IMG/VR virus record: IMGVR_UViG_3300033072_000343
Coordinates: 6,110 to 70,109 of that record
Source of the DNA: a virus
Taxonomy: Duplodnaviria; Caudoviricetes
Reading direction: 5' to 3' (one strand)
Length of the DNA: 64,000 bases
Both the position numbers and the translations under genes were made by a program. Positions 1 to 64,000 of this stretch are shown piece by piece; the stretch's first letter is position 1; each line of letters begins with the position of its first letter. The notes below the pieces were generated by a model that saw nothing but the letters and a program-made list of their open reading frames with translations, was not told the DNA's origin and ran no database searches.

Positions 1-1317
1 GTCGAATAGTGATGTTGGGTCGAATCGTGTGAGCTCTGGCCTGAAGCTGAACGGGATATCCACCCCTGCCTGACCCGCCCGTTGCTTGGCGATGAACAGG
101 TTGATTCTCCTCGGTCCAGATTGGGTGGCCTCTGAGTCCTGTTGCTCAGCGGGGTAGAGCATGCCGACAAGGTCAGCATCTTGCTCAATGGCACCTGACT
201 CGCGCAGATCGCTGAGCCTAGGTTTTCTGTTTCCATCACGCTCAATGGCGCGGTTCAGCTGGGCCAGAAGCACGATCGGTATCTTGAGCTCCTTGGCCAG
301 CAGCTTCATGTTTCGGCTGATCGCATCGATCTGCTCGCGTCTCTCCTTGCCCTCAGAGGCTGTGATCAACTGCAGGTAGTCGATCGCAAGCACCTTCAAT
401 CCTGAAGATCGAACCCAGCGACGCGCCTTGGCAGCAATGCTCTGAGCGGTCTGGTTGGGCTTGTCGTTGACCATGATCTTGTGACGGGCTAGTCGACTTG
501 TAGCTGTCGTCAGCTTCCTGAGCTCACCCTCGTTTGGCTGGTTGCGCTCGTCGTACCGCCCAACATCCACCTGAGACTCGATTGCCAGCATTCGCATGCC
601 CACCTCCTCGGCGCTCATCTCGAGGCTCACGAACCCCGTCTGCACGCCGCTTGAGCAGAGTGAGGTCAAAAGACTCAAGGTGAACGCCGTCTTGCCGGCA
701 CCCGGGCGACCAGCAACCACGAATACCTGGCCCGGCCTCAGTCCTCCCCTGAGGATTCTGTCCATGAAGGTCCAGCCGGTTGGGATAGCGTCGCTCTTTC
801 CAGCACACCGCTCCTGAATGAGGTCGATGGCTGAAGTGGCTATCTGTTTGGCAGTGAAGTCGCTGTCAACGGAGTGCTCATTCCTGATCCCCATCAGCTT
901 GGCTTCAAAACTGTCCAGCACCATGTCCACCTTGGCAGCCCCGGAATAGGCCGTGTTTATGGCCTCTTGCGAGATCTCAATGAGCTTTCTGGCCCGCTGT
1001 TTGTCCCGTGCAATGTCCAGATAGTATGGGAGGTTTGATGCGCTCGGAACAGCGTCCATCGCCTCAGACACGAACGCAATCCCGCCGACACGGTTGAACG
1101 AGTCGCCCTTGAGCCGGTTCGCGATCGTGACCATATCGATCGGAATGCGGTCGTCCCGCATCTTGATGATGATCTCCCACAGGTCATGGCATCGAACATC
1201 GTAGAACCAGTCCGCCTTGATACCGCCGTTTATCGCGTCATCGATGGCGTTGTTATTCAGCAAACAGCACCCTATCACGCCAAGTTCGGCCTCTTGCGAG
1301 AACGGAGGCTCTCTCAC
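1..1317 (-). CDS. dnaB: Replicative DNA helicase DnaB (3' end runs off the window)
   Basis: Not in the ORF track; translated by hand from a GTG at 1317 that overlaps the upstream TGA. Gives MREPPFSQEAELGVIGCCL, Walker A AGRPGAGKT, SLEMS, IDYLQL, LAQLNR and DLRESGAIEQDAD. Confidence 0.95.
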   Translation of the reverse strand, partial: MREPPFSQEAELGVIGCCLLNNNAIDDAINGGIKADWFYDVRCHDLWEIIIKMRDDRIPIDMVTIANRLKGDSFNRVGGIAFVSEAMDAVPSASNLPYYLDIARDKQRARKLIEISQEAINTAYSGAAKVDMVLDSFEAKLMGIRNEHSVDSDFTAKQIATSAIDLIQERCAGKSDAIPTGWTFMDRILRGGLRPGQVFVVAGRPGAGKTAFTLSLLTSLCSSGVQTGFVSLEMSAEEVGMRMLAIESQVDVGRYDERNQPNEGELRKLTTATSRLARHKIMVNDKPNQTAQSIAAKARRWVRSSGLKVLAIDYLQLITASEGKERREQIDAISRNMKLLAKELKIPIVLLAQLNRAIERDGNRKPRLSDLRESGAIEQDADLVGMLYPAEQQDSEATQSGPRRINLFIAKQRAGQAGVDIPFSFRPELTRFDPTSLFD

Positions 1318-2186
1318 TTGGTGCCTCCTCCAAGCTGGGCCTTGAGTTGGAAGTACCGCTCCTTCATGGCTGCAAACTCCTGCTTCTGGGCTTCGGTCAC
1401 CAGATCTCCGAACATCGCCTCATGCCGAGGGTTCGCCACGTGCCCAGAAAGACGCTCCACGAGGTTTTTAAGCTCGTCTGGTATGGAGACAGCGGACTTG
1501 GCATCAGGACGCGCCATTGGGGTTGTAGCGCCCCAGTTGTTCATCAAGGCCAGCGGAGTCAGGATGGCATCGCGGAAGATGCGCCGATAGCCAGCGACGT
1601 GGGCATCGATCATCTCCTTGCTCAGGCTTGGCTCGACCTTCTTGATTCCAGCCAGAGCAACTCCTACCCGCTTCCACTCGCCCTCGGTCATGCGTGCCAC
1701 GTCCGATCCGCAAGCCTTGGCCAGATGGTCCGCAAGCTCGTTCCTCGGGCGCTCTTTCGCGGCATCGCCGCTCTCTTTCTTATGGTCTTCTTCTATAGTA
1801 TTCTTAGGTGACGGCTTTCCAGTTACTGGAAACCCGCACTGGTTTTCCGCGCATAAAGGGGTGTTTTGCGCGGATTTCCAGTCAACGGTGGGAGTGTCGG
1901 TAAAGGTCCAAATTCGATTGGAAAACCTTCCGTCAGCGGCCGTTTCTGTTTCCTCAAGGGAGGCGTACCCAAGCTCTTTGAGCTCATTGAACACGGCCGC
2001 GATGGCATCACGCCCCTCGCAGCAATGCTCAGTTACCCACGCTTTGGTAACCACCCACTCGTCCATATTGGACAGGATCATGCACAGGAGCCCCTTGGCG
2101 CGAAGAGACATCTTCTTCCGAAGAAGTTCGTTTGGGATGATGGTGAATCCACCCTGCTGTCGCTTTACTCGGATGATGGTTTTCAT
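1314..2186 (-). CDS. Phage replication initiator / helix-turn-helix replisome organiser
   Basis: N-terminal FTIIPNELL..LSLRAKGLL..ILS winged-HTH pattern, P-x-x-GKP-type linker, directly upstream of and coupled to DnaB. Confidence 0.7.
   Translation of the reverse strand: MKTIIRVKRQQGGFTIIPNELLRKKMSLRAKGLLCMILSNMDEWVVTKAWVTEHCCEGRDAIAAVFNELKELGYASLEETETAADGRFSNRIWTFTDTPTVDWKSAQNTPLCAENQCGFPVTGKPSPKNTIEEDHKKESGDAAKERPRNELADHLAKACGSDVARMTEGEWKRVGVALAGIKKVEPSLSKEMIDAHVAGYRRIFRDAILTPLALMNNWGATTPMARPDAKSAVSIPDELKNLVERLSGHVANPRHEAMFGDLVTEAQKQEFAAMKERYFQLKAQLGGGTK
1813..1927. repeat. Iteron-like repeats inside the initiator gene (putative origin)
   Basis: GGNTTTCC-type motif at 1813, 1841 and 1872, inverted copies at 1825 and 1918; AT-rich stretch at ~1787-1807. 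Confidence 0.4.
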
Positions 2187-2227
2187 CGGTCGTTGAAACA
2201 GCCCGTTTCAGTGAACGGGAAAAAAGA

Positions 2228-2293
2228 GCCCCACGTAGTCCGAGGGGGAGAGATCGCTGGGGCGGATCAGCGAAACCTCGGAAAACGTGGGGC
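2228..2293 (-). terminator. Long imperfect hairpin with U-tract in the leader of the replication operon (terminator/attenuator-like)
   Basis: Stems GCCCCACGT/ACGTGGGGC, TCCGAGG/CCTCGGA and TCGCTG/CAGCGA, followed by TCTTTTTT on the minus strand. Confidence 0.6.
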
Positions 2294-2365
2294 AAAAAAC
2301 TGTGATTGAACCGCGCCTATTGAACACCCTCGACTCTCCTCTCACCGATCGCCGAGGACACTGAC

Positions 2366-2394
2366 CTTGTAATACACCGCAGACAGCCTGTCAA
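2366..2394 (-). promoter_or_regulatory. Promoter class site A (TTGACA-N17-TACAAG, partial palindrome GGTGTATTACAAG)
   Basis: Read directly; upstream of the initiator and DnaB. Confidence 0.65.
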
Positions 2395-2873
2395 CAGTGT
2401 CTTCGCCCATACTCCCAGATCAGGAGGGAGTCCGATGTCTTGAGCGTGATCGGAATGCCTGGAAAGAGCTCCTGGGCGCGGCCCTTGAGCTTGTTCTTCC
2501 ACTCTGTCTTCGAGAGACCCTTGGAGTTTCCGAGGCCGAGTTCCTTTTGCCACGTCTGCGGAGGAACGCGCTCGATGCGGTAGCCGAGGGCCATGGCGGC
2601 CCCAAGGACGATTCCAAAGTTCTCGAACATCACCGCGGCCATGGAGCCGGGTATGCCCTTGCCACCGCCCATTGGAACAAACCGCGGAAGCTGCTCGATG
2701 TGAAGAACGGTGTAACCCTTCAGCACCAGATCGCTCAAGAGCTTGACTGTGTCAGTCGGCTCCTGAGGCATGGGTACCGCGGTCATTGGTCCATCTCCGT
2801 TCTTCCAGGCGATGCCTCCTGAGGCTCCCGGGTCGATGGCGATGTGCCAGTAGTCACTTGGGGTTTGGATCAT
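2391..2873 (-). CDS. RuvC-like Holliday junction resolvase
   Basis: IAIDPGASGGIA, IEQ, FGIVLG, VPPQTWQK and a C-terminal SDSLLI acidic motif. Confidence 0.75.
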   Translation of the reverse strand: MIQTPSDYWHIAIDPGASGGIAWKNGDGPMTAVPMPQEPTDTVKLLSDLVLKGYTVLHIEQLPRFVPMGGGKGIPGSMAAVMFENFGIVLGAAMALGYRIERVPPQTWQKELGLGNSKGLSKTEWKNKLKGRAQELFPGIPITLKTSDSLLIWEYGRRHC

Positions 2874-3093
2874 CGGTGAATGCTTCAGGTGGGTAACTGA
2901 TAAGACCGGCCTTCCACATACGCTCCATCATGGGCCAGTTAGGCCCGCGACGTGGATCGGCGTTACACTTGGGCGCGTACCAAAGTTTGCGGGCGCACTC
3001 AACGCAGGTTGGCCTGCCCGACCAGAAGTTCTTGGCCGGCTGAGTGCGCCCACAACGTATGCAGGTTTTCGTTAACTCTTCTTTCTGGCCCAT
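2854..3093 (-). CDS. Small zinc-finger protein
   Basis: CxxC...CxxC (CIRC, CVEC); overlaps both neighbouring genes in operon fashion. Confidence 0.5.
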   Translation of the reverse strand: MGQKEELTKTCIRCGRTQPAKNFWSGRPTCVECARKLWYAPKCNADPRRGPNWPMMERMWKAGLISYPPEAFTDDPNPK

Positions 3094-4013
3094 TCAGGAA
3101 TGGATACACGACCGCGCATTCCATTTAGAGGGCGCTCCCAGACGTTCGTCTTGAAGCACTCTGCGAGTGTTTCGAGGTGCCGCTTGTTGATCGCTCGGCC
3201 AGCCTCGATCGAGTCCTCATCGAGCTCGAGTGTGACGCACACGTACGGCGGCAACTTCTCCGCCACAATGAAGACCCACCGACTCTTCTTCACATCAGTC
3301 GTGAATGGATCGTCTGTCGAGGTCAACATGTTGTACAGGTCGATGTACCACGCCGCCTGTTGTGCGTACCCCCACTTCTTGATGGAGTATGAGAAGTCGT
3401 CTGGGTTCGCGTATCCGCGGTCTACCGTCTTGAGGTCCGCAATCGCCTCCGCATCGCTTCCCTTGCTTGAACAGATGATGTCAGCCTTGCCCTTGGTTCG
3501 GATGGTTACTCCGTTGACGACGATCGTCTTGAACATGGCCACCTCCTTCAAAGCCCCATCCATCAGCTTGACTGCGTCTGCATTGGACATGACGCCTTGA
3601 GTGATTCCGGCGATTTGGGTCGAGTCGTCCTGAGAAAGCTCAGTCTTCCCAGCATTGGCGGCACTCCAATCGTCCCACCACTTGATGGCTGCGATGGTGT
3701 CCTCGCTCGGCTTCTTGGCGTTACGTTGAGCGTCGGTAGGCTTCCGGGGAGCGTCAGCCGGCTTGAGGACCGTCTTTCTGGCGTACTCCTCAGGCTCAAG
3801 AACCGAAAGGTGGGTAAGCGTTCCGATCTCCTGAGCCTCGGTTTGTTCAGCGCGATATCCACCAAACTTCTTGGACCAGAAGTGAAGCGGCGACAGCGAC
3901 ATCTCCTTGAGGTCTGAGATGGCGATTGCCGGATCGTTTCGATACACCCGCTCGTCCAGCAGGTGATGAATGCCGTCATGGACCAACCCGTTCTCGTCAA
4001 GTATCGTTCTCAT
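3072..4013 (-). CDS. PD-(D/E)XK exonuclease, RecE/ExoVIII-like (DUF3799-type)
   Basis: ISDLK..SPLHF, GTLTHLSVLEP, KGKADII..IADLKT and YAQQAAWY; adjacent to the Sak4-like ATPase. Confidence 0.8.
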   Translation of the reverse strand: MRTILDENGLVHDGIHHLLDERVYRNDPAIAISDLKEMSLSPLHFWSKKFGGYRAEQTEAQEIGTLTHLSVLEPEEYARKTVLKPADAPRKPTDAQRNAKKPSEDTIAAIKWWDDWSAANAGKTELSQDDSTQIAGITQGVMSNADAVKLMDGALKEVAMFKTIVVNGVTIRTKGKADIICSSKGSDAEAIADLKTVDRGYANPDDFSYSIKKWGYAQQAAWYIDLYNMLTSTDDPFTTDVKKSRWVFIVAEKLPPYVCVTLELDEDSIEAGRAINKRHLETLAECFKTNVWERPLNGMRGRVSIPEWARKKS

Positions 4014-4025
4014 GGGTGATCGCGA

Positions 4026-4892
4026 TTAGGCGGTGGCCTTGGCGAGGAACGCGGCCGTATTTGACAGGATCTTCTCCGCGTTGGTTACAGACAGATCTCG
4101 GAATGTTTGGCTTTCCCTGATCCATCCAAGCGTCACAAGGAACGCATTGGCCTTGGGTTCATTAGCGCCGATGACGGCGGCCAACTGCGTCTTCCACACA
4201 GGCTCACCTCCGGACAGACGCCACGCTTCAAGCTGAGCACCTGTCTCCTCGGTGATCTGGAAAATCTTGTCGACGAAAAGGCCAGAGCGGTCCTTGGAGA
4301 CAGCGGCCTGATGATTGAGAGCCACATCGAACACCGTGGTGAACTCGTATTCGATTCCGTCACGCATGATCGGAGCCAGGCCGACCTTCTTGATCTGGGT
4401 CTTGCCTCGGTCATCCTTCTCCTGAACGTAGTCCATCTTGGAGCGCATGCAGCAGATGACATGTGCCGGAGACTGCAACACGGCCTTCACGATTCCGCCG
4501 AACTTGTCGCCGGCAATCTTCCAGTTGGTGTAGGAGTTGCCGCCGCGTTGATCGAGCTTGTCCTTGTAATCAAGGATTCCCTCCCAGAAGTGCGATGCGC
4601 TATCGATAACTATGGCTCCGTATCCAGCTTCTACAGCCGCGTCGACGCCCTCGATGAACTTCTCGTTGTCGAACGGAGGAGCAATGTCGAGCGTGTCGAA
4701 GTCGAATCGGTCGGCGTACAGGGACGCAGAGCGATTCTCAGTATCGATGAGGGCAATCTTTCCGGTGGGGCCAACAAGGCCTCGCGCGAGCCGAAGAGAC
4801 GAGTACGTTTTTCCGGAACCAGACGGACCGGTGACCGCGAGTTTCAGGAAGACCTTCTCGCGGGTTGCTTTGCGAAACAGTGGTGTAGACAT
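4026..4892 (-). CDS. AAA ATPase, Sak4-like single-strand annealing protein
   Basis: GPSGSGKT, IDTENRS, VIDSASHFW and GIEYEFTTVF. Confidence 0.8.
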   Translation of the reverse strand: MSTPLFRKATREKVFLKLAVTGPSGSGKTYSSLRLARGLVGPTGKIALIDTENRSASLYADRFDFDTLDIAPPFDNEKFIEGVDAAVEAGYGAIVIDSASHFWEGILDYKDKLDQRGGNSYTNWKIAGDKFGGIVKAVLQSPAHVICCMRSKMDYVQEKDDRGKTQIKKVGLAPIMRDGIEYEFTTVFDVALNHQAAVSKDRSGLFVDKIFQITEETGAQLEAWRLSGGEPVWKTQLAAVIGANEPKANAFLVTLGWIRESQTFRDLSVTNAEKILSNTAAFLAKATA

Positions 4893-4930
4893 GGTTTTGA
4901 ATGACTTGGCTTAGCGCCAAGCCGAGAGTA

Positions 4931-4943
4931 GGTGTAAAACACC
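4931..4943 (-). promoter_or_regulatory. Palindrome site B (GGTGTTTTACACC) upstream of the recombination genes
   Basis: Same 13-bp motif as sites A and C-F, but TTGACT lies only 10 nt upstream rather than 17. Confidence 0.55.
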
Positions 4944-4955
4944 GTGAGTCAATAC

Positions 4956-5468
4956 CTAACGAGTCTGGAGATATGCGTCGCCAACGGCAGCGAAACGGCC
5001 GACCCGATCCCACAGCACATCGATCGACGAGTCGTTGATGATGGTGTCGTGGATCACGCCTCCGTCGTAGAGCTCCTGCAGGCGGGTTCTCTCCCATTCG
5101 GTTGCGGGCTCCACTCCGGGCCGTCGGATTCGCAGGATAATGCCGCCTCGCTTGATCCATTCTTTGGCCTCACGCAGGCGAACCAGCCGGGTGTTCACGG
5201 CGTAGTTTGGAAGAGAGTCGAAGAACTCCTTCATCACCCCGTCGTAGTTCACCTCGCCCCACTGTTCCAAGATCGGCCGGATCTGCTTCTTTTGGGTGTC
5301 GTTCTCAGTGAATGCCGAGAACCCAAGATGCTGCTGCACCAGCGAGTCGATCTGGCGCTTGATGATGTCACCGAACGCAATTCGCTTCCATCCGAGGTTG
5401 ATGAGCCTCGTCGCGGCGGCGTCCTTACCTTCACGGGCGTAACCCGCGAACGCAATCAGGTTGGCCAT
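4956..5468 (-). CDS. Deoxynucleoside monophosphate kinase
   Basis: N-terminal IAFAGYAREGKD P-loop, AFGDIIK, NTRLVRE and IINDSS. Confidence 0.75.
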   Translation of the reverse strand: MANLIAFAGYAREGKDAAATRLINLGWKRIAFGDIIKRQIDSLVQQHLGFSAFTENDTQKKQIRPILEQWGEVNYDGVMKEFFDSLPNYAVNTRLVRLREAKEWIKRGGIILRIRRPGVEPATEWERTRLQELYDGGVIHDTIINDSSIDVLWDRVGRFAAVGDAYLQTR

Positions 5469-5475
5469 GTGATGT

Positions 5476-5943
5476 TCAGTTCTGGAACTTCAGAGGGGTC
5501 TGGAAGTCGATGGTGAACACCGATGCGTTTGACGACACGGTTCCGTCGAAGTTGATGTACGCCAGCAGCGGGCTCGTGGCCGGGTTTCCGGTGGGCAGGT
5601 AAATCAACGCACCTTTTGCGGTGATTGTGGAACCGCCAGCACCAGTGCCCCATTGTACGTCGTTGATTTCAACCTGCACGAAATTGCCGGACTGGTTGGT
5701 CGTGGTCGAAATGTTACCGAGGGTCTTGCCACCAGTGTCGTACCCAGACCCAGACGCCTCCACGGCACCAGCAGCGATCGCGTCGCTCAAATAGACGTGG
5801 GCCTTGGAGTGCGTGTAGCTCGAGCCCGATCCGAGAAGCAGCACCTTGTAAGGAGGCGTCGATCCGACAGGAGTTGTGGCGAGAGTCATGGTCCCGGAGA
5901 TGATCTGCTCCAGGGCCTTGTTGTAGATGGTGGTCGTAGCCAT
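5476..5943 (-). CDS. Probable virion-associated beta-rich protein
   Basis: GSGYDTGGKTL...DVQW...ITAKGALIY...LLAYINF pattern common in phage structural proteins. Confidence 0.45.
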   Translation of the reverse strand: MATTTIYNKALEQIISGTMTLATTPVGSTPPYKVLLLGSGSSYTHSKAHVYLSDAIAAGAVEASGSGYDTGGKTLGNISTTTNQSGNFVQVEINDVQWGTGAGGSTITAKGALIYLPTGNPATSPLLAYINFDGTVSSNASVFTIDFQTPLKFQN

Positions 5944-5994
5944 AAATCGTTTGGTGCCTACACGGTTTCCGTGTGAGGCGAAAGTCGGAGTCGC

Positions 5995-6399
5995 TCAGTC
6001 GCGATACTTTGCGGTCTTGCGAGCGATAGAATCAGGCTGGCGAACGAACTGTTTACCAGCCCTCATGCCGGCACGCTTCTTCGCGCTCGTTGCGGAATAC
6101 TCCGAGTCACTCAGTGCCTCTCGAGCTTTTTGAGGCAGGTATCGCTCTCCTGTGGCACCACGGCCGACGACGGAGTTTTTGCCGCTCTTGGTCCCCCAAT
6201 CTTCACGGGTCCATTTGGACAGGCTGTTCGACGGAGACTTGGAACCCTTGTATGAGCCGCCCCGATCCTTGTAGCGGCTCACTGCAATCTGAGCCTTGCG
6301 GGCGCTCCACTGTCCGGGCCTGCCACCTTTCGACGACGCCTTCACCTCGCGGACGATCCGGCTCCAGAGAGACGGGTTGGACTTGGATGCAACTTTCAC
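5995..6399 (-). CDS. Highly basic protein, DUF5872-like
   Basis: GGRPGQWSARKAQ, YKDRGGSYKG, SLSKWTREDWGTKSG and ERYLP motifs; family name recalled from memory. Confidence 0.6.
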   Translation of the reverse strand: MKVASKSNPSLWSRIVREVKASSKGGRPGQWSARKAQIAVSRYKDRGGSYKGSKSPSNSLSKWTREDWGTKSGKNSVVGRGATGERYLPQKAREALSDSEYSATSAKKRAGMRAGKQFVRQPDSIARKTAKYRD

Positions 6400-6713
6400 C
6401 AGAGAATCCTTCTCGCCCAGTAGTTTGCGGAGAACTTGTCGTTCTTGGTCAACTCGCCGCTCTTGTTTCGTATGCCTCCTGAGCGAGCGAGATAGTTGGC
6501 CCTGCGCTTTGGGTTCTTGTGCTTAGTGAAGTCGCTGTAGGCTCGGTGGCCGAATGAGACGACCTTGACCTTGTTGCCCTTTTTGGCGAGCACGCGCTTC
6601 TTGTGTGTATCACCGGCAGGGGCTGCCTTGGGCTTGTTGAAACCGGGAAACCGCTCGCCACGATAGATCACGCCACCTGACGGAAGACGTTTGATACCCT
6701 TGATTGCTGGCAT
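6396..6713 (-). CDS. Highly basic protein, DUF5754-like
   Basis: KVVSFGHRAYSDFTKHKNPKRRANYLAR...SANYWARRILW; family name recalled from memory. Confidence 0.6.
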   Translation of the reverse strand: MPAIKGIKRLPSGGVIYRGERFPGFNKPKAAPAGDTHKKRVLAKKGNKVKVVSFGHRAYSDFTKHKNPKRRANYLARSGGIRNKSGELTKNDKFSANYWARRILW

Positions 6714-6716
6714 GGT

Positions 6717-7235
6717 TCAGTTCTCCTTGATTTCAACCGTATCGGTCGCTCCGTTGGTGGAGTTAACCATCACGTTGACCTGCGTTGGTCCAACCTGAGC
6801 ACGCGGAGCGAATCCTGGCAACACAACCATGGCCTCAGCTTTGGCGGTCTCAGCCGCCTGCTGAGCCGACTTGATTAGAAGCTCGGCCGCCTTGTTGGAT
6901 TCGCTGATCAGCGATGCGTGAACCTTCATCACGCCGATCATTGATTCTGGGTCAGGGAACTCTCGGTTCTCGATCGCAGATTCACAGAAGTCCATGGCCC
7001 TGTCGGTACGTGCCAGATTCATGGCGAGCCGCGATCGACCGAGATGAATGGCTCCAACCTGAGATACGAACTCGCCAAAGATGCCGGCGGCCTTCAGCTG
7101 CTTGGCGTCAATGATATTGAACCCAGCCTCGCGGGCTGCTTTTTCAGCCACCGCCATGGAGATCGGAGGCTTGCCACCCACTGGCCGTGCGGGATGAGCA
7201 GGAGAGTCGTTTTGTTCAGCTGGGATTGGTGTCAT
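6717..7235 (-). CDS. Hypothetical helical protein (terminase small subunit possible)
   Basis: ATGA-coupled to the upstream ORF; helical core with a terminal beta-like segment; two genes from TerL. Confidence 0.5.
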   Translation of the reverse strand: MTPIPAEQNDSPAHPARPVGGKPPISMAVAEKAAREAGFNIIDAKQLKAAGIFGEFVSQVGAIHLGRSRLAMNLARTDRAMDFCESAIENREFPDPESMIGVMKVHASLISESNKAAELLIKSAQQAAETAKAEAMVVLPGFAPRAQVGPTQVNVMVNSTNGATDTVEIKEN

Positions 7236-7632
7236 TGATCCAGGTTGTCTTGAGGTTCATTTCCACTAGCCAGCACTCCTTGTCCAGTAACTTGGCAGCG
7301 AGGGGTATGTAACACCAACACCCCACTGTTGCACGACCCGAATCCCGGTGCTTCATCGTCTCCCCGTGGTGTCCGCATGTCTTCATCCGCTTGTTGTAAA
7401 GCGGACATTTTGAACAGGCGTTCAGCCTTTTCCTCCAGATACTTCGCGGAGTCCTCGATTCCGAGGAAATCATCAACGCTGCTGTCGCTGCCCTCGTCGC
7501 ATTCAAGAATCGTGGCAGGGCCAAGGACAGTGGGAGATGCTTGAACAAACTGCATACCCCGCTGGCCACGACGCCACAGTATTCTGCAAGTCGGCGAAGT
7601 CTCTTTTTGAATGTGAGCAGAGAGTATCTCAT
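7216..7632 (-). CDS. Cys-rich protein nested out of frame in the 3' part of 7232-8461
   Basis: WRKRLNACSKCPLYN..TCG..GCWCYIPLAAKL..KECW resembles a common small phage Cys-motif family; start codon uncertain (7632 or 7695). Confidence 0.5.
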   Translation of the reverse strand: MRYSLLTFKKRLRRLAEYCGVVASGVCSLFKHLPLSLALPRFLNATRAATAALMISSESRTPRSIWRKRLNACSKCPLYNKRMKTCGHHGETMKHRDSGRATVGCWCYIPLAAKLLDKECWLVEMNLKTTWINDTNPS

Positions 7633-8461
7633 AAACAGTATCTTCAATCTGTGAAACACGGTTAGCCCAGCGTTTGACGTATGGTATTGGGCCAAGCTGG
7701 GCGGCTGCCTTTCCCTCTACATCGTCGCATGTTTTTTCCCAGTCTGAGTTGTGCAGCACTTCGACGGTCCAGGAGAAAAGCGGATTTCCTCGACGCATGC
7801 GGCACTCCGTCAATTCAGACAACCTCACGATCCTCGATGCAGCAGTGAATGCCATCGACATCAAGCGTTTGGGTTCTCTGACCATGAGCGCCTTGCGCAG
7901 CGTTGGGTAGCGTGCAAGGACGATCTCCTTCCAGTTGCGGCGGTACGGAACCGCGGCCAACCGAATCGATCCGAGATTCAACGTGTTGCCAGCAAGCAGC
8001 CACCCTGGAATCGCTTGGGCAATAGCTAAATATGAGACAACCAGCAGATCTTTGCTGATGCCTGAAGTTGACGCAACGTGATCGATAAACGGGTCAGATG
8101 AATGAGTCTTCTTCGGCTGCTTCGGTTGCTTGACCTGCTCAGGTTCAAGCGTCGGACGCTTCGCCTGACACCCGTCCCAGATGTAGTAGAACTCTGGCGT
8201 GATACCTCCAGCCTTGGAGGCAACCGAAGCGAACGAGCTAACCTCCAAGAGCCAACCAGACTTCAGAGCGGTCGCACCCCTGCACGACAGAACCCGCTCC
8301 AGTTCACCAGACTGAGCAAAACCAAGCGGCACTGCCGGGATGACGTGAACGTAACCAACATCGTCCATAACGCAGTGATGACACTTGACGGGTATGGCCC
8401 AGCCGGAGTCGCTGACCACCCACAGTTCAATGTCTCGATCGTTGCAGTAGGTGAGCTTCAT
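7232..8461 (-). CDS. Hypothetical protein with a possible HU/IHF-like segment
   Basis: 409-aa ORF with 4-nt couplings at both ends; FIDHVASTSGISKDLL...LLAGNTLNLG resembles the HU helices. Confidence 0.6.
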   Translation of the reverse strand: MKLTYCNDRDIELWVVSDSGWAIPVKCHHCVMDDVGYVHVIPAVPLGFAQSGELERVLSCRGATALKSGWLLEVSSFASVASKAGGITPEFYYIWDGCQAKRPTLEPEQVKQPKQPKKTHSSDPFIDHVASTSGISKDLLVVSYLAIAQAIPGWLLAGNTLNLGSIRLAAVPYRRNWKEIVLARYPTLRKALMVREPKRLMSMAFTAASRIVRLSELTECRMRRGNPLFSWTVEVLHNSDWEKTCDDVEGKAAAQLGPIPYVKRWANRVSQIEDTVYEILSAHIQKETSPTCRILWRRGQRGMQFVQASPTVLGPATILECDEGSDSSVDDFLGIEDSAKYLEEKAERLFKMSALQQADEDMRTPRGDDEAPGFGSCNSGVLVLHTPRCQVTGQGVLASGNEPQDNLDQ

Positions 8462-9933
8462 TGGGTGAAAACAACCGTCGGCTTCTTGGACACTGTAATG
8501 GCCCGTCGTTCTACATCCATGGGCGTCTCGCTGATGAGCATGTAGGTGAGAGCGTCGAAGATGTGCTTGTTCTTGTCTCCGTCGCGAATCGGCTCTGCAC
8601 GGTTTGGACCCGGTTTCATTTCTCGGACCATCTTGATCGTGTTGTGCAGCTGGGCCGATATGAATACACGCCTATCGAAGAGCAGCTTCTTCAGAAGTCC
8701 GATGCGCTGCTTCACGCTTCCAGATCCTTTTGTGACTGCGTGCAGCACGATCTTGCCATGCGATACCTGACGCACAACAAGTTCGTCATACACATCTGAG
8801 GCGGCGCGGTATCTCCAAGCAGAGTTGTCTGACCAGTGCCGCCACAGCACGTTGGCGGTTCCGTGGGTGTCCTTGAGGTAGTCTTCCCACCACTGCATCT
8901 TCTCCATGACCAACTCGGTGAAGTCGGCGATCGACACCTTTCGGTCGATAACCACTGCCTCGTCGAGGATGTCGAAGATTGAATTTCCGTCGTCTCCAAT
9001 CCGTTTGCACGAGATCGAGCAGGCGTGGTTCACGTCACCCAAGTCCCAGCCAGTAAACAACTCGAAGCAGTTCTTTGGAGGCACGATGATCTCGTGGTCA
9101 TCCTCAGTTGCGCTGGTCACGTTCCCAACAACATGAGTGCTCGGCACGAAGACATCTGCGAAATGCCCATCGCTCACGTCCTCGACCCACTCTCCAAGCA
9201 CGTAACGAGCATACAGTTGCTTGTCGTAGGCGTACTTGTTGATGAGGTCTTGCTTCTCCCGCGGATCTAGGAACGTGTTGTCGTTGAGGCTGAATTGGAT
9301 GCGCTGGAACTGCGACTCAAACTGCTCGTTGTCGCTCGGCTTGCGTGTGAGCCAGATTCCGGCCAGCCAGTGGTTCACTCCGTTCTCAGGCGGGTTAAGG
9401 TCAGCGATGATCTGGTGGTTCTCGTATGGAATCTCAACGACACGCAGCTGGTCAGTCAGAACGTCGAACACAATTCGGTCCTCAAACTGATCAGCCTCCG
9501 ATAGCCACAGCAGCGAGAAGCGCGTCCCCTTGAACTTGGCTGATGCCTCCCAGACGTTTTCCAAAGAGTGAAGCTGAACCTCAGATTCTCCGCCGTAAGC
9601 GTTCCTGACCCGGGCGTATGACATCTTGGTCGCCACGTCCATGGTGGGCTCCTTGGTCCACTTCATGCCGATTTTGGCGTCCATCCACTGAGGCAGGATG
9701 GTCTTCGTGAGATCAGACCATACGCCCACCTTCCCGTTTTTCAGGGTCTTGGCAATGATGCCAACGGTGGCGTTGTTGTTCTCGAAAAGGTGGCGTGCAA
9801 CACGATGTGCAATCGCAAGCGATTTACCCGCTTTACGAGGGCCGTCCACCATGAGGTATCTGGCATACGAGTTGAATACCTCGAACCCTCGTGGTGAAAG
9901 ATCGGGCAACCACCGCCCTTGAGTGTCTTGCAT
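8458..9933 (-). CDS. terL: Terminase large subunit
   Basis: Walker A DGPRKAGKS, Walker B WLSEADQF, DLNP coupling motif, NDNTFL, nuclease GWDLG and HIFDALTY. Start placed at MQDTQ (9933). Confidence 0.9.
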   Translation of the reverse strand: MQDTQGRWLPDLSPRGFEVFNSYARYLMVDGPRKAGKSLAIAHRVARHLFENNNATVGIIAKTLKNGKVGVWSDLTKTILPQWMDAKIGMKWTKEPTMDVATKMSYARVRNAYGGESEVQLHSLENVWEASAKFKGTRFSLLWLSEADQFEDRIVFDVLTDQLRVVEIPYENHQIIADLNPPENGVNHWLAGIWLTRKPSDNEQFESQFQRIQFSLNDNTFLDPREKQDLINKYAYDKQLYARYVLGEWVEDVSDGHFADVFVPSTHVVGNVTSATEDDHEIIVPPKNCFELFTGWDLGDVNHACSISCKRIGDDGNSIFDILDEAVVIDRKVSIADFTELVMEKMQWWEDYLKDTHGTANVLWRHWSDNSAWRYRAASDVYDELVVRQVSHGKIVLHAVTKGSGSVKQRIGLLKKLLFDRRVFISAQLHNTIKMVREMKPGPNRAEPIRDGDKNKHIFDALTYMLISETPMDVERRAITVSKKPTVVFTQ

Positions 9934-9942
9934 AAGGTCGGT

Positions 9943-9997
9943 GCGACTTTCGGTTGTAAAAGAGCAGGATCGCGGGAAATCCTCCATCGAAAGTCGC
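9943..9997. promoter_or_regulatory. 10-bp perfect inverted repeat in the 69-bp divergent intergenic region
   Basis: GCGACTTTCG (9943-9952) and CGAAAGTCGC (9988-9997), 35 bp apart. Confidence 0.55.
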
Positions 9998-10002
9998 CAT
10001 CT

Positions 10003-10311
10003 ATGGACTCAATCACACTCAAGCGGGACGGCCTCGACGAATCGATCAACTCGCTCGAAGAGGGAGAAACCATGGAGATCCACGGTACTTTTACCGTCGT
10101 CTCTAAGTCTGACACTGAAATCGTTGGTGAGCTTACCGACGTGAAGAAGTGCGGGCACATGGGTGAGGACGAATACGAGCTCGACGATGAGGAAGGAGAA
10201 GACGAGGGTGGTGAGTACGGGGACGAGCCGAAAGGTAAACCCATGATGCACGGCAAGAAGGGCAAGGGCATGGGCATCCTCATTATGATCGGTGGACCCA
10301 AGAAGAAGTAA
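10003..10311 (+). CDS. Small acidic protein with a basic tail
   Basis: E/D-rich, ends MHGKKGKGMGILIMIGGPKKK; first gene of the structural operon. Confidence 0.6.
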   Translation: MDSITLKRDGLDESINSLEEGETMEIHGTFTVVSKSDTEIVGELTDVKKCGHMGEDEYELDDEEGEDEGGEYGDEPKGKPMMHGKKGKGMGILIMIGGPKKK

Positions 10312-10322
10312 CCTACTGACAC

Positions 10323-12782
10323 ATGGTCGATCTCGAAGTCCTAAAGAAGCGCGGCGGAACGGTTGAAGAACTCAAGAAGAAGTTCACGGCCGAGAAGCTC
10401 GACGACAAGATCAAGGCGTTGATCGACATGAACTCGTCGCGTATCGACGAGGGCATTCAGCGCAACTTGAACGAGGCTAGGACTTGGTACGCTATCGACC
10501 AGGCGTTTGACGCTTCGCAGCGGCAGATTACCTACACACTCGTTGAGGGCCTGCTTTCCAAGGGCACCTCTACTGAGAAGGTGATGGATGCGATGAAATC
10601 GATGGGCCTCACGTCGAGGCTGTCGAACATGCTGCTCCCGCTGTGCAATTCGGATGGCACCAAGAAGTGCGGACCAGACGGCAAGCCGCTGATGAAGCTG
10701 GACATGCCGACGTTCTTCCACATTTTCGTTCCGCTGGTTCAGGCGTACACGAAGATGCGCTGGGCCAAGCTGTTCAGCGATCGAGACATCTACCCGCTCT
10801 ACAAGTACGAGCCGGTGTCCACCACGATGCAGAACCGTGTGCGCTGTGAGATCATCACGAGCCGCATTCAGCGCATGGTTCAGGAAATGGGCTATCGTGA
10901 GGACGAGCGCCAATCGATCCTGCAGATGCTCAAGTACGGCGTCTGCATGAACTTCCCTGCTGAGGACTTCTACCGAGAGAAGCAGATCTACCTCGAGAAC
11001 AAGAAAGAGGTTGAGCGCACTATCAAGGAGGGCGTCCGCTTCGAGATCCCCCACCCAAGCCGCATGTTCTACGACCTCAACAGTCGTTTGAGCACTGCCA
11101 ACACCGATACCGGAATCGAGTACGCCGGATTCTGGAACGTGCTTCGGTACAAGGACGTAAAGAACAACAAGCAGTTCTGGAACACCGAAAACATCCAGTT
11201 CAAATACGGAAGTTGGGTTGAGTCGAAGTACAACTTCTACCGCGAGATCAACCCCTGCATGCTTAAGTTCCCGGACCCCACGGCATTTAGCCCTGGAGCC
11301 GGTGACACCGATCGTATTCGCGAGGCCTACCGGTACACTACCAATCACCAAGACGAGGGTGTTACGGTGGTCAGCTACTTCCAGAAACTCATTCCGTCTG
11401 AGTGGAATCTGTTCGACTACGATCACCCCGTGTGGATGCGATTCATCCACACCGGATCTCATACTGTCAGTCATGCTGTACCGCTGGCCTACAACCCGCT
11501 GGTTGCCTACCTCTACGACTCAGACATGGGCAGCGCCAGAAACTCCTCGCTCGCGTTGGAGATTCTCCCATTCCAGGACCATCTGTCCAACATGCTCACC
11601 CAGTACATTTTGACGGTGAAGCAGAACCTGGAGCGCATCGTTTTCTGGAACTCGGATGTCGTTGATCAGAAGTACATCGACATCATCAACAACCTCGGAG
11701 AGAAGAAGTACCGCGGCGTCACGTTCGTGCCGTATTCCAAGCGTGAACTCAGCTGGCAGCAGCAGTCTGAGCGTGATGCGTTTACACCTGTCCAGCTGCC
11801 TCAAGGCTCTTCTGGTGAGATCGCAAGCGGTGTGAACCAGTTGATCTCCATGATGGAGCGCGTGCTTGGTTTCTCGCCTCAGGAGGTCGGCCTTCCTGCA
11901 GCCCATGAACAGACTGCTCAAGAGGTTCAGATCATTGCCAGCAACACGAGCAACCGGCTGGAGCTTACCGGCAGTTTCATCGATGCAGCCATCAAGGCCC
12001 GCAAGAAGCTCCTTTACGAGGCATTCTTGGCCTACTCAGACGATGAGGTGCTGGCTGATGTCGCCGAGGTTGACGAGGTGAAGAAACAGACTCTCGACAA
12101 GATGGGCTTCAAGGTGGATGAGCCTGAGGGTCGCAACACGACTGCTGGCATTCGTGGCAGCAAAGACGCCCTCCGAGTTGACGGCTTCTCGAGTGATCGT
12201 GAGGGCGCTGATCGTATCGTGGATTCCAAGTTGGCCGGAACGATGATCCAGACGTTCCAGTCGATCTTCGCGAACCCGGTACTCGCCCAAGCTGCTGGCC
12301 TCAATCAGCTGGTCGACCTCTTCAATCAGGTGCTCGTCTACAGCGGTGCCCCCAAAGATTTCCGCCTGCGTGTTCAGCCTCAACAGGAACAACCATCGCC
12401 CGAGGAGGCTCAGCAACAGCAGGCGGCCCAAGAGCAGCAACAGGCTGCCCAGCAGCAGCAGATACAGGAGCAGTTGGCTCAGATGGCCAGCCAGATAGTC
12501 GACGGAAAGCTGATGGAACTCAGCGAGGGTCTTCGGACCAATCTGGTGGAGCCGCTGCAGGTTCAGTCGCAACAGACCACACAGGCAATTCAACAGCTTG
12601 CCCAGCAGCAGGATCAACAGAGTCAGGCGCTGGTCAGGCTGTTTCAGATAATCCAGTCGGCACAGCAAGATCCCAATGTTGGAAGTCCAAGTCAGGTCGC
12701 TGGAGGCTACCCAGTCGGGCAAGCTCCAGAAATGGCTCCTGTCCCCGGAGTATTACCTCCTCAGGCAGGCCCTGTTGGCTGA
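10323..12782 (+). CDS. Portal protein
   Basis: 819 aa, located before scaffold and capsid; contains QMLKYG..M, ISMMERVLG and TAQEVQ segments and a Q-rich C-terminal barrel like P22-type portals. Confidence 0.75.
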   Translation: MVDLEVLKKRGGTVEELKKKFTAEKLDDKIKALIDMNSSRIDEGIQRNLNEARTWYAIDQAFDASQRQITYTLVEGLLSKGTSTEKVMDAMKSMGLTSRLSNMLLPLCNSDGTKKCGPDGKPLMKLDMPTFFHIFVPLVQAYTKMRWAKLFSDRDIYPLYKYEPVSTTMQNRVRCEIITSRIQRMVQEMGYREDERQSILQMLKYGVCMNFPAEDFYREKQIYLENKKEVERTIKEGVRFEIPHPSRMFYDLNSRLSTANTDTGIEYAGFWNVLRYKDVKNNKQFWNTENIQFKYGSWVESKYNFYREINPCMLKFPDPTAFSPGAGDTDRIREAYRYTTNHQDEGVTVVSYFQKLIPSEWNLFDYDHPVWMRFIHTGSHTVSHAVPLAYNPLVAYLYDSDMGSARNSSLALEILPFQDHLSNMLTQYILTVKQNLERIVFWNSDVVDQKYIDIINNLGEKKYRGVTFVPYSKRELSWQQQSERDAFTPVQLPQGSSGEIASGVNQLISMMERVLGFSPQEVGLPAAHEQTAQEVQIIASNTSNRLELTGSFIDAAIKARKKLLYEAFLAYSDDEVLADVAEVDEVKKQTLDKMGFKVDEPEGRNTTAGIRGSKDALRVDGFSSDREGADRIVDSKLAGTMIQTFQSIFANPVLAQAAGLNQLVDLFNQVLVYSGAPKDFRLRVQPQQEQPSPEEAQQQQAAQEQQQAAQQQQIQEQLAQMASQIVDGKLMELSEGLRTNLVEPLQVQSQQTTQAIQQLAQQQDQQSQALVRLFQIIQSAQQDPNVGSPSQVAGGYPVGQAPEMAPVPGVLPPQAGPVG

Positions 12783-12993
12783 GGTAGCTGTTCTGCAGGC
12801 AACTGCATCGAACGTCATCACGAGAAACGCTGATGCAATCCGCGCCCAAGCGGGATTGGACACTCGTGCGTCTCAGTCACTCACCCAAGCAGCGCGTATC
12901 CAAACGTGCCTAGACATTCTCGCAACGGTGTCCTCAGAGGGATACCAGTTCAAAACCGCAGAAGTGCATATCACGGACAAGCATGACAACTGA
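12676..12993 (+). CDS. Small helical protein between portal and scaffold
   Basis: Protein-like amphipathic sequence overlapping the portal 3' end by 107 nt and the scaffold start by 11 nt. Confidence 0.5.
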   Translation: MLEVQVRSLEATQSGKLQKWLLSPEYYLLRQALLAEVAVLQATASNVITRNADAIRAQAGLDTRASQSLTQAARIQTCLDILATVSSEGYQFKTAEVHITDKHDN

Positions 12994-14530
12994 ACAACAG
13001 CAGTCGCAAGACGCAGACCAGACAGGACTCGGGCAGATGAATGCTGCCCGCAGCGCACCGGCCGAAAAGTCTCCGGCCGAAACCGCAGCCATGAACGAAG
13101 CCGCCAAAGAGGCGAGCATGATGCTACTGGACAAGCTGCTTGGTGAGGAAAACCAGCAACAGTCCGAAGATGGTCAGAAGGCTGCCGAGGAGCCCGGAAA
13201 TGAGGAGCCTCCCGCGAAGAAGCCCGAGGAGAAAAAGCCCGCAAAGAAGGCCGAAAAGAAGGCTGAACCGAAAGCGGAGCAGAAGGTCATTGAGAAGCCT
13301 GCTCCCAAGGCAAGTGAGGAGGAATCCGAAGATCGCTCCGAAGATCCGAAACCGCGTCGGAAAATCTCGGCCGAGAAGATCACCGAGATGGCCAGCAAGG
13401 CAGCCGCGGAGGCGACCGCTGAAACGATTCGGCAGATGGAGGAGCGCCGTCTCGAGGCTGAGTATGCCCGGAAGCAGGAGGCAGCCCGTCGTGAGGAAGA
13501 GGTCGAGGTTCCTGAAGAGTTCCGTGATGAGGTTGATCGTCTTCGCGAGGTCCAGAAGCTGCACCCGAACGACTACAAGGGTCGCGACCTAGCCAAGGAG
13601 TTCCTCGAGAGTTCCAAGAAAGAACGGGACTACGAGAAGAAGTGGCGCAAGGAGAACCCGGGTGTCGAGTTCGACTGGGAGGATGAGGAGCACGCCGACT
13701 TCGTTGATCAAAACGCTGTCGAGGTTGACGAGCGCCACCTGAAAAACGCTGAGCGTTCCATCATCAAGGAGCAGGCGATCAGGGAGGCCGAGGAGCGGTT
13801 CGCCAAGAAGTACGGCCAGGACATCGAAGAGGTTCGCCGCTCTCGCGCTGAGGCCCAGCTTGCGCCAATACGCCAGCAGGTTGACCAGATGGCGTCTCAG
13901 AGCCTCTTGGAGGTTCTTCGGCCTGACCTGGTGGATACGTTCTCCACTGACAGAGCCAAGGTGGTTGAAGAGATCAAGAACGACCCCATCGCCATGGAGG
14001 CTGTCTCTACGGTCGAACAGTGGAGTCTGCCTGCACTCGATGCCGCTGTGCGCGTCATCAACAACCCGGATGGGTACAGCAACAAGTCGCCCGAGGTTCA
14101 GCGACTGGTCAACACCGCGCTGCACGTCGAGAAGGTGCTGTCTTCAGTCCCGCGTGAAGAGCGTCCTGTGGCGGAAGACGGGCGCAAGTTTTCAACGATG
14201 CGCGACTACGCAAACATGCCTGCCGCCCAGCGTTCCAAGTACTACACGGTGCGAGATGAGGAGCTGGTTCCCCAGCTGATCATCAAGACAGCCCAATACG
14301 AGGCCAGCCGAATCAAGGCTGACCTTGAAAATAAGGCCGAGGCGTTCGCCAAGCGCATGGGCTACACGAAAACGGAGAGCAAAACCTCACAAAAGGTGGA
14401 GCAAAAACAGCAGCGCGAGTCGAGCGCCCCGAGTGTCAGGGCTCAGGTGTCTCAGCCCGATGCTGGCAATGATGATAATGGGAACGTAAACGGTCTCCCT
14501 AAAGCGTTTTGGCAGAGTATCGGATTGTGA
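12983..14530 (+). CDS. Capsid scaffolding protein (putative)
   Basis: E/K-rich coiled-coil protein directly upstream of the capsid gene; short conserved-looking C-terminus LPKAFWQSIGL. Confidence 0.6.
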   Translation: MTTEQQQSQDADQTGLGQMNAARSAPAEKSPAETAAMNEAAKEASMMLLDKLLGEENQQQSEDGQKAAEEPGNEEPPAKKPEEKKPAKKAEKKAEPKAEQKVIEKPAPKASEEESEDRSEDPKPRRKISAEKITEMASKAAAEATAETIRQMEERRLEAEYARKQEAARREEEVEVPEEFRDEVDRLREVQKLHPNDYKGRDLAKEFLESSKKERDYEKKWRKENPGVEFDWEDEEHADFVDQNAVEVDERHLKNAERSIIKEQAIREAEERFAKKYGQDIEEVRRSRAEAQLAPIRQQVDQMASQSLLEVLRPDLVDTFSTDRAKVVEEIKNDPIAMEAVSTVEQWSLPALDAAVRVINNPDGYSNKSPEVQRLVNTALHVEKVLSSVPREERPVAEDGRKFSTMRDYANMPAAQRSKYYTVRDEELVPQLIIKTAQYEASRIKADLENKAEAFAKRMGYTKTESKTSQKVEQKQQRESSAPSVRAQVSQPDAGNDDNGNVNGLPKAFWQSIGL

Positions 14531-14642
14531 CGGCTCTCTGCGCAAATTAGAGCAGCGGTGATTGTAAAACACAAAATCGACTGACCTATTCACAAACAGG
14601 TCAATCTAGTGACAAGATAAGCGGCGAAAGGAATAACTGAAT

Positions 14643-16412
14643 ATGCCTATTGCAACCCCTACCGACAACCTGTTCAGCAGGTGTCTTCCGGCCATCGGGA
14701 CCAACATTGAGTCCTGTGGCGCTGTGACCGCGTGCGACGCCAAGGTCGTCACGTCCGGTGATCTCGCGTCGATCTACGGATCGAACGACACCAACTACCG
14801 CATTCTCGGCAACCTGATTGCCGCGGACTTCGTGGGAAAGGCTGTCGGCGTCCGCCAGAACGGTCTCTATGACTTCCTCCAGGCCAACAAGCGCGTGATG
14901 GGCGGCAAGCGCCTGAGCGTGCAGCAAGTGGCTGGTGGTGTCTGGGAGCTCTCGCCCTTCATCAAGATGGGCCGGAAGCGTCAGGTCAACAGTGAGTACT
15001 GGACCGCTCGCGTGGTCGCCGCCACTGGTGCCACCCCGTCTCAGACCGCTGATCTCGACCTGAAGATCTACTCGCAGAGCTCCATCCCTGCCGACTCCCG
15101 CTGGTTCCCGAATGGTCTCCGGATCTTCGTGTCCGGCAAGAACGCCGGCTCTGGCAGCCCTGCCACTGGCGACACCACCTACCGCCTTGCGTTCGTCGTT
15201 AAGGCGTACGTGAGCTCTGGTTCCGATGCCAACGGCGCGTTCGTTCGCATCACCGTCACCCCGCAGAATGCTGGCTCCGTGTTTGCGGCTTCCGGCAACG
15301 CCGCCGCGGTTCAGGCCAAGGCGAAGATCCCGGCCAACCTCGCTGCGGACGCCGTCATCGGTCTTGTGGTGCGCGGCACTCCCAACGTCTCCGACTACGA
15401 GAGCCACTGCGCCGAGATCCCGGGCATCAACAACAACCAGCTGCTTCCGTTCTGGATCGAGACCACCCGGTACTCGATCTGCGAAGACGAGCTCACCCAG
15501 AAGTACCTCTCGGCGCTTCGGGACTCGAACCCGTTCTTCAAGCAGTTTGGTGATGTTGAGACCGTTGAGCTCAACCGCCAGATCATTGAGGATTTCCAGC
15601 GCCGTCACGCCAACAGCTTCTTCTTCAACAAGCCGCTGAACGCGAACCAGACGCTGGCGAACTACAACAACCTCCCGGCGATCAATGTGCCTACCGGCTC
15701 CTTGAACCTCGCTGTGGACGGTCGCTGCATTGGTCGCAAGGCCAACGCCACCGGCATCTACGAGCAGCTGGGCGAGTGCGGTCGTGTGTACGACATGGAG
15801 GCCGACACCCTCGACCTGAACAAGCTGTTCAACACGCTCTACCGCCTCCAGCGGGAGCGCGAGGCTGCCGGCACCAAGGCGGACATCATCGAGCTCTTCA
15901 CCGACTCGTTCTACGCGAACCAGTTCATCATCGGCATGGTGAACTACTTCAAGGCGAAGTACGGCTCCGACGTGTTCCGACTGACCATGCAGCTGAACCA
16001 GGGTGGCGAGCAGGGGCCGTTCGGCTTCCGCTTCTACCGCTTCACCCTCGACTACCCGCAGGTCGAGCTCCGCATCGTCACCCACCGCATGTTCGACGAC
16101 ATGCTCGCCGCCCACAAGGCGGCTGGGTTCGAGACCGCTGGCCGCATGATGTGGGCTATCGACTGGCAGAATGTCTACCAGGGCATCATCGACTCGAACA
16201 GCGTCACCAACAAGACTGGCGATCTGAAGCAGCTTGCCGCTGTGGATGACAGCTACTCCTGCGTGATGAAGGTGCCGAGCCGGACCACCAAGCTGACCAG
16301 CACCACCTACACGGCGGTTCTGGAAGCTGAGACCACCAGCTTCGTGCTGGAGAATCTGGGCTCCACTGCCCCGATTGGAAACAGCACGAACGACGGTTCG
16401 TACTACGTCTAA
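14643..16412 (+). CDS. Major capsid protein (putative)
   Basis: Strongest codon bias in the window, AAAGGA upstream, terminator downstream, and position after portal and scaffold. Confidence 0.7.
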   Translation: MPIATPTDNLFSRCLPAIGTNIESCGAVTACDAKVVTSGDLASIYGSNDTNYRILGNLIAADFVGKAVGVRQNGLYDFLQANKRVMGGKRLSVQQVAGGVWELSPFIKMGRKRQVNSEYWTARVVAATGATPSQTADLDLKIYSQSSIPADSRWFPNGLRIFVSGKNAGSGSPATGDTTYRLAFVVKAYVSSGSDANGAFVRITVTPQNAGSVFAASGNAAAVQAKAKIPANLAADAVIGLVVRGTPNVSDYESHCAEIPGINNNQLLPFWIETTRYSICEDELTQKYLSALRDSNPFFKQFGDVETVELNRQIIEDFQRRHANSFFFNKPLNANQTLANYNNLPAINVPTGSLNLAVDGRCIGRKANATGIYEQLGECGRVYDMEADTLDLNKLFNTLYRLQREREAAGTKADIIELFTDSFYANQFIIGMVNYFKAKYGSDVFRLTMQLNQGGEQGPFGFRFYRFTLDYPQVELRIVTHRMFDDMLAAHKAAGFETAGRMMWAIDWQNVYQGIIDSNSVTNKTGDLKQLAAVDDSYSCVMKVPSRTTKLTSTTYTAVLEAETTSFVLENLGSTAPIGNSTNDGSYYV

Positions 16413-16426
16413 TCCGTGAATGCACT

Positions 16427-16461
16427 GGGCGGGTGGGTCTAACGGCTCACCCGCCCTTTTT
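16427..16461 (+). terminator. Intrinsic terminator after the capsid gene
   Basis: GGGCGGGTG/CACCCGCCC stem followed by TTTTT. Confidence 0.85.
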
Positions 16462-16511
16462 GTTGGATGACTTTCAGTTGCGGCTCTCAACACCCTGATC
16501 AAAATCTCGCC

Positions 16512-16928
16512 ATGCGGTACTTTGGAAAATCTCTCGTTTACAACACCATTCAGGCGTCCGACGGACGCACCGTCCCGTTCATTGAGGGCGCTGCTGGTAT
16601 CGGTCTTCTGGCCACTGAGGACGCGGTCTTTATCGCAGAACTCGAGCTCCGAATCCGCGAAAAGCGCGGCGGAATCTGGGAGATGACACAAGAGGTTTAC
16701 GACGAGGAGTTAAAAAAAAAGAACGCCTCGCAATCGCTGCAGCCGTCGTTAACCAGACAGGGTCTGACTCTGGCAGCGGTTCAAGCTCAGGCACAACTCC
16801 AGTCAGGCGATCCTGCTGCGGCCGTGGCTCCCGCGTCTGACAAGCCGAAGCAGGCCGACCAAACGCCATCCGCCTCGCCGGATGAGGTCAAGGTTTCAAA
16901 GCCGACAGTCGGAAAACTGAAACGCTAA
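16512..16928 (+). CDS. Hypothetical protein
   Basis: ORF track; start moved to MRYFG, downstream of the terminator. Confidence 0.55.
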   Translation: MRYFGKSLVYNTIQASDGRTVPFIEGAAGIGLLATEDAVFIAELELRIREKRGGIWEMTQEVYDEELKKKNASQSLQPSLTRQGLTLAAVQAQAQLQSGDPAAAVAPASDKPKQADQTPSASPDEVKVSKPTVGKLKR

Positions 16929-16943
16929 ACCAGGCCACATCCC

Positions 16944-17195
16944 ATGAGCGACATTCAAGCCAACCACATCGTTGCAGCCAAGTCCGGTGCCATGTCCATC
17001 GGCGGGATGGTCGCCATGGCTGTTTCGCACATTTTCAGCCTGCCAAGCTGGGTTCAGATGGCCGCCGCGGTGGCCACAATGTGTGCGAGCTTCTACGCTA
17101 TCCGTTTGAGTCGGGTGAACATCAAGAAGATCGAGGCTGAGCTCAAGATACTGCGAGCCAAAGCGAACCAACTTGGTGTATCAATAGACGACTGA
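16944..17195 (+). CDS. Small membrane protein, holin-like
   Basis: 83 aa, two hydrophobic segments, charged C-terminus; 1-nt overlap with the next gene. Confidence 0.4.
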   Translation: MSDIQANHIVAAKSGAMSIGGMVAMAVSHIFSLPSWVQMAAAVATMCASFYAIRLSRVNIKKIEAELKILRAKANQLGVSIDD

Positions 17196-17851
17196 TGAAA
17201 CCGTTCCTGATCACATTGCTACTGTTCATTGCTGGGTGCGGCGCTTTGGTGCCAAGCACCGCGAAGCGCACATCGTCAACGTCAGAGGCCGCCGCTTCCA
17301 CGCTCAAGGGTTCTGAGCAGTTCTCCAAAATCGTTACAGGACAGAGGCCTGACCCCAAAACCGCTACGGAGTTTCACGTTGGCGGACTTGGAAACAAGGT
17401 GAGCGTCACGATCCCGAAAGAGCCGGAACAGATTCCGCAGGCACCTCAGGTCGCAATGGTCGCTGTCCCAGTGGTTCCGAAAGAAACCCAAAAAACGGTT
17501 CAGGCTCAAACCCAGCAGCCGTATCGTGAAGAGATTCACTACTCGTCCAACGTGGATGCCTCAGACAAGGAAAAGACAACCGAGTCGATTTCAAAGTCGG
17601 TTTCAATTCCGCTGGGTGTTAACCTGATTCTGATGGCGATGGGCATGCTCGCCGTGCTGTTCGCGATCAACCGGGCGAGGAAGTCTAGCCTTGCCGTGAA
17701 CGCAGCGTACCAGACGTTCGACTCTGTGCTTGCTGGGCAGATCAGAAGCATCAGAGAACGCGCCATTCTCTCGACCGACAACCAGACAATCAGCATGCTG
17801 AACGCCCAGATTGCCGACATCGAGGCTCAGCGCGGAAGGCTTGTACGATGA
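17195..17851 (+). CDS. Lipoprotein with a C-terminal transmembrane helix (unimolecular-spanin topology)
   Basis: MKPFLITLLLFIAG-C lipobox; TM segment LGVNLILMAMGMLAVLFAI followed by RARK. Confidence 0.5.
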   Translation: MKPFLITLLLFIAGCGALVPSTAKRTSSTSEAAASTLKGSEQFSKIVTGQRPDPKTATEFHVGGLGNKVSVTIPKEPEQIPQAPQVAMVAVPVVPKETQKTVQAQTQQPYREEIHYSSNVDASDKEKTTESISKSVSIPLGVNLILMAMGMLAVLFAINRARKSSLAVNAAYQTFDSVLAGQIRSIRERAILSTDNQTISMLNAQIADIEAQRGRLVR

Positions 17852-18615
17852 ACTTCTCTCAATATTACGCACAGATTAGTGCCGCCGTCTTCCCTGAGGG
17901 CGAGGCTGAGAACCTTGTCCACGTTCACAAGCTGGCCGTGAAGGATGCGCTCATCGACATCCAGACCAAAATCCCGTGCCTGCGAACCAATCACGCGGAC
18001 TACATCGGCCAGTCTTCGACCTTGTTCCATTGCGGTGCGAGCACGTTCGACACCGTAGACGGAAACATTGAGCGCATCTACACGTCCGCGCTGGACGGTG
18101 GTTGCGATCCTGTTGAGGCCATGTTTGTGGACCACGACCGCATGCTCGACATGATCCACAGCTACCGCTGCTGCCTTCCGGGTGACGCTTACGGCATGAC
18201 ACCTCATGCGCCAAATGATGCTGTTGGCGCTCCTGTCTACGCCCCTGGAAGCGTGAGCACGGACAAGGGATTCCGCACCGGACCTGGAGCCCTCTACTGG
18301 TCCATCAATCGCGGCACCGTCTACGTGTTTCCATCGATCGACAGCACCGAGCAGATCGTGGTTGAGTGGAACGGCATTCAGCGGACGTTCATCGACACGA
18401 CTGTGATACCGGTGACGTTTGAGAGCCGCGATGTCATGCAGGCGGTCGAGGTCTACTTGGACGCACAAGTGGCCCGCCGAGAGACCAAGGACATGAGCGA
18501 CTACCAGACCGCAAACTCACTGTACACGAGCGCGATTTCACAGTTGGCCTACGACTGCCGCAAAGCTCAGCAAGCGGTTCGCAGCCCCAAGGTGATGCCT
18601 CACGATGTATGTTGA
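17848..18615 (+). CDS. Head-tail adaptor / tail tubular A-like protein (putative)
   Basis: Size, position and helical ends (VKDALIDIQ; VEVYLDAQVARR) fit a podovirus adaptor. Confidence 0.45.
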   Translation: MNFSQYYAQISAAVFPEGEAENLVHVHKLAVKDALIDIQTKIPCLRTNHADYIGQSSTLFHCGASTFDTVDGNIERIYTSALDGGCDPVEAMFVDHDRMLDMIHSYRCCLPGDAYGMTPHAPNDAVGAPVYAPGSVSTDKGFRTGPGALYWSINRGTVYVFPSIDSTEQIVVEWNGIQRTFIDTTVIPVTFESRDVMQAVEVYLDAQVARRETKDMSDYQTANSLYTSAISQLAYDCRKAQQAVRSPKVMPHDVC

Positions 18616-19595
18616 CGGTCAATGTTAGGCCTCCCCTAGCCTCCCATGCACGCCTCTCCGGTAGACCGCTGAGGTTCTACACGCCAGCCACAGACCCATC
18701 CACCGGTTACGGCCGACTTGCTGAGGCCTGCATGCAAGCGGTCAATGCGGTGCATGTGTCACCGCTCGATTACCCGGACATAGTTCTGGCAGACCCCACC
18801 AACGTCTCGGTGTCACCGATTCGGTTCACGATGTGGGAGCCAACTCAGCTTCCGCCGACGGCAACCGGGTTCATGTCTGCAAGGGCTCTGATCGTGCCAT
18901 GCAAGATGAATGTCCGTGTCTTCAGGTCCAGTGGGTATCGAGGAATGATCCACGCGGTCCCTCTATGGGGTGAATCGCCATGGGCACCAATGCCTCCTGA
19001 TGACGTGTTCAAGTTCGTGTCTATCGGCCGAGACAATGGTGTTCGAGCACGCAAGGGCATGGACGAACTCATCGAGTGCTTCAAGCTTGCGTTCCCTCGA
19101 GAGCGTGATGTCAGGCTGACAATCAAGAGCAGCAACGACTGCTACAAGCTAGACCCGCAAGACGATCGAATCACTGTGTCTCGAGAGACGTTAACGCGAT
19201 CCAAGTATGAAGAGATGCTTGGGGCTCACCACTGCGGTGTGTTCCTGTCCGGGTTGGAGGGGTGGAACTTCCCAGCGTGCGAGCTTATGGCGACCGGAAG
19301 GCCGTCGATCATCGTCCCGTGGGGAGGGCCTGCTGATTTCACAACTTCAGAGACATCGTGGCACCTGCCTTACACCATGGTCCAAGCGCCAGACGACAAG
19401 CCGTACTTCGGATTTGGGCAGGGAGGCAAGCCATCCAGAGACGGTGTCATCCACGCCTTGCGCGAGGCGTACAGCAATCGCTCCCTGCTGAACGAGAAGG
19501 CAACAAGGTCTTACGAGATGTCGTTCAAGTTCACCAAGTCCAAGTTCATGGAACGACTCCGTGTTGTCGCACTAGACATTCTCAGTAGTGTTTGA
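18609..19595 (+). CDS. Glycosyltransferase, GT-B / GT4-like
   Basis: TGYGR start motif, RKGMDELIECF, and the E-x7-E motif EGWNFPACE-LMATG. Confidence 0.85.
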   Translation: MLTVNVRPPLASHARLSGRPLRFYTPATDPSTGYGRLAEACMQAVNAVHVSPLDYPDIVLADPTNVSVSPIRFTMWEPTQLPPTATGFMSARALIVPCKMNVRVFRSSGYRGMIHAVPLWGESPWAPMPPDDVFKFVSIGRDNGVRARKGMDELIECFKLAFPRERDVRLTIKSSNDCYKLDPQDDRITVSRETLTRSKYEEMLGAHHCGVFLSGLEGWNFPACELMATGRPSIIVPWGGPADFTTSETSWHLPYTMVQAPDDKPYFGFGQGGKPSRDGVIHALREAYSNRSLLNEKATRSYEMSFKFTKSKFMERLRVVALDILSSV

Positions 19596-19598
19596 TCC

Positions 19599-20216
19599 AT
19601 GGCATCCAACGCCAAGGCAACCCTGATAAAGCGGTTGGCATCAACCCCTGGCAGGGGCAATGGTGCCAATACCGGCTTGGGTACTGCCGACGTTGTAATA
19701 CCCGACTTTCCGCAGCTTCCGCAGAAGCTCAATGATGCCACTGTCAGGGAGTTTTCAGATGCCGTAAACCGGTGGCGGATCAGCCTTCAGGCTCAGTTTC
19801 CGATTCCGACCCAGCAGTCGACTGCGGTTACCGAGGCTCAGGCGGTCGACGTTTCCGATCAAATCTCAAGCGCGATTCAGTCTGCGGTCGCCAGCATCAA
19901 TTCACAGATCGATTCACTGAACCAGTTGATCGTGTCGAACACGACCAACCTTCAGAACCAGATCGACTCAATCAGCACCGACAGCGGCGTTACTGTTGAC
20001 GAGGTTGAGTCGCTCATTCAGTCGGCGAGGTACATCCATACTCAGGGTGTTGCATCGGCTTCATGGACAATCAATCACGGGCTGGGTTGGTTCCCATCAG
20101 TCACCGTGGTTGATCAGTCCAAAAACGTCTTCTATGGGGACGTTCGATACATTGACTCCAACTCTCTTGTGGTCACGTTTTACGCAGAAGTGTCGGGAAC
20201 CGCGTATCTAAATTAG
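19599..20216 (+). CDS. Virion protein with a coiled coil and small C-terminal beta domain
   Basis: Heptad region followed by YIHTQ..WTINHGLG..PSVTVVD..GDVRY..VTF. Confidence 0.55.
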   Translation: MASNAKATLIKRLASTPGRGNGANTGLGTADVVIPDFPQLPQKLNDATVREFSDAVNRWRISLQAQFPIPTQQSTAVTEAQAVDVSDQISSAIQSAVASINSQIDSLNQLIVSNTTNLQNQIDSISTDSGVTVDEVESLIQSARYIHTQGVASASWTINHGLGWFPSVTVVDQSKNVFYGDVRYIDSNSLVVTFYAEVSGTAYLN

Positions 20217-20223
20217 GACTGCC

Positions 20224-22353
20224 ATGCCCAAGTTTCTCTCAATCCTAGACATGTCGAACCTGCAGATTGTTAATCTGCAGATCCACAACAGCCCGACGGT
20301 CCCGTATGCAGCGAGCACTGGGAAAGGCTCGATGTGGATGGACACGTCGAACAACCGTCTCAACTGGAGCGACGGCGTTAACTGGCGGGCCATCTACCCG
20401 ATGGACACCCAAGCGACCGCCAACACCGCGGTGCTTCGTGATAGCTCTGGCGGGTTCTCAGCCGGAACTATTACCGCGACGCTTTTTGATGGCACGGCAA
20501 CTCAAGCAAACAAGCTCACCAATGCTCGTAACATCGCCATCAGCGGAAAGGCTACGGCCGCTGGTGTTGGGTTCGATGGGACGGCGGCGATCAGCCTCAA
20601 CGTCACGGCACTTTCAGTTGTTCCCGGGGAAATCACGCTCGCGAACAACCAGATTATCGTCGGCAACGGAAGTGGTGTTGGTGCTGCGGTAGCTAAGAGC
20701 ACTTTCCTGCTGTCCGAATTAGGTGCTCCGACTGGCCCTGTTTCTTTCAGTGGCCAGCTGATCACCAACGTCGCCGACCCTGTTTCTGGAACTGACGCAG
20801 CCAACCGCCAGTTCGTCGAGAGTTTCGCTCAAGGTCTTGACCCCAAGGCGTCTTGTCGTGTTGCCACCACCGCTGATCTCGGCGGCACCTACAACAACAT
20901 TACCAAGACGATGACGGGCGGACTGACTCCGCTCATCATTGATGGTGTTACGCTTGCTGCTGGTAACCGGGTGCTTGTCAAAAACGAAACCAGCGGGAGC
21001 GGTGCGAGCGAAAACGGTATCTACACGGTCACCAATGCTGGCAGTTACAGCGTGGCCTGGGTGCTGACCCGCGCCACTGATTTCGACACCAGTGCCAAAG
21101 CAAGCCCGGGATCGTTCACCTTCATCGAAGAGGGCACTGTCAACAAGGACACTGGCTGGGTGATGACTGCCGATGCCCCGGTGGCTCTCGACACCACGGC
21201 GCTCAACTGGACCCAGTTCTCCGGTGCAGGCTCGTACACGGCTGGTCGAGGTATTGTCCTCAACGGAACCCAGTTCAATTTCGCCCAGAACTCAGACTAC
21301 ACGGCGAACACGATCCCGTACGCCACTGGCGCGACCACGATCGGTTTCATCGGGGCGGGATCAGCGAACCAAGTGCTCCGCATTCCCTCTGGCGGAGGAG
21401 CTCCAGCGTTTGGCGCTATTGACATCAGCCAGTCCGCTGCTGTCGCTGGAACGCTTGCGGCAGCCAACGGCGGCACCGGCCAGTCTTCGTACTCCATCGG
21501 CGACATCCTTTACGCCAGCGCCTCAAACGCGCTGTCCAAGCTGGCTGGTGTGGCTGTTGGCAACGCGCTGATCTCTGGTGGTGTCGGCGCTGCTCCTAGC
21601 TGGGGCAAGATCACGCTGACCAATCACGTCAGCGGAATCCTGCCGATTGGAAACGGCGGCACAGGCCTTTCGACGTGGACCACTAACGGTGTCTTCTACG
21701 GCGGCGCGAGTGCGATGGGTCAAACCGCTGCGCCAACTTCTGGTCAGCTGCTTGTTGGTAGCGTTGGAGGTGTTCCGACATTCGTTGGCATGTCGGGCGA
21801 CGCCACGCTGTCTGCGGCGGGTGGGCTCACAATCTCTGCGAACGCAGTCACGTACGCCAAGTTCCAGCAGATCGCTGGCCTGTCTGTGTTTGGCAATTCG
21901 ACCTCGTCTGCAGCGAATGGCGGGGCGATCTCGGGAACTGCCAATCAGGTGCTCCGTGTCGACTCGACTGGAACCGCGCTTGGTTTCGGGGCGATCAACC
22001 TTGCGAGCGGAAGCGCTGTCACCGGAGTACTTCCAAGCGCGAACGGCGGCACTGGAACCCAGTACGCTCAGTTCACCACTGGTGGCACAACGCTGCGCAC
22101 CTATTCGCTTCCGAACCTGAACTCCCAGTTGGCGGCTCAGGTGTCTGGAACGATCACTGGCAACGCGAGCACCACGGTCTTCAGCGCCACCCACAACCTG
22201 AACACCAAGAACGTCGTCGTCTCAGTGTTCGACTCCAGTGACGACAGAGTGTATGTGGATACAAAGACATTTGATGTGAACACCGTTCGCTTCACTTTCG
22301 CTGTCGCTCCCGCCTCGGGAATCACATATCGCTGGGTCGTCGTCGGCTACTAA
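20224..22353 (+). CDS. Tail fibre / proximal fibre protein
   Basis: G/T/S/A-rich; ADPVSGTDAANRQFVE, ILPIGNGGTG-type repeats, C-terminal HNLNTKNVVVSV domain. Confidence 0.75.
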   Translation: MPKFLSILDMSNLQIVNLQIHNSPTVPYAASTGKGSMWMDTSNNRLNWSDGVNWRAIYPMDTQATANTAVLRDSSGGFSAGTITATLFDGTATQANKLTNARNIAISGKATAAGVGFDGTAAISLNVTALSVVPGEITLANNQIIVGNGSGVGAAVAKSTFLLSELGAPTGPVSFSGQLITNVADPVSGTDAANRQFVESFAQGLDPKASCRVATTADLGGTYNNITKTMTGGLTPLIIDGVTLAAGNRVLVKNETSGSGASENGIYTVTNAGSYSVAWVLTRATDFDTSAKASPGSFTFIEEGTVNKDTGWVMTADAPVALDTTALNWTQFSGAGSYTAGRGIVLNGTQFNFAQNSDYTANTIPYATGATTIGFIGAGSANQVLRIPSGGGAPAFGAIDISQSAAVAGTLAAANGGTGQSSYSIGDILYASASNALSKLAGVAVGNALISGGVGAAPSWGKITLTNHVSGILPIGNGGTGLSTWTTNGVFYGGASAMGQTAAPTSGQLLVGSVGGVPTFVGMSGDATLSAAGGLTISANAVTYAKFQQIAGLSVFGNSTSSAANGGAISGTANQVLRVDSTGTALGFGAINLASGSAVTGVLPSANGGTGTQYAQFTTGGTTLRTYSLPNLNSQLAAQVSGTITGNASTTVFSATHNLNTKNVVVSVFDSSDDRVYVDTKTFDVNTVRFTFAVAPASGITYRWVVVGY

Positions 22354-22365
22354 TCCATCTCCAGA

Positions 22366-25300
22366 ATGAAGTTCGAGAGCCAACTGCAGATCGTCACGGC
22401 AGCGGGGGTTCCCCCGTTCACGGTCAATCAGACCGCGCTGGTGATCAACCTCAACGCCGACCTTTTGGACGGACAGCACGGGTCTTACTACGCGGCGGCA
22501 TCGTCGCTTGGTAACTACCTTCCACTGACTGGCGGGACGCTCACGGGGACGCTCACGGGGACCATTGGTGTCTTCACGACGGTACGAACCACTGAGCTCA
22601 CCAGCCTCCTCGGGTCGAACGGTCCGATCACGATCACTCCCGACGGCACCGGGCACGTCCACATCAACTCGACGGACATCCGTCTTGGCCCGAACAACAC
22701 GAACGCCACGCTCGCAACTCGAGGCACTGGCGACCTGATACTCAGAACCAACGAGGGTTCTGCGACCGAGGGTTTCATCCGAATCTACGATGGCGCGAAC
22801 GGCAACATCGAGATCACCCCAAACGGAACCGGAACCGTTGTTGTCGGTAAGCTGTCCGGAAGCACCGCGTCGTTCAGTGGTCAGGTTACCAGCACTGTTG
22901 CTACCGGCACCGCGCCGCTCGTCATTGCGAGCACGACTGCGGTCGCAAACCTCAACGCCGACCTGCTCGATGGGCAGCATGGGAGTTACTATCAGGACGC
23001 GGGAAACCTGAACGCGGGAACCGTTCCAAGTGCACGCCTGTCGGGCAGTTACGGAATCAGCATTACTGGGAGTTCGTATTCCGTGTTTGTTGCAGATACA
23101 CGCTCCGTGGCAACGACCCCTCAGTCGGTAAACATGGGGGTTTTCTACGACTTCAAGCAGAACTCGGTCGACGGGCTGAATGACGGCGGCACGTATTTCG
23201 GCGAGATGACGTTCCGGCAGTACGGCTCTGGAACCGATTGGAGCGGTGGTCTGTCCCATCAGCTTGGTTTCACCGACAACGGAAACGTCTGGCAGCGGAG
23301 CGGCAGCAGCACGACGTGGGGCTCTTGGAAGAAGTTGCTCGATACCACCAACTTCTCGTCGCACGCCCTCCCACTGACGGGCGGAACGCTGACCGGTGCT
23401 CTCAATGGCACCACAGCTTCGTTTTCTGGTAATGTCAAGGGTGGTCGTGTCACGCTCCGAGACGACTGCTTGGAGCAGCACGTAGACGACAGCGATGGTG
23501 TTGGTATTTTCGTCAACTACTTCGGGTACGCATCTGGCACGACTCGGTTCCGAAACTTCGGCGTATTCAACGGCAAGAACCAGCAGCTGTTCTACATCAC
23601 TGGATCGACCGGTGCGACCGCGATCACTGGGACTCTTTCTGTCACAGGCGCAATCACTCAGGCGGGCAACCAAGTCCTCCACGCAGGGAACTACGGCGGC
23701 TACTCGACGTTCTCGGGAGCGGTAACCTCTGGCTACGGCACGTTTGCCTCTCCGGGCCACATCATCGGTGACGCCCAGTACGGGTTCTACGTGTCGGGTG
23801 GAAACCTCTTCTACAAGAGCGCGTCCACGGGAAATCACGTCTGGCGTAACATCGCCAACTCGGCGGACACGATGACGCTGGACAACAGCGGAAATCTACT
23901 CCTCTCAGGATCTCTCAGGCTCACTGACACGACGACCGGGATCTCCAAGAGTGGAGGCCGTCTCAGCATCCGATCCGAGTCTACTGACGACGTCGCCAAC
24001 TTCGCGTCGTACGGATTGTACCTCCCGAAGTCGGGACAGACTGCTGGACTGTATGTCGAGAGCGCAATCGAGGCTCGCGCTGGAATCCGGCTCGGAACGA
24101 GTGCTGCCAATGGAACGATCACGGTTGGCGCGGACACGGCTAACACCGCAAACCGACTGGTTCAGCGTGACGGCAGCGGGAACATTGCTGTTTCTGGAAT
24201 CAAGCAGGGCGCTGATCTCGCTCGCCCGCTCGCAAGCTGGGGCGTTTCAGGCACATCGACCGGCATGGTGATCTTCTCGTTCCCCGGAGGAAGCGGGAAC
24301 TACGGGATGGTCCACTGCGTCTTCGACATCTACGAGTACAACAGCAACACGGTCTCCACCGTGATTGTCGGTGGCCACAACTGGAATGGGCAGTGGTACA
24401 ACACCGGGTCGAACGTCATTGGTCGATGCGGAAAAACGGTCCGACTTGGGTTCAAGGACGGCAAGTACTGCGTGGTGTTCGGGGGTGCTGCGTCCAGCTG
24501 GGAGTACGGAACGATCGTACTCCGGAAGATCCACAACGGTGCCTTCTACACTGGCATCATGGACATGGGTGGTGCATTCACGACCTCCCAGACGGCGACC
24601 GAGTCCTTCACTTGGGTCACTGGAGATCTCAGGGTTCTCAGGTCCAGTGCGGCGATCATCAGCGACGACTACCTCCGAGGAACCGAGGTCTACTCGAGCA
24701 ACTGGTTCAGGAACGACAACTCTGGAAGCGGCATCTACAACAGCGCCACCTCGAACCACTTCTACTCTGATGGCCCGTACTGGAACGTCGCTTACAGCGG
24801 CACGCAGGGCATTCGATTCCGCAACGGTCACAACGGCACCATTCTTGGCTACATCTACGCCGAGACGGACGGAAACTTCGGGTTGCTGAGCAACAACGGT
24901 GGCTGGGCTGTTCAGGTGAAGCCGGGTGGCGGTGGAAACCTGAATGGAACGTGGACGATCAACTCGAACACTCCGCTTACTTCGGCCAACTACTCAGGCT
25001 ACGCGCTCCCCCTTTCTGGCGGGACGATGACCGGCGACCTGACAGCCACTCGCATTCGCGGAGTCAACAGCTTGGTTCTGAACACGTTCACGACGGTCAA
25101 TCCAGCGTCGAACGTGTTCCTCTACAGTCAGCCGAACGACCGCGATGCGTGGATCTTTCTGGACTCCGCAGACACCGGCAGCAACTGGGGTATCTACCAC
25201 CGTCAGATTGACAGTGCGGTCAGTGGCCTTCCTGCCAACTCCATCGGGTTCATTGGTGGCGGAAGCAGTGCGCTACAGGCTTGGATTTCGCTCGCGAACG

Positions 25301-28300
25301 GAAGCGCCAATTTCCAAGGGGCGTTGACTCAGGCGGGAAACCAAGTACTCCACGCAGGTAACTACACGTCCTACGCGCCAAACATCAACGGAGGTAGCAC
25401 GATCGCTGGTATCACCTACTTCTCGAACGGTGAGTCGATGCAGGTATACGGCATTCGTGGGCGGTTCACCAACGAGTACCTGCACCTCTACAACAAGGTT
25501 GGAGTTGGGCATCCGTCAGGATGGGGATCTGGCGAGACGAATACACCAGATAAAGGTCTGTCTACGTATGGCGGCATCAACGTCGCGTATGGAAACAGCG
25601 CGGTTTCGTCGTTTGCTGGACAGTTGAACGCAAACGGTGGGTTGAGCCTTGGCGGTCCTCTGTATTACAGTCTGTACACACGCCGTCAGATTTCTCTCGC
25701 TGGTCCAAGCACTGCAAACTTCGGCAACTGGAAGCAGTTCATCCGCCTGTGGGCAGCGAGTGGATCTGGAGCGAACCTGTTCACCCTAAAGGTGTCTGTG
25801 CGCGGCAGTTGGAACTGGACTCCAGTGTTTGGCACTGTCGAAGCGTACTATTCTCTCCACCTTCCAGGCGACGGAACGATCAACACGCTTCGTGATTTCA
25901 GGTTAACGCACATATCAGGCCCAGCGGCAGACAATCTCAGGCTTGGAGATGCGGTGATCGAGAACGGGTACATCTCGATTCCTGTATGGGGTGCCAACAC
26001 AAACGCGCTTGAAGCCACGGTAGAGCAGTGGAACGGATCGCAGATTCTTGGATCAACCACCACCGCAGTCTCAGAAACTCTTCCTGCGTTCATTGCCCCC
26101 AATTTCCGTGGCGGACTGACATCCGACGGGAATGCGGTCCTTCATGCTGCAACCACTAGCGCCCCAAACCTGAGCATTGGCGGCAACGCGGCCACCGCGA
26201 CCAACGCGAGTCAGCTTGGAGGCAACGCTGCGGCGAACTTTGTGCAGGGCGCTGGATCGCGTGGACGCTCGACGAGCAGGTCGAACGGAACGGCGAGCAA
26301 CCTCACTGACCCGTCTGGATTCTACTACGGCGTCACCGTCACTGGAATGCCGACCACTGACTGGTGGCATTGGATCCAAAGCATCGGCAACGACTGGTCT
26401 TCGCCAGACGGGTACGGCTACCAGCTTGCGTGTTCCTACTGGAGCGATGACCTGCGATTGCGGCGACTCACCAGCGGCACGTGGGGTAGCTGGGTTCAAC
26501 TACTCCACTCTGGCAACTACTCCTCCTACGCCCTCCCTCTATCGGGCGGGACGATGACCGGAAGCATCCAGTTGCCGTCGGGAGGTTACGTCGGACTCAA
26601 CGGAGGTTCGACCTACGGTATCGGCGTCCTAAGCAGCAATCGAAGCAGCGCCGTCTTCGATACGGTCGAGTCCACTGGCACCGACCCGCTCGAACTGAAT
26701 TACTACCAGGGTGGACCGGTGAAGATCGGGTCCGGAGCGAATGGCAGCAAGTCGCTCTATGCTGTCGGCATCTACGACAACGGAAACCAAGTCATTCACG
26801 CCGGTAATTTTGCGACATACGGCGTCCTCCGCAGTCTGGGGTACGCCAACTCCAGCAACGTCAACTGGAACACACTGGGCAACGTCGAGAACACAACGCT
26901 CGCGATCGTCCAAGAGACGTTCAACATCTCGCCAGGAACTGGGAACAGCAACTTCCCCACGAACGCCTCATACAAGTACGGCGTACTGCTCAATGTTGGC
27001 GGAGGCGCGGGTGCAGGCAGGGCTCAAGTCTATATCAGTCACGCTGGAAACGACCTCATCTTTCGAGGCGGCTGGGGAGATACAAGTTGGCAGACTTGGA
27101 ACAAGTGCCTCACTGACCAGAACTACAGCAGCTACGCGCTTCCCATCACGGGAGGCACTCTCACGGGCGCTCTATCTGGAACCAGCGGGTCGTTCAGCGG
27201 CGATGTTACTTGGAGCGGATACAACTCTGGAAATGCCCGTGCCGTCCGCATCGGCTACTCTGGAGGCAACTACGGCAGCATAGGATACGGGATCAATTAC
27301 ACCTCCACCACTGGATCCCACACGTATGCATTCAACGATGCGGTAACGCGCATCGATCTTGCGGACGGCATACAGGTCTACAGCGCGGCTGGTGCCGGTG
27401 CTGGTACTACCGTTGGATGGACCACGCTTCTGGTCGCCAATAGAGCAAACTCCGCATTGCAGTGGAAGGGTGTCAGCGTCCTGGATGCGAACAACTATTC
27501 CTCCTACGCCCTACCGCTTTCAGGGGGCACTCTCACAGGCGCTCTGTCAGGCACCAGCGCCTCGTTTTCAGGTGCTCTATCATCTGGCGGCAACTCGGTG
27601 CTGACGGTCGGCAACTACAGCAGCTACGCGGTGGACAACACCAAGCGGGTGAAGCAGTTCTTCTGGGACAGCCTCTCTGCATCCACCACTCAGGCTCGTC
27701 GTTTCGAGATCGCTCGCATCGCGATCGACATCGTCAACTGGAACAACGTCGGCACGTTCGAGATCGAGCTTTGCGAGCAGTACTACAGCAAGGGAATCAA
27801 GAAACGGTACGCCGTCTGGTACGGATATTCCGGAACTCGTCCAGGGCTGAAGCTGATTGAGATGACCGGCGCTGGGGACAATAACTTCCAGGTTGTGCTT
27901 GGATCTGAGCAGCCTGTCAGTGGTAACCAGTACTACCTGCCAATCTACGTCGATATCCGCTACTACTCGATCGTGGATGTGCGTGTCACAACGTCGCGGC
28001 AGATCACGTCGAACAGCACGCCTCCGGTCGGGTACACCTACATCAACAGCAGCCCGACTCCGACCAACATCACCGACTTCACGGCGGACAGCACGGTAGA
28101 CCTCTCCAACGCGGCGAGCGCGTGGCAGGTTGGTGGAAACACGATCATCCACTCTGGAAACTACACGAGCTATCCGCCAGCGAGGTGGGCCACTGGTCGC
28201 ACGATCTCGCTGACTGGAGACGTAACCGGAACGAGCGGTTTATTCGACGGTACAGCGAACCTTTCTTTCGCGGCTACGCTTGCCAACTCAGGAGTCACTG

Positions 28301-29736
28301 CTGGTACGTACAACAACGTCACGGTCAACGCCAAGGGAATCGTCACTAGCGGAAGCAACGTCTCGTACCTGACTGGAAACCAGAGTATATCAATCACTGG
28401 AGACGCAACAGGGTCTGGATCGACAGCGATAGCACTTACACTGGCCAACTCTGGAGTCACAGCAGGCACGTATCGATCTGTCACGGTTGATGCCAAGGGG
28501 CGTGTTACCGCAGGAACAAACCCTACTACACTGTCAGGCTACGGAATCACTGACATCGCCTACGGAAGCACCGGGTCGCGCAACGTCTGGACAATCACAG
28601 ACTGGAACCAGACGACGTACCAGAACGCGCACTTCCTTTCGTCTGAAAACACGCACACCAACGGGCCAAGTAGCGACTTCATCTACGGGCTTCAGACATC
28701 TTTTCACCGTTCTGGCGCGGCTTACAGAACCCAGATGGTCACGGAGCTCTACAGTAGCCCAGTCAGCATTTGGGTTCGCAACTCGCGAGACTCAGACGTA
28801 TGGACGACGTGGAGCAAGCTGCTGCACTCGAACAACTACACAGACTACGCGCCAACGAAGACAGGAGGCGGGGCGAGTGGAAGCTGGGGCATCAACATCA
28901 CTGGAAGCTCTGCCAGCGTTTCGGCATCGGCGGATCAAGCGATCGTCAACCAGCACAACGGAAGCGGCTCAGCATGGTACGGACGCATCCTTTCCAAGAA
29001 CTCGACCAACGATAGGTCGGCGTTTCTTGGGACATACGGAAGCGTTGCAGGCGTCTTCGCCCACAACAACGCCTTAACCGCATGGGCTGATCTCTACATC
29101 AACACGGTGGACGGCAGCAGCGGCGGAACCGTGCGAATGCCGGCATCTGTACTCGTCAGCGGAAATCAGGTCATCCATACAGGAAACTACGTTTCATACT
29201 CGCCGTCGCTTACGGGCGGCGGCGCAAGTGGGACATGGGGAATCAACATATCTGGAAGCTCGGCGTCGTGCTCAGGCTCAGCTGCTCAGCTGAACGGCCA
29301 GGCCGCGAGCTACTACGAGAACAGAGACACCACATCGGTCAGCATCTCTGCTGGAACGCTGACGCTTGGTCGAGGCGCAGGAAACCTGACGACGACCATC
29401 GGTGGTCGCGTCGTGGCATGGTGCGACTTCAACGGAAACTTCGCGAGCTCACAGAGTCCCAACGCGAGCTTCAACGTCTCAAGCATCACCAAGAACGCGA
29501 CTGGCGACTACACTGTGAACTTCTCGAGCTCGCTCGGAACCGCGAACTACGTTGTTGCAGGCACCGCACAGCTTGACACCCCGAGCCCTGGCCAAAGCAA
29601 CTACAACGTAATGGTTGCTGTGCCTCGCCGAAGCGGCGCAAAAGCGGCTGGCAGCTGCCGCGTTGTCTGTGAATATCCTGCTGGCGTTGCGCTTTACGAT
29701 TCCATCTCAGTTGGCGTCGCCTTCATAGCCGCATAA
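22366..29736 (+). CDS. Long modular tail fibre / receptor-binding protein (2456 aa)
   Basis: Fibre repeats LANSGVTAGTYxxVTVxAKG, six LPLxGGTxTG linkers, several GNQVxHxGN motifs. Confidence 0.85.
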   Translation: MKFESQLQIVTAAGVPPFTVNQTALVINLNADLLDGQHGSYYAAASSLGNYLPLTGGTLTGTLTGTIGVFTTVRTTELTSLLGSNGPITITPDGTGHVHINSTDIRLGPNNTNATLATRGTGDLILRTNEGSATEGFIRIYDGANGNIEITPNGTGTVVVGKLSGSTASFSGQVTSTVATGTAPLVIASTTAVANLNADLLDGQHGSYYQDAGNLNAGTVPSARLSGSYGISITGSSYSVFVADTRSVATTPQSVNMGVFYDFKQNSVDGLNDGGTYFGEMTFRQYGSGTDWSGGLSHQLGFTDNGNVWQRSGSSTTWGSWKKLLDTTNFSSHALPLTGGTLTGALNGTTASFSGNVKGGRVTLRDDCLEQHVDDSDGVGIFVNYFGYASGTTRFRNFGVFNGKNQQLFYITGSTGATAITGTLSVTGAITQAGNQVLHAGNYGGYSTFSGAVTSGYGTFASPGHIIGDAQYGFYVSGGNLFYKSASTGNHVWRNIANSADTMTLDNSGNLLLSGSLRLTDTTTGISKSGGRLSIRSESTDDVANFASYGLYLPKSGQTAGLYVESAIEARAGIRLGTSAANGTITVGADTANTANRLVQRDGSGNIAVSGIKQGADLARPLASWGVSGTSTGMVIFSFPGGSGNYGMVHCVFDIYEYNSNTVSTVIVGGHNWNGQWYNTGSNVIGRCGKTVRLGFKDGKYCVVFGGAASSWEYGTIVLRKIHNGAFYTGIMDMGGAFTTSQTATESFTWVTGDLRVLRSSAAIISDDYLRGTEVYSSNWFRNDNSGSGIYNSATSNHFYSDGPYWNVAYSGTQGIRFRNGHNGTILGYIYAETDGNFGLLSNNGGWAVQVKPGGGGNLNGTWTINSNTPLTSANYSGYALPLSGGTMTGDLTATRIRGVNSLVLNTFTTVNPASNVFLYSQPNDRDAWIFLDSADTGSNWGIYHRQIDSAVSGLPANSIGFIGGGSSALQAWISLANGSANFQGALTQAGNQVLHAGNYTSYAPNINGGSTIAGITYFSNGESMQVYGIRGRFTNEYLHLYNKVGVGHPSGWGSGETNTPDKGLSTYGGINVAYGNSAVSSFAGQLNANGGLSLGGPLYYSLYTRRQISLAGPSTANFGNWKQFIRLWAASGSGANLFTLKVSVRGSWNWTPVFGTVEAYYSLHLPGDGTINTLRDFRLTHISGPAADNLRLGDAVIENGYISIPVWGANTNALEATVEQWNGSQILGSTTTAVSETLPAFIAPNFRGGLTSDGNAVLHAATTSAPNLSIGGNAATATNASQLGGNAAANFVQGAGSRGRSTSRSNGTASNLTDPSGFYYGVTVTGMPTTDWWHWIQSIGNDWSSPDGYGYQLACSYWSDDLRLRRLTSGTWGSWVQLLHSGNYSSYALPLSGGTMTGSIQLPSGGYVGLNGGSTYGIGVLSSNRSSAVFDTVESTGTDPLELNYYQGGPVKIGSGANGSKSLYAVGIYDNGNQVIHAGNFATYGVLRSLGYANSSNVNWNTLGNVENTTLAIVQETFNISPGTGNSNFPTNASYKYGVLLNVGGGAGAGRAQVYISHAGNDLIFRGGWGDTSWQTWNKCLTDQNYSSYALPITGGTLTGALSGTSGSFSGDVTWSGYNSGNARAVRIGYSGGNYGSIGYGINYTSTTGSHTYAFNDAVTRIDLADGIQVYSAAGAGAGTTVGWTTLLVANRANSALQWKGVSVLDANNYSSYALPLSGGTLTGALSGTSASFSGALSSGGNSVLTVGNYSSYAVDNTKRVKQFFWDSLSASTTQARRFEIARIAIDIVNWNNVGTFEIELCEQYYSKGIKKRYAVWYGYSGTRPGLKLIEMTGAGDNNFQVVLGSEQPVSGNQYYLPIYVDIRYYSIVDVRVTTSRQITSNSTPPVGYTYINSSPTPTNITDFTADSTVDLSNAASAWQVGGNTIIHSGNYTSYPPARWATGRTISLTGDVTGTSGLFDGTANLSFAATLANSGVTAGTYNNVTVNAKGIVTSGSNVSYLTGNQSISITGDATGSGSTAIALTLANSGVTAGTYRSVTVDAKGRVTAGTNPTTLSGYGITDIAYGSTGSRNVWTITDWNQTTYQNAHFLSSENTHTNGPSSDFIYGLQTSFHRSGAAYRTQMVTELYSSPVSIWVRNSRDSDVWTTWSKLLHSNNYTDYAPTKTGGGASGSWGINITGSSASVSASADQAIVNQHNGSGSAWYGRILSKNSTNDRSAFLGTYGSVAGVFAHNNALTAWADLYINTVDGSSGGTVRMPASVLVSGNQVIHTGNYVSYSPSLTGGGASGTWGINISGSSASCSGSAAQLNGQAASYYENRDTTSVSISAGTLTLGRGAGNLTTTIGGRVVAWCDFNGNFASSQSPNASFNVSSITKNATGDYTVNFSSSLGTANYVVAGTAQLDTPSPGQSNYNVMVAVPRRSGAKAAGSCRVVCEYPAGVALYDSISVGVAFIAA

Positions 29737-30212
29737 TGAAAGTCATCATCTACACCAACGACGATGGGTGGGTCAGCGTGGCAACACCATGCTATCCGCC
29801 GAACACTAGCACAGAGCAGGAATCCCAGATCGCTGCGCTGATACAGCGGAAGGACGTTCCCACTCTTCCAGATGGATCGGTGCGACCGTCGTTCATCGTG
29901 GACTCGGCAAGTCTCAGTGGAATGAACCTCTTCTTCGAGGCATGGAGGTTGACTCCCAGTGGCGCGGCAATCTGGAACAAGCCAGTAGCCGACGAGCTCA
30001 AGCGAAAGCAGTTCCGAGTCCTACGCAAGCCATTGCTGGAGAATCTGGATGTGGAGTTCATGCGGAGCTTGGAGGAGGGGAACACCGCACAAGTTGCGGA
30101 GATCACCACCAAGAAGAAGGCGCTACGCGACGTGACGTTGATCGATCTCTCGGAGTACGATACACCGGAGAAGCTGAACGCCTTCATTCCAGAAGTGCTA
30201 AGAAACTTGTAA
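29736..30212 (+). CDS. Tail fibre assembly chaperone-like protein
   Basis: Follows the fibre; RKPLLENLDVEFMRSLE...KKALRDVT helical hairpin typical of Tfa-like proteins. Confidence 0.6.
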   Translation: MKVIIYTNDDGWVSVATPCYPPNTSTEQESQIAALIQRKDVPTLPDGSVRPSFIVDSASLSGMNLFFEAWRLTPSGAAIWNKPVADELKRKQFRVLRKPLLENLDVEFMRSLEEGNTAQVAEITTKKKALRDVTLIDLSEYDTPEKLNAFIPEVLRNL

Positions 30213-30216
30213 CAAT

Positions 30217-30528
30217 ATGCAACCGAACTACCGCCAGATCCAACCGGCCCCCGTGTTGGACAAAACCGCCAACGCCATCTCGATCCCGTACGCGAATGTG
30301 CAGCTGTTCCAAAGCTGCACCGCCCAGTACGAGGTTCGTCAGGTCACCGAGATCCCGCCCCTGCCGGACGGTCAGGTGCTGCCTCCGATCTGGGGTCCGG
30401 CCCTGATGAGCGGCAACATCACCCTCTCTGGTGACGACTACACCGCGTGGGGTGCTGACGACAACTACCTCTACGAGAAGGTGGCCGAGAAGCTGGGTCT
30501 GACGCTGATCCCGTTGCCGACCGCTTGA
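30217..30528 (+). CDS. Small tail-associated protein
   Basis: ORF with phage codon usage; GNITLSGDDYTAWGADDNYLYEKVAEKLGL. Confidence 0.55.
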   Translation: MQPNYRQIQPAPVLDKTANAISIPYANVQLFQSCTAQYEVRQVTEIPPLPDGQVLPPIWGPALMSGNITLSGDDYTAWGADDNYLYEKVAEKLGLTLIPLPTA

Positions 30529-30553
30529 CACTGAGAGGCCGGTGTTGTACACC
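30525..30553 (+). promoter_or_regulatory. Promoter class site C (TTGACA-N17-TACACC, palindrome GGTGTTGTACACC)
   Basis: Read directly; the -35 hexamer overlaps the upstream stop codon. Confidence 0.7.
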
Positions 30554-30562
30554 TAAATCCGC

Positions 30563-30808
30563 ATGGCTGACACCAACGAATTTGCCTCTAAGATCAACGC
30601 CGAACGCGATCTCGTTATCCAGAACATCCAGCAGCTTGAGCAGAACATCAACATTCTGACCCAGCAGCTGAATCAGGCGCAGCAGAACCTGCTTGCCTCC
30701 AAGGGCGCTGTCATCGGATTCGATCGACTTCTTGCTACACTCGTCTCGTCGGTCCCCGCTGGGACTGAGCCGGTCCTCACTGATCCCGCTAACCCAACCA
30801 ACAACTAA
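30563..30808 (+). CDS. 81-aa coiled-coil protein in its own transcription unit
   Basis: IQNIQQLEQNINILTQQLNQAQQNL heptads; flanked by promoter C and a terminator. Confidence 0.65.
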   Translation: MADTNEFASKINAERDLVIQNIQQLEQNINILTQQLNQAQQNLLASKGAVIGFDRLLATLVSSVPAGTEPVLTDPANPTNN

Positions 30809-30829
30809 CAGGGAACAGCCCTGATGCAC

Positions 30830-30859
30830 GGCCCATCCTCGAAAGGGGGTGGGCCTTTT
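30830..30859 (+). terminator. Intrinsic terminator
   Basis: GGCCCATCCTC-GAAA-GGGGGTGGGCC-TTTT. Confidence 0.8.
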
Positions 30860-30912
30860 CATTTAGCGACTCCCGCTTGCTGCTTGAGTATGTGCGGAGT
30901 ACCACCGTGAGT

Positions 30913-31629
30913 ATGAGTTCGCCGATCACAGGCAGTAGTTTCACTGTAGCGACGCTTGGAGAGAGCTTCTGCAACCGGATCACCAATCTTCTGGCGCTGT
31001 CGTCCAAGATGAAGCTGTGGTTCGACTGGGCATTTGATGACGCCGGAAACGCTACATCTGACTTCAAGTCGATGTTCCTGCCTCCTCCCAACGTGATCAT
31101 GCCGTTTTACATGTCGGACACGGAGGCTGCTGTGAAAGCTGCTGTTGCCGAGCTCAACAAGCCCACTGGAGACACTGGGCTTCCGTTCTGGCGGCTCTGT
31201 GACGGAACCAATGGCACGCCGGATCTCCGCGGCCGTGTGATTTCCGGTGCTGGTGCTGGTTCCGCTCTCACTCAGCGCAACAACGGGGACATTTTCGGCT
31301 CAGAAAGCGTGACCCTGGCATCGAATCAGGTGCCTGTTCAGCCTCATTTCCATGGTGTTGGACGCCGTGCGGCGGCTGGATCGATCGACGCAGGTAACAA
31401 CGACTTCGATTTCATCATGCGCCAGTGGACGCTCCCGGGGAATTACCACTACAACGAGCTTCAGGGTGACGGAAGCCTGTCTGGAAACGGAAATTTCTCG
31501 AATACGGGCAACGCTGCCACCACAGGCCTCATTTCTGACGGCGAAGCTGCCGCCCCTGCTGCTGGTGTTTCCGTGTTTCAGCCCTCGATGGCCATCTGGT
31601 TCATCATGCGCACTACTCGAACTGTATGA
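30913..31629 (+). CDS. Tail collar domain protein
   Basis: WRLCDGTNGTPDLRGRVISGAG, GSESVTL..QVP..HFH and QPSMAIWFIMR. Confidence 0.8.
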   Translation: MSSPITGSSFTVATLGESFCNRITNLLALSSKMKLWFDWAFDDAGNATSDFKSMFLPPPNVIMPFYMSDTEAAVKAAVAELNKPTGDTGLPFWRLCDGTNGTPDLRGRVISGAGAGSALTQRNNGDIFGSESVTLASNQVPVQPHFHGVGRRAAAGSIDAGNNDFDFIMRQWTLPGNYHYNELQGDGSLSGNGNFSNTGNAATTGLISDGEAAAPAAGVSVFQPSMAIWFIMRTTRTV

Positions 31630-32348
31630 AGAGACTCGGAAGTGTCAGAGAGACCGGCATTCAGCTGAATGCTGTATCGCTTGATCTGCGATCTCCTGCT
31701 GGAAAGACCAGCGAGGGGTACTTCCGCCTTGTCGTCAATGCCATCAGCGATCGGGAAGGCCGTCTGAGGCGTCTCGGCGGCTGGAGGCCGCTTGCTCTTG
31801 GTGAGCTTCCTGCCGGAAACGAGGATCTGCACGACCAACTGCTGACCAACACGGTGTCTCCGACCGTGATCAGCGGCACGGCGGTGATCTCGGTTGTTGG
31901 GGCTACCGTTGCGGTTCAAAACCCGGGATCAGTGGTGGCCCCGACGGCCACGGTTTCATTCACCGGAGGAACGGTTTTTGCCTACATCCCGATCATCTCC
32001 AACTTCCCGACGATTTCGATCGTCCCGCCGGATGTTCATGCGTTCGTTCCGTGGACTGGCTACCTGTGGCGCGTGTCTGCACGTACCACCGACGCTGTAA
32101 CCACCGGTTCTCCAGGCTACGTTGATCTCCAGTACAACTCTATCCAGGCTGGCGGCAATCAGACCGTCCGCATGTACTCAAACACCAACGCTGCAGCGAA
32201 CCAGAACGTGTTTGCGTACGGATGCGCACCTGCTGACGCAGTCAATTTCACTGACGCCGGTGTTTCAGACAAGCTGATGGTCTGGAACTCGACATCACAA
32301 GACAGCAGCCTGCTTCCGCCCACCAACACTCAAATCGTTTGTGAATGA
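31626..32348 (+). CDS. Tail protein; N-terminus resembles the start of P22 gp10 / tail tubular B-like proteins
   Basis: FRLVVNAI..EGRLRRLGGW motif followed by a T/V/S-rich region. Confidence 0.45.
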   Translation: MKRLGSVRETGIQLNAVSLDLRSPAGKTSEGYFRLVVNAISDREGRLRRLGGWRPLALGELPAGNEDLHDQLLTNTVSPTVISGTAVISVVGATVAVQNPGSVVAPTATVSFTGGTVFAYIPIISNFPTISIVPPDVHAFVPWTGYLWRVSARTTDAVTTGSPGYVDLQYNSIQAGGNQTVRMYSNTNAAANQNVFAYGCAPADAVNFTDAGVSDKLMVWNSTSQDSSLLPPTNTQIVCE

Positions 32349-34141
32349 GCTCACCTGAGTACATCACTTTTCTGGCCCACATGCGTGGCGAAAGCGGAGA
32401 CACCCGTCTCTTGGCTGGAACGCGCTCTCGCCTCTACTCAAACACCGGTCTGGACGGCAACTGGCGGCTCCTGATTGGCGGTTTAGGTGGTGAAGTGCCG
32501 GCCGATGGTGTTCCTGAGACGCGATGGAAGCACGCCCAGATGGGTGGCATCACGATTTTCACCAACGGCATGGACCAGCCGTACTGGTGGTCGTGGGAGA
32601 AGCCTGCGGACCCTACCACTGGCTACTCAGCTGAGCTTCTGGACGACTTCGTGGCCATGGACATCACTACGGTGCGGTCTATTGGTGCTTGGCGCGGGTT
32701 TGTCTTCGTTGGAAACGTCATCAGCGAGGGCGCTGTTTACCAGAACCGCGTATTCTGGTCGGACTTCAACGATCCGCTGAGTTTTGTGCCTGGGCCTGAG
32801 TCTTTGGCCGGCTACATCGACCTCGGTGAGGACGAGCGGGTGCTTGCAATGGCTCCTCTTGGAGCACAGTTCCGCGTCTACACCGACAAGGCCATCTACA
32901 ACGTGGATTTGGTGGGCGGTGACGAGGTTTTCAACTTCCGCGAGGTCTATCGAGGCCCTCAAGTTTTGCGGTTCGAGAACAGCCTCGTGAATCTGGGAGA
33001 ACTGCACGTCTACGGAGGCGAGGACACGCTCTACGTCATTGGTGAGTTCGACCGCAGCCCGAGAATCCTCGATTGGTTGTACCGTGCTTGCGGTGCGATC
33101 TACAACGGTGTCAGTGCCGACTATCTTGGCGGCGTCACCACCTCTTCGTTTCCTGCTTTCGGCCCAATCAACCGCGGCGCATGTCACTTGCTGGTTGGTG
33201 GCTACGATGAGGCCGAGCGGATGGTGTGGTTCTCGTGGGCTCCTGACGCCGAGACGGTTCCTTCCAAGTCGCTGGTCCTCCAGATGGACATTGGCAAGGC
33301 CTGCCTGGTTGAGTCTGGTTTCACCTCGTTCGTTTCTCACCTTCCCAGCTATCAAGCCAACGTGAGGCGATGGTTGGCTGACATCGGGGCATGTCTTCCG
33401 CAGCCTCTTCCCGGTGAGGGCAACCCGCTTCCGATCACGTTCGTTCCGGACACCAGCCTGACCTGCATTCGCAACACCACCGAGGACTACAAGCTGCCTC
33501 CAAGCCCCACTGGTTCGCTGTGCGCCAAGATCGATGCGAATCCCAGCTTGGAGCCGGACTGCACCCCCTGTGGAAACGGCTACAAGTTCATCATGGCCTC
33601 CTCTCAGGACAAGTGCCTGAAAGAGTACACGCCTGATGTCTACGCCAGAACCTACTGCACCACCGACCCGAACAATCGGTCAGGTCTGGCATGGACCAAC
33701 ACGAACCATCCGACCACCGTGGTGAACTACGCCGACTACGGCTACACCACTCTGATCCAAACGGACTCCCAGGACATGGGGACTCCGAACAACAAGACGA
33801 TCTCTCGTGTCGCTGTTGAGTACGACGCCCCAGACGTGCCTGACATCAACGCCGCGTTACTGCATGTGGACATTGGGTACGGCTCTCAGCCGCACCGGTT
33901 GATCTGGCAGACCTCAAACCCTCGCAAGATCGATCGACTGTCTTCGCAGACCGAGAGTCAGATGGCGACCGACAACATTCGGCCCAACCGGATTGCAACG
34001 TACCAGTTCTTCAGGACTGGGTCTCAGGTTGGGTTCCGGTTGATGATCGCAAACTCCAGTCGCAATCCGGTGATTGGCGGTTCGTCTTCTCTCAACGAGA
34101 TGAGTGTCTCGATGAGGTCTTCGCACGGAGACTATTTCTAG
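32345..34141 (+). CDS. Tail tubular B / DNA stabilisation beta-propeller protein
   Basis: IFTNGMDQP, RVFWSDFNDPLSF and MVWFSW propeller-type motifs; located before the ejection proteins. Confidence 0.65.
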   Translation: MSSPEYITFLAHMRGESGDTRLLAGTRSRLYSNTGLDGNWRLLIGGLGGEVPADGVPETRWKHAQMGGITIFTNGMDQPYWWSWEKPADPTTGYSAELLDDFVAMDITTVRSIGAWRGFVFVGNVISEGAVYQNRVFWSDFNDPLSFVPGPESLAGYIDLGEDERVLAMAPLGAQFRVYTDKAIYNVDLVGGDEVFNFREVYRGPQVLRFENSLVNLGELHVYGGEDTLYVIGEFDRSPRILDWLYRACGAIYNGVSADYLGGVTTSSFPAFGPINRGACHLLVGGYDEAERMVWFSWAPDAETVPSKSLVLQMDIGKACLVESGFTSFVSHLPSYQANVRRWLADIGACLPQPLPGEGNPLPITFVPDTSLTCIRNTTEDYKLPPSPTGSLCAKIDANPSLEPDCTPCGNGYKFIMASSQDKCLKEYTPDVYARTYCTTDPNNRSGLAWTNTNHPTTVVNYADYGYTTLIQTDSQDMGTPNNKTISRVAVEYDAPDVPDINAALLHVDIGYGSQPHRLIWQTSNPRKIDRLSSQTESQMATDNIRPNRIATYQFFRTGSQVGFRLMIANSSRNPVIGGSSSLNEMSVSMRSSHGDYF

Positions 34142-34189
34142 CATCAACACCGCTTCGGCGGTTCACTAACTCAAAGAACAGGACGCGCT

Positions 34190-35131
34190 ATGGGTATTTC
34201 AAATCTCGGTGGAATCATCGGGGCATTCGCTGGCTCCAAGATGGAGCGGATGAACAAGAATCAGGGTCTTCAGGACCAGATCGACACATCCGTTGGAGGC
34301 ATGGACAAGTATCGTCAAGAGGCGGACACCGCTCTTGGCAATTACACTGCCGCGAACCGAACCGCGATTGGCGAGGTCGGCCGACTCAACAAGCAAACCG
34401 AGGGTGAAACCAACCAGATGCTTGGCGGTCTTCGTCAGGCCAGCTTCATGGGCGACCGCGAGCGTGCCCGTGAAGGCGATCTCGGTGCGCTTCAGGGATT
34501 TCTTGGTCAGCTGGGTGGCGGGATGTCCAAGGCCGACAAGATGGCCGCTTCTCGCTTGGGCTACGCTGGCAAGGCTTCTGGCACCTACATGGACAAGCAG
34601 CGTGCCGGCTACGTTGGAGCGTTTGGTGCTCCCATTGCGCAGCAGATCTTCGGCGGCCTCAATCAGGCTGCTGCCGGAGCGGGCGCTGAGCGTGGCGCGA
34701 ACGTCGGCCAGCAGATGGGGTTGATGCAGTACCGCAATCAGCTGCCGATGAACGTGGCCCAGATGGAGCTCAACCCGCTTCAAGCCATGCAGCAGTCTCG
34801 CCAGTCTGAGATCGGGCAGCTGAGCGGCCTGTCTGATGTGAACAACTCCAACTTCGCAGGCTTCCAGGAGAAGAAGAACAAGTGGGCCAAGCTGGGTGAG
34901 GCCGTTGACTCGAGTGTCAACAGCGCCATCGACACCGGCATGAGCCTGTACAGCGGAGGCATGCTCGGAAGTGGCGGCATGCTTGGAGGCCTCATGGGAG
35001 GTCTCGGACTCAGCGGTGGAGGCCGTCAGCAACAGCAGCAGGCCCCTCCTCCGATGGCTTACGGTTACCCGCAGCCGGCCTATGGCTATGGAGCACCGAT
35101 GATGTATGGCATGCCGATGTACGGCCGCTAA
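34190..35131 (+). CDS. Internal virion / DNA pilot protein
   Basis: G/A/Q/M-rich helical protein starting LGGIIGAFAG; typical position after the tail genes. Confidence 0.55.
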   Translation: MGISNLGGIIGAFAGSKMERMNKNQGLQDQIDTSVGGMDKYRQEADTALGNYTAANRTAIGEVGRLNKQTEGETNQMLGGLRQASFMGDRERAREGDLGALQGFLGQLGGGMSKADKMAASRLGYAGKASGTYMDKQRAGYVGAFGAPIAQQIFGGLNQAAAGAGAERGANVGQQMGLMQYRNQLPMNVAQMELNPLQAMQQSRQSEIGQLSGLSDVNNSNFAGFQEKKNKWAKLGEAVDSSVNSAIDTGMSLYSGGMLGSGGMLGGLMGGLGLSGGGRQQQQQAPPPMAYGYPQPAYGYGAPMMYGMPMYGR

Positions 35132-35171
35132 CACTGATCAACCCTGAACAACAACTAGCCCGAACAATTTT

Positions 35172-36341
35172 ATGGCAGACGCTTATGGATCGACGTTGGA
35201 CTCGCTGATGGTCAACAAGGCGGCTCAGCAGGCCGCTCAGCAGGCCGAGGCAAACTCGTACCGCAACTTCCTCAATCAGGTGTCCAACACCAATCTACGC
35301 CGCCGTGAGGGCGAGGCCCTCGATCGCCGAGGTATGGAGGAGTTGGGTATCAACCGCATGAACGTGGCCGGCATGAACGACTATCGTCGTGGACAAGTCG
35401 ACATCGGCATGGAGGACGCCCGCACTCGCCGGTACGAGGGCGAGACCGGCCGTGAAAACGTCGGCGGTTTGAACCGGCTCCGTGAGGGTCAGGTTGAAAT
35501 CGGAAAGACCGATGCTGGCACCCGTTTGCTCGACACTCAGAGCATGGGTACGTATCGAGCCGGTTTGACCCGGAATGAGGCTGACCGGATTCAGTCTGGC
35601 GAGCGCCTTGGAATGCGCGGTTTTGACACGTCTGAGCGTAATGTTGGCCGGCAAGCTCAGGCCATGGAATACGGGGCTGATGCAGGTGTTCGCAGTACCG
35701 GCATTCAAGCTGGGGCCAACATGTTCGACTCGTCTAACCGGCTTCAGGCTGCCCAGCTGCAGTACGACCGACTCCCGCGTGCCGAACAGCTTGCATTCGA
35801 TCAAGGTGGTGTTGAGGGGCTGCAGCAGTTTCGTGCTGCTACCAACCCTGCTGGAGAGAATGCGCGTCTCATGCGGATGTCCTATCAGCAGGAGCAGGAC
35901 ACTCAGCGTCGCAATGCGTACCAGTCCACGATGGACAAGTTGAATAGCGACTTCCAAGGTGACCAAGGATGGTTTGGTGGTTTCGACGAACCGCGCACTA
36001 AAGACATCCGGGCAGAGCAAGCGCGTATCAGGGCTTCTCGACCTGACCTCAAATTGACGGATGATCAGGTCTACGACGAGGCTCTCGGAAACGTCTCTCG
36101 CCGGATTGTTGATGCTCGTTATGGAGTGCGACCGAGCGTTGATGAGATTCTGCGAGAGGATCGTTACGATGCCGGCCAGCAGCCTCTTCCGGGTCGTTCT
36201 ACTGGCGGTTCTGGAGCCGCCGGGCTTTCTGAGCCTGGCCTTGCTCCCACGAACGCTATTCCTGGTCGCGTGTTTAATCCGCGTGGGGGACGGATGCCTG
36301 TCCGACAGCAATCCGGAAGAAACTGGCCGCCCAACGAGTAA
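35172..36341 (+). CDS. Internal virion / ejection protein
   Basis: Q/R/G-rich helical protein with imperfect GQVxIG repeats; second gene of the ejection cluster. Confidence 0.5.
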   Translation: MADAYGSTLDSLMVNKAAQQAAQQAEANSYRNFLNQVSNTNLRRREGEALDRRGMEELGINRMNVAGMNDYRRGQVDIGMEDARTRRYEGETGRENVGGLNRLREGQVEIGKTDAGTRLLDTQSMGTYRAGLTRNEADRIQSGERLGMRGFDTSERNVGRQAQAMEYGADAGVRSTGIQAGANMFDSSNRLQAAQLQYDRLPRAEQLAFDQGGVEGLQQFRAATNPAGENARLMRMSYQQEQDTQRRNAYQSTMDKLNSDFQGDQGWFGGFDEPRTKDIRAEQARIRASRPDLKLTDDQVYDEALGNVSRRIVDARYGVRPSVDEILREDRYDAGQQPLPGRSTGGSGAAGLSEPGLAPTNAIPGRVFNPRGGRMPVRQQSGRNWPPNE

Positions 36342-36404
36342 CATTGGAGGCTGAAGCGCAGCTTGTAGTCACCCATCAATCAGACCGGAAAAGACCACAC
36401 ACTC

Positions 36405-39400
36405 ATGCCCAAGATCATTGCAGTTGAAGGACAGGGAAACCTTCAGTTTGGCGACGATTGGTCCGACGAGCAGATCGATCAGTACATCGAAGACAAGTAC
36501 TTCGGTGGCCAGTCGTCTGCACAGCCGCAAGCGATGCCTTCCTCTCAAGGGCAGGCGATGCCAGCTGCAGAGAAGCAGGGTGTGTGGGACTCGTTCACCA
36601 GCGGTTTCGGCCGCGGGTTCGAGGCTGGTGGTATTCCGTTCTACAGCGGCGGCAAAGAGGCGGTGAAGTCTGTCGGTGTCCTGAGCGCGGCTCTTGCTGC
36701 ACGGGAAGGCACCGCCTCTGACGAGCAGATGCAGCGTCTGCGTGAGTACAAGGCCGAGGAGGACAAGGCTGCTGCCGAGGCCGAGGGTCGCGGAACGCTG
36801 GAGCGGATTGCGTACGGTGTTGGCCGAGTTCTCGGTGAGGCTCCCGGCTTCGCTGGCGAACTGGCCCTGACCGGTGGTGTTGCTACCGCTGGTGAGAAGG
36901 CCGCGGTCAAGGCTGCTGCAACTGCCGTCAAGGCGCTCGGCAAGGAGACCGCCTACACGGCCACCCGCAAGGCTGCCGACTGGGCTGCTGATAAGGTCAG
37001 TGGTCGAATCGTTCGAGGTGTGGCCGGCGCTGCTGCTCAGACCATTCCTTCCGGCGCTACTCGTATCGTGTCGGGAACCGCTGAGCGGATGACCCCCGGA
37101 TTCGATCTCGAGGAAACTCCAGGTGGAACATACTTCACCGAGACCAAGCAGGCCGACCCATTCCTCACTGCCGCCTACAAGGCGCTTGGAGACCAGTTCG
37201 TCGAGGTTCTCAGTGAGCGATCCGGCGGGTTCCTCACTGACATGCTTGGTGCTGGTGCCCGCAAGGCCGGTCTCGGAAAGGCGATCGACTGGACCTCTGG
37301 ACTCAAGCAGGCAGTGGCGAGCCGTGTTGCCAAGAAGTACCCTGGGATGTTTGAGGGTAATGACTTCATCGACGCGATCGGCAAAACCACCAAGTGGGAC
37401 GGTGTCTTTGGCGAGATGCTCGAGGAGCGTGCCGGTGAAGTTGGTCGAGCCGCTCTTGGTGTTCAGGATTACCAAGCTCCGTCGATGGAACAGCTTGCCA
37501 CCGAGGCTATCGGATTCGGTTTGATCGACGCTGGATTCAATGGCGCTCGACTGGCCGCTTCTCTGAGCAAGAAGAACCTGTCCAAGGAGCAACGCGACCG
37601 CACCCAGCAGGCTCTCGATGCGGTCACCGCAGCGGAATCGATTGCTCCGACCACTGCGCCTGTTCGCCGCGCCGCTCGAATTGAGGACACCGAATCTGGC
37701 TTGGCTGATGTTGTGGACACGACCGGTGCGGTCACGCCTTTCGATCGCATCACCAGAAACAACAGCGCCAACCGCCGAGCTCGAGTCGAAGCTGGGCTCA
37801 CCGGACAATCTGGAGAGATCTACGACCTGCCTGAACCGATACGCGCTGCGACCGTTAAGACCGGCGACAGCACCGCCTACTCTGGGATGGACCTAGAGTC
37901 TCAGACCAGCCCGGTTGATCAGTTCGTGCTGTCTCAGCCGAATGAGCCTCTGAGCCTGCCCGAGACGGTGGCCAAGCAGTACACCGGCATCAGTCAGGTG
38001 CTATCGTCCTACTTCTCTGGTCAGGATGTTGATCAGGACATGATCGACACGCTGTTCAATCAGGCACCCGCGTTGATCAAGCAGATCAACAACCGGCTGA
38101 TGAGCGGCATCAATGCCCGTGTCGCACCTCGCGAACTTGCGCCCCTGTCTGAACTGTCTGACTCGTTGTCCAAGTTTCGGGATGAGTTCTCCAAGGATCT
38201 CGAGAGCAAGGTGGACCAGATGTCTCGCGCCCGGGAGATCTCTCAGGCCGAGGCTCAAGACCGCGCCCGACGCGCCGTTGCGCTTCAGGATGCGATCGCT
38301 GCGTTCGCGTCTCCTCGAGCCGTCAGAACCGATGCTGGCGCTGCTGAGGCTCAGGATGTTTCGTTCACTCAGAGTCCGATCGATGCGTTCATCTTGAGCC
38401 GTCAACGTCGTAAGGCTGGCGCAATCCCTGAGTCGAGCACCAATGCTGGGCTCCGTGAGAACGTCGACACCACCAGCGAGACGTCTCCGATCGACTCGTT
38501 CACGCTGAGCACTCAGCGCCCCGCGCCTGCGCCTGCGCCCGCGGCCGCTACCCCGACTTCCCTGCCGACTGAATCCTCGCTACCGGTGGGAACCGGGGCT
38601 GCTCCTGTGGGTGGTGTCCCAGTTGCAGCCCCGGCTATTGAATCTGAGCTCGAGAAGCTCAGCCTGTTCATCAGCGACGTAGCTGAGGAGTCGATCAATT
38701 ATCCCAGCCCGGCGAAAATGAGGAGCCTCGCCAAGAAGGCTCTGAATCTGGGTTACATCAATCAGCGTGACTACGACGAGGTCATTCGAGTCCAGAAGGA
38801 TTCCGGAAGCCGTGACGATACCACTGATGCGATGAGCGAGCTCGAGTCCTATCTGATCTACAGACAGGACAAGATCTCCAAGCTGATAGCTGATTCCAAG
38901 AAAACCAATGTCACCCAAGGACAAGCGCCTTCAGCGGCGGCTGTGGCCCCGGTCCAGCCCGCCAAAACCGAAACGCCTAGTGGGCCAGCAGGTTCGCAAA
39001 CAACCGCGCCCCAAGGACCAGTAGCCGCGCCCAAGTACACGGACGGCACCGAGGTTAAGGCTGGCGACACCATTCGCTGGCGCACCGCAGCCGGTAAGAA
39101 CGAGGTGCTTGGCACCATCGACTCCATTAAGGACGGGGTGCCGCAGGTTCGCGTCACGCAGCTGTCCAAGAAGGCTCCGAACACTCAGAAGATCGGCAAC
39201 ATCGAGCTCAGTGGTGTGTACCCGGTGGTCAACTCCAACCTGCTCGAGAAGCGTGAGCCGGTGAAGGAGGAGGAGAAGAAGAAGGTCGGCCGCCCGTCGA
39301 AGATCACCCAGACCGACGACGAGAATGTTGCAGCGATCTTGGAGGAGGGTGTGAACCATCCCATGTGGCCCAGGTTCTCCGAGCTAATGAGGGGCGCTCT

Positions 39401-42400
39401 CAATGAGAACGAGGCTGACGAGGAGGCGCTGGATGCTCTTCGTGAGCAGGTTGGAACGCGGGCGTCCGTGGCCATGGAAGCCGCGTTCAACCAGCAGACT
39501 GCATTCGACTTCATTGATGGCCAGCCAAGCGCAGTCAACCTCGAGATAGACGATGTATTGTCGAACTACGAGCGCGGGTTGAAGAAGTGGGTGCTCAAGA
39601 ACATAGACAGCAAATCGCCTGTCGGGTTCTCACCCAAGAAGAACTTGGTCATCTCGGTTCGCAACTCCCGCAAGAAGTCGCTCATCGAGAAGGCGACCAC
39701 ATCAATGAGTTCGTCCGTCAACGAAGACGGCGAGGAGAGCTCTCCAATCGAGCAGTTTGCTCAGCCTGTCCAGAAGGAGAGTGCTGCGTCGCTGGCGTCC
39801 ATCTTCAGGAATGTCGAGGCGCTTGCTGATGCCGTGGTCTCTGCAATCCAGAAGGCCGAGGCTGCTGTGCGTGGCCGTCAGCTGACTCCCACTGAGTTCA
39901 CTAACGCTGTTGTCAGTGGCTTCAAGTCCCTGATCCCTAACGCTCCTGCCAACGTCGCCGAAACTCTCAGCAGCATCGGTCTCACCGCATCTGGAAACCT
40001 TCAAGACATCTACGATGAGAAGGGTATCGATGGCGTTGATAATGCCATTACTGAAGGCGAAGCACTCCTTGCCAACGCTGCCGCTCAGGACACCGGAAAC
40101 CGGTCTCTCCAGCAGGGCGAGATAACCCTGGCCGACGCCATCGACACCGTGCTTGCTGGCAACACCGCCAGCAGCTGGATGCGCGGCATCGCTGAGAAGC
40201 TGCTCAAGGCCAAGCTCCGTGCCCGTGTGGTTGTGCTGTCCGACGCTGAGTTCGATCGCATCGCCCCGCGCCCCGGACAGGCCGCGTTCTACGATGCCAA
40301 TCCTCAGTCCGACACGATCTACATCCGCCAGTCCGCTGCGTCGCACGACTACTTGGTCATGCACGAGGCGGTCCACGCGGCCACGGTTTACGCGCTGCGC
40401 ACCAACGTGAGTTTCCGCAACGAGGTTCGCCGGTTGCGCGACGCTGCCGTCAACGCTCTTGGAGCGAACAGCTTCTATGGTCTGCAGGAGCACGGCTCCA
40501 ACTTCAACAACCTCGCTGAGTTCGTTGGCGAGTCGATGTCTAGTCAGGAGTTCCGTGATGCGCTGAACGGTGTGGTCGACAAGGATGGCCAGTCGCTGTG
40601 GACCAAGTTCCTCAACCTGATTGGCCGCCTGTTCGGGTTCAAGGGTGAGCAGAAGACCCTGCTCGATCAGATTGTCAACCTGAGCACCGAGCAGTTCGCG
40701 CCTAACGTCGCCATCAGCGAGGGTGATCAGGGTGTTGGTGAGCTCATGTCTGCACCGCAGATTGAGAGCGCCGAGCAGCTGAACGACCTGACATCTGTAC
40801 CCGGACTCAACGCTGCCAACATCGCCGCGATCGAGAACTTGGCGGCGACGCAGGCTCAGATGATCCCTGCTTCGATCGTTGCCCAGATTGCAACACTTCC
40901 TAACACAGTGCGTCGCAGTTTGAATTGGCTTATTGAACAGGCTGGCGCATCGCAATCGCCAAAACCGCTGTCCTCTATGCCGACTGCCACATGGCAGGAT
41001 GAACAGGCCAAGCACGAGGCTGCGCATGCTGTCGATAAGCTGGCTAGAAACGTGGAGAACGAACGCAGCAAGGTGCTTGAAGAGCTTGAAAAAGAGCGCC
41101 AGCAATACGCCACTTCGATCAACGGACTGAAAGCTAACCTCGCCTCAGCAAACGCTGAAGTGGCTGCAACCACTGGTGTCGTTGACAACCTTGTCGAAGA
41201 CTACAAGGAGTACGTTGATGACGTGAAGTCGGTCAGTGGCGCGTTGAGCGTTGCTCAAAAAACAGCCATCGAGAAAGAGTCTGAGATTGTGCGCCGCACG
41301 CACAAGGAGTCCGACCAGATGCGCAAGGCGATCTCGGCGATTGCTGAAGGCGTCACGGATGCTGATCTCAACAACGCTCAGTCCAACGACGACATCGTCA
41401 ACATCATCGCCACTCGCAAGATGTTGGATGGAAAGGTTCTGCCGGAGACGATCAACACGCTCTTCACTGTTGGTTCATCTGGCAAGACGCCGCTTCAGTC
41501 CATGCGCCGGTTGATCCCCGCGTTGAAGATGATCAAGAAGATCAACTCCAACATCGCCGGGGTGAAGGTTTCTGTGGATGCGTTTGAGAAGGCTGTCGCT
41601 GGAATGACGGGCAACAAGCAGCGCAAGGTGAACCCTCGCGCATTCGCTCGCCTCTATCGCCGAGTCCTTCAAAAGCAGTCTAAAGCCATCGAGGAGGCGC
41701 GACTGCTCGACAACACCATCAACCGGATGGAGCGCAAGATCCTCAAGTTGGTTCAAGAGCTCGACGTTTACGACAACCTTGTCGCGTCGCCTGAGTTCTC
41801 GTCTCAGTACGAGGAGGCAATCCGCAGCCTGAACATCCTGTCCAGCAACGCTGGCGATTACGGTGGTGCCGAGGGTGCTAAGAGCGACCGCAAGGTCACC
41901 TACAAGATTGGTTCTCAGCTGTACACCATCGAGTACAGCGCCGATCCGGCCGTCAACGCGAACAACAACGCTGTTGTGATGAGTGCGCTTGCCGCGATTG
42001 AGGCTGAGCTCAAGAAGCCGCTGAGCCCGATCGATCGCTACAAGCTGATGTGGATGCGCACCAAGCTGACGTTGTTCTCCAACCCGATGGGTGACGCTGC
42101 GCTTGCGATCAACAGCTTCGACATCATCAACCGGCTGCGTGTCGCAATCCCGATCCTTACGCCGCTGATCGATCGCGCTTACGTCTTGTCTTTGATGCCG
42201 GGCACTGTCGGCAAGGAGCTCCGAATCCTGCTCAAGGTATCCATGTCGGTTGCTTCTGGCATTGAGGCGGCTCGCATGAATCCGCGGTACGGTGAGTACG
42301 CGATCAACCTTGCTGTCGACAACGCTATCAAGAGTCACCCCGGTCTCGATGCTCGCACTTGGGACAAGGAGGTTCTGAACGAGTTCCTCGGAAGCAATCA

Positions 42401-45400
42401 GGAGCGCACTGGTCGCAACCTCAAGGTTGGCGACACCACCGCATTTGGCCACGTCATCACCAAGGAGGATGTGAAGGCGGCCGAGCTTCAGGCCCGGTTC
42501 GCTGACGCGATCTACAAGGCGGCTCGCGGTTCCGAGAACGGCGGCATCGCCATGTACTATCCGACTCTGGTTCAGGAGTCGTTCATCCAGAACGGAGAGA
42601 AGCGCACCAGATATCGTTACGCTTATGCGGGTGGCGCGTTCACGACTCCGATGATTCTTGATCGAAGCGAGCTTCCCGGAAGCGTGCTCGACATGGCGAA
42701 GCGGTGGTACAACTACGGGACAAGCCCGTCATCCGCATCTTCAAACCGGCTTGCGCTCCTGCTTGGGCGCAAGTGGTTCGTCAACTTCGCGCTTAAGCAC
42801 GTCATGGAGATGAGTCCTCTCTACAAGAGGAACTCTCCGTACGCGAAGATCTACCAAGCACTCGCAGATCGCTATGCGTCCACGGGCAAGTTGCCTGGAA
42901 CTCTGGATGATCTCGTCAACGACATCGACGCGATGACGCCAGCTGTCGGCGACGAGTTGATTCGCAAGGCTGCGATAACGCAGCGCCTGGTCGACGAGAT
43001 CAGTCAGTTCGTTGAGTCTTACCTGACTCAGGTTCAGGGGTCTGATCGCGATGAAGAGACTGCCGCTCTAAAGACCGATGCGCTGTCTGCCAACTCGTTT
43101 AACTCGATCATCAGTGGATCAAACAACTTCACCAAGCCTCGTGGTGACATGGTTGCTCCGTCCAACTTCTACAACTTCACGCTGTCGAGCGACAGCGCCA
43201 AGGGCGTGATCGCGCACTCGGCCATGATGCCGATTCGTATGCGCCAGTTGGCGTTGATGGGTGATGCCAAGAAGGCGTTCGAGGCTGAGCTCGCCAAGAT
43301 CAACGATGAGATCAAGAGCCGGAAGGGTTCAGCAGGGTATCTCAATCGCGAATGGACTGAGCCGAAGCGCAACGTGCTCTCAGGCAAGGCGTATCTGAAT
43401 CAAGGCCAGCTGAGAGACCTCGTCACGATGATCAACAACAGCCTCGATGTTCTTAAGCAGACGCTTGAGAAGCCTGCTGTTGGACGACTTCAGACAACCG
43501 CGATCGAGGACATGCTGCAAGTTCGCCGCGTGATGCTGGTTGCCCAGCTGACATCGGCGATCATGAACTTCACTCAGGCTGTAACCGCCGGCCAGTTCAC
43601 TCCGAGCATCTATCTTCAGGGCTACAAGCCGAAGAGCCTGGTCAAACAGAGCCTGCTGCAGATTGTCAGAGGCGCTTGGGATACCGCTGCCGCGCTGTCT
43701 TCCGAGAACAAGGCGGTGTCTGGATGGCTCAAGGCCAACAAGTCCAAGTCCATGTTCCTGATGCGCAAGTTCGCTGAGCGCACCGAGGAGTTTCAGAGGA
43801 TGCAGGCTCGATCCAATTTCGAGGGATTCGCCGCTCCGCGATTGGGTGTGTTTGAGCGTGCTCGGATCATCCGCCAACTCGGAGGGTATGGATCTCCTGT
43901 TGAAGGGTTTGCTGACTCCAAGGGCTCTACGTCGCAAATGCTCGAGAGTGTGTTCTCGAAGTGGTTCCTGCCTCACGTTGCGCTGGCGATCCAAAACATC
44001 CCGGCCTCGGTTGATCGAGTGGCAAACCTGATCAACCTCATGTCCATTCAGGACTCCATGAACCTTGTGATGCGCTCCGGCATCTCAATCATGGAGAAGC
44101 GTGCGGCGTCTGGTGCTGCTGGATGGGACAACTGGTCTGACCCGAAGAACCTGATCAGCGAGGCTGAGGCCGATGCGGCCGGCTGGCAGCGCGAGACTCT
44201 GGTCAACATGCGTCAGGCGTTCTCTGGGCTTGGTGGTTTGGAGCGCGTGCTGCACGACTACTGGCTGCGGGTGCAGGCCGCCAAGGCTGCAGGCACTAGC
44301 ATCGACGACGTCCCGCCGATTGCTGATGAGGGATTCAATCGGGACGTGTCACGCGAGCTTCTCGGCATGACCAATGCCGCGATGGAGGGCATGCGGCCTG
44401 AGGCGATTCAGGGTCGCACCGTGTTGGGTCGCATCTACAACTTCCTGTTCACGTTCTCCAGCTGGGTGAACCGGTACTTCAGCACGCTTGGAAACCTGAC
44501 TGCTGTTGATCCGAAGCGTGGCTACATCAATTTCGCTGCTTACTCAGCGGTCTCGATGGCGCTTCTTCTGACTGTGCTTGCCATCTCTGGTGCATGGAAC
44601 AACGAGATCCGCGGGTTCTTCTACGAATTTGTGAAGGGCCGTCCGTACGCAGTGACTCGCGTTGGCGATGTGCTTCGAGACACCACCCCCGGAAGCATCG
44701 CGAAGCTGGCCGCGGCGTCGATTGGCTTGATGGTTCCCTACGCTGGCGAGTCGATCGCCAATCTGGTGGGCGGTCAAACCTACCGGAACTCCCCGACTGA
44801 TATCGCCAGCTTCTCGCAGAGTGTGCAGCTAGCCAAGACGTTCTCCTCCGCTATCGAGAGCGGCATGAAGACTGGCGACTGGACCGGAACGCTGGTCAAC
44901 ACGCTGCGCCAGACGGTTCCCGGAACCGATGCTGTGCTTAACCGACTGCCCGGGGTGCGTGCTGCAGATGCATCGGCCGATGCGGGACGTGCCGCCCGCG
45001 TCGCTGCTGGCCCGCTGGAGCTCTCCGACAAGGGTGGCCAGGGTGGAACGCCCACCAAGTTCAGCAACCTCGTCAAGAAGGCTGAGGCCGCTGCCTCCAG
45101 TGGCAATCTCGAGGAGGCCAGAAGCCTGCTTGAGCAGGCCGCTGAAGAGAAGAAGAAGACCGGAGGCACCGATCCGTACGGTGCTGTGAAGTCTGCGATC
45201 GCCGGCCGATCTGTTGACCGGAAGACGTTCGGCCGAAAGCTGACCGACGACGAACGTGAGGGGTTGCTCTCTCGCATGAGCGATAGCCAGCGTGCTGCCT
45301 ATCAGAAGGCTGAAGACGCCAACAAGGCGCTTGCCAGCCTGGTGCCTGAATCGGGAAGCCGCGGTGAGTACGAGCGGGTTGGCGGAAAGCCGAAGACTGC

Positions 45401-45602
45401 AATCGATCGAATGAACTCCAAGTTCAGGAAGATCCGTCGCTCCGCAACACCCAAGGCGCTGCGGACGATCAAGACCAAGATGTCGAAGCTCAAGCCGAAG
45501 AAGCTGAAGATCTCGAAGCCGAAGAGCGTGTCCGGCTCAAGGCTGCTGCGACCAAAAGCTCGGGCGGCGGGGGCTTTTGCGCTGCGCCCCGCCTCGATGT
45601 GA
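36405..45602 (+). CDS. Giant internal virion protein (3065 aa) with a zincin-like HExxH domain
   Basis: QAAFYD..SDTIYI..YLVMHEAVHAAT..NLAEFVGE; last gene of the structural operon. Confidence 0.7.
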   Translation: MPKIIAVEGQGNLQFGDDWSDEQIDQYIEDKYFGGQSSAQPQAMPSSQGQAMPAAEKQGVWDSFTSGFGRGFEAGGIPFYSGGKEAVKSVGVLSAALAAREGTASDEQMQRLREYKAEEDKAAAEAEGRGTLERIAYGVGRVLGEAPGFAGELALTGGVATAGEKAAVKAAATAVKALGKETAYTATRKAADWAADKVSGRIVRGVAGAAAQTIPSGATRIVSGTAERMTPGFDLEETPGGTYFTETKQADPFLTAAYKALGDQFVEVLSERSGGFLTDMLGAGARKAGLGKAIDWTSGLKQAVASRVAKKYPGMFEGNDFIDAIGKTTKWDGVFGEMLEERAGEVGRAALGVQDYQAPSMEQLATEAIGFGLIDAGFNGARLAASLSKKNLSKEQRDRTQQALDAVTAAESIAPTTAPVRRAARIEDTESGLADVVDTTGAVTPFDRITRNNSANRRARVEAGLTGQSGEIYDLPEPIRAATVKTGDSTAYSGMDLESQTSPVDQFVLSQPNEPLSLPETVAKQYTGISQVLSSYFSGQDVDQDMIDTLFNQAPALIKQINNRLMSGINARVAPRELAPLSELSDSLSKFRDEFSKDLESKVDQMSRAREISQAEAQDRARRAVALQDAIAAFASPRAVRTDAGAAEAQDVSFTQSPIDAFILSRQRRKAGAIPESSTNAGLRENVDTTSETSPIDSFTLSTQRPAPAPAPAAATPTSLPTESSLPVGTGAAPVGGVPVAAPAIESELEKLSLFISDVAEESINYPSPAKMRSLAKKALNLGYINQRDYDEVIRVQKDSGSRDDTTDAMSELESYLIYRQDKISKLIADSKKTNVTQGQAPSAAAVAPVQPAKTETPSGPAGSQTTAPQGPVAAPKYTDGTEVKAGDTIRWRTAAGKNEVLGTIDSIKDGVPQVRVTQLSKKAPNTQKIGNIELSGVYPVVNSNLLEKREPVKEEEKKKVGRPSKITQTDDENVAAILEEGVNHPMWPRFSELMRGALNENEADEEALDALREQVGTRASVAMEAAFNQQTAFDFIDGQPSAVNLEIDDVLSNYERGLKKWVLKNIDSKSPVGFSPKKNLVISVRNSRKKSLIEKATTSMSSSVNEDGEESSPIEQFAQPVQKESAASLASIFRNVEALADAVVSAIQKAEAAVRGRQLTPTEFTNAVVSGFKSLIPNAPANVAETLSSIGLTASGNLQDIYDEKGIDGVDNAITEGEALLANAAAQDTGNRSLQQGEITLADAIDTVLAGNTASSWMRGIAEKLLKAKLRARVVVLSDAEFDRIAPRPGQAAFYDANPQSDTIYIRQSAASHDYLVMHEAVHAATVYALRTNVSFRNEVRRLRDAAVNALGANSFYGLQEHGSNFNNLAEFVGESMSSQEFRDALNGVVDKDGQSLWTKFLNLIGRLFGFKGEQKTLLDQIVNLSTEQFAPNVAISEGDQGVGELMSAPQIESAEQLNDLTSVPGLNAANIAAIENLAATQAQMIPASIVAQIATLPNTVRRSLNWLIEQAGASQSPKPLSSMPTATWQDEQAKHEAAHAVDKLARNVENERSKVLEELEKERQQYATSINGLKANLASANAEVAATTGVVDNLVEDYKEYVDDVKSVSGALSVAQKTAIEKESEIVRRTHKESDQMRKAISAIAEGVTDADLNNAQSNDDIVNIIATRKMLDGKVLPETINTLFTVGSSGKTPLQSMRRLIPALKMIKKINSNIAGVKVSVDAFEKAVAGMTGNKQRKVNPRAFARLYRRVLQKQSKAIEEARLLDNTINRMERKILKLVQELDVYDNLVASPEFSSQYEEAIRSLNILSSNAGDYGGAEGAKSDRKVTYKIGSQLYTIEYSADPAVNANNNAVVMSALAAIEAELKKPLSPIDRYKLMWMRTKLTLFSNPMGDAALAINSFDIINRLRVAIPILTPLIDRAYVLSLMPGTVGKELRILLKVSMSVASGIEAARMNPRYGEYAINLAVDNAIKSHPGLDARTWDKEVLNEFLGSNQERTGRNLKVGDTTAFGHVITKEDVKAAELQARFADAIYKAARGSENGGIAMYYPTLVQESFIQNGEKRTRYRYAYAGGAFTTPMILDRSELPGSVLDMAKRWYNYGTSPSSASSNRLALLLGRKWFVNFALKHVMEMSPLYKRNSPYAKIYQALADRYASTGKLPGTLDDLVNDIDAMTPAVGDELIRKAAITQRLVDEISQFVESYLTQVQGSDRDEETAALKTDALSANSFNSIISGSNNFTKPRGDMVAPSNFYNFTLSSDSAKGVIAHSAMMPIRMRQLALMGDAKKAFEAELAKINDEIKSRKGSAGYLNREWTEPKRNVLSGKAYLNQGQLRDLVTMINNSLDVLKQTLEKPAVGRLQTTAIEDMLQVRRVMLVAQLTSAIMNFTQAVTAGQFTPSIYLQGYKPKSLVKQSLLQIVRGAWDTAAALSSENKAVSGWLKANKSKSMFLMRKFAERTEEFQRMQARSNFEGFAAPRLGVFERARIIRQLGGYGSPVEGFADSKGSTSQMLESVFSKWFLPHVALAIQNIPASVDRVANLINLMSIQDSMNLVMRSGISIMEKRAASGAAGWDNWSDPKNLISEAEADAAGWQRETLVNMRQAFSGLGGLERVLHDYWLRVQAAKAAGTSIDDVPPIADEGFNRDVSRELLGMTNAAMEGMRPEAIQGRTVLGRIYNFLFTFSSWVNRYFSTLGNLTAVDPKRGYINFAAYSAVSMALLLTVLAISGAWNNEIRGFFYEFVKGRPYAVTRVGDVLRDTTPGSIAKLAAASIGLMVPYAGESIANLVGGQTYRNSPTDIASFSQSVQLAKTFSSAIESGMKTGDWTGTLVNTLRQTVPGTDAVLNRLPGVRAADASADAGRAARVAAGPLELSDKGGQGGTPTKFSNLVKKAEAAASSGNLEEARSLLEQAAEEKKKTGGTDPYGAVKSAIAGRSVDRKTFGRKLTDDEREGLLSRMSDSQRAAYQKAEDANKALASLVPESGSRGEYERVGGKPKTAIDRMNSKFRKIRRSATPKALRTIKTKMSKLKPKKLKISKPKSVSGSRLLRPKARAAGAFALRPASM

Positions 45603-45903
45603 ATGACAGGGGGCTGACAGTCTTCCGCGGGTCGAGAGACCTGCGGAGGAAGTAGCGGTGACGCCAGAGGTTGCGGAGTGTGACGCCACAGCCTCGCATG
45701 AATGCGTCAGCGTCTCCGATGGAGACCTTGTCCCACGACTTCATCAGCGACAGGTCACGCACCTTCTCATAGGAGAGCCCGCTACGCTTGGCGATGTCGT
45801 GGTGGGTGAGGCGTTTGGCCCCTCGACCCTTACCCTCCCGCGCTAAGAGCCGGATGATCTGGGGAGGGAATGCGCGAAGCATTTCGGAGATCGAGTCTTT
45901 CAT
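45490..45903 (-). CDS. XRE-like helix-turn-helix protein
   Basis: LTHHDIAKRSGLSYEKVRDL HTH; overlaps the giant gene convergently by 113 nt. Confidence 0.6.
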   Translation of the reverse strand: MKDSISEMLRAFPPQIIRLLAREGKGRGAKRLTHHDIAKRSGLSYEKVRDLSLMKSWDKVSIGDADAFMRGCGVTLRNLWRHRYFLRRSLDPRKTVSPLSFTSRRGAAQKPPPPELLVAAALSRTRSSASRSSASSA

Positions 45904-45914
45904 CTGCGACTGAC

Positions 45915-46075
45915 TGTAAATGGATGACCCATCGGATTGAACGGCTGGATTTCAACTCTTGGTTCCAGTGAGTAGTCTTGCAAACACCCCACCGTCTATC
46001 AGCCAAAGTACCCGAACCTCTGGACCCTAGGCCCAGCGTGTCTTATGCCCGTCGGCTTTCTCTACACCATGGATC
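45915..46075 (-). ncRNA. Candidate structured RNA downstream of the tRNA
   Basis: Stems AGCCGA/TTGGCT, CTGGGCC/GGTCCAG, ACGG/CCGT and CTGGA/TCCAG; no convincing ORF. Confidence 0.3.
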
Positions 46076-46080
46076 AAAAT

Positions 46081-46155
46081 TGGTAGCGGGGGGTGGACTC
46101 GAACCACCGACCGTCTGCTTATGAGGCAGCCTAGCTACCGCTGCTACACCCCGCC
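46081..46155 (-). tRNA. tRNA-Met (CAU), initiator-like body, encoded CCA
   Basis: 75-nt cloverleaf GGCGGGG-TG-TAGC-AGCGGTA-GCTA-G-GCTGC-CTCATAA-GCAGA-CGGTC-GGTGG-TTCGAGT-CCACC-CCCCGCT-A-CCA. Confidence 0.92.
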
Positions 46156-46159
46156 ACGA

Positions 46160-46380
46160 AAACCACTGGGGCGCTCCGTTTTACGCGGTTACGGAGCAGG
46201 GACACCATGTTACCAGCGAACCACCGCCGCCGCGATCCCCGCTTACCCCAGCAAAATTAGCCCGTTGTTGTCACAGTGTGAGGAGGCTAGAAGACCCTTC
46301 CCCCTCGGGCGCACTGCGGGTGCCGGTCTTTCCCGACTGCCACTGCTTGTCATCGCAGAGTCGAATCAATCAACCATTAC
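46160..46380 (-). ncRNA. Candidate structured RNA / long tRNA leader
   Basis: ~220 nt between promoter D and the tRNA; stems GTCGG/CCGGC, CAGTG/CACTG, GAGG/CCTC and GCTCCGT/ACGGAGC. Confidence 0.35.
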
Positions 46381-46386
46381 GCACTA

Positions 46387-46415
46387 GGTGTAGTACACCA
46401 TGTGGGCGATGTCAA
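46387..46415 (-). promoter_or_regulatory. Promoter class site D (TTGACA-N17-TACACC, perfect palindrome GGTGTACTACACC)
   Basis: Read directly; would drive the RNA-tRNA-HTH transcript. Confidence 0.75.
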
Positions 46416-46422
46416 CGAGTGA

Positions 46423-47037
46423 TCAAGCGGACTCCAGAAGAATATTCTCCGTGACCCACTTGTCCTCCGCTTCCCGTGTCGCGAGCATTCTGCGCACGAT
46501 GTCGATGTTGTTTCGGAACACCGCGTACATGCCGCCCGCCTTGCTGATCGTGATGTTGCTGGTGGGAACCCGGTTCCAGGGGATCCAGTAGACCTCCTTG
46601 GTGTCGAGTTGATACAGCGCGATCACGTCTGCTTGAGGCATCTTACCGATGCGATAGAACCAGCCTGAGCATGGTCCGTACTTAGCGAACTTGGCGGTCT
46701 TCACGTCCACCCGGAGGACATCTTTGACCAGCAAGTCGTATGGGCTCTTGACGGCGGACGGTCGATCAACAGTGAAGCCCTGCTCGCGCAGGATCTTAGC
46801 CACCTCGATCTCTCCATCCCAACCGGTGTCGGAGTCCGAGTGTTCACGGGGAATCCCGAGACGCTCAGACCACTTGATGAATCCACCCTTCTTGGTGATC
46901 TGGTTTTGCAGGTCAGCCTGTCCAGTCTCGTTTAGATAGGTGTTGGTCGGGAACTTTCCGGTGTTGCGGTAGTTCTCCATGATGCGGTCTGCGATCATGG
47001 CTTCAGTCCACTTGATGCGTGCCATAGGCGAGGACAT
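46423..47037 (-). CDS. Free-standing PD-(D/E)XK endonuclease, group I intron / I-Ssp6803I-like, with an N-terminal helical DNA-binding domain
   Basis: GWDGEIEVAKILREQGFTV..SPYDLLV..RVDVKTAK..ADVIALY..YWIP; the start may be 47025. Confidence 0.7.
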   Translation of the reverse strand: MSSPMARIKWTEAMIADRIMENYRNTGKFPTNTYLNETGQADLQNQITKKGGFIKWSERLGIPREHSDSDTGWDGEIEVAKILREQGFTVDRPSAVKSPYDLLVKDVLRVDVKTAKFAKYGPCSGWFYRIGKMPQADVIALYQLDTKEVYWIPWNRVPTSNITISKAGGMYAVFRNNIDIVRRMLATREAEDKWVTENILLESA

Positions 47038-47074
47038 TGACCACGATCAGAACCGATGTGTACAGCAGAATGTT

Positions 47075-47545
47075 TTAGAACGGAATGTCGTCCGAGTTAT
47101 CTTCAGCAGGCCCATCGTTGGACACACCCGCAGCAGCCTGCCGCTGGCTGACAGGGGCCTGCTGTTGATTGAAGCGTTGGACATTGGAACCGCCACCAGT
47201 CGGAGGGGTGGACGGCCGAGACAGCAGCTGGAGGTTTTCACCGAAGATGCCGAGCTTGCTTCGCTTCTCCCCAGTCTTCTTGTCCTCCCACTGGTCGAGC
47301 TTGAGGCGTCCGTCGATCAGGATGGGGTCACCCTTCTTGACGTACTTACTGACCACGTCGGAAACCTTTCCGATGAAGTCAACGTCCACGAACGTGGTTT
47401 CCTCCTTCTTCTCACCACTCTCAGTGGAGAACTTGCGGGAGACTGCCAGTCCGATCTTTGCGATAGAGGTGCCCTTGGGGGTGACCCTGACTTCGGGATC
47501 ACGGGTGACGTTGCCCATGAGGACGACCTTGTTGTACGATGCCAT
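47075..47545 (-). CDS. ssb: Single-stranded DNA-binding protein
   Basis: NKVVLMGNVTRDPEVR, KGDPILIDGRL and acidic tail DDIPF. Confidence 0.97.
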   Translation of the reverse strand: MASYNKVVLMGNVTRDPEVRVTPKGTSIAKIGLAVSRKFSTESGEKKEETTFVDVDFIGKVSDVVSKYVKKGDPILIDGRLKLDQWEDKKTGEKRSKLGIFGENLQLLSRPSTPPTGGGSNVQRFNQQQAPVSQRQAAAGVSNDGPAEDNSDDIPF

Positions 47546-47584
47546 GTTATTCCTTTTTGTTAGTGATAGCGCACGAAGCGCGTA

Positions 47585-48766
47585 CTAACTAAAGACGTTC
47601 ACATCCCTGATGTCAACGACCAGTCGGAACCCACAGGTGGGCTCTCCGATTTCATTGCACGGGATGGTGACAGCACGTTTTCCTTCAGCGTTTTCAAGGG
47701 TCTTCACGAACTGCACCGGCTCTCCATCCGGCAGGTTGATCCGCCCCTTCTTCACGATGTAGATGCGCTCAGGCTTGAATGTGAACGCGCTGGACTGGGA
47801 GACGCGCTGGCCATTGGTGACCACCGTGATCTCCTGCATAACGCCCGCTTTGACGCGAGCCTCGGACACACCTTGCCTGATGGCGTTGGTGTCGACGTGA
47901 ACGTACTGGGAGAAGACCCTCGGATCGAGGTGACCCGAGACCTTGGTTGCCAGGATGGTGCTCATGCCGCTGTTGGCCAGCATCGAGACGAATGAGTGGC
48001 GGAGGCTGTGGAACCGCTTGCTGCGATCGATGCCCGCCTTGTCTGCGATGTACCTGAATGCGTCGCTGCCACTACTGGCAATGACGTGTCGGTCCATGTT
48101 GACCCTGCTGCCTGCCTGCTCCGACACGAAGTCGGTTGGGCTGGCGTTGGGGGACTCAGCACGCAGGGCCTGCAATGCCCTGCCAAGCTCATCTGTTGGG
48201 CTGAATGGTATGATCGCCTCGGTCCCGGTCTTCACGCGCCTGATGCGGATGAAGCACTTGTCCATGTCGACGTCACCCCACCGCAGCATCATGCAGTCTG
48301 CGATGGACATGCCCGTGTTCCACCCAAGCAGGATGACCCAGTCCATCCAGTGCCCGGCTGCCGTGTGGCGCAGCTTGAGGTACTCCTCGTGGGTGATGGC
48401 GTTCACACTCCGCTCGTCGCGGACGGTCGGCTTGCGCACTGCGTGGTGAGGACTCGTGGCCACTCGACCAGTAGTCTCAAGCCACCGCAGGAACCGACTG
48501 ACAGAGTTCCAATACTCCTGAGCGGTGCGCGGCTTGTAGTTCTCGAAGAGCCGGGTGCAGTAGGTCTGCAGGTTCTCCGATGTGATTCGGTTGTGATGGC
48601 ATCCTTTCATCCATGACAACCACTTGTGTACCCACAGCTTTGAGAAGTGGATTGTTGCTGGGCGTCGACCTGGGAAGTCGTTGTTGTGATATGTCACAGC
48701 AAGCTGTTCAAGCTGTGACGGAGTCATGTCTATCACATGACCCTGATACGCAGTTTCTGAAGTCAT
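47585..48766 (-). CDS. Tyrosine recombinase / integrase-family protein
   Basis: SAM-like N-domain, NTGMSIAD, FHSLRHSF, SGH...FSQYVH; ~90-aa C-terminal extension. Confidence 0.85.
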   Translation of the reverse strand: MTSETAYQGHVIDMTPSQLEQLAVTYHNNDFPGRRPATIHFSKLWVHKWLSWMKGCHHNRITSENLQTYCTRLFENYKPRTAQEYWNSVSRFLRWLETTGRVATSPHHAVRKPTVRDERSVNAITHEEYLKLRHTAAGHWMDWVILLGWNTGMSIADCMMLRWGDVDMDKCFIRIRRVKTGTEAIIPFSPTDELGRALQALRAESPNASPTDFVSEQAGSRVNMDRHVIASSGSDAFRYIADKAGIDRSKRFHSLRHSFVSMLANSGMSTILATKVSGHLDPRVFSQYVHVDTNAIRQGVSEARVKAGVMQEITVVTNGQRVSQSSAFTFKPERIYIVKKGRINLPDGEPVQFVKTLENAEGKRAVTIPCNEIGEPTCGFRLVVDIRDVNVFS

Positions 48767-48838
48767 TGTATTATGATTCTCAGTATTGTGATAACGATGT
48801 AGATCTCAGCTATCCACATCACCAGTATCCCGAAGAGC

Positions 48839-49117
48839 TTAAGCAAGCCCTTCATCGAATGTCCTTGAAACCCTTGGCTTGAGATCCTTGTAGTAGGACC
48901 AGACTCCACGCATGAACTGAAGGCGTGATCGACATCCAACTGAGGAGTCGACGATTGCCTTGAGGTGCAGGTTCATCTTGTCCATGGACTGGATCGTTGT
49001 AGCTGCCTTCAGCTCCTTGATCTCCGATTCCATCTTATCGATGGTGGACATGATGATCTGTGCGTTGTAGTCGAGCTTACCTTTAGTGAGCTTGAACAAG
49101 TCGTCGTCTGAAATCAT
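48839..49117 (-). CDS. Hypothetical coiled-coil protein
   Basis: ORF track; heptad pattern. Confidence 0.5.
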   Translation of the reverse strand: MISDDDLFKLTKGKLDYNAQIIMSTIDKMESEIKELKAATTIQSMDKMNLHLKAIVDSSVGCRSRLQFMRGVWSYYKDLKPRVSRTFDEGLA

Positions 49118-49236
49118 ATTGATATTGATTCAGTGTTTCTTGATCTTCACATTGAATGTCTGGTTGAGCACGTCCTCTTTGGTGATTCCGAATGGGTTGT
49201 CCATGGTATTGGGTTTTTGAGTGTCGGCTTGATCGT

Positions 49237-49836
49237 TCACTTGTTCGCTTCCTTCTCGACCGACACGCACAGGTTGAAGAGCCAGTCGCGGATAGCGATC
49301 AGCTTGCGCTTCACCCATGAAGGCTGAGCAGGCTTCTGAGCGTTAGTATTGATGGCAGGATCGGAGCCTGGCAGCACCAGTGCTGACGTCATGTATGGCG
49401 TAATGAGGTTGGCCATGTCACGGCGAGCGCGTTCTTGGTCTTCCTTGATCGACTGTGAGATCAGGTCGGCAGTGTAGATCACCGCAGCATTGCGCATTGC
49501 AGCCGCCTCTTTGGCAGCACGCTCGAGGTCCAGCTTGCGCTGGTAACGCTTGAGTCCTTGAGGGCTGGGGCTCGCATGCCTGAGGTGTTCAGGAGCAAAG
49601 CGGCGGCGAGCCGTGCAAACGGGAGGGCAGGTCACGCTGTTCTCTTTGGCGATCTGGTAGTCCGGCTTGGTCCAGTCAACCTTGCTCCAGTCGATGCGGT
49701 ACTTCTCGCGCTTGAACTTGCGGAGATGAGTCTGCTTTCTGTAGTACGATATCAGAGTCGGTGTGACTCCTAGTGACTGAGCGATCTCTTTGTTTGTTAG
49801 ATCCCAGTTGATAGAATTCAAGTCGATGCTGTTCAT
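49237..49836 (-). CDS. Protein with tandem HTH-like repeats
   Basis: INWDLTNKEIAQSLGVT and VDWTKPDYQIAKENSVT. Confidence 0.6.
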   Translation of the reverse strand: MNSIDLNSINWDLTNKEIAQSLGVTPTLISYYRKQTHLRKFKREKYRIDWSKVDWTKPDYQIAKENSVTCPPVCTARRRFAPEHLRHASPSPQGLKRYQRKLDLERAAKEAAAMRNAAVIYTADLISQSIKEDQERARRDMANLITPYMTSALVLPGSDPAINTNAQKPAQPSWVKRKLIAIRDWLFNLCVSVEKEANK

Positions 49837-49916
49837 GTGTATTGTGTGTTTAGTTGTTTCTACTCGGCATCATTGCCGACAGAACCCATCAGCTGCGACT
49901 GATGGGTCTATGTCGA

Positions 49917-50633
49917 TCATGCTGCAACCATCTGCTCAATCTGTGGTCTGACCACGAACCCAGTGGTGTCCTTCTTGGCTTCACCCTTGGGCTTGAGGCC
50001 GACGACCGTGCCGCGAGGATCGATGAACCTCAGGTCGTGCAAGTCGCCGTCGATGACGGGCCAGCTGTTCCAGCGAGAGGGCCTCTCACCATCGAAGATG
50101 ACGGCCACGTTCCCGCCACGGGCAAGGATGTCGAGGCAGTCCTCGTTGTTGCTCCCGCTGTAGGAGAACGTGAGCTTGTAGTTGGGAGGCAGGTCGCCCT
50201 TGAGCATCTTGCCAACGCGATACGCCGACTTGGTGTAGTCGTAGAACTGTACGCGTGGGTGCTTCTTGATGACGCTGTGCTGACCAAGTTCCCAAGCGAT
50301 GTCGCTCGTCCCATTGAGGCGGACACAGGGCTTGAGTCCGTCGCGCTCAGCATCGAGCTTCAGCTGCTTGATGTCGTAGTTCAGTGCGTTCATGAAGTCG
50401 TCGCGCTGAGAGAAGAACCAGCGCGTCTTGCGAATGCGAGCCAGCTGGACGTTGGCCAACTTGCCGCGGCCAGACGTGCTGAGACAGGCGGCAGTGCAAC
50501 CAGCGTTGCGCCACGGGCAGACCTCGAACCCGGACATGTTGCCCGGTGCGAGGTACAGGATTCCAGTGAGGTAGCCGAGGGCTGTTCCCTTGGGCGTCTT
50601 GGCGTCAGTGTTGACGCCCAGCAGTTGGTACAT
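49917..50633 (-). CDS. gp88-like protein (radical-SAM-like Cys motif)
   Basis: CPWRNAGCTAACL, VRLNGTSDI, FYDYTK, DGDLHDLRF and GLKPKG. Confidence 0.75.
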   Translation of the reverse strand: MYQLLGVNTDAKTPKGTALGYLTGILYLAPGNMSGFEVCPWRNAGCTAACLSTSGRGKLANVQLARIRKTRWFFSQRDDFMNALNYDIKQLKLDAERDGLKPCVRLNGTSDIAWELGQHSVIKKHPRVQFYDYTKSAYRVGKMLKGDLPPNYKLTFSYSGSNNEDCLDILARGGNVAVIFDGERPSRWNSWPVIDGDLHDLRFIDPRGTVVGLKPKGEAKKDTTGFVVRPQIEQMVAA

Positions 50634-50651
50634 AGTGACTCCTTGTGAGTA

Positions 50652-50680
50652 GGTGTAATACACCAGTTGAGGTTACGCAA
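50652..50680 (-). promoter_or_regulatory. Promoter class site E (TTGCGT-N17-TACACC, perfect palindrome GGTGTATTACACC)
   Basis: Read directly; AAGGAG ribosome-binding site follows. Confidence 0.7.
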
Positions 50681-50741
50681 GTCCGTTGTTGGCCTTGCCT
50701 ACAACCACCAACCCGCGAGGGCTGGAGGCTGTGTGGCAGGG

Positions 50742-50948
50742 TCAGAAGACGAAGAACTCCTCCGCCTTGTAGCTCGACGTGACGCCGTCAGCCCAGAAGA
50801 GTGAGGCCCAGTCGTCGTTGATGATGCAGTGGACGAACCACTTGCCGTTCTTGTCCTGCTTCAACTGGTAGGCACCAGTCTTCCAGCAGACACGCATGCC
50901 GTTCTTCACCGCCGAGATGGCCTCGGCGATGGTGTTGAAGTGGTTCAC
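50742..50948 (-). CDS. Small early hypothetical protein
   Basis: Coupled ORF; GMRVCWKTGAY. Confidence 0.55.
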   Translation of the reverse strand: MNHFNTIAEAISAVKNGMRVCWKTGAYQLKQDKNGKWFVHCIINDDWASLFWADGVTSSYKAEEFFVF

Positions 50949-51235
50949 TTGGCACCTCCAGCCTCACGTGTGATCCGTCCTGCATCTTGACGCACGTATT
51001 CAAGGCCATAGTCAGAGTTTATCAGCCTGTCTTTGATCATGCGTGCAACAGAATCGCACACGGAATCAAACCCAACCTGGCCCCAGTCGATACCTTTAGC
51101 CTCGGCATCAGCTATGCCTACCGCCGCGGCAGCTATCTTCTCGGATGTGCTGACCTGGCCAGGCGATTCGATGCGTGCTGCCAGCTGTGCCGCTGCGAAT
51201 GCGGCGTTGAATGCGTGGGTATTGGCGATGCTCAC
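50945..51235 (-). CDS. Small early hypothetical protein
   Basis: 4-nt overlaps with both neighbours; GGAGG encoded near the end. Confidence 0.55.
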   Translation of the reverse strand: MSIANTHAFNAAFAAAQLAARIESPGQVSTSEKIAAAAVGIADAEAKGIDWGQVGFDSVCDSVARMIKDRLINSDYGLEYVRQDAGRITREAGGAK

Positions 51236-51597
51236 TTAGCACCTCCCTTGGTCTTGGCGACCGCAGCCTTGGCGCGATCCATTGTAGCGTCGTTGATGAA
51301 GTAGACCGTGGTTCCGCACGGCCCCGGCATCTTCGCGCACCGGGTGATCCACTCCAGAGATTCGACCAGTTCTTGATCCGGCTTGGCAGGCGGTTGCTTG
51401 GATGGGTCTGGCCTTTCCATGTAGGACTGAAGGCGATTACGCAGCGAGGTAATCTCCTCGTCGGACATATCGAGGCCATCCTCGATCTCGCTGTATGAGT
51501 AAGTGGCACCGTCCGAGAGCGCGAGCCGAGCAACCTCGAGGATTGCGGTGATGTCTCTGCTGTTGAACGGCAGCTGGTGTGTGTACTCTTGTGGCAT
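51232..51597 (-). CDS. Small early hypothetical protein
   Basis: Coupled ORF in the early cluster. Confidence 0.55.
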   Translation of the reverse strand: MPQEYTHQLPFNSRDITAILEVARLALSDGATYSYSEIEDGLDMSDEEITSLRNRLQSYMERPDPSKQPPAKPDQELVESLEWITRCAKMPGPCGTTVYFINDATMDRAKAAVAKTKGGAK

Positions 51598-51605
51598 GGT
51601 GGTTG

Positions 51606-51815
51606 TCAGTTGATGGTTCCGTCGGGTTCGATCTCGCGGTGCTCTCTGGTGAAGCGGTTAGGCTTCCTGATCATCATCATTGTGCCGAGGTGCTCGGTCC
51701 CATCGGATGGACGGTTCTCAGCATCGGGCTGGTGAGAAAGCCAGTTGCTGAATCTGAACCCCTGTTTGTTGAGTTTCTTCTCTGCGTCTAGTTGAGCTTG
51801 CGTTGCGTTGTACAT
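51606..51815 (-). CDS. Small early hypothetical protein
   Basis: Start moved to MYNATQ. Confidence 0.5.
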   Translation of the reverse strand: MYNATQAQLDAEKKLNKQGFRFSNWLSHQPDAENRPSDGTEHLGTMMMIRKPNRFTREHREIEPDGTIN

Positions 51816-51855
51816 AGTTCCTTGGATCTGCCGCCACACCGTGTGGAAGCAGACC

Positions 51856-51880
51856 AAAAGAGCCGGGTGTCACCCCGGCT
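51856..51880 (-). terminator. Intrinsic terminator after the amidotransferase
   Basis: AGCCGGG/CCCGGCT stem followed by CTTTT on the minus strand. Confidence 0.7.
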
Positions 51881-51886
51881 GGTGTG

Positions 51887-52870
51887 TTACTTGTGCAGGT
51901 CGTTGTTCAGGTGCGACTCGATCTGGGCCTCGATGTCAGGATCGAAGTCGGGGAACGCCTCTCGCTCGGTGTCGCGAGGAACGCTGATCGCCTTGCTTGG
52001 GTTGACCGCCTCACGGGGCGCAAGGTTGTCATCCCACATGTCAGTCTGCCTTCCATGCACCCTAGACCAGCGAGTGTCATAAGATGGCCGGACACCCATG
52101 GACCGATCCCATGCGGAGTCTCGAACCGAGTCAGCGAACCCACACCACCGCTCGTTGCTGAGCAGCACACCGCGAGGCCCGCCTATCGCGAACTCGGTCA
52201 CGGTCTTGGGCATCACCGACACCGATTTGGTGACGAGCGATATGCCGGCAGCACGGGCGACGTGTGCGACATCGTGGCCACTGGTGCTGAACAAGTGGTT
52301 GTCCTTGTCGTCGCAGGACCAGTAGAGATTACCCGACCCGCACTTGGCGACGGTCAACCGCTTGGCACCAGAGTCGATGACACCGAACACGCCGTAGCCC
52401 GACCAGTGCTTGTTGGTTGCGGCCCACTTGCTCATGGTCTTGCGGTGCAGCCACCACTGGAAGAACTCCTCGGTGTCGCATCCGTTCTTGGCCTTGGGTC
52501 CGGGACCGTCACCAACCCAGCGCAACACACCGTTGTGGGCGAGGTGAATGCCCTTGGAGTGGAACGGGTGACAGTTCTCGATGACCACCTTGTTGGTGGA
52601 GGTGCGGCCGTGAATCACCAGAGCGGTGACCACCTGCGGTATCTCGCCAGCCTCGATCTGGATGGCGTTGATGAACGGAGGTATCTTGACTCCGAACCCG
52701 CAGTAGGATTCGGGGTTGAGGTATCGACCGTAGGCCACGCCTTTCGGGCCGTAGGCTGTGAAGCCAAACCCGTCACGCTGAGTGACAGCGAAGAGTCCAT
52801 TGGTCTCCGAGATCATTCGGAGCACCTGCTCACGGGAGAACTTACCGACTGCGATGAATAGTTTGCACAT
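51887..52870 (-). CDS. Class II (Ntn) glutamine amidotransferase-like protein
   Basis: N-terminal Met-Cys, QRDGFG, HGRTST, NCHPF, HNG and CDTE. Confidence 0.88.
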   Translation of the reverse strand: MCKLFIAVGKFSREQVLRMISETNGLFAVTQRDGFGFTAYGPKGVAYGRYLNPESYCGFGVKIPPFINAIQIEAGEIPQVVTALVIHGRTSTNKVVIENCHPFHSKGIHLAHNGVLRWVGDGPGPKAKNGCDTEEFFQWWLHRKTMSKWAATNKHWSGYGVFGVIDSGAKRLTVAKCGSGNLYWSCDDKDNHLFSTSGHDVAHVARAAGISLVTKSVSVMPKTVTEFAIGGPRGVLLSNERWCGFADSVRDSAWDRSMGVRPSYDTRWSRVHGRQTDMWDDNLAPREAVNPSKAISVPRDTEREAFPDFDPDIEAQIESHLNNDLHK

Positions 52871-52906
52871 AGGTATCAGTGATTAAGATGTTTAGTTGCT
52901 GGTGAT

Positions 52907-54031
52907 TTACTCGACGTTGCCATTCGGAGCGAAGTCCAGGGCCGATGCGACACGGTCGTCGACCACGCCCACTCCATGGTGCAGCTTCTGGTGTCTCAGC
53001 ACGCACCACGACGACAGCCACGGCGGCAGGATAGCCATCATACCTGTCCAGTTGGTCGGTATGCTGTTGTTCTTGTTAGCGCACCAATCGAACAGGTAGC
53101 GGCACAGAAGTGCCCACGATTCGATCTTGAGCACGTTGGTAGACCCGTTCGCGCACCGAAACTCGATGGTCTTGTACTTGCGGTAGGCCTCGAAGTTGAT
53201 CGCAGCGTAGCGACCAACGCGCCGGTCGTACCGATCCGACTCGGGGTTGTTGTTGACCCACTTGCAGTACTTGTTCCGCTGGCGAGACTTGCTGACCAGT
53301 TTCTTGAGCATCGGGTACAGCAGCGTGAGTCTGTTGTACGTTTCCGACGCGGTGTGCAGGAGTCTGTCCGGTGACTCCACCTCAGGGAGGTGTCGCGCAT
53401 CGATGTGGACATGCAGTCCGCACTTGCTGTTGACGCGGAAGCCGCGCAGCTGCCGTTCGAGATTGAGCAGACCCATCAGTCGGCCATTGCTGGCCCACGT
53501 CATCCGCTTGATCTCGATGCCGCCGCTGTCGAGCGATCCGTCACCTCCAACAGTGGTGAGGCCAGACTCCACCGGGTACAATCCGCTACCGGTGTAACAC
53601 TCGATCTCAACCGATATGAGTCGGCCGTGAAGTTTCCCAACACGCTTGGCCATTTCCGTCGCGTTGACCTGCACGTTTCCGTCGACCGTGGGCGTCGGAA
53701 GCAACATGTTCCGGCGGCTTACACCACCCCGAGTGCTGGTGTAACTGCTGAACATCCGAGACGGATTGGTCCTGAGCATGTAATATGACTTAGGATTGCT
53801 GATGATCGACGCGAGCAGCGTCTCTTTGGCTTTCATCGGAGCGCCATTAACAGGAGCAATGCACCTGTTTGAAGGAGTCATGTCAGTCGAATGGATGACA
53901 CGCTTGAACCGCTTAGTGTCGGATGCGTACATCCCTGTGACTTGTCTGCCTAGCACGACAGACGCGCCGTCAATGTAATCACCATCTTTGGTGTAGCCGC
54001 CGCCGCGATACATGGATATGACTTGATACAT
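52907..54031 (-). CDS. Putative amidoligase (COOH-NH2 ligase type 2)
   Basis: SVEIEC, DGSL, GIEIK, CGLHVHID, RYAAINF and TIEFR; start placed at MYQVI. Confidence 0.82.
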   Translation of the reverse strand: MYQVISMYRGGGYTKDGDYIDGASVVLGRQVTGMYASDTKRFKRVIHSTDMTPSNRCIAPVNGAPMKAKETLLASIISNPKSYYMLRTNPSRMFSSYTSTRGGVSRRNMLLPTPTVDGNVQVNATEMAKRVGKLHGRLISVEIECYTGSGLYPVESGLTTVGGDGSLDSGGIEIKRMTWASNGRLMGLLNLERQLRGFRVNSKCGLHVHIDARHLPEVESPDRLLHTASETYNRLTLLYPMLKKLVSKSRQRNKYCKWVNNNPESDRYDRRVGRYAAINFEAYRKYKTIEFRCANGSTNVLKIESWALLCRYLFDWCANKNNSIPTNWTGMMAILPPWLSSWCVLRHQKLHHGVGVVDDRVASALDFAPNGNVE

Positions 54032-54147
54032 AGGTAACTGAGTTAATGTTCTGACACAGTGTCGTTGTGACACAGGCTTGGTCGTGGTTGACCACAGCAC
54101 ACAGCCCACCACTGTGAGAGCGATGGGCTGGCTGCTTTGGTCAGCAG

Positions 54148-54429
54148 TTAGTCTGTCCAGAGGATGTCCAGATCGGCCGATTGCCAGACGATGCAGGTGT
54201 CCGGGTCTCGGCCGTCTGTGATTATGCAAGCCTCCCAATCGAAGAGTCCGCGGAGTGGCTTGGATGTCTCGATGATGTGCTCCGTGTCTTCACCGAACTC
54301 ACGCTTGGTCCACTTGCGAACCAGAGCTTCGAGGTCCAGTGGCTCATTGGCAGCGATCTCCATGATGGATTGCGTGCCCTCGCGCCGGTTGGTGACCAAC
54401 AGGTACTGGTCTGGGTATGTGGTGCTCAT
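54148..54429 (-). CDS. Small early hypothetical protein
   Basis: Coupled ORF. Confidence 0.5.
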   Translation of the reverse strand: MSTTYPDQYLLVTNRREGTQSIMEIAANEPLDLEALVRKWTKREFGEDTEHIIETSKPLRGLFDWEACIITDGRDPDTCIVWQSADLDILWTD

Positions 54430-54791
54430 GTGGTGCAGAGTTCTTCCACCCAGTCGCGCTGCTTACCGACCGGTGTAACGCGGTGCATTATGGCACCCCC
54501 CACCATCGACTCCCACCCGGAGAACCGGTGGGTCAGGCCGCCCTTGACGCCCCATGTCAGGAACTCCACGGGCTGGAGCTTGTCGGGAGTCTTGGCAACC
54601 TCCTTGTAGATCTCATCGCGCACCAACTCGATAGCGGAAGATGCAGACTCGGCAATGACGGGCGAGAACACCCGTTTCTTGGACCAGAACAGGCCGCTGG
54701 TCACGGCGACAACGGTGAACTTGAAGTACCGCTTGCCACGATAGGTATCGAGGCACGGCACCGCGGGTATTGGTTTCGGTTTATGTTTCAT
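54426..54791 (-). CDS. Small early hypothetical protein
   Basis: Coupled ORF. Confidence 0.55.
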   Translation of the reverse strand: MKHKPKPIPAVPCLDTYRGKRYFKFTVVAVTSGLFWSKKRVFSPVIAESASSAIELVRDEIYKEVAKTPDKLQPVEFLTWGVKGGLTHRFSGWESMVGGAIMHRVTPVGKQRDWVEELCTT

Positions 54792-54794
54792 AGG

Positions 54795-55217
54795 TTAGAC
54801 GGCTTCGGCACAGAGTTGCTCCCATACATATTGCTTGCGGTGCTCGGCAACTCTTTTGAGATGGTCGAACTGAGAGCTCTTCATGATGTCAACATTTTTA
54901 AGATCAGCTAAAACCAGAGCATCTCTTAGATCGTAATGAGTCGTCAAGTTCTCGGCCACATAGACAGTTAATGCCTTATCAGACATGCTCACACTGACAT
55001 TGTCTTGAACAATAACTACAACACCACCGTCGCTTCTCTGTGTCACATCTATCTTGTTTATCTTGTGTGCGCTAAATCCGTTTCCACTGTGGCGCACATA
55101 ACACACGCCAACCAGTGACATGAGTTTCTTGTGCGAGTCGTCGGCTGAGATTTCAGCTATCAGTTTTCCAAGCCGCTCATGTGTGGCCCGGAGCTCTTCG
55201 ATTGTTGAGTTTTTCAT
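54795..55217 (-). CDS. Small early hypothetical protein (AT-rich)
   Basis: ORF track; visibly lower GC than its flanks. Confidence 0.55.
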   Translation of the reverse strand: MKNSTIEELRATHERLGKLIAEISADDSHKKLMSLVGVCYVRHSGNGFSAHKINKIDVTQRSDGGVVVIVQDNVSVSMSDKALTVYVAENLTTHYDLRDALVLADLKNVDIMKSSQFDHLKRVAEHRKQYVWEQLCAEAV

Positions 55218-55219
55218 GG

Positions 55220-55567
55220 TTAGTTCTTGGTGAGTTCAGGTGACAGGTGACGGTTGACCTTGGTCCAGTAGGACTTGGTTGCAGACTTGGTGTGACCGGA
55301 GGGGCCACCATTCCAGATTCGGGCTGCGTCCTGCATGGAGCGGCCCTTGGCGTAGCGGGTGAGGTACAACTCACAGACCTTGCGGGCGTCGGCCCGGTTG
55401 GTCATTCCCTCCCACCGATAGGACGTGCCGGCGAACCGGTTCACATCCTGAACGACGGCGCGGTGAATCTGAAGGGGTCCAAGCGCACGGCCGCCATCAC
55501 CGATGGCTTGGTCACAACCGCCTGATTCGACAGCCATGATGGCTGAGATGAGTGCTGAGTAGTTCAT
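55220..55567 (-). CDS. Lysozyme-like muramidase (i-type/destabilase or SLT-like fold)
   Basis: AIMAVESGG (catalytic Glu), GPLQIH and ARIWNGGP; start moved to MNYSA. Confidence 0.72.
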   Translation of the reverse strand: MNYSALISAIMAVESGGCDQAIGDGGRALGPLQIHRAVVQDVNRFAGTSYRWEGMTNRADARKVCELYLTRYAKGRSMQDAARIWNGGPSGHTKSATKSYWTKVNRHLSPELTKN

Positions 55568-55670
55568 AGAACACAGAAAACCCGACAACCGGACGGGAAC
55601 GGAACGAGGAACGTCGCTGGGCTTGTGACCAGCGTGCCGCATTACCGGGCCGAAGCCCGTCACTCTGCGA

Positions 55671-55799
55671 TTAAAGCTGGCTGTCGAACGCGAGCCAGTA
55701 GACCGCCACTCCGAGAGCAATCAGGGCCGCGACAACTAGCGCGTTGAGCATGAAAGACTCGATGCGTTCGAGTCGCTTGATGCGATCCTCGATTCTCAC
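55671..55799 (-). CDS. 42-aa single-pass membrane peptide (below the ORF-track cutoff)
   Basis: GTG overlapping the upstream TGA; MRIEDRIKRLERIESFMLNALVVAALIALGVAVYWLAFDSQL. Confidence 0.55.
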   Translation of the reverse strand: MRIEDRIKRLERIESFMLNALVVAALIALGVAVYWLAFDSQL

Positions 55800-56011
55800 G
55801 CGAGCCTCCCAGTGATGCCGCCCCGTTTGAAGTAGGCGACCAGCTTGTCAGAGTTCCATCCGGTGTACCCGTAGGACACGCCGTCGACCATCAGAACACG
55901 TCCGACCAGTGGCTTCACGTTGTCCCATCCAAGGGGAACAGGAAGGGTGGCGACAGTGCGACAGGGGGACAATTCAACAGCCCGGAGGCTGTCAGATAGG
56001 GTTGCAGGCAT
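55796..56011 (-). CDS. Small early hypothetical protein
   Basis: ORF with an AATCACT leader; YGYTGWNSD. Confidence 0.55.
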   Translation of the reverse strand: MPATLSDSLRAVELSPCRTVATLPVPLGWDNVKPLVGRVLMVDGVSYGYTGWNSDKLVAYFKRGGITGRLA

Positions 56012-56020
56012 AGAAGTGAT

Positions 56021-56221
56021 TCAGTTGAAAGTGATGATGTCGCCATCCACGGAGACATCGGAGACTCGGGTGAGATGCACGTAGAACGGAGTCCCGCAGA
56101 ACTCCAGCATAGCATGATCATCGCCCGCCGTGGTGCATTCCACAGCGTGGAGCTTGGTTTGACCCGCCTGAATGGCGCGGTACTTCCCGGGCTTCAGCCC
56201 GAACAGGGTCTTGGTCTTCAT
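56021..56221 (-). CDS. Small early hypothetical protein
   Basis: Start moved to MKTKT. Confidence 0.5.
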   Translation of the reverse strand: MKTKTLFGLKPGKYRAIQAGQTKLHAVECTTAGDDHAMLEFCGTPFYVHLTRVSDVSVDGDIITFN

Positions 56222-56232
56222 GGTCTTTCCTT

Positions 56233-56544
56233 TTAGGCGATGTTCCAGAGTTGAACCCCAACCTCGCCCCAGACTTTGGCGCATAAGGGATTGTCGACGG
56301 TCTCGGGAATCTCCCGCTTGATCATCCAAGCGATGCACTCCGCCTCGGTGGGGACAACTTCCCGACCGCTCGCCTTAACCTTGCGGAAGGTTTCCAACAG
56401 GCTGTCGCAATGGCTGGAAGACACGGCGTAAAAATGGCTGAAGCGTGGGAAGCAGTAGAAGTAACGCGCATCTCTCTCACTAGCGTGCGCCGTTTGTAGG
56501 GCCTTGGCCCACTTGGCAACGAGACTCTGCAGACTTGGTTTCAT
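56233..56544 (-). CDS. Small early hypothetical protein
   Basis: ORF with a CTGAATCACT leader. Confidence 0.5.
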   Translation of the reverse strand: MKPSLQSLVAKWAKALQTAHASERDARYFYCFPRFSHFYAVSSSHCDSLLETFRKVKASGREVVPTEAECIAWMIKREIPETVDNPLCAKVWGEVGVQLWNIA

Positions 56545-56649
56545 GGAGTGATTCAGAGAAGCCCCGCACTTGAACGCGGCAGGGCACTTGCGTTGTGTTA
56601 TCCACAGACCCCCTGAGGGGTTTCGACCTTCCGGTCTCGTCAGTGTGGC

Positions 56650-57084
56650 TCAGGCGTTCTTGGCTTCGAGGGCGGCCAGCTTGGCCTTGAGGGCCTCGTT
56701 CTCAGCCTCAAGGGCCTTGGACTTGTCTTCCGCCTCCGCCAACTTGGCAGCCTCCTCAGCCGACACGCCGGAGGGCTCAAGGAAGAACCCCATGACGCCG
56801 GACTTGGACACGGTGACCGACCGACCGAGATACTGAGGGTCGGCAGACAGTCCAGCAAACTCACGGGACATGGTCACCTTGAACTCAGCTTGGCGTTCAC
56901 GCTTCCAACGCTTCAGGGCTTGGCCAGTCAACCCACCGGAGGCTTGGCGCAGGTCGGCACCGTCTTTGGACTTGGCGGGCAGAAGACCGAGACGCATTGC
57001 GCCCGTCGCCGAAGACCGGAGGGTTACGGCTTTGGCCAAGAGGTCGGAAGGCTTCTCGTGTTTGAACAGTTCGATTGCGGTCAT
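56650..57084 (-). CDS. First gene of the leftward early cluster, with a C-terminal coiled coil
   Basis: ORF track; strong codon bias. Confidence 0.6.
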   Translation of the reverse strand: MTAIELFKHEKPSDLLAKAVTLRSSATGAMRLGLLPAKSKDGADLRQASGGLTGQALKRWKRERQAEFKVTMSREFAGLSADPQYLGRSVTVSKSGVMGFFLEPSGVSAEEAAKLAEAEDKSKALEAENEALKAKLAALEAKNA

Positions 57085-57933
57085 AGTATTGATATGGTAC
57101 GTAGTTAGACCCTCTGCGTTTTACGGGCTTGGGACCGTCACTGGACACACGTCCAGCGGCCGCATTGAAGCCACACGAAGTGGCTTTTGTGTGTGTTGCG
57201 CCTTTTGTTAAGACGGGACGTTTGCACGTTTCCGCTGAAGGTTTTCCGGGCCGCCATTCCTTCCCCCGATGGGAAGGCGCTAAGTGTTCCGTCGCCTAGT
57301 CTCATGCCGGGATTTAGGTAGTTACCCGGAGGTTGTCAAAGAGTGTGTCCCGTTGAAGCTAGAAGCTAGGAAGTCCGACCCGTCAAATCCGACCGACCGA
57401 AGCCGTACCGTGTTGGACGTGTTGGGCTTTAAACCCTTGCCGCTCGCCTCTCAAAGAACAGTGTCGCAGTGGACAACACCCCTAGGAAACCCGTTCCTTT
57501 TCCCCGAATTGTCGGCCCCAATTCCGGAGTCCTTCCAACGATAGAAAGAACGCGTGCGACGCGAGGGAATACCGCGTGTGTGCGTGACGTGCGCGTGCGT
57601 GCGTGCCCGCGTATGCGCACACCCCGGGGGGTAACCGGGGGTTCGCGCATAAAGTCGTGAGGGTATGGGTGTACCCCCCTTCTCAACTCTCGGCCAAATC
57701 ACCCCGTTTGAACCCGGGCTCCCGCTGAGACAGAGCGCCGCTGGAAGCGGCTAAGCGAACCGGTCACCTGGCATGCGGGGCAGCAGTAGGGGATGTACTA
57801 CCTCGACGTCTAGGGCCGTCGAGGATCGACGCGGACCTTCACTGTCCTAAACGGTCGAGGGTTTCTGGGGGATATCTTAAAGGGGGTTTCCCGAAACCTG
57901 TCAAGCATTTTCACTTGAGAGCGGTGCTGTGGG
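57085..57933. other. ~850-bp non-coding control region (possible genome terminus / packaging site)
   Basis: No credible ORF; many hairpins, alternating purine-pyrimidine tract, G/C runs, and TTGACA on the minus strand at ~57334 and ~57899. Confidence 0.5.
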
Positions 57934-57948
57934 ATGCTCTGTTTGGGG

Positions 57949-58233
57949 ATGCCCTATCCTGTGAGAGTGAAGGTGGTGGAGAAGGATCTCAGCAAGGATA
58001 AGGCCTGGGGGATCTCGTACGATGATCTGAGGCTGATCGAGATCCATGACAAGCAGTGCGAGAGCGAGAGGCTCGATACGCTGATCCACGAGCTACTGCA
58101 TCTGATGAGGCCTGCCTGGAGGGAGAGGGAGGTGATCAGGGCAGCGAACTATCTTACCCGGCATCTGTGGGCTCAGGGCTATCGCAGGAAGCCGCCTTCT
58201 GGCTCTTCTGGTAGCCGGGGAGGGTTTCGATAG
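57949..58233 (+). CDS. Small HExxH (zincin-like) protein
   Basis: AWG..IEIH..RLDTLIHELLH; the only plus-strand gene outside the structural operon. Confidence 0.65.
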   Translation: MPYPVRVKVVEKDLSKDKAWGISYDDLRLIEIHDKQCESERLDTLIHELLHLMRPAWREREVIRAANYLTRHLWAQGYRRKPPSGSSGSRGGFR

Positions 58234-58684
58234 GGTGCAGGGCTTCTGCGGGTATCACGTAGCCCTCTGAGCGGTCCTTGCCGTACTTCTGGAGGCGTTC
58301 CGGTGTCTTGGCCTCGTAGCCGTAGATCCAGCCCCTGATCCAGAAGTCCGGGGAGGTGCCGGTGATGAGAACCCAGATGGCCTTTTCCGAGTCCTGTCTT
58401 CGGAGGATCAGGTCGTGGTCGTGTCTGGTCCTGAGCCTGATCTGGAGGCCCGGGAGGTCGTCGTCCTTGAAGGTGTTGATTCCTCCTCCCCAGTAGACGT
58501 TCAGGTGTTTGGCCACGGCCATCTCGCCACTGGCCCCCTCCAGATGGACGTTCCAGGATGCGCCCTCATGGCCGGCGCATTGCTGGAGTCCTCGTTTGAG
58601 CGATGCAAGCTGGCGTAGCATTCCCACGTACGAGCCTATGGCAGCCTCGTACCATGACAGCTTGACTCTCGCTCCGGTATTCAT
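58154..58684 (-). CDS. Hypothetical protein, possibly restriction-endonuclease-like fold
   Basis: EGASGEMAVAK..D..LQIR..WIRGW pattern. Confidence 0.55.
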   Translation of the reverse strand: MNTGARVKLSWYEAAIGSYVGMLRQLASLKRGLQQCAGHEGASWNVHLEGASGEMAVAKHLNVYWGGGINTFKDDDLPGLQIRLRTRHDHDLILRRQDSEKAIWVLITGTSPDFWIRGWIYGYEAKTPERLQKYGKDRSEGYVIPAEALHPIETLPGYQKSQKAASCDSPEPTDAG

Positions 58685-58938
58685 TGCACGACGAGCTTAA
58701 CGTGGTCGAACTCGAACATCCATCTTGCTCCGCTTTCCATCAGCACCTCCACCCTGTCCGGGCGTGAGGCATCTGGTGGCAGGCATTCGCCGTAGCCCCG
58801 GTGGCGTGTGTTGTCCACCTGGACCTTGGTGCCGCTCTTGAAGTGCTGCTGCTTGTAGCGTTTGAGGCTGTCCCGGTGGGCGCGGTAGGCCAGGACCAGG
58901 TCCATGATGCTGTACTCGGCTGGCTGGGCGTCGCTCAT
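58681..58938 (-). CDS. Small SH3-like hypothetical protein
   Basis: FKSGTKVQVD..GYGE..RVEVLME; start uncertain. Confidence 0.5.
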   Translation of the reverse strand: MSDAQPAEYSIMDLVLAYRAHRDSLKRYKQQHFKSGTKVQVDNTRHRGYGECLPPDASRPDRVEVLMESGARWMFEFDHVKLVVQ

Positions 58939-58952
58939 GGTGATTGTCTCTT

Positions 58953-60491
58953 TCACCGGGCCTCCTTCTCCCAGTTGCGCAGGGCGCTCACAACGTGGGG
59001 CTGCTGGGTGTCGCTGTAGTGGTAACGCTTGAGGCATGCGCAGAGGTCGTTTCCAGCCTTCTTCAGCACCGCGATCCTGAGGGACTTGTCCGTGAGCTTC
59101 TTGATGTAGCTGGCCTCGTCGGAATCCTTCTCGTGGCGCAGCTTGGCGACGTTGTCGGCTATCTTCTGGTTAACCGATGACAGAGTCTCCAGAGCCTCGT
59201 TCAGCTTCTTGTTGTCCACACCCAACATCGTCATCGCCTCGCCGCTCAGTGTGATGCGGTCGTTCAGCGCCGAGATGACCTTGTCCTTCTGTTTAATTTC
59301 CAGTGCCAACCTTGAACAATCCGCGTTCAGCGACTCGATGGACCTGTTCTTCTCCGCGACTACGTCGGCGTGTCCGTTGACCGTCTCCATCAGTTCCTCG
59401 ATCCGCTCGCGGCTCTTGTGGATAGAGGCGCTCAGCGTCTTGCTCTCGCTGAGCCTGTGCTTGATCCGCTCGCACAGCAGCTCGTTCTCGCTCTTCAGTT
59501 GGGAGATGATTGCACGCAGGGTGCCACGATCGCCGCTTGGCTGCTGCTTCGACAGCACGTCGATGACCTTCTCCAGATCCGCGATCTTCTTGAGCAGCTT
59601 CTGCGATTCCTCGCTGCCCTCCGCACGTCGGCGTCGGAGATCGTCGCACACCTGCTGCAGGCGCTGGTACTTCGCGTCATGGTCCGCGAGCTCCCTGTCC
59701 TGATTCCCGATATCGGTGTTCGCTGAGGCGAGGTCCGCATTCAGCTGGTCGATGATCACCTGACGCGATGCGGCGTGTTTTTCCAGTTCGGCGATGCGCT
59801 TCCTCAGGTCCCCCTGATCACTGATGTTCGACTCATTGATCACGTTGATGTTAAACTGGAGCGCCTTCACGTTGCCGTTGAGTTCCTCGATCTTCTTCCC
59901 GCGCTCGGCGCACAGCTGGATGACATGCTTGACGTTGTTGACGAGGCTGCATGGTTCCGACTGCTCAAGCCCCCAGTGCCTCAGCGACTGGTAGATCTCG
60001 GCGTTCGCCGCCACCAGTTCGTTGTTGTGCTCGCGGCATCCATCCCAGTGCTCTCTGTCGTCCTTGATCCGCTTCGTCAGCAACTCGATCTGGTTTTTCA
60101 GCATCTCGATCGTCTTGGTCCTGTTTTCAACAGACTCCTTCAGCGATGCGATCTTCCCATCCTGAGAGCCGATCACCTCCTTGAGAGACTTGACCTCGGC
60201 CTGCAGCTTATTCGCATTCTCAACTGCACCCATGTACATACTGAGCGTGGTCTTCTTCTCGCCTTCCAGCAGTGACCGCTTGTAGTCGAAGCCAACCGGC
60301 TGCGGAGTGCTGGGCTGCACCGGCTCGGATTGGCTCGAGGTTGCCGTTACGGTCACGCTCGGCTGCAGTGCTGCGGCATCTGACTTCTGCTCCTCGCAGC
60401 TTTCCAGCAGTTCTCGGCGGGCGTCGTGGAATGCTGCCGTGGTTTGGCTGCGGATCATGTCGCTGATCAGGTTGGCTTGTCGTCTTGTCAT
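58953..60491 (-). CDS. Long coiled-coil protein
   Basis: 512 aa of near-continuous heptads. Confidence 0.7.
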   Translation of the reverse strand: MTRRQANLISDMIRSQTTAAFHDARRELLESCEEQKSDAAALQPSVTVTATSSQSEPVQPSTPQPVGFDYKRSLLEGEKKTTLSMYMGAVENANKLQAEVKSLKEVIGSQDGKIASLKESVENRTKTIEMLKNQIELLTKRIKDDREHWDGCREHNNELVAANAEIYQSLRHWGLEQSEPCSLVNNVKHVIQLCAERGKKIEELNGNVKALQFNINVINESNISDQGDLRKRIAELEKHAASRQVIIDQLNADLASANTDIGNQDRELADHDAKYQRLQQVCDDLRRRRAEGSEESQKLLKKIADLEKVIDVLSKQQPSGDRGTLRAIISQLKSENELLCERIKHRLSESKTLSASIHKSRERIEELMETVNGHADVVAEKNRSIESLNADCSRLALEIKQKDKVISALNDRITLSGEAMTMLGVDNKKLNEALETLSSVNQKIADNVAKLRHEKDSDEASYIKKLTDKSLRIAVLKKAGNDLCACLKRYHYSDTQQPHVVSALRNWEKEAR

Positions 60492-60655
60492 ACGGTCTTC
60501 TTTCTGTGTCTGCGGTTGTAGATGGTGATGTCGTTCTTGAGCTTGTAGGCTTTGGCTGCGCGGTGAGCTTCACCCGCATCGCTTCTGGTCATTGGGCTGC
60601 TGTTGATGCCGCTTTGCACGGCCTTGCTGACGCGCTTGCTGTTGAAGACGTTCAT
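60488..60655 (-). CDS. 55-aa basic protein (below the ORF-track cutoff)
   Basis: ATGA couplings at both ends; MNVFNSKRVSKAVQSG...RRHRKKTV. Confidence 0.55.
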   Translation of the reverse strand: MNVFNSKRVSKAVQSGINSSPMTRSDAGEAHRAAKAYKLKNDITIYNRRHRKKTV

Positions 60656-60921
60656 GTTCCCATCCTCATCATCTCTTCGGCAATGTAGTAAGCCGTTTTG
60701 GCGTCTTGCCCAATCGTGGTTCCACGAATGCCTGGATTTGCCAACAACCCCTGAAGCGCAGCGGCTGCAAACTTGTACGAGAGCGCATCCTCGATCATGT
60801 CATCCAGCCACTTCTCCCCGCTGTCCGGCACGCAGAGGTGGATCGCCGCATACTGCCGTCCAGTCAGGAGCATGCTGGCCTTGTCGCTCATGTCCTTGAT
60901 TGATGGAGGCGTCTCGCTCAC
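60652..60921 (-). CDS. Small hypothetical protein
   Basis: RQYAAIHL..WLDDMI..FAAAALQGLLANP..AYYIAEEM, a common small phage family. Confidence 0.6.
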   Translation of the reverse strand: MSETPPSIKDMSDKASMLLTGRQYAAIHLCVPDSGEKWLDDMIEDALSYKFAAAALQGLLANPGIRGTTIGQDAKTAYYIAEEMMRMGT

Positions 60922-61238
60922 TGCTCACCTCCCTGCAGATCGTTCACGGTGTCGAGCATCTGGTTCATCTTGTACAGCCACTCCGATACGTACCGTTCCC
61001 TGTTCTTGTCGCGCATCGCCTCGAAGACCGCCTTGCGGACGGTGGTCAGTAGGCTGGGAATCCACGTATCACCGCGAATGATGAGGTTTGTGCCATTCGT
61101 GTGCTCCGACTTGGTGTAGACCTTGAATGCGTCGTCTTTCTGAAAGCACTCGTCGAGAAAGCTCATCTTCCTACTGAGCTCAGCGTCCGCCTTCTGGTGC
61201 AGGAGTGCGGTCAGCTTGTCTGTGGTCAGTTCGCTCAC
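60918..61238 (-). CDS. Small hypothetical protein
   Basis: GTG at 61238 overlaps the DHH stop codon. Confidence 0.55.
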   Translation of the reverse strand: MSELTTDKLTALLHQKADAELSRKMSFLDECFQKDDAFKVYTKSEHTNGTNLIIRGDTWIPSLLTTVRKAVFEAMRDKNRERYVSEWLYKMNQMLDTVNDLQGGEQ

Positions 61239-62224
61239 ACGGCACCTCCTGCCAAGATGTTGTTCAGCTGAACCAGCGTGATGCGGAACCCGCACGCCCC
61301 CTTGTGACCACCGCCACCGTACTTCACGGCGATCAGTGACAGGTCGTGGTGCGTCTTCCCCTCGATGTGGTAGAGGCTCACCATCACCTGCTTGCCGTCG
61401 AAGCGCCACGCGAAACACGCATCGTGCTCCGGCTTGATACCTCCACGCAGCAGATCACTGTTGCCGCGCTGCCCGATGTTCAATACGCAGAACGTCAACC
61501 CATTCCACTTGATGGTGTGCGCGTAGGCCGCGCTGTACTCGTCAGCCATCTTGTCGCAGTAGGACTTGATGGACACACCTGTTTCGATCACGGCTGCCAA
61601 ATGATTGTCGTCTAATCCCGAAAACTGAGCCATTAAAAGCTCTCGAAACTCAGCATCATCAATCGATCGAAGACCAAACTGTAGAAACTTCCCATTCGGG
61701 TTTCGGTGGTCCCAGATGTCGTACTCTCCGGCAAGGCGGATCAAGGCGGGCTCCTGCACATTGCGGTCGATGAAGTCCTGCTTGGAAGGCAGCACGCCAA
61801 GATAACCAGCCGAATTGACGAACCACTGCCAGCATAGGCGGCATGCAGCCACGCCGTCGATGCGGTAGCCCATGATCACTAGCCGCTCCACCAACGGATT
61901 GTCCCACTTCTCAATGGCGCTCTTGTGGTGGTCGATCCAGATGATCTTCTCGTCGAGATCGGTGCGAGCCATCAACTCGTCCACCGATAGGTCCACGATG
62001 TAGATGGCGTCGTAGTCGGTCCATTCGTAGGTCGTGTTTGCCGATCCACCCTCGACGGTGATGCGGTGAGTGCGAGCGTTCTCGTCAGGCACGGGCCGTC
62101 CATAGTCCCACCCGTAGGAGTGGATTGTGGCGTTGGGATGCAGGCGGTTCAGCCAGTAGCGGCAAACCTCGTTCGACAGCTTTCCGTCGAAGTCGGCATC
62201 GTGGTAGATGATTGCGAATTTCAT
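61235..62224 (-). CDS. DHH-family phosphoesterase
   Basis: YHDADFDG, IVDLS, WIDHHKS, YDIW and GGGGHKGACGF. Confidence 0.9.
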   Translation of the reverse strand: MKFAIIYHDADFDGKLSNEVCRYWLNRLHPNATIHSYGWDYGRPVPDENARTHRITVEGGSANTTYEWTDYDAIYIVDLSVDELMARTDLDEKIIWIDHHKSAIEKWDNPLVERLVIMGYRIDGVAACRLCWQWFVNSAGYLGVLPSKQDFIDRNVQEPALIRLAGEYDIWDHRNPNGKFLQFGLRSIDDAEFRELLMAQFSGLDDNHLAAVIETGVSIKSYCDKMADEYSAAYAHTIKWNGLTFCVLNIGQRGNSDLLRGGIKPEHDACFAWRFDGKQVMVSLYHIEGKTHHDLSLIAVKYGGGGHKGACGFRITLVQLNNILAGGAV

Positions 62225-62238
62225 GGTGTGAAAGGGGG

Positions 62239-62266
62239 ATGATCCCGAAACGAATTTCGGGATCAT
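62239..62266 (-). other. 12-bp perfect hairpin with a TTCG loop between Tad2-like and DHH genes
   Basis: ATGATCCCGAAA-TTCG-TTTCGGGATCAT on the minus strand. Confidence 0.6.
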
Positions 62267-62270
62267 GGCG

Positions 62271-62513
62271 TCAGGCGATGTAGTTCCAGTCCTCGGCGAG
62301 GAGGTCGGTCTGCGAGGCCAGCCACGGCACACGCGATCCGTTGGGGTAGGCCGGGTGACCCTTGGGGTACTCGATGTAGATGTATGGCAGCGTCATCTTA
62401 CTATTGGCGTCGGGCGTCTGCAGCTGCAGCCACATGCCCTTGCCGTTCCACCCTGATCGGTAGACGGCCTTACCCTTCTTGAGCCACCCCAATGCTTGTC
62501 CGAAGTTCAGCAT
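62271..62513 (-). CDS. DUF2829 / Tad2-like protein
   Basis: MNFGQAL..LKKGK.V.R.GWNGKGMWL...PWLASQTDLLAEDW. Confidence 0.85.
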   Translation of the reverse strand: MLNFGQALGWLKKGKAVYRSGWNGKGMWLQLQTPDANSKMTLPYIYIEYPKGHPAYPNGSRVPWLASQTDLLAEDWNYIA

Positions 62514-63253
62514 ACGTTCTCTTTCTTCATGTTGTTCAGTTCCAGCTTCAGGCGTTCGATCTCGTTCTTGAGCGACTGGATCTCGCTCACCCGCAGGCCC
62601 ATCGCCTCGTGGACCGTCGGGAAATGCTTGGCGAACTCAGCGCGGATCGCCTCGGCCACCTCACGGTGCTCCTTCTGGGCGTGCGGCGACGTGCGTTGGT
62701 CGAGGTAGTGAATCCACGTCCTCGCGCTACCCTTCATGAACATCCGCGTCTTGGTGGCCAGCGGCAGGACGAAGCGGGCGCTCTCCGGTGCAACACCACC
62801 CTCGATGAGGGTCTCGTAGGCACGCACCGAGTGCTCGACCGCGTGCTTGTAGACGAAGTGCAGAATGTCATCAGTGGAGATCTCCTCTCCACTGCCCTGC
62901 CGGTTACCGCCAGCCGCCTTCCGGCGCAGCGTGATCGGCTCGATGATGGTCTCCAGCTTACGCACGTCGGCGTACCGCTGGCTGAACTGCTGGAACCGTG
63001 CGCTCCAGTGGCGCAGGATCTGCATCGAGATGGAGATGCTGGTCTCGATCTCGACGGTCAGGTCGGCCTGCTCGAACACGGACCAGTGGCCCTCGCGCAT
63101 GCAAAAGTGCAGCAGCTTCGGCCCGGTCTCGTGGTTGTGCTGGTTGTTCGGGTTTGATACCCGAGCCTCGTAGACGATGAGCTCGTCGGGCGTGAGCTCG
63201 CGACCGTTGTCGGTGACGAGTGACTTTGTGACAGCGACAGAGGAGACTTTCAT
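62507..63253 (-). CDS. thyX: Flavin-dependent thymidylate synthase
   Basis: YEARVSN, GHWSVFEQA, QILRHWSARFQQFSQRY, ESARFVLP and HAQKEHR. Confidence 0.95.
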   Translation of the reverse strand: MKVSSVAVTKSLVTDNGRELTPDELIVYEARVSNPNNQHNHETGPKLLHFCMREGHWSVFEQADLTVEIETSISISMQILRHWSARFQQFSQRYADVRKLETIIEPITLRRKAAGGNRQGSGEEISTDDILHFVYKHAVEHSVRAYETLIEGGVAPESARFVLPLATKTRMFMKGSARTWIHYLDQRTSPHAQKEHREVAEAIRAEFAKHFPTVHEAMGLRVSEIQSLKNEIERLKLELNNMKKENVC

Positions 63254-63265
63254 GTAGCGGGAACA

Positions 63266-63294
63266 GGTGTAATACACCATGTCCCCATCGTCAA
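63266..63294 (-). promoter_or_regulatory. Promoter class site F (TTGACG-N17-TACACC, perfect palindrome GGTGTATTACACC)
   Basis: Read directly; upstream of thyX, with the -35 overlapping the upstream stop. Confidence 0.75.
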
Positions 63295-63437
63295 GAGAGT
63301 CTGGTGCGTTTTTTTCTGGGCAGCACAACGAACAGGATGCACACACCCAGCGCGAGGGCGATCGGCCACGTCGCTAGGATGAAGAGGCCGAGGCCGTAGC
63401 TCATGCACCAGAGCTCCAAGAGGATCTTCTTGATCAT
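63291..63437 (-). CDS. 48-aa membrane peptide (below the ORF-track cutoff)
   Basis: ATGA-coupled; MIKKILLELWCMSYGLGLFILATWPIALALGVCILFVVLPRKKRTRLS. Confidence 0.55.
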   Translation of the reverse strand: MIKKILLELWCMSYGLGLFILATWPIALALGVCILFVVLPRKKRTRLS

Positions 63438-63685
63438 GTCCAATCAGGGACCGCTTTCTTGAGGTCGGCAAGGGTGCAGTCGGTGCCGTCAGCGAGGTGC
63501 CGATTGTCGTCGAGCGTCGTGCGGATCGCGGCCTCCAGAGCCCTGTTCCTGTCCAGTAAATTGTTGAGCTCCTTCACGATTGTGAGCGGGGTGGTGTCCG
63601 CGAGCACGGAAAACTCGGGCGTGCGAATCACAAACCCGTTTTTTGGCGGCATGTGCGGAAGTCGCTCGATGCTGTATCGCCTCAC
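63434..63685 (-). CDS. Small hypothetical protein
   Basis: GTG at 63685 overlaps the upstream TGA. Confidence 0.5.
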   Translation of the reverse strand: MRRYSIERLPHMPPKNGFVIRTPEFSVLADTTPLTIVKELNNLLDRNRALEAAIRTTLDDNRHLADGTDCTLADLKKAVPDWT

Positions 63686-63972
63686 ACCCCACCACCCTTC
63701 CCGTGCATCAACTCCCACATCTCCTTCCCCGACAGCCACCTGACCGCAGCGGAGTTCACGATGGTGGCCTCGCCGTTTCTCCCGGTCAGAACGAACCCGG
63801 TGATGCGCGACTGGTCTCGCTCCATGATCGTGAGCGTCTTCTTCGCCGTCAGTGGTGACGGTGCAACCTCCATCACCTTGATCAGGTCGTCGTAGGTCAC
63901 GGCTTGGCCTCCTTGGCTTTGTTCCATGCTTCGGTGCAGTCGATTGAACATAATCGTTTGACAGTTATCCAT
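63682..63972 (-). CDS. Small hypothetical protein
   Basis: ORF track. Confidence 0.5.
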   Translation of the reverse strand: MDNCQTIMFNRLHRSMEQSQGGQAVTYDDLIKVMEVAPSPLTAKKTLTIMERDQSRITGFVLTGRNGEATIVNSAAVRWLSGKEMWELMHGKGGGV

Positions 63973-64000
63973 CTGTACATTTCATCCCCCGCCTCCTCCA

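Follow-up and report, generated by a model that had tools for sequence, protein, structure and literature searches.

A free-standing nuclease cassette of the I-Ssp6803I fold behind SSB-type tip codons, and a separate initiator-derived tRNA, in uncultured freshwater phages

To our knowledge, I-Ssp6803I is the only characterised PD-(D/E)XK homing endonuclease; it is cyanobacterial and intron-encoded, its group I intron lying in the tRNA-fMet gene of Synechocystis. Its homologues have been described as generally cyanobacterial (PMC3384342), whereas the nuclease family reported here comes from freshwater phage contigs. Free-standing homing endonucleases are known from T4-like phages, i.e. the GIY-YIG enzymes SegA-G and the HNH enzymes MobA-E, whose movement is called 'intronless homing' (PMC2988022). 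In the 64,000-nucleotide stretch of virus DNA analysed here (the window), a PD-(D/E)XK nuclease gene lies outside any intron and near a tRNA(CAU) gene, and the original prediction had paired the two as a weapon and its antidote, the nuclease attacking canonical tRNA-fMet genes and the tRNA serving as an immune substitute. Our analysis indicates that the locus probably holds two elements with unrelated roles, namely a tip-targeting, free-standing homing-type nuclease cassette and a separate, resident, initiator-derived tRNA.

Family, fold and domains of the nuclease

The nuclease gene and its parts are located as follows:
46423-47037, minus strand: nuclease ORF, 204 aa; its TGA stop (46423-46425) occupies the position of the ssb stop codon in nuclease-less relatives
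46843-47037, minus strand: residues 1-65, an N-terminal module of four helices with kinship to the Pfam family PF18780 'Homing endonuclease associated repeat'
46426-46842, minus strand: PD-(D/E)XK nuclease domain, Pfam PF11645, with invariant residues and 2OST as top structural match
46810-46812, 46735-46737, 46705-46707 and 46699-46701, minus strand: codons of the PD-(D/E)XK domain residues E76, D101, D111 and K113, respectively

The ORF ends 267 nt upstream of the tRNA(CAU) and contains the PD-(D/E)XK motif that the original prediction had quoted. The membership in the PDDEXK_5/I-Ssp6803I family suggested there was borne out by both sequence and fold. The nuclease passed the gathering score of Pfam PDDEXK_5 (PF11645) with 28.5 versus 26.1 bits (E 1.7e-6), and in a Foldseek search with its AlphaFold2 model (pLDDT 94.6) the chains of I-Ssp6803I (PDB 2OST) took ranks 1-4 (E 1.8e-7 to 2.6e-6; TM 0.69-0.78 on target), outranking NhoI, SPARDA nucleases and Hjc. 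By sequence, the single protein and its profile yielded chance ankyrin-repeat matches only among PDB chains, the NCBIfam search gave no match, and PHROGs returned one unnamed family only. A homologue search gave 122 sequences, and among the 62 chosen as intact, PF11645 was matched at E<0.01 by 14, while E76, D101, D111 and K113 were invariant in all. The nuclease is an I-Ssp6803I-fold PD-(D/E)XK enzyme with intact catalytic residues.

For the N-terminal module (AlphaFold2 pLDDT 88), a direct PF18780 match was obtained in one of the 62 family members, and a fold search with this domain alone gave weak helix-turn-helix-like matches (best Z 5.7). The first ~60 positions of the family profile matched proteins bearing 7-13 copies of the module, and these multi-copy proteins score PF18780 with E values down to 6e-35, through which a DNA-binding module of the homing-endonuclease kind was recognised in the nuclease. 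In this protein, the DNA-binding repeat is of PF18780 type and the PD-(D/E)XK domain has the I-Ssp6803I fold. A profile search for the family retrieved ~1300 representatives at E<=1e-10, a count that takes in multi-repeat PF18780 proteins matching the N-terminal module only. Longer, fused nuclease forms were searched for and none was found, which counts as weak evidence. The family occurs in uncultured freshwater phage contigs and, one weak match excepted, is absent from 50,697 GenBank phage records. As had been predicted, the gene is free-standing and intron-less: it lies between ssb and the leader of the tRNA, Rfam detected no intron at 45000-48000, and the tRNA is uninterrupted.

Since Hjc structures were among the fold matches and the gene adjoins ssb, we considered whether the nuclease could serve in phage recombination as a Holliday-junction resolvase of the Hjc type. 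Hjc, however, ranked far below I-Ssp6803I (E 1e-3 versus 1.8e-7), the gene is dispensable in close relatives, one nuclease locus (L003) has a separate nearby ORF that is RuvC-like by eye only, and the nuclease carries the extra homing-endonuclease repeat domain. A resolvase role, which we hold to be highly improbable, was rejected on fold rank, dispensability and the extra domain.

Cassette insertion behind genes with SSB-type tips

Comparison of filled and empty alleles delimited a mobile cassette in the following surroundings:
46426-47077, minus strand: mobile cassette, 652 bp, from alignments of filled versus empty alleles
47075-47545, minus strand: ssb, 156 aa, PF00436, C-terminus ...SDDIPF
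47078-47095, minus strand: SSB C-terminal tip codons (S-D-D-I-P-F), the putative landing/recognition sequence, from the junction shared across cassettes
47585-48766, minus strand: tyrosine recombinase, Pfam PF00589, in the same operon direction and found with or without the cassette (tblastn, relatives)
45490-45903, minus strand: HTH-like ORF, 137 aa, downstream of the tRNA and conserved in all relatives

The cassette sits exactly between the final ssb codon and the stop codon that originally followed it, as the alignments of relatives displayed TTC/TGA in empty alleles and TTC-(TAAAAC...GCT)-TGA in filled ones; it consists of a TAA stop now serving ssb, a 37-nt 5′ UTR and the nuclease ORF minus its stop codon. 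Counting distinct contigs with the ssb-tRNA interval on the contig, the nuclease was present in 4 of 11 (the window, L001, L002 and L004/L005) and missing in 7 of 11 (L016, L017, L019, L055, L056, L058 and L059). Two of the cassette-less relatives, L058 and L056, have flanking proteins 98-99% identical to those of the window and, save a few bases at the junction, zero mismatches over the leader and tRNA (~340 nt), so that presence and absence at one fixed site occur among near-identical genomes. The last ~150 nt of ssb form a mosaic hot spot, of which the last ~25 nt (the last codons) co-vary with cassette presence. Both allele types were also found in the river runs X15 and X16, with empty-allele contigs (depth 10-12) alongside contigs covering the nuclease gene (depth 2-4); these are RNA-library contigs, which are not readable as transcription and whose uncovered parts carry no meaning.

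Beyond this lineage, the gene upstream of the nuclease ends in [DE]..[IVL]PF in ~30 of 32 viral nuclease loci, and in seven other contexts as well. The window and 42 loci contain 1637 ORFs of >=80 codons; the tip motif terminates 36 of these, and each of the 36 is the gene directly upstream of the nuclease. These tip-ending genes represent six or more unrelated families of proteins, one of them a DNA helicase, and nucleases 62-66% identical to that of the window were found behind unrelated upstream genes. The junction TTC TAA AAC is common to cassettes behind unrelated genes, and the junction TTCTAAAAC and the 5′ UTR inverted repeat move along with the cassette. The landing spot is a short, constrained protein-interaction motif, not one gene family. 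In a second lineage, the nuclease was found in 9 of 77 loci and missing in the other 68, with 3 further loci truncated, and two loci, L071 and L076, have kept the cassette UTRs and lost the ORF, i.e. they are ORF-less footprints. At L033/L034, a foreign tail fragment, ATT CTT TTC TAA AAC, lies behind a gene ending in ..LPY. A cycle of horizontal spread and decay, which marks homing genes, is thus seen in the L071/L076 footprints, the L033 tail and the mosaic ssb 3′-end, and together with the sporadic presence it upholds the suspicion that the nuclease is selfish.

We propose that the cassette would land directly behind phage genes of any kind, provided that the encoded protein ends in acidic residues followed by I/V/L-P-F. 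In a mixed infection, an allele that lacks the cassette would be cut by the nuclease in or close to the 3′-end that encodes the tip; repair off the cassette-bearing genome would then transfer the cassette and, with it, the final ssb codons of the donor. The cassette would bring its own last codons and stop codon and so rewrite the end of an essential gene at each move, and the carrier would be protected by its altered stop codon, downstream sequence and tail codons. Cleavage, target and self-immunity are what we infer here, the target from position only. The tip-coding sequence persists in cassette-bearing genomes, which speaks against homing, and self-immunity would have to rest on a few substitutions, the changed stop and the downstream sequence. 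Free-standing endonucleases can have cleavage sites up to hundreds of bp from their own gene (PMC2988022), which leaves room for a different site in this lineage.

The constant position could also be explained by usefulness to the phage. Many SSB partners are recruited through the acidic-IPF tip, and the nuclease could be an accessory replication, recombination or conflict enzyme of SSB-tip proteins, recruited for example via this tip and spread between phages through ordinary recombination, with the conserved tip codons as its site, rather than through its own cutting, with the position behind tip-ending genes serving co-expression. The fixed position behind such genes, whatever their protein family, could indeed reflect a protein-level SSB-tip partnership or selection for co-expression with replication genes. 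In L007-L009 the nuclease start overlaps the ssb stop codon, the nuclease loci are replication modules with exonuclease, DnaB or Sak4-like genes, and the invariant catalytic residues could fit a phage-useful gene better than a purely selfish, decaying element. We consider this explanation rather unlikely, since the gene is missing in 7 of 11 contigs of this lineage and 68 of 77 loci of the second, ORF-less footprints exist, a donor tail fragment was brought into a non-tip site, and the conserved junction reaches into non-coding bases (the stop-codon choice and AAC); moreover, the architecture joins a homing-endonuclease repeat to a homing-endonuclease fold, and the search for fused forms was negative.

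Homing at the tip codons is the reading that we prefer, and a tentative though quite conceivable generalisation is that SSB-tip codons (acidic, I/V/L-P-F-stop) serve selfish nuclease cassettes as a landing pad, regardless of the replication protein to which the codons belong. The cassette could in addition be a weapon that cuts the ssb genes of co-infecting phages. If cleavage is confirmed, it would account for the 3′-ends of phage ssb genes being recombination hot spots, and a family of natural enzymes whose target can be predicted would be gained for study.

The initiator-derived tRNA(CAU) and its leader

Two further features follow the cassette:
46081-46155, minus strand: tRNA(CAU), initiator-derived, CCA encoded (ARAGORN, one tRNA-Met(CAU); Rfam tRNA 57.2 bits)
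46156-46422, minus strand: 267-nt leader between cassette and tRNA, conserved in alignments

In the leader, the pairing of a hairpin close to the tRNA is retained despite sequence changes in L002 and L055, and a TTGACA box is located at 46410-46415. A strict scan for sigma-70 promoters and terminators over 45400-47700 found none, and such boxes are only suggestive as promoter elements.

That the tRNA is of initiator type with a rewritten anticodon stem, as originally noticed, was confirmed. It is 87% identical to the canonical initiator of L013 and 77% to E. coli metZ, versus 60% to metT, 70% to ileX and 64% to L063, a Chloroflexota-type non-initiator CAU tRNA. The acceptor stem (GCGGGG/CCCCGC) has G2:C71 and C3:G70, and A73, A11:U24 and the CAU anticodon in a CUCAUAA loop are present, the pyrimidine11:purine24 of elongator Met and Ile2 tRNAs being absent; a tRNA-Ile2 identity was rejected on A11:U24 and on the 70% identity to ileX versus 77-87% to initiators. 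Two initiator hallmarks have changed. Position 1:72 is a G1·U72 wobble instead of the mismatch typical of initiators (C1xU72 in the canonical relatives L013-L015; C1xA72 in E. coli metZ), and the anticodon arm, GCUGC-CUCAUAA-GCAGA, reads U29:A41, G30:C40 and C31:G39, so that in place of the three consecutive G:C pairs (29:41, 30:40, 31:39) only G30:C40 is left. G27xA43 is the sole non-standard pair in the Rfam alignment. The variant tRNA of L002 keeps two of the G:C pairs (G30:C40 and G31:C39) and displays compensatory changes at 10:25 and 31:39, by which the tRNA is kept foldable.

This anticodon arm recurs in 11 related contigs, some of which have the nuclease and some of which lack it; in the seven nuclease-less relatives the tRNA is identical in five and has one D-loop base changed in two. 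The tRNA is a permanent resident gene of this lineage, derived from an initiator tRNA. As the G·U at 1:72 is weak and two of the three G:C pairs are lost, it is, judged from its sequence, most likely a Met tRNA that departs from the canonical rules for initiators, whether as a tRNA capable of elongation or as an unconventional initiator.

These observations bear directly on the proposal that the nuclease targets the anticodon-arm region of canonical tRNA-fMet genes, in the host or in rival phages, and that the neighbouring tRNA is an immune replacement. The I-Ssp6803I-like fold could point that way, as the target of I-Ssp6803I is the tRNA-fMet gene (PMC3384342), and so could the departure of the tRNA from canonical initiators mainly in the anticodon stem; free-standing endonucleases may also cleave far from their own gene (PMC2988022). 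On the other hand, the same arm is carried by the seven nuclease-less relatives, and tRNAs with CUGC/GCAG or ACUGG/CCAGU stems occur in nuclease-less phages. A tRNA lies within 3 kb of the nuclease in 2 of 32 viral loci, both of this lineage, and none lies within 4 kb in seven further homologue contexts, i.e. outside this lineage zero family members are found within 3-4 kb of a tRNA; the conserved partner is the 3′-end of ssb-type genes. With 14-16% identity to I-Ssp6803I and an added DNA-binding module, the specificity of I-Ssp6803I is therefore not transferable to this nuclease. We give this explanation next to no credence, and the weapon-and-antidote pairing, attractive as it was, is corrected here as unsupported: it fails because nuclease homologues are not linked to CAU tRNAs, an observation that the original prediction itself had named as counting against it. 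The role of the tRNA is independent of the nuclease, which it adjoins because the tRNA unit follows ssb in this lineage.

Another explanation takes the tRNA gene mainly as the attP of the neighbouring tyrosine recombinase, with integration into a host initiator-tRNA gene through the invariant 3′ part of the tRNA and a freely drifting 5′ part. A recombinase gene is located 1.4 kb upstream, all relatives share an unchanged tRNA sequence from position 44 to CCA with largely conserved adjacent downstream sequence, and among 185,579 species genomes the 32-nt 3′ part exactly matches only canonical initiator tRNA genes of three Chloroflexota-type MAGs, genomes in which just one further CAU tRNA was found. 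Yet phage sequence flanks the tRNA on both sides in 12 of 12 contigs with zero host junctions, an integrated prophage copy was sought in viral and metagenome contigs and none was found, and 301 genomes of that phylum gave no recombinase match at E<=1e-20. The 28-mer is present only once in the window, and the 5′ half of the tRNA changes by compensatory pairs, not by free drift. An attachment site, which would be compatible with a working tRNA, is distinctly unlikely to be the main role of the gene. For the resident Met tRNA that we favour, the altered arm might evade host anticodon nucleases, which fits a published concept (PMC10264068).

Comparison with known systems

Like bacterial initiator tRNA-fMet, the tRNA of the window has an initiator-type acceptor stem, A11:U24, CAU in a CUCAUAA loop and A73; unlike it, 1:72 is a G·U wobble and not a mismatch, and only G30:C40 of the three G:C pairs is kept. 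Initiator mutants with a paired 1:72 can reportedly act in elongation, according to the RajBhandary laboratory. An E. coli initiator mutated to UA/CG/AU at its 3GC pairs is formylated but inactive in initiation (PMC6393288). Closer likenesses are the tRNA-Met genes of Sinorhizobium phage phiM12, Rhodobacter phage RcXuper and Dulem virus 40, which share the initiator-type acceptor and D arms, a 1:72 that is weakly paired or re-paired (U1:A72), and U:A at 29:41; the stem CUGC/GCAG is common to phiM12 and the window, and the stem ACUGG/CCAGU to Dulem virus 40 and L002. These tRNAs are only 76-80% identical overall to that of the window, and the phages are unrelated, with other hosts and multi-tRNA or other contexts, and have no nuclease homologue, which also argues against a nuclease-tRNA pair. 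They point to a recurrent class of phage tRNAs, initiator-derived, weakly paired at 1:72 and with eroded 3GC pairs, whose candidate roles are initiation, elongation or evasion of tRNA-cleaving defences.

With I-Ssp6803I (2OST; PF11645), the nuclease shares the PD-(D/E)XK core, the E...D...DxK catalytic residues and selfish genetic behaviour. It differs in its 14-16% identity, its N-terminal PF18780-type module and its place behind ssb-type genes rather than within or next to tRNA-fMet genes; the PD-(D/E)XK fold appears here as a free-standing cassette in uncultured freshwater phages, joined to a homing-endonuclease repeat module. In its genetics the cassette resembles the T4-like free-standing homing endonucleases, which likewise are intergenic and lie by an essential replication gene, vary in presence among close relatives with flanks changing along with the gene, and have a regulatory hairpin-like 5′ UTR (PMC2988022); the change of the flanks with the gene is consistent with co-conversion. 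In contrast to those enzymes, the nuclease has a different fold, its insertion is exact to the codon, and the cassette uses one landing motif behind unrelated genes of unrelated phages.

Insertion of the nuclease gene behind ssb

The IMG/VR virus record holding the window is 70,109 bp long and was judged complete, with the window making up most of it; freshwater metagenomes of at least 15 studies, among them those of rivers and lakes, contain the phage. Its nuclease gene belongs to a minus-strand series, given here in minus-strand order:

47585-48766, minus strand, tyrosine recombinase
47075-47545, minus strand, ssb
46423-47037, minus strand, 204-aa nuclease ORF
46156-46422, minus strand, non-coding leader of 267 nt, between the nuclease cassette and the tRNA
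46081-46155, minus strand, tRNA(CAU)
45490-45903, minus strand, HTH-like ORF of 137 aa

The series converges with a plus-strand ORF of 3065 aa, whose 3′-end is overlapped over about 110 nt by the HTH-like ORF, itself conserved at 85–99% across all relatives. The leader was also kept in all relatives and has TTGACA-17 nt-TACACC at its start, and its hairpin GCTCCG...CGGAGC was swapped for a different, still complementary stem in contigs L002 and L055. A motif, CATGGTGTA, was found twice, at the leader start and just past the tRNA.

Additional lineage members were found with the tRNA's invariant 3′ portion as query. The nuclease gene was missing in seven relatives (L016, L017, L019, L055, L056, L058 and L059), all of which keep the recombinase, ssb, leader, tRNA, HTH ORF and giant ORF. 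Empty alleles read ...CCG TTC TGA TCAC..TTGACA, and filled ones ...CCG TTC [TAA AAC ... nuclease ... GCT] TGA TCAC..TTGACA; comparison of these junctions places the 652 bp of extra DNA (46426-47077) exactly between the final sense codon and the former stop of ssb, so that the new ssb stop codon comes from the cassette and the old one now ends the nuclease ORF. The flanking proteins of L058 and L056 were 98–99% identical to those of the window, with zero mismatches over the roughly 340 nt of leader plus tRNA, barring a few junction bases. The final ∼25 nt of ssb differed consistently between filled and empty alleles (..SDDIPF versus ..DDDVPF), and its final ∼150 nt (47078-47230) formed a mosaic hot spot, with 25–31 substitutions between genomes that are 99–100% identical elsewhere. 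This cluster of differences recurred in a 70-kb contig from a lake run. In two river runs, an empty-allele contig (depth 10–12) was found alongside low-depth contigs over the nuclease gene.

Architecture of the nuclease

The original prediction of a PD-(D/E)XK ORF upstream of the tRNA was borne out: the 204-aa ORF passed the Pfam PDDEXK_5 cut-off, and its AlphaFold2 model (pLDDT 94.6) had I-Ssp6803I (2OST) as best structural match; NhoI, SPARDA nucleases and Hjc came next, weaker by two to four orders of magnitude. A protein search yielded 122 homologues, and E76, D101, D111 and K113 were invariant in the 62 compared. The N-terminal ∼65 residues were modelled as a four-helix domain. Profile search with the nuclease family against 1.84 billion representatives gave 2513 matches, many of them long proteins with 7–13 copies of this N-terminal module. 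When eight long or multi-copy matches were scanned with Pfam, six passed the gathering score of PF18780 (‘Homing endonuclease associated repeat’), with E as low as 6e-35, and the other two fell just under the cut-off. Since the module-bearing long proteins match PF18780, the nuclease combines a homing-endonuclease DNA-binding repeat with an I-Ssp6803I-type fold, and no other PD-(D/E)XK fold is known among homing endonucleases.

Except for one weak match, no nuclease homologue was found in 50,697 GenBank phage records. Several of the database proteins matched by the profile, P0124, P0128 and P0150 among them, were 500–1900 aa long and built of 7–13 PF18780-type repeats, with P0128 additionally matching P22 Cro and YdaS models. 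The nuclease gene was itself mosaic in comparison with contig L004 (window 46700-47037 versus L004 4001-4340): the 5′ half, comprising the DNA-binding module and the nuclease-domain start, carried 8–30 mismatches per 50 nt, whereas the 3′ half was almost identical (1–2 per 50 nt).

An independent initiator-derived tRNA

The tRNA(CAU), predicted to be complete and initiator-like with a rewritten anticodon stem, proved to be so: the Rfam tRNA model gave it 57.2 bits, with G27xA43 as the sole non-standard pair, and it showed G1·U72, G2:C71, C3:G70 and A11:U24; its anticodon arm reads GCUGC-CUCAUAA-GCAGA and CCA is encoded. Judged by sequence, it is initiator-derived, because it is nearer to initiators (87% identity to the canonical one of MAG L013 and 77% to E. 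coli metZ) than to metT (60%) or ileX (70%); its differences cluster at position 1 and the 10:25 pair and within the anticodon stem. The gene was conserved in 12 of 12 lineage contigs, and the differences in L002 were compensatory (10:25 U:A to G:C, 31:39 C:G to G:C and 27:43 GxA to A:U), which argues for a functional tRNA. The three G:C pairs typical of initiators are reduced to one in the window type and to two in the L002 type; the 1:72 pair is a wobble, and initiator mutants having a paired 1:72 can enter elongation. An E. coli initiator with the UA/CG/AU 3GC mutation is reported to be formylated but not to initiate (PMC6393288). Initiator-like tRNAs-Met with U1:A72 and U29:A41 also occur in phiM12 (L064), RcXuper (L065) and Dulem virus 40 (L067), isolated phages of other hosts, and share CUGC/GCAG or ACUGG/CCAGU stems with the window or L002 tRNAs; by this resemblance, initiator-like tRNAs with eroded initiator marks look like a recurrent phage tRNA type. 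The idea that phage tRNAs may evade tRNA nucleases of the host has been put forward in the literature (PMC10264068).

The tRNA gene might, with low probability, serve as attP site of the neighbouring recombinase. Its 3′ 32-mer matches exactly the initiator genes of L013, L014 and L015, Chloroflexota-type MAGs and the only ones matched among 185,579 species genomes; no integrated copy was found among the lineage contigs carrying the tRNA, nor a related recombinase in the 301 genomes of that phylum searched. The canonical initiators of these MAGs have C1xU72, not C1xA72.

The nuclease had been proposed to attack canonical fMet tRNA genes, with the adjoining tRNA as immune substitute. Homologues at least 76% identical came from the same phage lineage with the same gene order, and within 3–4 kb of the more distant homologues, in other phages, no tRNA was found. 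The seven nuclease-less relatives hold the same anticodon arm, so the tRNA allele does not co-vary with the nuclease, an outcome that the original proposal had itself set as its refutation; the whole tRNA was identical in five of them, and one D-loop base differed in L019 and L055. Thus nuclease and tRNA form no unit and the tRNA is independent. Both predicted objects stood, their weapon-antidote pairing was not supported; the original observation was confirmed and its interpretation partly supported, the locus being a cassette beside an independent initiator-derived phage tRNA.

Cassette position behind SSB-tip codons

Guided by the profile, a scan of viral contigs yielded 32 usable loci, about 30 of which had an upstream ORF with the SSB C-terminal tip ending [DE]..[IVL]PF and a DNA junction that was usually TTC TAA AAC. 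The window and 42 loci together contain 1637 ORFs of at least 80 codons; 36 had this ending, and all 36 were the nuclease's upstream neighbour. An SSB-type tip closed the gene directly upstream in every independent context, with endings such as DDIPF, DDLPF, EEIPF, SDVPF, QGLPF, ESIPF and DFVPF, and the upstream proteins fell into no fewer than six unrelated families (canonical SSB, an SSB-like PHROG, a DNA helicase and three of function unknown). In L046, the cassette lies directly behind a phage DNA helicase (1284-2972, PHROG 16) ending ...YSDDSIPF. The cassette 5′ UTR begins inside the stop codon, as does its inverted repeat, AAAACGA(T)...(A)TCGTTTTA, which is common to unrelated host phages, surrounds a TTGTCA/TTGACA box (L023-L050) and is degenerate in the window's own copy; this repeat may control the nuclease as operator or attenuator.

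In a second lineage, comprising 80 loci related to the 240-aa tip-ending protein of L035, the nuclease was present in 9 and absent in 68, and the other 3 loci were truncated. The ORF was cleanly gone from L071 and L076, where both cassette UTRs remain. In L033/L034, the upstream gene ends ..LPY TGA and the cassette starts 7 nt further, preceded by a stray ‘ATT CTT TTC TAA AAC’, with which a donor gene of L030 type ends.

Since close relatives do without the gene, it is unlikely to act as a resolvase; in L003, moreover, a nearby ORF is RuvC-like by eye. The main rival, a useful accessory nuclease partnering with SSB-tip proteins, appears doubtful to us. The nuclease gene fits a free-standing PD-(D/E)XK homing-type cassette landing behind SSB-tip codons. 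The putative enzyme would recognise the tip-coding 3′-end, DNA that is conserved because the tip peptide is, and repair would copy in the cassette plus the donor's last codons. In its features the cassette agrees with the definition of free-standing homing endonuclease genes given for T4 Seg and Mob (PMC2988022), and likewise with the observed marking of exchange boundaries between phages by nuclease genes (PMC10448857).
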